The notes under the pieces: generated by a model
Databases searched by the model: none
What the model was told of the DNA's origin: nothing
Seen by the model: the letters and a program-made list of their open reading frames with translations, nothing else
Program-made: the position numbers and the translations under genes
In this document: in pieces, positions 1 to 13,509 of the stretch
How the letters are laid out: the number at the start of each line of letters is the position of its first letter
How positions within the stretch are numbered: position 1 is the stretch's first letter
Assembly (NCBI GenBank): GCA_028697015.1
Contig: JAQVFW010000014.1
Span: forward strand, 1-13,509
Source: Minisyncoccota bacterium
GTDB taxonomy: Bacteria; Patescibacteriota; Minisyncoccia; Minisyncoccales; GWA2-38-27
DNA length: 13,509 nucleotides
Reading direction: 5' to 3'

Positions 1-13
1 GCACTCTTTTTAA

Positions 14-48
14 ATAAAAAGAGACGGTATATCCCGCCTCTTTTTTAT
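14..48 (-). terminator. putative intrinsic terminator downstream of the DksA-like gene (imperfect hairpin aaaagagacgg...ccgcctctttt flanked by A/T runs on both strands)
   Basis: Inverted repeat aaaagag(acgg)tatatc(ccgc)ctctttt at about 15-46 with one mismatch in the inner stem. A T-run follows on the plus strand (ttttttat) and a T-rich stretch follows on the minus strand (tatttaaaaag). The minus-strand CDS ends at 56. Confidence 0.35.
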
Positions 49-55
49 AAAAGAA

Positions 56-418
56 TTATTTTGTGCAATCAAGACATTTTCTGGCTTCCGGAGAAGCATC
101 TAATCTTTCCTCACTTATCTTTTTATTGCATTGTTCGCAAATTCCATATTTTCCTTTCTTTATTTTATCAAGGGCTATTTTTACATCAACAAGCTTAAGC
201 TCAAGACTATGTTCAACGGGAAGAAGGTTTGCATATTCCTCAACTTCGTCCGCCGCATCTTCTACATTACCTCCCGATTGTTCAAATTTTGGATATCCCG
301 TATCCCAGTCATTTTTAACCTTTTTGTCTTTTTTGGCAAAACCTTTCAGGTCATTCTCTATTGATCTTTTTTTTTCCTCCAATTTTTCTTCTATTTCTTT
401 TAAAAAAGTATCTTTCAT
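56..418 (-). CDS. dksA: DksA/TraR family C4-type zinc-finger transcription factor (120 aa)
   Basis: C-terminal CEQC-x17-CLDC motif matches the DksA/TraR CxxC-x17-CxxC zinc finger exactly. The N-terminal two-thirds is charged and coiled-coil-like, with an acidic stretch (NVEDAADEVEE) that could correspond to the DksA coiled-coil-tip Asp motif. The length is typical of short DksA homologs. TAA stop at 56-58. Confidence 0.8.
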   Translation of the reverse strand: MKDTFLKEIEEKLEEKKRSIENDLKGFAKKDKKVKNDWDTGYPKFEQSGGNVEDAADEVEEYANLLPVEHSLELKLVDVKIALDKIKKGKYGICEQCNKKISEERLDASPEARKCLDCTK

Positions 419-487
419 ATCAAGGTATTAGAAATTCGACTCATGTTTTTGGCGAACTTCAAAATTTAAATGTTTTTTATTAATATC

Positions 488-1036
488 TTATATCCCCGGT
501 ATTTTCACTTGATTTAAAATACCCATTATTATTTCAAATAAAGGAGCATCTTTATCTTCAAGAATTAAAAACCAATAAAGGAAAAAGGCAAGCGTTAAAA
601 GAAAAACTATAGAAAGAAGAAAAATAAAAAATCTGATTAAAAACTTTTTAAAAGAAGACGGCTTTGGAGGAAGGGCGCGAGAAGAGGCAATAGGTGCATT
701 TACTGTTTTATCTTTTTCTATTTCCTTCTTAATTTCTTCTGTTGTTTCCCTTTTTTCTTCATTTCCTATTTTTCTTAAAATTTCTTCTTTATTTTTTTCT
801 TCCTCTTTCTGCCATTTTTCTGACGCCTCTTTCTTCATTTTTTCTTCTATTTCCTTTTCAAGATCAACGTTTTCTTTTTTTTCTTTATTGACATTGTTTT
901 TTACCTCTATCCCTTCTCTTATTTCTTTTGCGATTTCAGAAGAAAGATCCTCCCCGCTTATAATTCCTTCTTTAATATCGGAAGGTTTTTTTTCGGGAAT
1001 ATTTTTTTCTTTTAAGTATTCATCGTATAAAGACAT
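488..1036 (-). CDS. hypothetical K/E-rich protein with a single C-terminal transmembrane anchor (tail-anchored, 182 aa)
   Basis: ORF on the purine-rich minus strand. The N-terminal ~120 aa is a charged K/E low-complexity (coiled-coil-like) region, followed by a Pro-rich linker (ALPPKPSSFKKF) and a hydrophobic helix (LIRFFIFLLSIVFLLTLAFFLYWFLIL). The start ATG (1036..1034) is 1 nt downstream of the TAA stop of the upstream 512-aa ORF (1038-1040), in a TAAtATG arrangement. No Shine-Dalgarno sequence is visible. It could partly be an ORF-finder artefact of purine-rich sequence. Confidence 0.45.
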   Translation of the reverse strand: MSLYDEYLKEKNIPEKKPSDIKEGIISGEDLSSEIAKEIREGIEVKNNVNKEKKENVDLEKEIEEKMKKEASEKWQKEEEKNKEEILRKIGNEEKRETTEEIKKEIEKDKTVNAPIASSRALPPKPSSFKKFLIRFFIFLLSIVFLLTLAFFLYWFLILEDKDAPLFEIIMGILNQVKIPGI

Positions 1037-1037
1037 A

Positions 1038-2576
1038 TTATTTTTGTGATTTTTTTAATATAAAATTAAAGAAACCTTTATCTATCTTTGCTTTTTTAAT
1101 ATCTTCTTCCACGTTTTGGGAATTTTCCCTAATGTACTGGTAAACAATTCTTTCTCCTGCCGACTGTTCTTTTTCTTCTTCTTTATTTGAATCTTTCTTT
1201 AATTTACTGGAAATAAAATTAAAGAAACCTTTATCTATCTTTGCTTTTTTAATATCTTCTTCCACGTTTTGGGAATTTTCTCTGATGTACTGGTAAACAA
1301 GATTTTCATCTGCAGAAATCTCATTGGAAAAATCGCTTGAAACAAAACTTTCTTCTAAGATGGAATCAATTTCGCTTATTCTTCTTTTCCCTAAATTTCT
1401 CCTTTCTTCCAGCTCTCTCTTCTTTTTATTAATGTCGGAAATTTGTTCTTCTATCGCCTTAATAGCTCTTTCAGCATCCCAAGCTTTCTTTTCAATGGTT
1501 CTTCTTTTATTTTCTATTTCCCATCTTTTCTTTTCAATATCCCTTTTCTTTTGAGGATTGCTTTCGGATTTTTCTTCTTCTTCCGTTTTTTCTTTTTCCA
1601 GATTAATGTTTTTCTCTTCTTCCGATATTTTTGAAAGAAGATTAAAAAGAACTATTTTCTTTTTTTCTAAATTATACTCTTTAACATCCAGTTCTCTTTC
1701 TTGGCTGAAAATAATATCAAGATTCTTTTGAATAATTGACCTTTCTTCTTCAATTTTCGCCTTATTTTCTATCTTCTCTATCTTTTTTATTTCTTCTTTT
1801 ATCTGCTCTTCTTTGTTATCTTTTCCTATAGATAAAGAAGATTCTTCAAGACCCTTTATCTCGTTGTTTATTTTTTGGATACCTTCCTCCTCTTTCCATC
1901 TTTTCAGCTCTATTTCTTTCCTTTTTTCCTCTGTTTCCCATCTTCTTTCTTTTATAGCTTTTAAAAGATCTTTATCTTCTTCTCTTTTTTCTTCATCTTC
2001 AATTTGTCTTGCCTGATTTTCAATTTCTTTTTCTTGTTCAAGAATAACGGAAATATTTTCTTCAATTGATTCCTTTTGTAAAATAAGCTCGTTTATTTTT
2101 GCAATAACAGGCTTTTTTAAAGCTAAAATATTCTGTATTTTTTCTTCAAGTTTAATCTTTCTCTGTTTTAAGACATCTTCTTTATTTTTTCCTTTTATCT
2201 CTGCCTCTTTTTCAATTTCTCTTTCAAGATTTCTAAGTTCATTTCTTTCTCCTTCTGTTTTTTTTAGCGCTTCTTTTCTTTTTTGAAGTTCTTCCTTCTT
2301 TTTTTCCTCCTCCTCTTCCTCTATTTTTTGCCTTTCTTCTTCTTTTCTTTTTTGAAGTTCTTCCTTCTTTTTTTCAATTTCTATTTTTACCGATTCCTCT
2401 TTTTTTTCTTCCGGGGTTTTTTCAGAAAGGACCGGTTTAATTTTTCTTTCGCCTTCTGTTTTCTTTTTTAAAAATACTCCATCATCCAAAAGACCTCCTT
2501 TAGCAAGAATATCAATGTCTTTTTTCATTGTATTAATCATTGTGCTGCTTATAGGATCGTTTTGGTCTTTTTCCAT
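1038..2576 (-). CDS. hypothetical K/E-rich long coiled-coil protein (512 aa) with internally duplicated C-terminal module
   Basis: 1.5-kb uninterrupted ORF co-oriented with its neighbours. The protein is dominated by EELQKRKE-type heptad-like K/E repeats. The C-terminal region contains the 28-aa module IVYQYIRENSQNVEEDIKKAKIDKGFFNFI twice, encoded by two 86-bp DNA direct repeats that are in frame (copies 153 bp apart). The N-terminal ~40 aa (MINTMKKDIDILAKGGLLDDGVFL) is non-repetitive. No catalytic motifs were recognised. Caveat: stop codons are rare on a purine-rich strand, so ORF length alone is weak evidence. Confidence 0.5.
   Translation of the reverse strand: MEKDQNDPISSTMINTMKKDIDILAKGGLLDDGVFLKKKTEGERKIKPVLSEKTPEEKKEESVKIEIEKKKEELQKRKEEERQKIEEEEEEKKKEELQKRKEALKKTEGERNELRNLEREIEKEAEIKGKNKEDVLKQRKIKLEEKIQNILALKKPVIAKINELILQKESIEENISVILEQEKEIENQARQIEDEEKREEDKDLLKAIKERRWETEEKRKEIELKRWKEEEGIQKINNEIKGLEESSLSIGKDNKEEQIKEEIKKIEKIENKAKIEEERSIIQKNLDIIFSQERELDVKEYNLEKKKIVLFNLLSKISEEEKNINLEKEKTEEEEKSESNPQKKRDIEKKRWEIENKRRTIEKKAWDAERAIKAIEEQISDINKKKRELEERRNLGKRRISEIDSILEESFVSSDFSNEISADENLVYQYIRENSQNVEEDIKKAKIDKGFFNFISSKLKKDSNKEEEKEQSAGERIVYQYIRENSQNVEEDIKKAKIDKGFFNFILKKSQK
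1062..1300. repeat. two 86-bp direct repeats (1062-1147 and 1215-1300, 2 mismatches) inside the 3' end of the 512-aa coiled-coil ORF
   Basis: Direct comparison of aaaattaaagaaacctttatctatctttgcttttttaatatcttcttccacgttttgggaattttcc(c/t)ct(a/g)atgtactggtaaacaa at both positions. The 153-bp offset (3 x 51) preserves the reading frame. Confidence 0.9.
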
Positions 2577-2625
2577 AATCTTTTTAAAAGAAAAGTAAGT
2601 ATTCTTTTAAAAAATAACTCTTCTT

Positions 2626-4743
2626 TTATTTTTCTTTACCTTTTTTGTCCTTGTTTTCAATCAAGGCAAGATTTATTCTTCCTTGATTATCAATTGATAT
2701 GACTTTGACAGAAACGGTATCTCCTACGCTTACAACGTCCTCCACTTTATCAACTCTACGAGAAGCAAGTTTTGATATATGGATAAGCCCGTCTTGATTT
2801 GGAAGAAGATTGACAAAAGCTCCAAAATCGAGAATTCTTTCAACTTTTCCTTCAAACACTTCTCCAACTTCAACTTCTCTTACTATGTCTTTTATCATTG
2901 AAAGGGCTTTTTCTGCTAAGCTTGAATCCTCTGAAGTAATAAATACAAGTCCCGTTTGCTGGATATCTATGGAAGCTCCCGTCTTTTCAACAATCTCGTT
3001 TATGACTTTTCCTCCGGGTCCGATAACCTCTCTAATTTTCTCAGGATTTATCTCTAAAGTCAAGATTCTCGGAGCAAAAGGAGATAATTGTTCTCTTGGT
3101 GCAGGAATAGTTTTTTCCATTTTTTCTAAAATTTGAAGCCGCGCATCTTTTGCTCTCAGAAGGGCTTCCTTTAAAATCTGTCCTGTAATTCCCTTTACTT
3201 TGACATCAAGCTGAATGGCGGTTATTCCTTCTTTTGTCCCGGCAATTTTAAAATCCATATCTCCGTGATGATCTTCCGGTCCTTGAATATCTGTCAAAAC
3301 TTCATAATTTGAAGCGTCTTGTTGCATAAGTCCGATTGCAATTCCGGCTGCAGGTCTTTTAATGGGCACTCCTGCATCCATAAGGGCAAGACAGGAGCTT
3401 GATATTGAAGCCATTGAAGTTGAACCGTTTGAAGAAAGCATTTCCGAAACGATTCTTATCGTATATGGAAAATCCTCAAAAGCAGGAATAAGAGGAAATA
3501 TCGCTTTTTCAGCAAGCATCCCGTGCCCTATTTCTCTTCTTCCCGGGCCCCTCATCGGTTTTGTTTCTCCGACAGAAAAAGGAGGGAAGTTATAGTGGTG
3601 CATAAATCTTTTTTTTCCGGCTATTTCCATTCCTTCTATAAGCTGCTGGTCTCCGGGAGCTCCTAGGGTTAAAATAGAAAGTCCTTTTGTCTGTCCTCTT
3701 GAAAAGAGAGCTGAACCGTGAGTTCTCGGCAGAAGGCCGACTTCACATTTAATTTCCCTAACCTCATTCATTTTTCTTCCATCAACTCTTTTTTTGAATT
3801 TTACAGCTCCCTCATGAATCAGCAGGTCAGTTTCTTTTTCTATAAATTTTCCAATGTATTTTTCTTTTGAATCTTCTTTGTATTTTTCATTTACAAAAGA
3901 TACAAGCTCTTTTTTTATTTTTTCCACTTCTTCAGATCTTTTTTTCTTGTCATTTTGAAAAAGAGCTTCTCTAAATCGTTCTCCTAAAAATTCCCTCATT
4001 TCCTTCTCGAGAATTTCATCTTTTTGAGGCAAAGAGATTTCTTTTTTCGCCTTTCCTATTTCTTTTGCTATATTTTTTTGGAAATCAATCATTTTTTCCA
4101 AATATTCTCTTGCAAAATCAAGGGCCTTTTCCACTTCTTCTTCTTTTGCTTCATTAAGGCCTCCTTCTATCATGTTTATAAGAAGATTTCCATTTTCAAT
4201 AATTCCGGTAAAGACAATGTCAAATTGGCTTTTTTCCCTTTCTTCGTAAGTGGGATTTACAACAAAAGAGCCGTCTACCTTTCCCACTCTTATTACTCCG
4301 ACAGGACCATTCCAAGGTATGTCAGATATTGCAAGGGCTATAGAAGAAGAAAGGATACCCAAAACATCCGGATCATTTTTTCCATCCCATGAAAAAACCG
4401 TTGCCACAACCTGTATCTCAGAAGAAAGTCCTTCGTCAAAAAGAGGACGAATAGTCCTGTCTATAATACGGGCATTGCAAATTGCCTCATCAGAGGGCCT
4501 GCCTTCTCTTTTTATATATCGGGCCCCTTTTATTTTCCCGGCTGCATAATATTTTTCTTCATAATCAACCATAAGCGGGAAAAAACCCATATCTTCCCTT
4601 TCTCTGCCCATAACACAGGTTGACAAAACCAGAGTATCCCCGCAACTGACCATTATATTCCCGTTCGTCTGTTCGGCAATATTTTTATTTTCTACTTCTA
4701 TCTTCTTGCTTCCAAGATCTAAAGTAAATTTCTTATTCTCCAT
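2626..4743 (-). CDS. pnp: polynucleotide phosphorylase / polyribonucleotide nucleotidyltransferase (PNPase)
   Basis: Full PNPase architecture is readable in the translation: two RNase PH-like domains (e.g. FSVGETKPMRGPGRREIGHGMLAEKA; GSTSMASISSSCLALMDAGVPIKRPAAGIAIGL), then a KH domain (GPGGKVINEIVEKTGASIDI) and a C-terminal S1 domain (GEVFEGKVERILDFGAFVNLLPNQDGLIHISKL). The preferred start is the internal ATG at 4743 (MENKKFTLDLG...), preceded by AGGAcaaaaaaaa. The ORF-track start at 4803 adds an unlikely 20-aa basic extension. Confidence 0.95.
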   Translation of the reverse strand: MENKKFTLDLGSKKIEVENKNIAEQTNGNIMVSCGDTLVLSTCVMGREREDMGFFPLMVDYEEKYYAAGKIKGARYIKREGRPSDEAICNARIIDRTIRPLFDEGLSSEIQVVATVFSWDGKNDPDVLGILSSSIALAISDIPWNGPVGVIRVGKVDGSFVVNPTYEEREKSQFDIVFTGIIENGNLLINMIEGGLNEAKEEEVEKALDFAREYLEKMIDFQKNIAKEIGKAKKEISLPQKDEILEKEMREFLGERFREALFQNDKKKRSEEVEKIKKELVSFVNEKYKEDSKEKYIGKFIEKETDLLIHEGAVKFKKRVDGRKMNEVREIKCEVGLLPRTHGSALFSRGQTKGLSILTLGAPGDQQLIEGMEIAGKKRFMHHYNFPPFSVGETKPMRGPGRREIGHGMLAEKAIFPLIPAFEDFPYTIRIVSEMLSSNGSTSMASISSSCLALMDAGVPIKRPAAGIAIGLMQQDASNYEVLTDIQGPEDHHGDMDFKIAGTKEGITAIQLDVKVKGITGQILKEALLRAKDARLQILEKMEKTIPAPREQLSPFAPRILTLEINPEKIREVIGPGGKVINEIVEKTGASIDIQQTGLVFITSEDSSLAEKALSMIKDIVREVEVGEVFEGKVERILDFGAFVNLLPNQDGLIHISKLASRRVDKVEDVVSVGDTVSVKVISIDNQGRINLALIENKDKKGKEK

Positions 4744-4855
4744 TTTTTTTGTCCTTTTGCGAGAAACGAATGCTTTACGAATCCACCAAGTTGCATTTTG
4801 CAATTTATCTGAATTTGTAAAAAATTCGCACCCCCGCAGAAAGAACGGATTAAAA

Positions 4856-5359
4856 TTATTTGCTTAACAAAAACCTTTCCTTTTTTTCAGAAAGGTCTAT
4901 AAATTCGTCTGCCGTTTCTCTAAGTAAAGAAGAAGAAGACCTTGAAAAGGCCATTACTTCCACTCTTTTTCCCTGATTCTTTAAATATTCGACAAGAGCT
5001 ATAAAGTCCCCGTCTCCAGAGGCAAGAACAAGAACATCAACACTTGGAGCAATTCTTATAGCGTCAATTACTATTCCAACATCCCAATCCGCTTTCTTCG
5101 CTCCTCCATAAAATTCCTGCAAGTCCCTTACTCTTGTTTCTATACCTAAGTTTGTAAGAGCTTCAAAAAAGGGCTTTTCTTCTCCTGTTTTCGTTTTTAC
5201 AACGTAACCAAAAGCTCTTATTAAAGACCTCTTGCCTATTGCCGTTTTAAGTATTTCTTTAAAATTTACCCGGGATCTGTGAAGATTTTTTGCCGAATGG
5301 TAAAGGTTTTGGACATCTATTAAAACGCCTACTCTTTGTCCACTGTGCTTTATTACCAT
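4856..5359 (-). CDS. NYN-domain (LabA-like/DUF88, PIN-like) predicted ribonuclease, 167 aa
   Basis: PIN/NYN-like arrangement of conserved acidic residues: VLIDVQNL (Asp near the N-terminus), ADWDVGIVIDAI and LASGDGDF (Asp clusters) in an alpha/beta pattern of about 160 aa. It lies between rpsO and pnp on the same strand. Confidence 0.75.
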   Translation of the reverse strand: MVIKHSGQRVGVLIDVQNLYHSAKNLHRSRVNFKEILKTAIGKRSLIRAFGYVVKTKTGEEKPFFEALTNLGIETRVRDLQEFYGGAKKADWDVGIVIDAIRIAPSVDVLVLASGDGDFIALVEYLKNQGKRVEVMAFSRSSSSLLRETADEFIDLSEKKERFLLSK

Positions 5360-5398
5360 AAATTAAAATTAAATAAGACGCTCAATTAAAAGCTTCAC

Positions 5399-5665
5399 TT
5401 ATTTTTTAAGTCCAAGTTTTTCTATTGTTTTTTTGTATTCTTCTTCGTTTTTTTCTTTCAACGCCCTTAAAAACTTTCTTCTTTTTGCCACCATTTTCAA
5501 AAGCCCTCTTTTTGAATGAAAATCCTTGGGATGTTTTTTAAGATGAGAAAGAAGCTGTTTTATTTCTTCCGTTAAAAGACCGACCTGAACTTCCGTTCCT
5601 CCGGTATCAGCTTCGTGAATTCCATATTTTTTGACAATCTTTGTTTTTTCTTCTGATTTAATCAT
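5399..5665 (-). CDS. rpsO: 30S ribosomal protein S15
   Basis: 88 aa. The conserved S15 core ...GIHEADTGGTEVQVGLLTEEIKQLLSHLKKHPKDFHSKRGLLKMVAKRRKFLRAL... aligns with the canonical S15 sequence (DTGSPEVQVALLT...HLKEHKKDHHSRRGLL.MVGQRR.LL.YL). rpsO lying upstream of pnp is the classic arrangement. Confidence 0.93.
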   Translation of the reverse strand: MIKSEEKTKIVKKYGIHEADTGGTEVQVGLLTEEIKQLLSHLKKHPKDFHSKRGLLKMVAKRRKFLRALKEKNEEEYKKTIEKLGLKK

Positions 5666-5718
5666 ATTTTTATTTTTCTGAATAAATTTTATTTCTTAAA
5701 TATCTTTAAAATTATTTG

Positions 5719-5791
5719 TGCCCCCACCAGGATTCGAACCTGGAACTAATTGCTTAAGAGGCAACTACTCTGCCAATTGAGTTATAGGGGC
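5719..5791 (-). tRNA. tRNA-Lys (anticodon CTT), 73 nt, no encoded 3' CCA
   Basis: Minus-strand sequence GCCCCTA-TA-ACTC-AATTGGCA-GAGT-A-GTTGC-CTCTTAA-GCAAT-TAGTT-CCAGG-TTCGAAT-CCTGG-TGGGGGC-A folds into a canonical cloverleaf. The 7-bp acceptor stem has one G-U pair. The D-stem is ACTC/GAGT and the D-loop contains GG. The 5-bp anticodon stem carries U33, anticodon C34-T35-T36 (CTT) and A37. The T-arm is CCAGG-TTCGAAT-CCTGG. The next bases (CAAA) are not CCA. Confidence 0.85.
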
Positions 5792-5831
5792 CTGCCCTTT
5801 ACTTAATTTTGGCTTTGTTTTTTATATATCG

Positions 5832-6209
5832 TCAACAGGATATCTGCCACCAGCTTGGACTTACTCCGATTGAAGTAAGAAAAAGATTCAGAATAATCCA
5901 CCCTCCCCATATGATTATAAGGCCAATGGCAACCGTTTTAAAAATAGATCTTGCTTTTGTAAACGCTTCTCCTCCCGAATCTGTAATATATGGCATTACC
6001 ATAAACATAGCTCCTATTATAATCATAAGGACAGCAAGAGGAGCTGCAATATAATGTTGTATAAACCCAACAATATTTGCAATCATCTGAAAAAAATCAC
6101 ACAGGGTACAATTAAAAATGGTACAAGGAACAATAGGAGTATACCCACCGGCATAGGCAAAATTAAAGGAAAAAAGAAACAGAAATATTAGTAAAATTAC
6201 TTTTTTCAT
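5832..6209 (-). CDS. small secreted/membrane protein: cleavable signal peptide, then a Cys-containing segment and two transmembrane helices (topology like T4SS VirB2/TrbC pilins)
   Basis: MKKVILLIFLFLFSFNFAYA is a typical Sec signal peptide with an AxA cleavage site. The ~105-aa mature part contains a CTIFNCTLC motif, then TM1 (IAAPLAVLMIIIGAMFMVM), a short polar loop (PYITDSGGEAFTKARSIFKT) and TM2 (VAIGLIIIWGGWIILNLFLTSIGV). No Shine-Dalgarno sequence is visible. The competing plus-strand ORF 5809-6054 has no features. Confidence 0.5.
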   Translation of the reverse strand: MKKVILLIFLFLFSFNFAYAGGYTPIVPCTIFNCTLCDFFQMIANIVGFIQHYIAAPLAVLMIIIGAMFMVMPYITDSGGEAFTKARSIFKTVAIGLIIIWGGWIILNLFLTSIGVSPSWWQISC

Positions 6210-6237
6210 ATCTTAAAAAAATATAGCATAAAAAAGA

Positions 6238-6264
6238 AAAATAGGCAACTAAATTGCCTATTTT
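6238..6264 (-). terminator. intrinsic terminator (bidirectional-capable) between the M23 peptidase gene and the small membrane-protein gene
   Basis: Perfect 8-bp stem ataggcaa/ttgcctat (6241-6248 and 6254-6261) with a 5-nt loop. It can extend by aaa/ttt flanks. T-runs follow on both strands (plus: tttaaaataa; minus: tttttcttttttatg). It lies 34 nt downstream of the M23 stop at 6298. Confidence 0.5.
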
Positions 6265-6297
6265 AAAATAATTAACATTGCTTTTTTTACAGAAGAA

Positions 6298-7302
6298 TTA
6301 AAAGCGGTGTCCGACTCTATACTTTGCCAAAGGATTTGTTCCTCCTCTAACCTCAAAATGCAAATGGCATCCGGTTGCTCCGATAGTATAACCCGTATTT
6401 CCCATATATCCTATCAGTGCCCCTTGGGAAACTTTTTGATTTACTGAAACGGAAATCTTTGAAAGATGTCCATAATAGGTAACCATTCCGTTTGGATGAA
6501 GTATTCTTATATACCTTCCTCCAATGTTATGATATCCCGTAATCTGTATTGTCCCTGCTGCAGATGCATAAACAGGAGTGCCACAGCTATTTGCAATATC
6601 AACCGCATTGTACCAATGAAGACCCTGGGTAATATATCCTTTTACGGGAACAATAAACCCCGAAAAAGAAGGTTGAACAGGAGAAGCGGGTCGAATAACC
6701 GGCATTTCTCCGTTTGGAACAACTATTATATCCCCAATATAAATGCTTCCTTCGTCTGGCAATTCGTTAAAAGAAACAATATCTTCCGCTTTGGCTTTGT
6801 ATTTTTTAGCTATTTCGCTAACCGTGTCTCCTCTTTTCACTTCATGAACAACTCCGGAAACAGGAGGAATGGCTAATTTTTGTCCAGTTTTTAAAACTGA
6901 CTTACTATTTAAATTATTTGCCCAAAGAATTGTATTTACGGAAATATCAAACTTTTCGGCAATACTTGAAATCGTTTCTTCTTCTTTTATTTCATATTCA
7001 ATAATTTCTTTGCCTCTTTCTTCAAAACTTGCAAGCGTTCCAAAAGAAGAATTTGTTAGGTATATCAAAGGAGAAGAGGCAGCAGCAATACTGCTATCTT
7101 CAATAAAACTCATTTCCGCTTCTACTGTAATAAAATTCCTTGAACTTTCGACAAATAAGATATCTGAGGCTCTGGCAGTTTCTCCAAAATAAAAACTTCC
7201 CTTTGAAGAAGTTTTAGTTGCCATAAGTGCCAGAATGGCCAGCATGGCTATTATTGTAAAAAAAATCGCCTTTTTTCCTATACTCGGCTCCGTTTTCAAC
7301 AT
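6298..7302 (-). CDS. membrane-anchored LysM-LysM-M23 family peptidoglycan DD-metalloendopeptidase
   Basis: N-terminal transmembrane helix (AIFFTIIAMLAILALMA). Two LysM repeats: YEIKEEETISSIAEKFDISVNTILWANNL...GQKLAIP and HEVKRGDTVSEIAKKYKAKAEDIVSFNEL...GDIIVVP. C-terminal M23 (LytM-like) domain with HxxxD (HWYNAVD) and HxH (GCHLHFEV), plus GYMGNTGYTIGATG. The start was moved to the in-frame ATG at 7302, which is preceded by GGAGaaat. The ORF-track start at 7338 is a TTG codon. Confidence 0.85.
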   Translation of the reverse strand: MLKTEPSIGKKAIFFTIIAMLAILALMATKTSSKGSFYFGETARASDILFVESSRNFITVEAEMSFIEDSSIAAASSPLIYLTNSSFGTLASFEERGKEIIEYEIKEEETISSIAEKFDISVNTILWANNLNSKSVLKTGQKLAIPPVSGVVHEVKRGDTVSEIAKKYKAKAEDIVSFNELPDEGSIYIGDIIVVPNGEMPVIRPASPVQPSFSGFIVPVKGYITQGLHWYNAVDIANSCGTPVYASAAGTIQITGYHNIGGRYIRILHPNGMVTYYGHLSKISVSVNQKVSQGALIGYMGNTGYTIGATGCHLHFEVRGGTNPLAKYRVGHRF

Positions 7303-7347
7303 ATTTCTCCATGATACCCGCAAGAAAAGAAAAGTCAAGACAATTTT

Positions 7348-8205
7348 ATGGAAATCTTAAAAATACTGTGTTATTATAAAAAAATGGGAAACAAAATTAA
7401 AAAAGAGCTCCAAGGGAAAAAACCTCTTAAAAAAATGGGGCAGAACTTTCTCTTGAATAATTTTGCTATTAAAAAAATAGTGGAAACTGCAAAAATAAAA
7501 AGGAACGAAACAGTTTTGGAAGTTGGTCCCGGAACAGGAATTCTTACCGAAGAACTTTTAAAGACAGGTGGAAAAATAATAGCCGTTGAAAAGGACAAAC
7601 AGCTTTGCTCTCTTTTAATAAAAAAATTCAAAGGAATAAAAAATATTGAGATTGTAGAAGAAGACATATTGGAATTTAATATTGATTTTCTTCCTCAAAA
7701 CTACAAGGTTGTAGCGAATATTCCTTATTACATCACTTCTTTTTTTATAAGAAGATTTTTAGAGAGTAAAAACAAACCCAAAAAGATGGTTTTGACCATT
7801 CAAAAAGAAGTTGCAAACAGAATCTGCGCAAATCCCCCAAATATGAGTCTTCTTTCTGTTTCCGTCCAATATTATGCCAAACCAAGATTGATAATGAAAA
7901 TATCAAAAAATTCTTTTTGGCCAAAACCGAAGGTTGATAGCGCAATTATTAAAATAACTCCTTTTCTTTTGCCTAAGGAAGAAAAAACTGATTATTTCTT
8001 TAAAGTGGTAAAGGCAGGTTTTTCTCAACCAAGAAAACAAATTATAAACAATCTTTCAAAAGAGCTTAATGTCCCTAAGGATAAAACAATAGAATTGCTT
8101 TTGAAAAACGGATTTAGCCCTAAAAAAAGACCGGGAGATTTCAGTATTGAGGATTGGATGAAATTAACAAACTGTTTTAATTCTGATAATTTACTATTGC
8201 TATAA
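7348..8205 (+). CDS. rsmA: 16S rRNA (adenine1518-N6/adenine1519-N6)-dimethyltransferase RsmA/KsgA
   Basis: KsgA signature GQNFLLNNFAIKKIVETAKI...LEVGPGTGILTEEL (SAM-binding motif I) and NIPYYITS (motif IV, NxPY). Length is typical (~285 aa). The start is uncertain between 7348 and 7384 because conserved homology begins at ~K..MGQNFL. It is arranged divergently from the M23 gene. Confidence 0.9.
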   Translation: MEILKILCYYKKMGNKIKKELQGKKPLKKMGQNFLLNNFAIKKIVETAKIKRNETVLEVGPGTGILTEELLKTGGKIIAVEKDKQLCSLLIKKFKGIKNIEIVEEDILEFNIDFLPQNYKVVANIPYYITSFFIRRFLESKNKPKKMVLTIQKEVANRICANPPNMSLLSVSVQYYAKPRLIMKISKNSFWPKPKVDSAIIKITPFLLPKEEKTDYFFKVVKAGFSQPRKQIINNLSKELNVPKDKTIELLLKNGFSPKKRPGDFSIEDWMKLTNCFNSDNLLLL

Positions 8206-8224
8206 AAATATATATTAGTATAAT
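8197..8224 (+). promoter_or_regulatory. candidate sigma70-like promoter (TTGCTA -35, 16-bp spacer, TATAAT -10) 11 nt upstream of the ATG of the 811-aa membrane protein gene, implying a very short or leaderless 5' UTR
   Basis: -35 TTGCTA at 8197-8202 and -10 TATAAT at 8219-8224. The ATG is at 8236 and no Shine-Dalgarno sequence lies between them. AT-rich background means the false-positive risk is high. Confidence 0.3.
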
Positions 8225-8235
8225 ATTATAAGAAT

Positions 8236-10671
8236 ATGTCTTTGTTTAAAAACAACCTAAAAAGGAGAAAACTTTTAACATTTGTTTCTTTTTTTATTTT
8301 TTCTTTTATATTTTTTACTCCCCTTATTGCAAAAGGATTTGATCTTGGAATAGGAGAGGCCTTTGATACTTTTACAAGATATCTTTTAAGCTTGGTGCTA
8401 ACTATACCTCTTTTTTTTATTGGAATTATTCTAATGATACTCGTTTTGTTAGCCCAGCTTCTTGCTCTTTTAACAAGATCCATATTGATACTTGTGATGA
8501 GTCCCTACTTTATATCATGGAGTTATACTCAGCCTGCAACAAATCCGATAATAAGCCAAGGACTGCTGGTTACTCAAAGCTTAATGAATATGATTCTTGT
8601 TTTAGCCCTTCTTTATATAGGAATTGTGACAATACTTGGACTTGAAAGCTATAACACAAAGAAACTACTTATAACTTTTATAGTTATAGCTCTTCTTGTA
8701 AATTTTGCTCCCGTAATTACCGGACTTATTGTTGACCCTTCTAATATATTGATAAGATACTTTGTTACTCAAATTCCAGGAGGAGACGGAGGATTTATAA
8801 GCCGTACAGTTACCGCTCATAATTCTATTTTAGGAGGATTTTCACATATGGAAAATATTTGGGATGCTCTCAAAGGAGGCCTTCTTTTGACAACTGCCGG
8901 AATGGTGTTTAGAGCATCCGGACTTTTGATAGTTTATCTTCTTATTTCCCTAGCTTATCTTGGATTTATCGTCATTTTCACGGCAAGATATTTTGCAATT
9001 TGGCTACTTGTAATTTTGTCTCCTATTGCTTTTGTCTGCTATATCCTCCCTGAAACCCAAGGGATAGCAAGAAAATGGTGGAATGCTTTTATACAATGGA
9101 CCTTTATCGGAGTAACTGGGGCTTTTTTTCTTTATCTTGCCGAAGGATTTGCCATGATGAACCCCGCTTTAATTTATAGCTCCCTTACAATCCCTCAAGG
9201 AGGCGGATTTCTTTTATTAAGAGATCTTGTTGCACTCTTGGCTCCTGCTTTATTTGGAGTAATGCTCGCAATAATAGGACTAATGGTATCAGTATCAACA
9301 AGTGCTATAGGAGCTCAAATGGTACTTGGCGTTTCAAAAAAATATGGGAAAGCAGGAGCAATAAAAGGAGGAAAGTTTTTGACAAGGAGCATTCCTTCTG
9401 GATTGAAAGAACAAATGGCAAAGCAAACAAAAACCACCCTGCCTGGATTTGAAGGAAAAAGCGGAGGAGGTAAATTTGCTACAGGACTAGGATATGCAAC
9501 AGGTGTTATTCCTGCATATTGGGCAACGCGTAAAGCGGTAGGAGCAGCAGGAGTAGTATTAAAAGAAACAGAAAAAAAAGACAGAGCTCAAGCAAAAGAA
9601 AAATATAAAGGATCAACAATTGAAAAGAAAATGCAAGGAGTAAATTCTCCTTTTGAAAAAGAAAGAACAGCAGCACTTGTTATGGCAAATGAAGAGGGAA
9701 ATATAGGAGAAATGAAGAAAAAATACGGTCTTACAGATGATACGATAAAAGAGATTATAAAAGAAACAAGAGAACATTCCCCTGACGAATTTAAGAAGCT
9801 TAGAAAAACGATGCCTCAATATGCCAAAGAGCTGGTTTCCGACGATGAGCTTGCTCAAAAAGTTACAGATAAAGAAATTAAAGAACGTCTTGACAGTTCT
9901 TATGGAATAACAGACAAAGATGAGGTAGATAAAATACTTAAAGATGAAGAAGAAAGAAACAGAATTGCCAGAGAAGTTATTGATGATAAATTTCCGGATG
10001 AAAAAGACAAAGACAGAGCTAAACTTGATATAATTATAAGTCAGGTAAAAAAGAGCGATGTTGAATCTTGGTCTTCTGATGTTTTTGATGATGAAGAAGT
10101 AGTAAAAAGCATTTTAGTAAATGCAAAAGTTCAAATTATACCTGAAATAGCTGAAAATTTTGGAGAAAAAGCTCGCGAAAAGATACAAGAACAAGTAGAT
10201 TCTGGAGCAGAAATAAGCGCAAGTATGCATAGTTATCTTACGTCAAATGCAGGAAGAGCAATTTTCCCTATTGAAAATATACCACCTAGAACAACTTCAA
10301 CATCCAGTACACCCTCTACGCCATCTGGCTCAACTCCTTCAACACCTAGCACACCCTCTACGCCATCTGGTCCAACTCCTTCAACACCTAGTACACCCTC
10401 TACGCCATCTGGTCCAACTCCTTCAACACCTAGTACACCCTCTACGCCATCTGGCTCAACTCCTTCAACACCTAGCACACCCTCTACGCCATCTGGTCCA
10501 ACTCCTTCAACACCTAGTACACCCTCTACGCCATCTGGTCCAACTCCCCGAACAAGAGGAGGATATACACCCTCTACGCCATCTGGTCCAACTCCTTCAA
10601 CACCTAGTACACCCTCTACGCCATCTGGTCCAACTCCCCGAACAAGAGGAGGATATGGAAAAAATCCATAA
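8236..10671 (+). CDS. large polytopic membrane protein (~9-11 TM helices in the first ~365 aa) with a charged cytoplasmic-like central domain and a C-terminal Pro/Thr/Ser tandem-repeat tail; TrbL/VirB6-like topology (hypothesis)
   Basis: 2.4-kb ORF. N-terminal signal-anchor (LLTFVSFFIFSFIFFTPLIAKG), then many hydrophobic helices up to ~aa 365. Residues ~370-690 are K/E/D-rich and hydrophilic. Residues ~690-811 are TPSTPS(G/S)PTPSTPS repeats with two PRTRGGY insertions, ending GGYGKNP. TAA stop, followed by a strong terminator. No LPXTG or other sortase signal. Confidence 0.75.
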   Translation: MSLFKNNLKRRKLLTFVSFFIFSFIFFTPLIAKGFDLGIGEAFDTFTRYLLSLVLTIPLFFIGIILMILVLLAQLLALLTRSILILVMSPYFISWSYTQPATNPIISQGLLVTQSLMNMILVLALLYIGIVTILGLESYNTKKLLITFIVIALLVNFAPVITGLIVDPSNILIRYFVTQIPGGDGGFISRTVTAHNSILGGFSHMENIWDALKGGLLLTTAGMVFRASGLLIVYLLISLAYLGFIVIFTARYFAIWLLVILSPIAFVCYILPETQGIARKWWNAFIQWTFIGVTGAFFLYLAEGFAMMNPALIYSSLTIPQGGGFLLLRDLVALLAPALFGVMLAIIGLMVSVSTSAIGAQMVLGVSKKYGKAGAIKGGKFLTRSIPSGLKEQMAKQTKTTLPGFEGKSGGGKFATGLGYATGVIPAYWATRKAVGAAGVVLKETEKKDRAQAKEKYKGSTIEKKMQGVNSPFEKERTAALVMANEEGNIGEMKKKYGLTDDTIKEIIKETREHSPDEFKKLRKTMPQYAKELVSDDELAQKVTDKEIKERLDSSYGITDKDEVDKILKDEEERNRIAREVIDDKFPDEKDKDRAKLDIIISQVKKSDVESWSSDVFDDEEVVKSILVNAKVQIIPEIAENFGEKAREKIQEQVDSGAEISASMHSYLTSNAGRAIFPIENIPPRTTSTSSTPSTPSGSTPSTPSTPSTPSGPTPSTPSTPSTPSGPTPSTPSTPSTPSGSTPSTPSTPSTPSGPTPSTPSTPSTPSGPTPRTRGGYTPSTPSGPTPSTPSTPSTPSGPTPRTRGGYGKNP
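10309..10656 (+). repeat. near-perfect tandem array of 42-bp units (acaccctctacgccatctgg[c/t][t/c]caactccttcaacacctag[c/t]) with higher-order periodicity, inside the 3' end of the 811-aa CDS
   Basis: Full units at 10309, 10351, 10393, 10435, 10477 and 10567. Truncated 29-bp units followed by the 19-bp insert ccgaacaagaggaggatat lie at 10519 and 10609. Units 1 and 4 carry ggctca (Gly-Ser); the others carry ggtcca (Gly-Pro). This gives a 126-bp super-repeat (10309-10434 = 10435-10560 except for the end of unit 6) and an exact 90-bp duplication (10477-10566 = 10567-10656). Confidence 0.95.
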
Positions 10672-10688
10672 CATTTTTTAAAAAACAA

Positions 10689-10717
10689 AAAAGGAGTCAA
10701 AGACTCCTTTTATTTTT
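10689..10717. terminator. bidirectional intrinsic terminator between convergent genes (811-aa membrane protein gene and SPFH gene 1)
   Basis: aaaaaaggagtc-aaa-gactcctttt: an 8-bp stem (aaggagtc/gactcctt, 10691-10698 and 10702-10709) with a 3-nt loop. T-runs follow on both strands (plus: ttatttttag; minus: ttttttgtttttt). Confidence 0.75.
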
Positions 10718-10724
10718 AGAAAAA

Positions 10725-11774
10725 TCATTCTTCCGAAACTGAACGAAGTCCTTTTCTAAGAGCTTCCTGTAAACCAGGAATAGCCTGGACAACCATGCTA
10801 GCAGGAAGTGGGCTTTTTTCCATCGCCTCTAATATTCTAACAAGACTTCCTGTGTCTTCAAAATCTCTTATTGTAGCAAAAACCCTTTTAATTCTTTCAA
10901 CTTCAGCATCAGCATCAATAACTGTCGCTCTTTTTCGCATTTCTGCAAGATAAGGAGCTAATGTATTTTCTCTATACTCAGGAGGAGGATCTAATTCTTT
11001 AATTTGAATTTTTCGGACTTTAATTCCATATTCCTTTTCAAACTCGTCAAGAATCCCGGCACATAAAGTGAAAATATCATCACCCATATTACTTATTTCC
11101 GTTATCCATTCTCCATACTCTTTTTGGGTAATAAAATTTCTCACTTCCGGCTTAAGACGATTAATTAATGTTTCGAGCCAATTTTGGACTCTAAAAAGAG
11201 CACGATAAGGATTAATTATTTTAACTGTTAATTTAAGCTCTACTTTAAGAGGAAGAAGATTTTTATCTTCTGCTCTGTCTAAACCCGCCCAGTAAACATC
11301 TTCCTTAAGAAGAACGTAATCTAGTGTTCTTTTTGGATGATAAACTACTTTTTCTTGTTGGTTTATCCCTGACCACTCAAAACCATAGCCATAAATATCC
11401 CATAGTGGCCAAAATCCATAAAATCGCAATCCACCAAAGAGATGACTTTCTGATCCTTCTTTAACATTCCATTTATCATCTCCTGAATCAAAATAGGAAA
11501 AAGTTCTACCTTCCCATTGAATAAGAGCTTTTTCAAATTTGTCCGCTTTGACAATAACTTTTGCCGTTCCTTCATTAACAAAAGTAAAAAAAAGATTATT
11601 TGGTGCTAAAAAGAAAAAAATAACAAGAAAGATATAGGTAGGGCAACTTAAGAAAATACTTAAGATTATAGCCCAACCTAAAAAATTTCCAACCATAATT
11701 CCTAAAAAAATAGAAGAAAAAATAATTGCAATCAACCCAAAAAGGGAAAGAAAAATTTTCAAAAGAATCATCAT
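10725..11774 (-). CDS. SPFH/band-7 (stomatin/prohibitin/HflKC-like) domain membrane protein, paralog 1
   Basis: N-terminal TM helices (MMILLKIFLSLFGLIAIIFSSIFLGIMVGNFLGWAIILSIFL...). The SPFH-like core begins VNEGTAKVIVK. The C-terminal part (IKVRKIQIKELDPPPEY...LAEMRKRATVIDADAEVERIKRVF) resembles the conserved SPFH segment (V.I.DI.PP..V..AM...AER.RRA.I..AEGE). The start was reassigned to ATGATG at 11774 or 11771, which is preceded by a GGAGG Shine-Dalgarno sequence at 11784-11780. The ORF-track start at 11852 would overlap the promoter -35. Confidence 0.65.
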   Translation of the reverse strand: MMILLKIFLSLFGLIAIIFSSIFLGIMVGNFLGWAIILSIFLSCPTYIFLVIFFFLAPNNLFFTFVNEGTAKVIVKADKFEKALIQWEGRTFSYFDSGDDKWNVKEGSESHLFGGLRFYGFWPLWDIYGYGFEWSGINQQEKVVYHPKRTLDYVLLKEDVYWAGLDRAEDKNLLPLKVELKLTVKIINPYRALFRVQNWLETLINRLKPEVRNFITQKEYGEWITEISNMGDDIFTLCAGILDEFEKEYGIKVRKIQIKELDPPPEYRENTLAPYLAEMRKRATVIDADAEVERIKRVFATIRDFEDTGSLVRILEAMEKSPLPASMVVQAIPGLQEALRKGLRSVSEE

Positions 11775-11785
11775 TCCAACCTCCT

Positions 11786-11856
11786 TAATTTTCAAGGTTC
11801 CAACTAAAAAAGTTCTAATTAAAAATATAGCACTTCTTTTTGTTTTTGTCAAATTT
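11786..11856 (-). repeat. copy 1 of a ~70-bp direct repeat (second copy 13069-13138, ~97% identical) immediately upstream of SPFH gene 1
   Basis: Plus-strand aattttcaaggttccaactaaaaaagttctaattaaaaatatagcacttcttttt(g/a)tttttgtcaaatt occurs at both loci. Confidence 0.9.
11824..11852 (-). promoter_or_regulatory. sigma70-type promoter within repeat copy 1: -35 TTGACA (11852..11847), 17-bp spacer, -10 TATATT (11829..11824), driving SPFH gene 1
   Basis: The minus-strand reading is aaatTTGACAaaaacaaaaagaagtgcTATATTtttaattagaac. It has a consensus -35 and exact 17-bp spacing. A leader of ~40 nt reaches the GGAGG Shine-Dalgarno sequence and the ATG at 11774. Confidence 0.5.
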
Positions 11857-11909
11857 TTATTGTAATTATTATATTAAATAAAAAATATAGCTTTATATAT
11901 ATTTTAAAA

Positions 11910-11932
11910 GCCCTTCTCTAAAAGAGGAGGGC
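11910..11932 (-). terminator. intrinsic terminator downstream of SPFH gene 2 (separates the two SPFH genes)
   Basis: Minus-strand gccctcctc-tttta-gagaagggc: a 9-bp stem including one G-U pair, followed by ttttaaaatatat. It lies 16 nt after the TAA stop of the 11948-12862 CDS. Confidence 0.5.
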
Positions 11933-11947
11933 ATAATTTTTTCTTTT

Positions 11948-12862
11948 TTATTTGCCTAAAATTTTATTAATAGCATCAACTATTTTAGGATCTGCAAGAA
12001 CTTCTATAATTTTAGGAGAAATACTTACCTCTTTTATTTTTTTAGAAACAGTTCCTTTTTCTGTTTGAATAAGCTCAATAGCTTCAGAAGTAGATAAATT
12101 TCCTTCTTCCTTATATTTTTTAATAAAGTCAGCAATCTGTTTTAATTCTTTTTTTTCAATATCTATTTTAATCCCTTTGACTACTGATAATTCCGCCACT
12201 TTTGCAAATTCTCCAACAAAGCGCAATCCCGTGATATTTATCTGATTAATTTTAACTCCAAGTCCTTCATGAATAATACATCCCTTCCCTTGAATTACAT
12301 TTCTAACCTCTTTATCTCCAACTTCATTGCCACAGATAATCTTTAGTATAGAACTAATAGCACTATTTCCAGCATCCCCTAATTTTTTATAATTAAATGA
12401 CCTTGACCAGGATGTTATATTTCCATGAATAATGCTCTCAATTTCTTTTTTAACTCCTTTTTCTCCTCCACTGTTTAAAAAATTAATCAACAAAGGAGGA
12501 TCATAACAAGGAGTCCAAGTAATTGATATTTCAATAATATGTTTTACATTATCAGAAGAATAAATTTGAATAGAAATAGTTTGTCTAGTAGCTAATATTT
12601 TTACTAAAAAAACATTGAAAATAACAGGGTTAAGTGGAACAAATCTCCATCCCTCATTAAGAATTTCTTCTTGTCTTTGTCCAAGAAAAACAAGAACTCC
12701 TTTATGAGGAGGATCTACCTGTATCATTACTATACTATTGTAAAAAAACAACAGTAAAAGAATTAAAAAGCTCAAAGCCCACCATCCAATAAAAAAAGAG
12801 GATATTATAGTTATCGCGACTATAAAAGCCGGAACTAAAAAAAGAAAAATGGTTCTACTCAT
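11948..12862 (-). CDS. SPFH/band-7-like domain membrane protein, paralog 2
   Basis: Two N-terminal TM helices (IFLFLVPAFIVAITIISSFFIGWWALSFLILLLLFF). The SPFH-like segment begins VDPPHKGVLVFLGQRQEEILNEGWRFVPLNPV (cf. the SPFH N-terminal strand V.EGE.GVV.RFGK....PG..F..P). Its architecture is like that of the upstream paralog. The start is set at ATG 12862 (MSRTIFL), which is preceded by an AAGGAG Shine-Dalgarno sequence with a 6-nt spacer. Confidence 0.55.
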   Translation of the reverse strand: MSRTIFLFLVPAFIVAITIISSFFIGWWALSFLILLLLFFYNSIVMIQVDPPHKGVLVFLGQRQEEILNEGWRFVPLNPVIFNVFLVKILATRQTISIQIYSSDNVKHIIEISITWTPCYDPPLLINFLNSGGEKGVKKEIESIIHGNITSWSRSFNYKKLGDAGNSAISSILKIICGNEVGDKEVRNVIQGKGCIIHEGLGVKINQINITGLRFVGEFAKVAELSVVKGIKIDIEKKELKQIADFIKKYKEEGNLSTSEAIELIQTEKGTVSKKIKEVSISPKIIEVLADPKIVDAINKILGK

Positions 12863-13068
12863 TTCTATCTCCTTTTCTTTCGACTTTGTTGTGTTCACTA
12901 AATTTTAAATTGGTAATAACAGAGAAATAAAATAATAAGAATAACAGCAATAAAAGGGAAATTTTAATAAAATCAACACTTTCTTTTAAATGCTGTTTTT
13001 TTTCTTTTATTAAGAAGATACCCTAAAAGGCGAATCTTATTATAATTTTCCATTCCTTTTCTCCATTG

Positions 13069-13138
13069 AATTTTCAAGGTTCCAACTAAAAAAGTTCTAA
13101 TTAAAAATATAGCACTTCTTTTTATTTTTGTCAAATTC
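13069..13138 (-). repeat. copy 2 of the ~70-bp direct repeat, carrying the same promoter (-35 TTGACA 13134..13129, -10 TATATT 13111..13106), ~240 nt upstream of SPFH gene 2
   Basis: See copy 1. The 17-bp spacer differs by one base. Downstream of it is a ~200-nt A/T-rich leader before the SPFH gene 2 Shine-Dalgarno sequence. Confidence 0.85.
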
Positions 13139-13194
13139 TAAAATTCAAAACAAAAACCCTCTTTAAAGGTAAAAAATCATTTTAAAAAGGAAAA

Positions 13195-13509
13195 TTATGC
13201 CAACTTTATAGGCATTAGAATATAAACAAAACTTTGATCTCCCACTGGCCTTATTACGCCCGGTCCTGAATCACCACTAAATTCAAAAATAATTTCAGAA
13301 CTTTTGATAAGAGAAATTCCATGTATTAAAAATTTATGATTGAATGATATTTCCACATCTTCTCCTTGAACATCTGCATTTATTTGAGAAACATATTCAC
13401 CAGTATCGCTGTTTTGGCTTAAAATCTCAATTTGCTTTTTTTTCTTACTTATTTTTATTTTAACTTCTCCTGTTTTTCCGCTGAAAATCCCAGCTCCTTT
13501 GATTTGATT
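13195..13509 (-). CDS. dnaN: DNA polymerase III beta subunit (sliding clamp), C-terminal fragment (5' part outside the window)
   Basis: The frame is open to the window edge. Translation ...ISFNHKFLIHGISLIKSSEIIFEFSGDSGPGVIRPVGDQSFVYILMPIKLA* matches the conserved DnaN C-terminus (FNxKYLLD...L.F.G...P.....L[M/L]P[M/V][R/K]). TAA stop at 13195-13197. It was not in the ORF track because it has no start codon inside the window. Confidence 0.85.
   Translation of the reverse strand, partial: NQIKGAGIFSGKTGEVKIKISKKKKQIEILSQNSDTGEYVSQINADVQGEDVEISFNHKFLIHGISLIKSSEIIFEFSGDSGPGVIRPVGDQSFVYILMPIKLA

Follow-up and report, generated by a model that had tools for sequence, protein, structure and literature searches.

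A LabA-like NYN-domain protein, predicted to be a ribonuclease, is encoded between rpsO and pnp in Parcubacteria

In Escherichia coli, rpsO, the gene of ribosomal protein S15, lies upstream of pnp, the gene of polynucleotide phosphorylase (PNPase), on one strand, and the 5' leader of pnp contains a long stem-loop (PMC5029454). In the window, by which we mean the whole stretch of 13,509 nucleotides analyzed here, rpsO and pnp are likewise co-oriented, but they are not adjacent: a gene for a predicted nuclease lies between rpsO and the pnp leader, and such a gene separated rpsO from pnp in all 80 species genomes that we examined. This arrangement raised the question of what the intervening gene encodes, whether its position between S15 and PNPase is fixed, and which step of RNA processing or decay its product might serve. 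The NYN domain family to which we assign the product is known; what appears to be new is a three-gene version of the rpsO-pnp operon that holds a member of an uncharacterized nuclease family, of which we found no description in the literature searched. The search returned no paper linking NYN, LabA or DUF88 to rpsO/pnp or to Patescibacteria. To our knowledge, RNA processing and decay are essentially unstudied in the Patescibacteria, which account for a large share of bacterial diversity, and we know of no LabA-like (COG1432-type) NYN protein with an established biochemical function.

The locus and the predicted active site of the NYN protein

The features of the locus are collected in Table 1. 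The start of pnp was placed at the ATG at 4743 (MENKKF...), in agreement with the relatives and with the match to the NCBIfam profile, whose alignment starts at residue 27–30 of a longer ORF read from TTG. That TTG, at 4803 in a mechanical ORF list, falls within the leader hairpin and was rejected as the pnp start, since both the profile alignment and the relatives point to ATG 4743. A first reading of the DNA, made from the sequence only, had described the NYN gene as co-oriented with rpsO and pnp across short gaps, and the measured spacers of 39 and 112 nt agreed with this description. No convincing terminator-like site or internal promoter was found among rpsO, NYN and pnp in the window. 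The window differs from the E. coli rpsO-pnp locus in having no rpsO terminator-like site and in having a tRNA gene at the head of the unit. When the whole window was scanned with Rfam at E ≤ 1, tRNA was the sole match, with no S15 leader, pnp leader or other family. A gene for KsgA (16S dimethylase) lies 2 kb away in the window.

Table 1. Features of the rpsO-NYN-pnp locus in the window, listed from upstream to downstream; all the genes of interest are on the minus strand
Feature	Position	Strand	Details
Promoter-like site just upstream of tRNA-Lys	5835-5806	-	weak consensus match only
tRNA-Lys(CTT) gene	5718..5791	-	ARAGORN; Rfam tRNA 68.9 bits; 52 nt upstream of rpsO
rpsO, 30S ribosomal protein S15, 88 aa	5399..5665	-	PF00312 E=5.7e-31; TIGR00952 E=2e-33, above cut-off
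rpsO-NYN spacer, 39 nt, AT-rich	5360..5398	-	fold z=-0.71, no significant structure; no terminator-like site
NYN ORF, ATG start, 167 aa, single domain; LabA-like (COG1432-type, PIN-fold) predicted metal-dependent ribonuclease	4856..5359	-	PF01936 E=3.4e-33
NYN-pnp spacer, 112 nt	4744-4855	-	length counted from pnp ATG at 4743
pnp leader hairpin, 41 base pairs, imperfect	4751..4846	-	MFE -36.7 kcal/mol, z=-5.13
pnp, polynucleotide phosphorylase, 705 aa from ATG 4743	2626..4743	-	TIGR03591 E=2.8e-274; RNase_PH x2, KH, S1 domains

The sequence-only reading had assigned the product of the intervening gene to the NYN/LabA-like, PIN-fold nucleases from its "conserved Asp clusters". In the Pfam HMM scan, PF01936 covered residues 9–156, corresponding to profile positions 1–144 of 145, with a score of 115.6 bits against a cut-off of 24.2; it was the only family reported for the protein, and PF05991 (NYN_YacP/Rae1) gave no match at E ≤ 0.01. 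With a profile of 28 homologues, one solved structure was matched by sequence, PDB 2qip (VPA0982 of Vibrio parahaemolyticus; E=4.6e-32). An AlphaFold (AF2) model of the protein (pLDDT 84, pTM 0.82) had alternating strands and helices, and Foldseek with this model returned 2qip as the best match (E=1e-15, TM 0.79) and the NYN domain of MARF1 as the next (PDB 5yaa, 6fdl; E=7e-6), so that model and search both point to a PIN-like alpha/beta/alpha fold built on a parallel sheet. The 2qip protein aligned with residues 7–158 of the window protein and shared its D-V-Q-N, GDWDVG..D and SGDGDF motifs; each of the two has about 165 aa and a single domain. Among 28 close homologues, D15, N18, D91-W92-D93, D99, S114 and G115-D116-G117-D118 were invariant, and among 112 representatives of 38–65% identity, D15, N18, W92, D93, D99, D108, D116 and D118 were at least 95% conserved. 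The acidic residues that characterize the NYN/COG1432 group, four of which serve to bind the metal ion, and the Asn that comes after strand 1 were all present (D15, N18, D93, D99, D116 and D118). The HMM match, the fold and the residue conservation therefore indicated that the domain call and the reading of the Asp clusters were correct.

On its sequence, the window protein is a member of NYN.COG1432, the LabA-like group of the PIN-superfamily classification published in 2017, where this group is graded "function unknown" and neither S15 nor PNPase is mentioned (PMC5499597). The subfamily of the window protein differs from the group so described in the S15/PNPase operon context that we found for it, and it is also unusually conserved. 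The public-record annotation of the gene is "NYN domain-containing protein". The window comes from a member of the Patescibacteria (CPR); a "Candidatus Pacebacteria" MAG encodes an identical protein, and Nealsonbacteria and similar groups have close homologues. Beyond the CPR, the nearest NYN relatives were archaeal (Nanoarchaeota, Woesearchaeota). Membership of TIGR00288, an archaeal-type NYN family, was rejected at 28.8 bits against a cut-off of 178.45; some of the NYN homologues carry the TIGR00288 label at JGI, a label for which the window protein falls below the curated threshold.

The NYN domain of MARF1 is a proven Mg2+/Mn2+-dependent RNase that prefers single-stranded RNA and cuts double-stranded RNA poorly, and its activity depends on four Asp residues and on an Asn and a Ser that are conserved (PMC6217404). 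Both proteins have the strand-1 D-x-x-N motif as well as S-x-D, and the D178/N181 and S270/D272 patterns of MARF1 appear to correspond to D15/N18 and S114/D116, respectively, of the window protein. However, the two share an identity of only 18%, MARF1 is eukaryotic with a role in the germline, and MARF1 needs its LOTUS domains for RNA binding, whereas the window protein has no extra domain.

Gene order and sequence constraint in relatives

Two surveys were made, each of the 80 best matches, all within the Parcubacteria. For the close set, one genome per GTDB species was scanned, and the best 80 of the 565 relatives obtained were analyzed; their MAGs were labelled Nealsonbacteria, Staskawiczbacteria, Wildermuthbacteria, Azambacteria, Paceibacterota and Parcubacteria. 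For the divergent set, the best 80 metagenome loci were ranked by similarity to the family consensus instead of the window protein. Their NYN proteins were 52–64% identical to the window protein, and the named relatives were Nomurabacteria, Taylorbacteria, Portnoybacteria and Azambacteria.

Among the best 80 of the 565 relatives, in those loci with enough DNA, rpsO was directly upstream of the NYN gene in 78/78 and pnp downstream in 79/79, on the same strand. The median spacers in this set (best 80 of 565) were 9 nt for rpsO-NYN and 18 nt for NYN-pnp, with many stop/start overlaps of 1–4 nt. Such short or overlapping spacers are typical of genes that are co-transcribed and translationally coupled. 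In the divergent set, rpsO preceded the NYN gene in 70 of the 73 loci with room for it, and pnp followed in 46 of about 70; the median spacers were longer, 93 and 162 nt, respectively. These results suggest that the operon-level link proposed in the sequence-only reading holds, since gene order, strand and the closeness or overlap of the genes were kept across the 80 species genomes (best 80 of 565) and, for the most part, across the 80 divergent loci. The gene was present in the relatives at the same position and, from the conserved gene order in both sets, the NYN gene is therefore not a sporadic insertion; its link with rpsO is the tightest, and that with pnp is usual rather than constant. 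Part of this synteny mirrors shared ancestry within one class, because the wider neighborhood, with a tRNA-Arg, a pilin-like gene and the tRNA-Lys, was likewise conserved in the closest set.

In about one-third of the divergent loci, pnp was not beside the NYN gene, which means that cooperation with PNPase is not obligatory. A membrane protein without a Pfam match, here called X, followed the NYN gene where pnp was missing and followed pnp where it was present. This placement suggests that the ancestral order was rpsO-NYN-pnp-X and that pnp was lost or moved in some lineages. The genes 3' of pnp in the window showed no homology with X of this second clade. Single look-ups of 50%-cluster representatives gave rpsO-NYN-X in P0123 and P0145, NYN-pnp without rpsO in P0136, and rpsO-NYN-pnp in P0163. 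No rpsO/pnp link was seen in single look-ups of archaeal (Nanoarchaeota) and some other NYN homologues, and the rpsO/pnp context was absent from close archaeal (DPANN) homologues of 52–55% identity.

The NYN protein was compared with its neighbors for sequence constraint. In the close set (best 80 of 565), its identity to the window protein exceeded that of S15 and PNPase to theirs in 61/61 loci, a comparison that is biased because the loci were ranked by NYN similarity. In the divergent set, the median identities to the window proteins were 58.8, 48.9 and 48.0% for NYN, S15 and PNPase, respectively, and in 61 of 62 loci the identity was higher for NYN than for S15. Evolution slower than that of a ribosomal protein, as these identities suggest, is the kind of selection expected of a core function, and the higher conservation of NYN than of S15 and PNPase indicates that it is probably an unstudied housekeeping RNase.

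Proposed role beside S15 and PNPase

The NYN gene has a fixed place between those of S15 and PNPase, and its product is more conserved than both and has an intact predicted nuclease active site, which makes it a concrete candidate for a core RNase. In the reading that we favor, and to which we would give about an even chance, it is a housekeeping endoribonuclease that needs Mg2+/Mn2+, acts on single-stranded RNA, is made together with S15 and usually PNPase, and initiates RNA decay or processing. The NYN gene would stand in the middle of a conserved unit of the Parcubacteria/Paceibacteria, composed of tRNA-Lys, rpsO, NYN, the leader hairpin and pnp. NYN and S15 would be produced from one transcript, often by translational coupling, with PNPase usually encoded on the same transcript. 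The NYN protein would cut internally in single-stranded regions of mRNA or of rRNA and tRNA precursors, possibly on or near the small (30S) ribosomal subunit, and its cuts would leave unstructured 3'-OH ends, which PNPase, a 3'-5' exonuclease, would then remove.

In model bacteria, RNase E or RNase Y initiates decay and processing alongside PNPase, and the NYN protein would take this part. As in the RNase E-PNPase and RNase Y-PNPase pairings, an endonuclease and then PNPase would be expected to act in sequence; unlike these enzymes, to which it has no homology, the NYN protein is paired with PNPase by genome position alone. Many NYN homologues have long, disordered, basic tails rich in Lys, Ser and Thr, which recall the non-catalytic region of RNase E and, from their composition, fit with RNA binding. 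Rae1/YacP (PF05991, NYN_YacP), a small bacterial NYN-clade nuclease with its gene among translation genes, is a ribosome-dependent mRNA endonuclease in Bacillus subtilis. It may serve as a model for a stand-alone NYN protein acting on ribosome-bound mRNA, although it belongs to another Pfam family and has another gene neighborhood than the window protein. The position of the gene with S15 and PNPase provides a testable functional context for the whole NYN.COG1432 family.

A second reading, which we regard as quite possible though well short of probable, is that NYN is a nuclease of 30S subunit or 16S rRNA maturation. Together with S15, it would target pre-16S rRNA or defective 30S particles, and PNPase would trim or degrade the products. 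Nob1, a PIN-domain endonuclease, acts at the 3' end of 18S rRNA in eukaryotes and of 16S rRNA in archaea, and archaea also supply the nearest relatives of the NYN protein outside the CPR; however, NYN and Nob1 have no sequence relation. The rpsO-NYN link was the strongest in the divergent set, as counted above, against about two-thirds of loci for pnp, and it survived where pnp was missing; in addition, NYN lies before the pnp leader, on the same side of the hairpin as rpsO. Against this, adjacency to a ribosomal protein gene may simply mean the use of a strong promoter. The KsgA gene near the locus in the window would suit a maturation function, but KsgA was nearby in just 2 of the 80 close-set loci. 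The ties by neighborhood of bacterial NYN genes to tRNA and rRNA processing (PMC5499597) also speak for maturation.

The pnp leader, the tRNA-Lys gene and inserted genes

The favored role, that of a housekeeping endoribonuclease, leaves the pnp leader in place: a long hairpin of the RNase III type still lies directly upstream of pnp. The NYN-pnp spacer of the window folded as a single long, imperfect stem-loop, and 0 of 200 dinucleotide shuffles were as stable. On its 3' side an A7 run is followed by the pnp ATG, and the base of the stem is paired with the Shine-Dalgarno-like AAGGA sequence that precedes the start codon. Because A7 rather than a U-tract stands behind the stem on the minus strand, the hairpin was rejected as an intrinsic terminator. 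Its 3' arm contains two AUUCGU motifs 11 nt apart (plus-strand CGAAT at 4767 and 4778), and its 5' arm contains CGAAU (plus-strand ATTCG at 4824). Among the best 80 of the 565 relatives, a single long hairpin of the same kind was found in 25/25 of those with a spacer of 87–175 nt (median z of -6.4, computed from mononucleotide shuffles, with dinucleotide shuffles used for the window); the sequences of these hairpins are unrelated and too divergent to align. Other co-directional spacers of 80–180 nt in the same loci had a median z of -1.7 (Mann-Whitney p=1e-8), and we therefore rejected the idea that spacers in these genomes form such hairpins in general. In the divergent set, z was below -3 in 31 of 37 spacers upstream of pnp.

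The heptamer ATTCGTA/TACGAAT occurred at 5.7 per kb in the pnp-leader spacers versus 0.07 per kb elsewhere, the only other cluster being just upstream of the displaced pnp of one locus (L062), and its density was 3.2 per kb in the divergent set. In E. coli, RNase III cuts the long stem-loop of the pnp leader, and this cleavage starts the autoregulation of PNPase (PMC5029454). By analogy, the Parcubacteria hairpin looks like an apparent counterpart of this leader, and RNase III may cut it as well; it differs in bearing AUUCGUA and in having no match among Rfam families. A tblastn search with E. coli RNase III found nothing in 1.08 Mb of loci, which cover this neighborhood only. The conservation of the hairpin suggests that the structured-leader control of PNPase known from E. 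coli may reach, in modified form, very distant bacteria. A larger version of the favored role would make NYN the principal endoribonuclease initiating decay and processing in Parcubacteria, associated with the ribosome or S15, coupled to PNPase and filling the place of RNase E or RNase Y in these reduced genomes; the AUUCGUA leader hairpin would belong to this module as a new RNA element for autoregulation. We put this version forward tentatively and consider it rather unlikely in full; if true, NYN would represent a new class of housekeeping bacterial RNase.

The sequence-only reading had also suggested that NYN may stand in for an RNase III-type activity in processing the pnp message, and the results did not support this part. 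The 41-bp hairpin still lies between NYN and pnp, downstream of NYN, a hairpin of this kind was present in every relative with an 87–175-nt spacer, and a long hairpin was directly upstream of pnp, not behind NYN, in 8/8 loci with genes inserted between the two. Among the best 80 of the 565 relatives, the NYN-pnp spacer was 43 nt or shorter, often overlapping, in 46 of 79, which hence have no hairpin, and all kept NYN. Both the hairpin downstream of NYN and the retention of NYN almost without a spacer argue against NYN replacing the leader or RNase III, and since NYN is in all loci though about half are without the spacer, its role is not limited to the hairpin. We therefore consider it improbable that PNPase autoregulation is mediated by NYN, acting instead of RNase III on the pnp leader or on its own operon transcript, although the NYN gene is immediately upstream of the conserved hairpin, and the bulges, mismatches and recurrent AUUCGUA of the hairpin may offer a recognition site. 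NYN is also kept in lineages without an adjacent pnp. Moreover, the preference of the MARF1 NYN domain for single-stranded over double-stranded RNA (PMC6217404) does not suit a long duplex, which is a classic substrate of RNase III (PMC5029454).

Upstream of rpsO, 50 of 72 related loci had a tRNA gene on the same strand at a distance of no more than 400 nt (Lys-CTT in 48), and in five loci the tRNA ended 4–8 nt from the rpsO ATG. A gap of 4–8 nt leaves no room for a promoter. In the window, no promoter-like site was found between tRNA-Lys and rpsO, and the sole one was upstream of the tRNA. From this site and the short tRNA-rpsO gaps, the transcription unit probably begins with tRNA-Lys, and the primary transcript is likely tRNA-Lys-rpsO-NYN-leader-pnp, which would need processing at least at the tRNA. 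This layout would also suit an enzyme dedicated to tRNA-mRNA co-transcripts, in which NYN frees tRNA-Lys from the rpsO-NYN-pnp mRNA, comparable to the NYN domain of protein-only RNase P. We judge such a function very unlikely: the 22 of 72 loci without a tRNA within 400 nt retain NYN, RNase P and RNase Z are normally enough, and NYN has just 167 aa and no PPR or other tRNA-binding domain.

A non-catalytic RNA-binding or regulatory protein, comparable to cyanobacterial LabA in its genetic role, or a toxin or defense nuclease inserted by chance, would agree with the regulatory phenotypes that are the only ones on record for LabA-like proteins (PMC5499597), with a weak match to the PADLOC PDLC01154 "LabA-like NYN nuclease" model (E=1.4e-11) and with the use of the NYN-pnp spacer as an insertion site, toxin-antitoxin pairs included, in eight loci, but we consider it most improbable, given acidic active-site residues at least 95% conserved across more than 100 diverse members, a fixed position and a conservation above that of S15, which are the opposite of a mobile or defense gene, and housekeeping neighbors with no adjacent antitoxin or defense partner. 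Membership of the anti-phage defense family was rejected, since the PDLC01154 match was at the domain level only (profile positions 150–297 of 310) and no defense-island context was present. The inserts of these eight close-set loci (best 80 of 565) were 0.7–2.2 kb in length and contained MNT/HepT and DUF433/DUF5615 toxin-antitoxin pairs, one extra NYN paralogue and one 23S-IVP protein; the inserted genes are sporadic and lie outside the conserved module.

The tRNA-Lys–rpsO junction and the pnp leader hairpin

A tRNA-Lys(CTT) gene on the same strand stood directly upstream of rpsO in 48 of 72 related loci (L001, L010, L011, L013, and others) as well as in the window. In five of those 48 loci, the distance from the 3' end of the tRNA to the rpsO ATG was 4–8 nt, too short to accommodate either a promoter or a normal leader. 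Because the tRNA lies so close to the rpsO ATG, this arrangement implies that tRNA-Lys and rpsO would form a tRNA-mRNA co-transcript, and that the rpsO message would be nearly leaderless after 3' processing of the tRNA. The 125-aa membrane protein encoded upstream of tRNA-Lys showed a weak match to a T4SS pilin family (PF18895, E=3e-4), which was under the cut-off. Most of the related genomes (the best 80 of 565) kept this pilin-like gene in the same position, and it was often preceded there by tRNA-Arg(TCG).

In the spacer between pnp and the NYN gene (the predicted nuclease gene following rpsO), an AUUCGUA/UACGAAU motif recurred in the pnp leader hairpins of the window and of loci within L003–L077 (close relatives) and L092–L171 (divergent metagenome loci), with an approximately 80-fold enrichment over the rest of the loci. 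Copies were often repeated 7–11 nt apart, and in the mRNA-sense orientation the AUUCGUA form was the commoner (13 occurrences vs 5). No Rfam family matched the hairpin, and it could be a protein-binding site or a cis-regulatory RNA that has not been described before.

Features of the window and of divergent loci
Feature	Locus	Position	Strand	Remark
182-aa Lys/Glu-rich protein	window	488-1036	-	one TM helix; after the 512-aa gene
512-aa Lys/Glu-rich protein	window	1038-2576	-	very low complexity; directly downstream of pnp
pnp leader hairpin	window	4751-4846	-	
tRNA-Lys(CTT)	window	5718-5791	-	
125-aa membrane protein	window	5832-6209	-	
811-aa multi-pass membrane protein	window	8236-10671	+	Pfam: no match
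SPFH/Band 7 family membrane proteins (two, adjacent)	window	10725-11852, 11948-12898	both -	
X, single-pass membrane protein	L081	5771-6775		conserved; also in L094, L111, L137, L150, L171 and others
NYN homologue and downstream membrane protein	L086	4001-4552, 4713-5504		in-frame TGA
NYN homologue and downstream membrane protein	L088	4001-4789, 4802-5602		in-frame TGA

Spacer insertions and divergence of the NYN gene

The operon spacers were repeated insertion sites for small cassettes, found between NYN and pnp in L033, L035, L039, L050, L062, L065, L069, and L076, and between rpsO and NYN in L016. The inserts included toxin-antitoxin pairs (MNT/HepT and DUF433/DUF5615), a second, divergent NYN paralogue in L039, and a 23S rRNA intervening-sequence protein in L016.

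Many NYN homologues at 50–60% identity (P0121–P0270; for example, P0127, P0143, P0152, and P0166) carried apparently disordered N- or C-terminal tails, 50–250 residues long and enriched in Lys, Ser, Thr, and Asn, and others at approximately 42% identity (P0235, P0243, and P0245) had a long N-terminal extension before the NYN domain. Since DPANN archaea (Nanoarchaeota and Woesearchaeota) carry close homologues with 52–55% identity, transfer of the NYN gene between CPR bacteria and DPANN archaea is suggested.

In the divergent loci L086 and L088, TGA occupied both the invariant Trp92 of the NYN homologues (54–57% identity) and, in the membrane protein encoded downstream, a position aligned with Trp. 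Because TGA stands at Trp positions of both proteins, these codons, only four in number, point to a reading of UGA as Trp (a code 4-like reassignment) and not as Gly. In Gracilibacteria, UGA encodes Gly.

Membrane and low-complexity proteins

Protein X of the divergent loci was encoded after NYN where pnp was absent and after pnp where it was present. Its N-terminus was charged, it had one TM helix, and its conserved C-terminal domain ended in G-Y-x-F...FFDN; Pfam gave no match. Protein X turned up neither in the window nor in any of the 80 closest genomes (best 80 of 565).

Neither of the Lys/Glu-rich proteins of the window had a significant match in Pfam; the 512-aa protein contained a duplicated segment of approximately 30 aa (VYQYIRENSQNVEEDIKKAKIDKGFFNFI) within its last 90 or so residues. 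One protein of the SPFH/Band 7 pair passed the Pfam cut-off, and the other fell just under it. The C-terminal end of the 811-aa protein was composed of long tandem Pro/Ser/Thr repeats of the TPSTPSTPSGP type, especially at 10250-10660; a spurious 155-aa ORF on the opposite strand was built of the same repeats.

Follow-up and report, generated by a model that had tools for sequence, protein, structure and literature searches.

The question raised by this locus is whether an 811-aa membrane protein, which an earlier note compared to the TrbL/VirB6 family from its topology only, is a component of a T4SS, and what its long C-terminal part would then do. We analysed a stretch of 13,509 nucleotides (hereafter, the window) together with related loci, and we hold with considerable confidence that the gene is the extended VirB6/TrbL-family (TrbL_3 lineage) polytopic core of a chromosomal, apparently relaxase-less, origin-side Patescibacteria T4SS, here in a Paceibacteria-type organism. 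Patescibacteria depend on host cells, and T4SS genes including virB6 were essential for epibiotic growth in the sole genetic study (on S. epibionticum; Wang 2023, cited in PMC12102498 and PMC12857230), the essentiality of virB6 being shown in one Saccharimonadia strain only. The envelope system was called poorly described in the earlier note, which was wrong, as a survey of Patescibacteria T4SS appeared in 2025 (PMC12102498). Since the VirB6/TrbL family and the system have already been described, the gain is incremental, and the uncharacterised part is the large extra domain and the variable tail. The locus is a clean, divergent example of a VirB6 core in a Paceibacteria-type organism, where a large and conserved alpha domain is joined to a tail differing between near-identical strains, and it offers handles on the repurposing of a conjugation-derived machine.

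Table 1. Features of the VirB6-like gene and its surroundings in the window (dot, both strands).
Feature	Position	Strand	Basis
VirB2/TrbC-like pilin, 125 aa: signal peptide, two hydrophobic helices, four conserved Cys	5832..6209	-	PF18895
LysM and peptidase M23 wall hydrolase	6298..7338	-	Pfam LysM 1e-24, Peptidase_M23 1e-26
Promoter-like TTGCTA-16-TATAAT, overlapping the rsmA 3' end and stopping 11 nt before the ATG	8197..8224	+	Consensus scan, 10/12
Extended VirB6/TrbL_3-family gene, 811 aa	8236..10671	+	ORF and translation; ATG start
Signal-like N-terminus (14-31) and hydrophobic VirB6-like domain, residues 1-352	8236..9291	+	
Core motif RY.AIW.LVILSP.AF..YILP.T.....WW..FIQW, residues 251-296, common to TrwI 170-214	8986..9123	+	Conservation and HMM alignment
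Linker behind the last hydrophobic helix, basic and predicted to be disordered, residues 353-437	9292..9546	+	pLDDT <50
Folded all-alpha domain, residues 438-680, with conserved N..L..YL.S.A motif at its end	9547..10275	+	pLDDT >90
Tandem repeat, 42-bp units and 48-bp variant units, encoding the TPSTPSTPSTPSGP / TPRTRGGY tail	10295..10656	+	Tandem Repeats Finder
Terminator-like hairpin, 10-bp stem, T-runs on both strands, where the VirB6-like and SPFH genes converge	10689..10711	.	Consensus scan

Membership of the VirB6/TrbL family

The 811-aa reading frame marked earlier is borne out by the ORF, its translation and the ATG start, which is backed by an M1 that hardly varies among the 84 aligned homologues. 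The nearest non-identical homologue was found at E 1e-94, and the family comprises 18,341 cluster representatives (E<=1e-3). Two overlapping ORFs, 10233-10700 (-) and 10247-10681 (+), are spurious, being the repeat read in other frames. Residues 1-352 contain one signal-like segment followed by 7-8 more hydrophobic segments, so that the 9-11 TM helices counted earlier are a slight over-count; in the AlphaFold model these segments are helices (mean pLDDT 84), and by likeness to the solved VirB6 (PMC12857230) some of them may not span the membrane. The protein is polytopic: its hydrophobic helices number five or more, and its predicted fold is VirB6-like.

When the profile of the hydrophobic domain was searched against 177,635 PDB sequences, the sole match at E<=10 was TrwI/VirB6 (E 2.2e-4); the search was limited to this domain, and the full-length alignment drew coiled-coil and helical-repeat matches via the charged region. 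Foldseek on the AlphaFold model placed TrwI chains at ranks 1-3 with probabilities of 0.98-0.99 and E-values of about 0.05. The alignment of our family with that of six TrwI-type VirB6 proteins by hhalign covered 45 columns at E 2.7e-5, and with a probability of 74% it bears on a sequence link to canonical VirB6 that is confined to one stretch of 45-140 residues. This stretch includes the core motif (Table 1), in which R251, P263, A265 and W281 do not vary in any of the 84 sequences; hhalign pairs P263 with P181 and W281 with W199, the latter of each pair being invariant in the six TrwI-type proteins.

Pfam TrbL_3 (PF19590) is precomputed for most homologues and TrbL (PF04610) for some, at identities of 30-43%, and in our local scan P0019, P0023 and P0056 exceeded the TrbL gathering score (27.1, 29.1 and 29.7 bits vs 25.9). 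The direct Pfam TrbL match that the earlier note had looked to was not obtained for the 811-aa protein itself: hmmscan with the full protein and with residues 1-397 gave no TrbL match at E<=10, in a profile set to which PF19590 apparently did not belong, for its exact orthologues no Pfam match is precomputed, and scans with Pfam, NCBIfam and PHROGs returned nothing relevant. Weak and irrelevant matches to Mor and one unknown PHROG were dropped as identities. Because it falls below detection for both PF19590 and PF04610, the protein is a divergent member, recognised only via its family and missed by standard HMM annotation. At the level of profile comparison and predicted fold, the analysis shows it to be a member of the VirB6/TrbL family, and what had been proposed on topology is now supported by the Pfam families of the homologues, the PDB profile search, the fold and the VirB gene neighbourhood in relatives.

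Neighbouring genes and the linkage to VirB4

The pilin-topology protein and the cell-wall hydrolase lie where they had been placed earlier. The pilin matches PF18895 (T4SS_pilin) at E 3.4e-4, under the gathering score, and its syntenic orthologues match this family in 11/12 cases (best E 1.9e-11) and PF04956 (TrbC) in 9/12. The LysM-M23 hydrolase keeps its position in most related loci and, by conserved position only, is a candidate VirB1-type partner that would belong to the T4SS. Directly upstream of the VirB6-like gene is rsmA/ksgA, preceded by PNPase, rpsO and an NYN-domain gene, and dnaN is at the window end; contig L037 of the same organism continues with dnaA, rpmH, rnpA and yidC. These genes place the locus on the origin side.

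It can be seen from relatives where the remaining T4SS genes are to be expected. In six related loci (L002, L022, L031, L035, L036 and L041), the VirB6-like gene is directly followed by PrgI-like (VirB3), TraC-like and VirB4 genes. In GCA_030617105.1, which has the gene order of the window, a single contig carries the VirB6-like gene and, about 12 kb off on the other side of dnaA-dnaN, VirB4, whose neighbours there are PrgI-like and TraC-like genes and two T4SS_pilin genes; in this lineage, the replication origin can separate the T4SS genes, leaving about 12 kb between virB6 and virB4. The far side of L037 matches this arrangement, since beyond oriC, by yidC, it has a gene for a Cys-rich protein (a homologue search with which gave no match) and two larger T4SS_pilin-domain genes. 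VirB4, VirB3 and TraC-like genes were found neither in the window nor in L037, the longest contig (15.5 kb), both of which end before the expected position. We infer that VirB4 is present in the genome of this organism; the earlier note would have given up the assignment for a genome with no T4SS ATPase, and VirB4 is present in the syntenic relatives. No relaxase was found among the scanned window ORFs or the called genes of L037-L041, the genome being incomplete.

The earlier note had also given the gene its own promoter, a near-leaderless transcript and a strong terminator. A promoter-like site is present, and a hairpin follows the gene that could terminate in both directions; both signals are consensus matches only. 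What did not stand is the distinctiveness of this start. The consensus scan found no terminator between rsmA and the VirB6-like gene, the gap between the two is 8 nt in relatives, and transcription by read-through from rsmA is as possible as from the promoter-like site. "Leaderless" as a special feature was rejected, because a Shine-Dalgarno sequence was found in 0/12 window genes.

Two other readings of the gene have to be weighed at this point. That the protein is an unrelated polytopic membrane protein, a transporter or a member of another family, whose VirB6 likeness is helical-bundle noise, would agree with the Foldseek E-values and with the missing direct Pfam match, and yet we regard it as very improbable: TrwI was the only PDB sequence retrieved by the profile, the invariant residues of both families coincide, homologues score above the Pfam TrbL gathering threshold, and in relatives the gene is repeatedly linked to those for VirB3, VirB4 and VirB2. 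Its transporter version, which the earlier note had named as a possible refutation, was rejected, the Foldseek probability for MATE/MurJ being <=0.06. We give still less credence to the view that the gene is part of a conjugative or integrative mobile element and not of a core chromosomal system. VirB6/TrbL genes are classic plasmid or ICE genes, and the VirB4 clade of Patescibacteria has its relatives among MPF_FATA conjugation systems (PMC12102498); the gene, however, sits between rsmA and SPFH/dnaN, with the housekeeping genes listed above upstream, and the rsmA-to-dnaN order is repeated in a dozen related genomes. In addition, no relaxase, integrase or coupling protein was found among the scanned window ORFs, the GC content is like that of the flanks, the repeat aside, and relaxases are rare in Patescibacteria according to the same survey. 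The mobile-element reading was rejected on the conserved housekeeping synteny.

The C-terminal extension and its repeat tail

After the last hydrophobic helix, 460 residues follow, among them the alpha domain (about 240 aa) and the repeat tail (121 aa), which classes the protein with the extended VirB6 proteins. The K/E/D-rich central region described earlier is confirmed (residues 386-690: K 13%, E 11%, D 8%) and resolves into a linker predicted to be disordered and an all-alpha domain whose fold is predicted with confidence. The linker is basic, with 16 K/R vs 7 D/E in residues 386-470, and in every homologue the last hydrophobic helix is followed by 40 residues with 3-11 K/R (at least 5 in all but five homologues) and 0-4 D/E. 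The all-alpha domain is specific to this CPR VirB6-like family and has no relative among solved structures. Ten short homologues have a CxxC..CxxC zinc ribbon as C-terminus (Pfam zinc_ribbon_2/DZR), and the tails of other homologues are basic and Gly/Arg/Pro-rich.

In the tail itself (residues 691-811), 94% of residues are P/T/S/G, encoded by eight 42-bp units at 10295-10637 and by 48-bp variant units up to the end of the repeat. Three further assemblies with DNA about 99% identical (L037, L038 and L039) encode proteins of 813, 753 and 799 aa vs 811 aa here, and among these near-identical assemblies the first 685 residues have 0-2 differences; what varies is solely how many repeat units there are and in which order. 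The population is the one also represented by GCA_041673425.1, GCA_041675705.1 and GCA_041669285.1. The Pro/Thr/Ser tail that had been called variable is indeed so, with protein lengths from 753 to 813 aa across four assemblies.

Whether this variation is real and on which side of the membrane the extension lies are both matters on which a second reading exists. All four versions are metagenome assemblies, the repeat covers 340-380 bp in units that are 88% alike, and a public copy (P0001, 678 aa, partial) ends just before the repeat, suggesting a contig break, so the length differences might be assembly artefacts of a short-read repeat; we find this doubtful, albeit worth keeping in mind, because all four independent assemblies cross the repeat into identical flanks, the differences are whole in-frame units and unit order with no frameshifts, and units at 88% have diverged enough for assembly. 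As for the side, it seems rather unlikely to us that the module of this VirB6-like core lies outside the cell as a strain-variable host-contact or wall-spanning surface element, which corresponds to the host/surface-interaction component offered as an alternative in the earlier note. Pro/Thr/Ser tandem repeats with copy-number variation are typical of surface proteins, and repeats of this composition are found more typically in extracellular linkers; such repeats, with in-frame variation in copy number between near-identical strains, are what the tail displays. The solved R388 VirB6 has its bulk outside the membrane (PMC12857230), and extended VirB6 of Rickettsiales is discussed as exposed or processed (Bao 2009, as cited in PMC12857230). 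The loops follow the positive-inside pattern only in part, which leaves the topology and the side of the extension uncertain. On the other hand, a K/R-rich segment comes right after the last hydrophobic helix in 83/83 homologues, the zinc ribbon ending the ten short members is usually a cytoplasmic module, other members have basic Gly/Arg/Pro-rich tails that resemble the unresolved C-terminus of TrwI, and the tail of the present protein has no sortase, LPXTG or wall-binding motif. Most probably the extension lies in the cytoplasm, where its likely role is docking or regulation.

Proposed working and comparison with known systems

VirB6 is known to act as a pentamer that is a pilus platform and a valve (PMC12624023). 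Homology with R388 TrwI suggests that the hydrophobic part of our protein, its N-terminal 350 residues, would most likely form a pentamer in the middle of the cytoplasmic-membrane complex, with a VirB3-like/VirB4 ATPase assembly beneath it. This pentamer would be both the platform which recruits and polymerises VirB2-like pilins, including the one whose gene lies 2 kb away, and the funnel for cargo passage, with the LysM-M23 hydrolase opening the cell wall. The C-terminal 460 residues would be a lineage-specific extension made of the basic linker, the alpha-helical domain and the strain-variable tail. We infer the topology of the extension and, from R388 (PMC12624023, PMC12857230), pentamer formation and the role as pilus platform. 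To hypothesize further, the C-terminal module may be an innovation of Paceibacteria-type VirB6, in which the alpha domain would dock cargo or the VirB4/TraC-like ATPase in the cytoplasm (in a system that would work with neither a relaxase nor an adjacent coupling protein) or contact the host outside, and the tail would tune reach or specificity between close populations; we put this forward as a speculative and rather unlikely proposal.

Among the known systems, DotA of Legionella Dot/Icm (PDB 9NGY) differs from our protein, as it is a much larger protein of a type IVB system in a diderm pathogen, with other partners (IcmX). Extended VirB6 proteins, namely Rickettsiales RvhB6/VirB6-2 and the 700-900 aa TcpH and Orf15 of MPF_FA, resemble it in having at least 5 hydrophobic helices and a large, hydrophilic, partly unstructured C-proximal region (PMC12857230), a likeness of architecture. 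TrwI (VirB6 of plasmid R388, PDB 7O3V/8RT9) shares the polytopic helical form, the core motif with coincident invariant Pro and Trp, and a C-terminus which in TrwI is a low-complexity basic tail. Unlike our protein, TrwI has 342 aa, is plasmid-borne in a diderm and has VirB5, VirB7-VirB10 and a relaxase as partners, whereas the protein described here is chromosomal in a monoderm-type CPR organism, with 811 aa, a signal-like N-terminus, the added alpha domain and repeat tail, and about 9-16% identity to TrwI in structural alignments.

The closest comparison is with the T4SS of Patescibacteria themselves (the survey in PMC12102498; S. epibionticum ML1). There, VirB4 groups with MPF_FATA, whose VirB6 (PrgH) has about 300 aa (PMC12102498, PMC12857230), and most Patescibacteria VirB6 matched the MPF_T VirB6 profile and not PrgH. 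In the passages of the survey that were consulted, neither a C-terminal alpha domain nor a variable repeat tail is described. The partners, judged in part from the relatives, are alike, namely VirB4, TrsD/TraC-like, PrgI/VirB3 and VirB2-like pilins, the genes of the latter being associated here too (the window pilin and two more in L037). As in that system, no relaxase was found among the genes scanned here, and both lie near dnaA, dnaN, rnpA, ksgA and rpmH, the markers which the survey reports near Patescibacteria virB4. Unlike the systems surveyed there, that of the present lineage has its genes on both sides of the origin.

The VirB6/TrbL family assignment

ORF calling and translation gave an 811-codon ORF, whose ATG start is supported because the first Met is near-invariant in an alignment of the 84 homologues found in a search of a large protein collection (one is a partial, 100% identical protein from a 'Candidatus Pacebacteria' MAG). 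In the hydropathy scan, a signal-like segment (residues 14–31) is followed by 7–8 hydrophobic segments, the last ending at residue 351; K, E and D abound in residues 386–690, and Pro, Thr, Ser and Gly make up 94% of residues 691–811. The ORF, charged middle and repeat tail described in the earlier note, which repeat analysis also bears out, are all present, as is the multi-helix hydrophobic N-terminus, although the proposed 9–11 helices are somewhat too many.

The protein itself has no relevant match in Pfam, NCBIfam or PHROGs, and the Pfam TrbL search suggested earlier gave no hit for the query. In a local scan, three of its homologues score above the TrbL gathering threshold (27.1–29.7 bits against 25.9). 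Precomputed annotation places PF19590 (TrbL_3) on most homologues at 30–43% identity, and PF04610 (TrbL) on a few. A full-length alignment profile was uninformative against PDB sequences, as the charged region drew in coiled coils; with the profile of the hydrophobic domain, the sole PDB match at E ≤ 10 was TrwI, the VirB6 of plasmid R388 (E 2.2e-4). When the family was aligned by hhalign to six TrwI-type proteins whose genes were taken from plasmids (E 2.7e-5, probability 74%, 45 columns), the family-invariant P263 and W281 coincided exactly with P181 and W199, which are invariant across the TrwI-type proteins.

The AlphaFold model of residues 1–420, built with the 84-sequence alignment, reached pLDDT 84.2 and pTM 0.74, and the top three Foldseek matches in the PDB, a search also proposed in the earlier note, were TrwI chains (probability 0.98–0.99, E about 0.05, target TM-score 0.40–0.45). 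Transporters appeared at noise level, and a transporter fold was rejected. Homologue Pfam content, both profile comparisons, fold and gene context thus support the proposed TrbL/VirB6 assignment; both family and system are known, and the protein is a divergent member.

The C-terminal extension and its tail

In an AlphaFold model of residues 355–700 with trimmed homologues, residues 355–436 are disordered and residues 439–679 form a confident all-alpha domain (pLDDT above 90), which is conserved family-wide and ends in an N..L..YL.S.A motif. Of the 150 best among 18,341 cluster representatives, most have 600–800 aa, which makes the extended form the usual one. The C-terminus varies widely across the family; one TrbL_3 protein has 1259 aa (locus L041, 4094–7873).

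We favour a cytoplasmic location of the extension as the likelier reading of the sequences, because a K/R-rich stretch follows the last hydrophobic helix in every homologue, ten short homologues (P0020, P0033, P0038, P0040, P0048, P0052, P0060, P0067, P0070 and P0075) carry one or two zinc ribbons (CxxC..CxxC) in place of the alpha domain, and many tails are basic and Gly/Arg/Pro-rich, like that of TrwI. A location outside the cell is the less probable but still sizeable alternative, as the loop charge pattern of the protein is inconsistent and Pro/Thr/Ser repeats are of a type commoner extracellularly.

The tail was called variable in the earlier note, and this was borne out in three NCBI assemblies that share about 99% DNA identity with the window; their orthologues have 813, 753 and 799 aa, so that the four versions span 753–813 aa. 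Up to residue 685, each departs from the window protein at 0–2 positions. All other differences concern how many whole repeat units there are and in what order they stand; these changes are in frame, and assembly error could still account for them.

Neighbourhood and expression signals in the window

The gene order is pilin, LysM + M23 hydrolase, rsmA/ksgA and VirB6-like gene, followed by two SPFH genes on the opposite strand and the end of dnaN at the window edge. PF18895 (T4SS_pilin) matches 11 of the 12 syntenic pilin orthologues (best E 1.9e-11), and TrbC/VirB2 nine of them. Four Cys (C29, C34, C37 and the C-terminal C125) are invariant in all 12, which points to disulfide bonding once the pilin is mature.

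Features of the window
Feature	Position	Strand	Remarks
182-aa charged ORF	488–1036		C-terminal anchor
512-aa ORF	1038–2576	−	Glu/Lys-rich
Tandem duplication	1060–1354		153 bp, 1.9 copies, 80% matches
VirB2-like pilin, 125 aa	5832–6209	−	signal peptide, two hydrophobic helices, weak PF18895 score
Promoter-like site	8197–8224		TTGCTA-16-TATAAT; best match in region
VirB6-like gene, 811 aa	8236–10671	+
42-bp tail units	10295–10637		eight units
48-bp variant units	up to 10656
Hairpin	10689–10711		T-runs on both strands; flanks VirB6-like gene
69-nt direct repeat	11787–11855 and 13069–13137		copies 99% identical; minus strand TTGACA-17 nt-TATATT

The terminator-like hairpin found by consensus scan would fit the strong terminator proposed earlier. 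An own promoter with a near-leaderless transcript is possible, given the promoter-like site, but not distinctive, because no terminator was found between rsmA and the VirB6-like gene, the gap between them is 8 nt in relatives, and none of the 12 window genes has a GGAGG-type Shine-Dalgarno within 25 nt of its start. A −10-like box lies about 10 nt upstream of several genes, the pilin gene included, and genes of this genome may generally have short leaders or none.

The 69-nt repeat looks like a duplicated promoter-like element, with one copy ahead of each tandem SPFH/Band7 gene. The TTG listed as the start of the first SPFH ORF (11852) falls within the repeat, which makes the Met pair at codons 27–28 of that ORF (MMILLKIF...) the probable true start. 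The 153-bp duplication doubles the C-terminal peptide RIVYQYIRENSQNVEEDIKKAKIDKGFFNFI of the 512-aa ORF; two related loci (L004, L005) have ORFs resembling this and the 182-aa ORF in size and position, and no family is assigned to any of them.

Layout around the origin and the published system

Three arrangements occur among 36 related loci surveyed by tblastn with seed proteins. Six loci (L002, L022, L031, L035, L036, L041) have PrgI-like (VirB3), TraC-like, VirB4 and pilin genes within 2–6 kb past the VirB6-like gene, and three (L015, L021, L028) have VirB4 just beyond dnaA, about 10 kb from the VirB6-like gene. About a dozen loci with the exact window order have no VirB4 within 10 kb; in one such genome (GCA_030617105.1), a VirB4 profile search located it about 12 kb away on the same contig, across dnaN-dnaA-rnpA-yidC, in an operon of PrgI-like, TraC-like, VirB4, Cys-rich and two T4SS_pilin genes, and the T4SS is therefore split over both sides of the origin. 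Taken over L040 (1–18894), L005 and L037, the longest contig of the window organism, the virB6-like gene, hydrolase and small pilin lie on one side of yidC-rnpA-dnaA-dnaN, and the virB3-like, traC-like, virB4, Cys-rich and pilin genes on the other. Since the far-side genes of L037 match as far as the Cys-rich gene, where the contig ends, the VirB4 of the window organism is expected rather than observed.

Beyond yidC, L037 (2419–5097 and 1–2326) also encodes two proteins of 420–470 aa that begin with a T4SS_pilin-like domain and contain poly-Glu runs (12 and 7 consecutive E), as well as a Cys-rich protein no shorter than 545 aa and one of 204 aa; no family is assigned to any of the four. Identity among lineages is 65–92% for VirB4 (P0085–P0204) versus only 30–43% for the VirB6-like protein (P0002–P0084), a large rate difference between two parts of one machine. 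Titles such as 'Candidatus Woesearchaeota archaeon' and 'uncultured Candidatus Saccharibacteria' stand on contigs with a Paceibacteria/Nealsonbacteria-type locus, and the taxonomic labels of L016 and many L006–L036 records look unreliable.

According to reviews, VirB6 forms a pentamer at the stalk base, where it recruits VirB2 and serves cargo as a valve or funnel (PMC12624023), and Gram-positive VirB2-like pilins have been modelled on VirB6 pentamers (preprint, bioRxiv 10.64898/2025.12.18.695078); by analogy, the 811-aa protein would form such a pentamer, recruiting VirB2 and funnelling cargo. In R388 VirB6, only two N-proximal helices lie within the membrane, and 'extended' VirB6 proteins have C-proximal hydrophilic domains of unknown role (PMC12857230). 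The earlier note saw here the best candidate for a poorly described envelope system; the window locus is, however, the T4SS covered by the survey of Quinonero-Coronel et al. 2025 (PMC12102498), which lists VirB4, TrsD, PrgI/VirB3, VirB6 and VirB2-like pilins in Patescibacteria, describes relaxases as rare in their genomes, places the T4SS frequently near dnaA, dnaN, rnpA, ksgA and rpmH, and cites the report (Wang 2023) that virB6 is essential in S. epibionticum ML1. Relative to the descriptions found, what is new is limited to the alpha domain at the C-terminus, the variability of the tail and the splitting of the genes across the origin.

What the first reader, a model, noticed from the sequence alone, without database searches (positions are those of the whole stretch)
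10725..13138. Tandem SPFH/band-7 paralogs, each behind a copy of the same 70-bp promoter element; the second has a ~200-nt leader
Two co-oriented membrane proteins, each with N-terminal TM helices followed by an SPFH-like domain, are separated by an intrinsic terminator. Each is preceded by a ~97%-identical 70-bp element containing a consensus TTGACA-17 bp-TATATT promoter. For paralog 1 the element abuts the GGAGG Shine-Dalgarno sequence and the ATG. For paralog 2 it lies ~240 nt upstream, leaving a long A/T-rich leader. That leader contains a possible 26-codon uORF (13053..12973, MENYNKIRLLGYLLNKRKKTAFKRKC, with its own GGAG) and a long-range AACAGCA/TGCTGTT pairing. The duplicated promoter implies co-regulation of an HflK/HflC-like or flotillin-like pair, possibly with differential post-transcriptional control. 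The arrangement also shows that the ORF-track start of paralog 1 (11852) is wrong because it would overlap its own -35 box.
Basis: seen in the sequence. Interest (0 to 1): 0.55.

Follow-up and report, generated by a model that had tools for sequence, protein, structure and literature searches.

The report
Duplicated promoter before two SPFH genes
Two membrane-scaffold (SPFH) genes of an uncultured Patescibacteria bacterium each sit behind a nearly identical 69-base promoter-and-leader cassette that was copied recently within the locus. The 'long leader' of the first gene is probably the wreck of a small gene; this is ordinary genome evolution, of added interest only because such SPFH genes are constant neighbours of this phylum's type IV secretion genes.

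Summary
A 69-nt direct repeat (68/69 identical) lies at 11787-11855 and 13069-13137 on the minus strand. It carries the two best sigma-70-type sites in the window (TTGACA, 17 nt, TGcTATATT) and precedes two SPFH/Band-7 genes.

Both proteins are SPFH by Pfam, family membership and predicted fold. They belong to very different subfamilies and show no pairwise similarity, so they are not recent paralogs.

The element is not a dispersed repeat. Public scans found it only at this locus.

The ~240-nt 'leader' is not a structured regulatory RNA. It aligns to an intact 90-codon small membrane-protein ORF in a close relative (L019). The window version has two deletions (32 + 82 nt) and in-frame stops, and the 'uORF' is its N-terminal stump.

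The upstream copy is orthologous to the relative's element (~88% identical). The 99% identity between the two copies therefore reflects recent intralocus duplication or gene conversion.

The HflK/HflC-pair idea fails: 45 of 45 related genomes have SPFH1 without SPFH2.

SPFH1 homologs sit between a VirB4/TraC/PrgI cluster (or dnaN) and a convergent TrbL/VirB6-like gene. SPFH2 homologs sit beside VirB2-like pilin clusters. The element also carries a leader motif (CCTTGAAAA) conserved upstream of SPFH1 homologs.

The parts
13069..13137 (-). Copy 2 of the 69-nt promoter+leader cassette, just after dnaN. -35 TTGACA at 13134-13129; TG at 13114-13113; -10 TATATT at 13111-13106; conserved leader motif GAACCTTGAAAA at about 13082-13071.
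   Evidence: Orthologous element, about 88% identical with homologous flanks, in L019.
12863..13068 (-). 'Leader' of the SPFH2 unit, read as a decayed small membrane-protein gene. The N-terminal remnant is the 26-codon ORF 13053..12973. The C-terminal remnant FPFIAVILIILFLCYYQFKI* lies at 12960..12898 in the same frame. The middle segment is out of frame with TGA and TAA stops.
   Evidence: Aligns to the intact 90-codon ORF L019:723-995 with 32-nt and 82-nt deletions. No excess RNA structure. No Rfam hit.
11948..12862 (-). SPFH2: 304-aa divergent SPFH/Band-7 protein with an N-terminal TM hairpin. True start is the ATG at 12862, after AAGGAG.
   Evidence: Band_7 22.9 bits against GA 23.6. 274 family representatives. 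41/41 aligned members hit Band_7. AF2 pLDDT 91.7. Foldseek top hits are prohibitin, HflK/C, erlin and stomatin. The L019 ortholog starts at the same ATG.
11910..11932 (.). GC-rich hairpin between the two SPFH genes; a probable, possibly leaky, terminator of the SPFH2 transcript.
   Evidence: 10-bp stem, -12.8 kcal/mol, with only UUUU on the coding strand.
11787..11855 (-). Copy 1 of the cassette, abutting the SD and ATG of SPFH1. -35 at 11852-11847; -10 at 11829-11824; motif GAACCTTGAAAA at about 11800-11789; SD GGAGG at 11784-11780 lies just outside the repeat.
10725..11774 (-). SPFH1: 349-aa SPFH/Band-7 protein with two N-terminal TM helices, an SPFH domain and a long coiled-coil helix. It belongs to a conserved Patescibacteria family.
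   Evidence: Band_7 40.7 bits against GA 23.6. 153 homologs. Alignment. AF2 pLDDT 87. Foldseek top hits are stomatin, QmcA and HflK/C.
10689..10711 (.). Bidirectional terminator shared by SPFH1 and the convergent membrane-protein gene.
   Evidence: z = -3.4.
8236..10671 (+). Convergent 811-aa polytopic membrane protein, tentatively TrbL/VirB6-like, with a Pro/Ser/Thr-rich tandem-repeat tail. It is the conserved downstream neighbour of SPFH1 homologs.
   Evidence: tblastn-detected homologs lie downstream of SPFH1 in 30/45 GTDB loci. Relatives carry weak TrbL, TrbL_3 or TrbL_4 Pfam hits. The window protein itself has no Pfam hit.

Best explanation
The 69-nt element is a promoter-plus-5'-leader cassette. 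It has a near-consensus sigma-70-type promoter with an extended -10, followed by about 30 transcribed bases that carry a leader motif (GAACCTTGAAAA) typical of SPFH1-family genes in Patescibacteria.

Two copies drive two separate transcription units.
- Copy 2, after dnaN, transcribes the remains of a small membrane-protein gene and then SPFH2. That transcript ends, perhaps leakily, at the 11910-11932 hairpin.
- Copy 1 transcribes SPFH1 alone, up to the bidirectional terminator at 10689-10711.

The near-identity of the copies is a young intralocus event, either duplication or gene conversion. The most likely direction is from the dnaN-proximal copy to the SPFH1 copy. It does not reflect 69 bases of conserved regulatory information. 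The practical result is that both SPFH genes get the same strong promoter, the same leader motif, and hence similar expression.

The long 'leader' is a by-product of gene decay, not a regulatory device.

Both proteins are predicted cage-forming SPFH membrane scaffolds. Conserved gene neighbourhood points to a role alongside the Patescibacteria type IV secretion-like apparatus: SPFH1 with the VirB6-like protein, and the SPFH2 family with VirB2-like pilins.

Shown: the repeat, the promoter consensus, SPFH membership, gene decay relative to L019, the synteny and the motif enrichment. Inferred: promoter activity and start sites, direction and timing of the copying, and any functional link to the T4SS.
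For: Repeat and promoter.

Only at this locus: 0 hits in 185,579 species genomes and 1 metagenome contig, which is the same locus with 2 copies. No further copy in about 18 kb of flanking contig.

SPFH membership.

Gene decay: L019 has DnaN C-terminus 96% identical. It carries the orthologous element followed by an intact 90-codon ORF and then the SPFH2 ortholog. The window aligns to it with 32-nt and 82-nt deletions. N- and C-terminal remnants share one frame and the middle lies in another, with stops. The chance of a 90-codon open frame at this base composition is about 3e-4.

Recent copying: the two copies differ at 1/69 positions. Copy 2 differs from L019 by about 12%, and its flanks by about 15-26%. 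Copy 2 therefore looks vertically inherited and the identity is younger than the split from L019.

Shared leader motif: in L067 both SPFH genes carry the same about 25-nt motif. C[CT]TT[TG]A[AC]AA occurs in 9/34 SPFH1 leaders against 3/192 other genes, and 2 of those 3 are SPFH1 homologs. In a held-out PWM test the leader hit ranked in the top 10 of about 25,000 positions in 15/33 loci.

Synteny.

Published context: T4SS genes of Patescibacteria cluster near dnaA, dnaN, rnpA and ksgA (PMC12102498).
Against: - No transcript data. Promoter activity, start sites and termination at the weak U-tract hairpin are predictions.
- The 90-codon ORF of L019 has no other homolog in 5.8 billion proteins. 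'Decayed gene' therefore rests on one relative; the alternative is a fast-drifting spacer that happens to be open in L019.
- The SPFH1 upstream region of the L019 lineage is unknown. Direction of copying, and concerted evolution versus one recent event, are not settled.
- The complete genome of this organism was not searchable. Diverged or unassembled extra copies cannot be excluded.
- The VirB6 assignment of the neighbour is sub-threshold.
Confidence: 0.7

Rival explanations
1. One reading: the duplicated promoter co-regulates an HflK/HflC-like or flotillin-like heteromeric pair. The ~240-nt leader, with its uORF and long-range pairing, adds differential post-transcriptional control to paralog 2.
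For: Same promoter on both genes. A 26-codon ORF with GGAG exists. The AACAGCA/TGCTGTT stem is in the MFE fold. L067 also has an SPFH2-like and an SPFH1-like gene in tandem with a shared leader motif.
Against: The leader folds no better than shuffles (z = +0.46). The pairing arms and the uORF stop are not conserved in L019, where the same sequence is part of a 90-codon ORF. No Rfam match. The hflK equivalog score is 20 against 159. SPFH1 occurs alone in 45/45 GTDB loci. The two proteins show no pairwise similarity.
Confidence: 0.1
2. The two repeats are the scars of a cassette insertion. The ancestral state was dnaN-P-SPFH1, as in several relatives. A segment (small ORF + SPFH2 + terminator) entered by recombination at P (Campbell-type or duplicative), leaving P on both sides. 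The 1.28-kb unit could be lost again by recombination between the repeats.
For: dnaN lies directly upstream of SPFH1 in L026, L028, L034, L035 and L037. SPFH2 is absent next to SPFH1 in 45/45 GTDB loci. The repeats exactly flank the small-ORF/SPFH2/terminator segment.
Against: L019 already has the small ORF and SPFH2 after dnaN, with an element only about 88% identical. The insertion is therefore older than the 99% identity of the repeats, and a later conversion is still needed. No deletion variant was seen among 7 contigs carrying these genes.
Confidence: 0.2
3. The identity is maintained by selection. The whole 69 nt would be a composite binding platform (promoter plus operator or leader motif) for a dedicated regulator, defining a small regulon of T4SS-associated SPFH genes.
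For: The leader motif is conserved and gene-specific across distant Patescibacteria. It is shared by both SPFH genes in L067. Many relatives also have a conserved hairpin right after the -10 box.
Against: Only about 12 nt of the element is conserved across genomes; the spacer and the start-site-proximal part differ freely. The window element lacks the hairpin. One strain (L004) carries TTGATA in copy 2. RNAalifold finds no shared structure around the motif. No regulator was identified.
Confidence: 0.25
4. The element is a mobile or dispersed repeat (a MITE-like element or a promoter-bearing repeat scattered through the genome).
For: Sharp repeat boundaries and very high identity.
Against: A 26-nt core gave 0 matches in 596 Gb of species-representative genomes. 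It matched only one JGI metagenome contig, which is this locus. No other copy lies in the window or in 18-kb contigs. No terminal inverted repeats were listed. The ortholog in L019 sits at the same position.
Confidence: 0.03

Closest known systems
Stomatin / QmcA-type bacterial SPFH (Band 7) membrane scaffolds
   Same: N-terminal membrane anchor, SPFH alpha/beta domain and a long coiled-coil helix. Foldseek top hits for SPFH1 are human stomatin and E. coli QmcA. Such proteins form homo-oligomeric cages, which fits SPFH1 usually occurring alone.
   Different: No NfeD/YbbJ partner gene nearby. Only 12-18% identity. SPFH1 has an extra beta-rich insertion between the TM region and the Pfam-matched part (Band_7 match covers only residues 167-291). 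The genomic partner is a T4SS-like cluster rather than NfeD.
HflK/HflC (FtsH modulator pair) and other SPFH hetero-pairs (prohibitin 1/2, flotillin 1/2, erlin 1/2)
   Same: Two SPFH genes in tandem. Both models align to HflK/C and prohibitin chains.
   Different: Equivalog thresholds are far from met (TIGR01933 20 against 159). The pair is rare (45/45 relatives have SPFH1 only). No ftsH in the neighbourhood. The two proteins are not detectably similar to each other.
Sigma-70-type promoters with extended -10 (TGnTATAAT), as in Gram-positive and many other bacteria (textbook knowledge)
   Same: TTGACA, 17 nt, TGcTATATT, 11/12 plus TG. Equivalent consensus promoters precede SPFH1 homologs in most relatives.
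   Different: Activity is untested. Patescibacteria promoters have not, to my knowledge, been mapped experimentally for this lineage.
Patescibacteria type IV secretion-like system located near the replication origin (Quinonero-Coronel et al. 2025, PMC12102498)
   Same: Same chromosomal setting (rpmH-rnpA-yidC, dnaA-dnaN, ksgA/rsmA). Same components: VirB4, TrsD/TraC-like, PrgI/VirB3, VirB6-like, VirB2-like pilins and a LysM-M23 peptidase.
   Different: That study does not mention SPFH/Band 7 proteins in its text or in the two supplementary files held. The constant position of SPFH1 between the VirB4 cluster and the VirB6-like gene is an addition, not yet a demonstrated component.
Concerted evolution or gene conversion between short homologous tracts of neighbouring genes (for example tufA/tufB in enterobacteria; general knowledge)
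   Same: Two tracts about 1.3 kb apart are kept or made nearly identical while their surroundings are unrelated.
   Different: Here the tract is non-coding (promoter plus leader) and only 69 nt long, near the lower size limit for homologous recombination. A single recent duplication is equally possible.

Membership tests
SPFH / Band 7 (PF01145) | Profile match at or above Pfam's gathering score | tested here: met
   SPFH1: 40.7 bits against 23.6. SPFH2 alone scores 22.9, just under the cutoff. But all 41 aligned family members match Band_7 (best E 1.7e-16), and a family profile hits stomatin in the PDB.
SPFH / Band 7 (PF01145) | SPFH alpha/beta fold followed by a long coiled-coil helix, with an N-terminal membrane anchor | tested here: met
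   AF2 models have pLDDT 87 and 92. Each shows two N-terminal helices, a beta-sheet domain and a 37-40-residue helix. Foldseek E-values of 1e-10 to 1e-12 to stomatin, prohibitin, HflK/C and QmcA.
HflK/HflC | Match to the hflK or hflC equivalog models | tested here: not met
   TIGR01933 scored 20.1 bits against a cutoff of 159.4 for SPFH1; nothing for SPFH2.
HflK/HflC | Obligate co-occurring K/C pair | tested here: not met
   The SPFH1 family has no SPFH2-family gene within +/-6 kb in 45/45 GTDB loci. The tandem occurs only in the window species, L067 and probably L019.
HflK/HflC | Functional and physical association with FtsH | not testable with these tools
   No ftsH lies in any fetched neighbourhood. 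Genome-wide presence and interaction cannot be tested here.
Stomatin-NfeD operon (QmcA-YbbJ type) | Adjacent NfeD-family gene | tested here: not met
   No NfeD Pfam family among the called neighbours in any locus.
Sigma-70-type extended -10 promoter | -35 and -10 hexamers, 17 +/- 1 spacing, TG at -15/-14 | tested here: met
   TTGACA, 17 nt, TG-c-TATATT in both copies; these are the top two sites in the window.
Sigma-70-type extended -10 promoter | Transcription start about 7 nt downstream of the -10 | not testable with these tools
   No transcriptome data available.
MITE / dispersed repeat | Many copies at unrelated sites; terminal inverted repeats | tested here: not met
   Only the two copies at this locus were found in the window, in 18-kb contigs, in GTDB genomes and in JGI metagenomes. 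No TIRs were reported. Caveat: the scans needed an exact 26-mer, and the full source genome was not available.
Regulatory leader (uORF / attenuator / riboswitch) | Conserved uORF or conserved, more-stable-than-chance structure; match to a known RNA family | tested here: not met
   z = +0.46 for the 250-nt leader. No Rfam hit at E <= 1. In L019 the uORF is part of a 90-codon ORF and the stem arms differ.
Patescibacteria T4SS gene neighbourhood | Conserved adjacency to VirB4 / TraC-like / PrgI and VirB6-like genes | tested here: met
   A TrbL/VirB6-like gene lies convergent downstream in 30/45 GTDB loci. Among the 21 loci with >= 39% identity it is present in 19, and the other 2 run off the contig. 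A VirB4-TraC-PrgI cluster lies divergent upstream in 17/45, and dnaN in 5. SPFH2-family genes lie next to 3-4 VirB2-like pilin genes in 3 independent loci. Adjacency only; being a component of the machine is not tested.

The most novel reading that the evidence does not exclude
SPFH scaffolds are dedicated, previously unremarked accessory parts of the Patescibacteria type IV secretion-like machine. The SPFH1 family would work with the VirB6-like channel protein and the SPFH2 family with the VirB2-like pilins. Their expression would be set by a lineage-wide leader signal: a hairpin near the 5' end and/or the CCTT(T/G)AAAA motif. The window's 69-nt cassette would be a recently duplicated instance of that signal.
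Probability: 0.3. Interest if true: 0.55.

Novelty: new member of a known kind. Interest (0 to 1): 0.35.

Why it matters
As first described, this is an ordinary case: a strong promoter copied in front of a neighbouring gene, and a long leader that is a dead gene.

Its practical value is twofold.
- It corrects two start codons in the deposited annotation: 375 aa should be 349 aa, and 316 aa should be 304 aa.
- It warns against reading regulatory meaning into long AT-rich leaders in fast-decaying reduced genomes.

The wider pattern is more useful. The T4SS-like system is reported to be essential for epibiotic growth in Saccharimonadia (as summarised in PMC12102498). SPFH cages are known organisers or gatekeepers of membrane complexes such as FtsH with HflK/C. 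A constant SPFH neighbour of the VirB6-like gene, with its own conserved leader motif, gives a concrete and testable candidate for an extra component or regulator of that machine.

Tried and rejected
- oriC or a DNA-unwinding element in the AT-rich dnaN-SPFH2 spacer. DnaA-box-like sites occur only in the rpmH-dnaA and dnaA-dnaN spacers of L007, at chance frequency overall. Rejected.
- A known RNA family in the element or leader. Rfam at E <= 1 returned only a tRNA.
- An SD-sequestering helix between CCUU(U) of the motif and AAAGG of the SD. Single-sequence folds suggest it in several leaders, but RNAalifold on 15 leaders gives no consensus pair. Not supported.
- Searching for dispersed copies through the element's spurious translation, and for homologs of the L019 90-aa ORF, with one chimeric protein query. 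Only the L019 ORF itself returned. Uninformative; it did not even recover the 375-aa NCBI form.
- Anti-phage defence role. No PADLOC match for SPFH1, SPFH2 or the VirB6-like protein.
- Confirming VirB6 identity by a profile search against PDB sequences. No relevant hit. The Pfam TrbL, TrbL_3 and TrbL_4 hits in relatives are sub-threshold, so the label stays tentative.
- Covariance model of the hairpin that follows the -10 box in relatives (R1). It recovers 7 non-seed SPFH leaders but also scattered hits at similar E-values, and finds nothing in the window's element. The hairpin is real in relatives but is not part of this element.
- MAFFT-based alignments of the hairpin were out of register, so no formal covariation count was made.


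Full report
SOURCE AND LAYOUT

The window is nearly identical to NCBI MAG contig JAQURO010000016.1 (GCA_028715565.1). The source labels name it Candidatus Pacebacteria/Paceibacterota. It is 99% identical to contigs from several ENA and JGI metagenomes.

All genes of the finding lie on the minus strand. With flanking contigs the order is: rpmH-rnpA-yidD-yidC, then divergently dnaA-dnaN, then SPFH2 and SPFH1. A convergent 811-aa membrane protein follows, then rsmA(ksgA), a LysM-M23 peptidase, a VirB2-like pilin, a tRNA, rpsO, a NYN-domain gene and pnp.

THE OBSERVATION

The repeat finder reports one 69-nt direct repeat, at 11787-11855 and 13069-13137. It is 68/69 identical and the copies are 1282 nt apart. 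Identity stops abruptly 3 nt upstream of the -35 box and just upstream of the SD. A 36-nt part never recurs in 200 shuffles.

Each copy has TTGACA, a 17-nt spacer, and TATATT preceded by TG. These are the two best promoter-like sites in the whole window. The arrangement recurs in at least six independent assemblies, so it is not an assembly artefact. Short Logan contigs break exactly at the repeats, as expected for a repeat longer than the assembler's k-mer (my inference about the assembler).

THE PROTEINS

SPFH1 (10725-11774, 349 aa) scores 40.7 bits on Band_7, against a cutoff of 23.6. SPFH2 (11948-12862, 304 aa) scores 22.9, just under the cutoff.

An exhaustive HMMER search found 274 representatives of the SPFH2 family. 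All 41 aligned members hit Band_7.

The AlphaFold models have pLDDT 87 and 92. Both show an N-terminal helical hairpin, an SPFH domain and a long helix. Foldseek matches stomatin, QmcA, HflK/C, prohibitin and erlin at E-values of 1e-10 to 1e-12. Both proteins are therefore SPFH scaffolds.

They are not close paralogs. BLASTP finds nothing between them, and profile-profile probability is 23%. The hflK equivalog scores 20 against 159.

START CODONS

The TTG at 11852 (NCBI's 375-aa form) is the start of the -35 hexamer. None of 33 homologs has the extension, and ENA and JGI gene calls use the ATG at 11774.

For SPFH2, the GTG at 12898 (NCBI, 316 aa) is also unlikely. The L019 ortholog starts at the ATG equivalent to 12862, and an in-frame stop lies just upstream of it there.

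IS THE ELEMENT DISPERSED?

A 26-nt core gave no match in the species-representative genome collection. It gave one match in JGI metagenome contigs, which is this locus with both copies. Nothing else turned up in the window or in 18-kb contigs.

The MITE or regulon-wide-repeat reading is therefore not supported. One caveat applies: the complete source genome could not be scanned.

THE LONG LEADER

The closest relative with sequence here is L019, whose DnaN C-terminus is 96% identical. After dnaN it has the same element at about 88% identity. Next comes an intact 90-codon ORF encoding a small TM protein, and then the SPFH2 ortholog.

The window's spacer aligns to that ORF with two deletions of 32 and 82 nt. 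The C-terminal remnant (...ILFLCYYQFKI*) is in the same frame as the ATG. The middle segment (KESVDFIKIS against EESIGFIKIS) is in another frame, so TGA and TAA interrupt frame 0. All strains share this state.

The 250-nt leader is no more structured than shuffles (z = +0.46) and has no Rfam match. I therefore read the leader as a decayed small gene.

The weak point is that the 90-aa ORF has no other homolog. However, an open frame of that length has a chance probability of about 3e-4 at this composition.

AGE AND DIRECTION OF THE COPY

The two copies differ at 1 of 69 positions. Copy 2 differs from L019's element by about 12%. Its flanks differ by about 15% upstream and about 26% downstream.

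Copy 2 thus looks like the vertically inherited resident. The near-identity of copy 1 is younger than the split from L019. It arose either by a recent duplication placing this promoter in front of SPFH1, or by gene conversion between already related promoters.

One strain (L004) has TTGATA in copy 2, so the copies are not being homogenised continuously.

A related scenario starts from dnaN lying directly upstream of SPFH1 in five relatives. The small-ORF/SPFH2/terminator segment may have been inserted between an ancestral promoter and SPFH1, and promoter duplication may then have restored SPFH1 expression. This is plausible but untested.

WHAT THE RELATIVES ADD

First, synteny. In 45 GTDB Patescibacteria genomes with an SPFH1 homolog:
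- 30 have a homolog of the window's 811-aa protein convergent downstream. Among the 21 loci with at least 39% identity, 19 have it and the other 2 run off the contig.
- 17 have a divergent VirB4/TraC-like/PrgI-like cluster upstream.
- 5 have dnaN upstream.
- rsmA and LysM-M23 usually follow (Pfam labels).

The 811-aa family has only weak TrbL, TrbL_3 or TrbL_4 hits, so 'VirB6-like' is tentative.

None of the 45 genomes has an SPFH2-family gene nearby. The tandem recurs only in L067, which reads VirB4-TraC-PrgI, then SPFH2-like, an IS, SPFH1-like, and onward to RsmA. In three other independent loci, SPFH2-family genes face clusters of 3-4 VirB2-like pilin genes.

A 2025 survey of the Patescibacteria T4SS describes the same origin-proximal neighbourhood. 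It does not mention SPFH proteins in its text or in the supplementary files held. A literature search for Patescibacteria plus SPFH found nothing relevant.

Second, leaders. Most SPFH1 homologs have a consensus TTGACA-17-TATAAT promoter. Often a hairpin follows right after the -10 box (CAAGGAAA-loop-TTTCCTTG, with both-sided changes such as GGAAA/TTTCC to GAAAA/TTTTC). Then comes the motif (A/C)CCTT(T/G)A(A/C)AA at about 25-55 nt before the ATG.

The motif is gene-specific in these loci. It occurs in 9/34 SPFH1 leaders against 3/192 other genes, and two of those three are SPFH1 homologs. In a held-out PWM test the leader hit ranked in the top 10 of about 25,000 positions in 15 of 33 loci, although a few of those hits are the -35 box itself.

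The window's element carries the motif (GAACCTTGAAAA) but not the hairpin. In L067 both SPFH genes carry the same about 25-nt version. No consensus RNA structure was found around the motif, and no Rfam family matches. Its function is unknown; it resembles an extended -35 box.

VERDICT

The 'paralog pair' and 'regulatory leader' readings do not. The best explanation is a young promoter-leader duplication or conversion that gives two unrelated SPFH scaffold genes the same expression signals, with a dead small gene forming the long leader.

This is a new member of known kinds and of modest interest. The constant association of SPFH genes with the Patescibacteria T4SS neighbourhood, and their conserved leader motif, are the parts worth following up.

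Noticed in passing
window 11789-11800 and 13071-13082; leaders of SPFH1 homologs in L012, L019, L021, L026, L029, L030, L035, L040, L043, L045, L047, L050, L056, L060, L061, L063, L066, L067 and others: A conserved sequence motif, (A/C)CCTT(T/G)A(A/C)AA, lies about 25-55 nt upstream of the ATG of SPFH1-family genes across distant Patescibacteria. It is enriched against other genes in the same loci (9/34 against 3/192) and is shared by both SPFH genes in L067. No consensus structure and no Rfam match. It resembles an extended -35 box. Function unknown.
   Followed up: partly
L021:2336-2366, L029:708-732, L035:5857-5881, L034:5786-5810, L040:5934-5961, L037:5629-5653, L043:4351-4379, L036:5797-5829, L026:5931-5953, L067:2349-2373: A hairpin lies immediately after the -10 box of SPFH-gene promoters (CAAGGAAA-loop-TTTCCTTG). 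Loops range from 3 to 11 nt and several pair positions change on both sides. The window's element lacks it. It may be a 5'-terminal mRNA stabiliser or an operator.
   Followed up: partly
L022-L066, L011, L012, L014, L021, L067 (SPFH1 family); L017/L018, L068/L069, L070 (SPFH2 family): SPFH1 homologs are almost always sandwiched between a VirB4/TraC-like/PrgI-like cluster (or dnaN) and a convergent TrbL/VirB6-like gene. SPFH2-family genes, each with a small overlapping downstream gene, face clusters of 3-4 VirB2-like pilin genes. This is not mentioned in the 2025 survey of the Patescibacteria T4SS.
   Followed up: partly
window 10248-10673 (C-terminus of the 811-aa protein 8236-10671): A 42-nt tandem array encodes (PSTPSTPSTPSGPT)n. 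Its copy number differs between near-identical strains, giving products of 811, 753 and 689 aa. It looks like a variable, probably surface-exposed tail on the VirB6-like protein.
   Followed up: partly
window 11852 and 12898: The deposited NCBI annotations start both SPFH genes too far upstream: TTG at 11852 gives 375 aa and GTG at 12898 gives 316 aa. The likely starts are the ATGs at 11774 and 12862.
   Followed up: yes
L004:5587-5663 (strain variant of copy 2): One strain carries TTGATA instead of TTGACA in the -35 box of the dnaN-proximal copy, plus two changes just upstream. Copy 1 is unchanged in all strains.
   Followed up: no
window 5832-6209 (-) and 6298-7338 (-): A 125-aa protein with a weak T4SS_pilin (VirB2-like) match and a LysM-LysM-Peptidase_M23 protein lie a few kb from the SPFH genes. 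L007 also has two large proteins with weak T4SS_pilin matches upstream of yidC. No VirB4 gene lies on any contig of this species.
   Followed up: no
L007:4359-4378 and 5927-5935: DnaA-box-like 9-mers (TAATCCACA, TTATACACA, TTTTCCACA) occur only in the rpmH-dnaA and dnaA-dnaN spacers, suggesting oriC lies there. The count is not above chance for the whole locus.
   Followed up: no
window 1041-1316 (inside ORF 1038-2576, 512 aa): A 123-nt direct repeat (87% identical, 153 nt apart) duplicates the C-terminal segment ERIVYQYIRENSQNVEEDIKKAKIDKGFFNFI of a very Glu/Lys-rich protein of unknown function.
   Followed up: no
L017:3982-5497: A CBASS-like pair (CD-NTase C-terminal domain plus Cap15) lies directly upstream of an SPFH2-family gene in a Paceibacterota MAG. 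No PADLOC match was found for the window's SPFH proteins.
   Followed up: no
L019:1478-1885: The SPFH2 ortholog of the closest relative is split by a frameshift into 185-aa and 119-aa pieces. This is either a sequencing error in a single-run assembly or decay of SPFH2 in that lineage.
   Followed up: no
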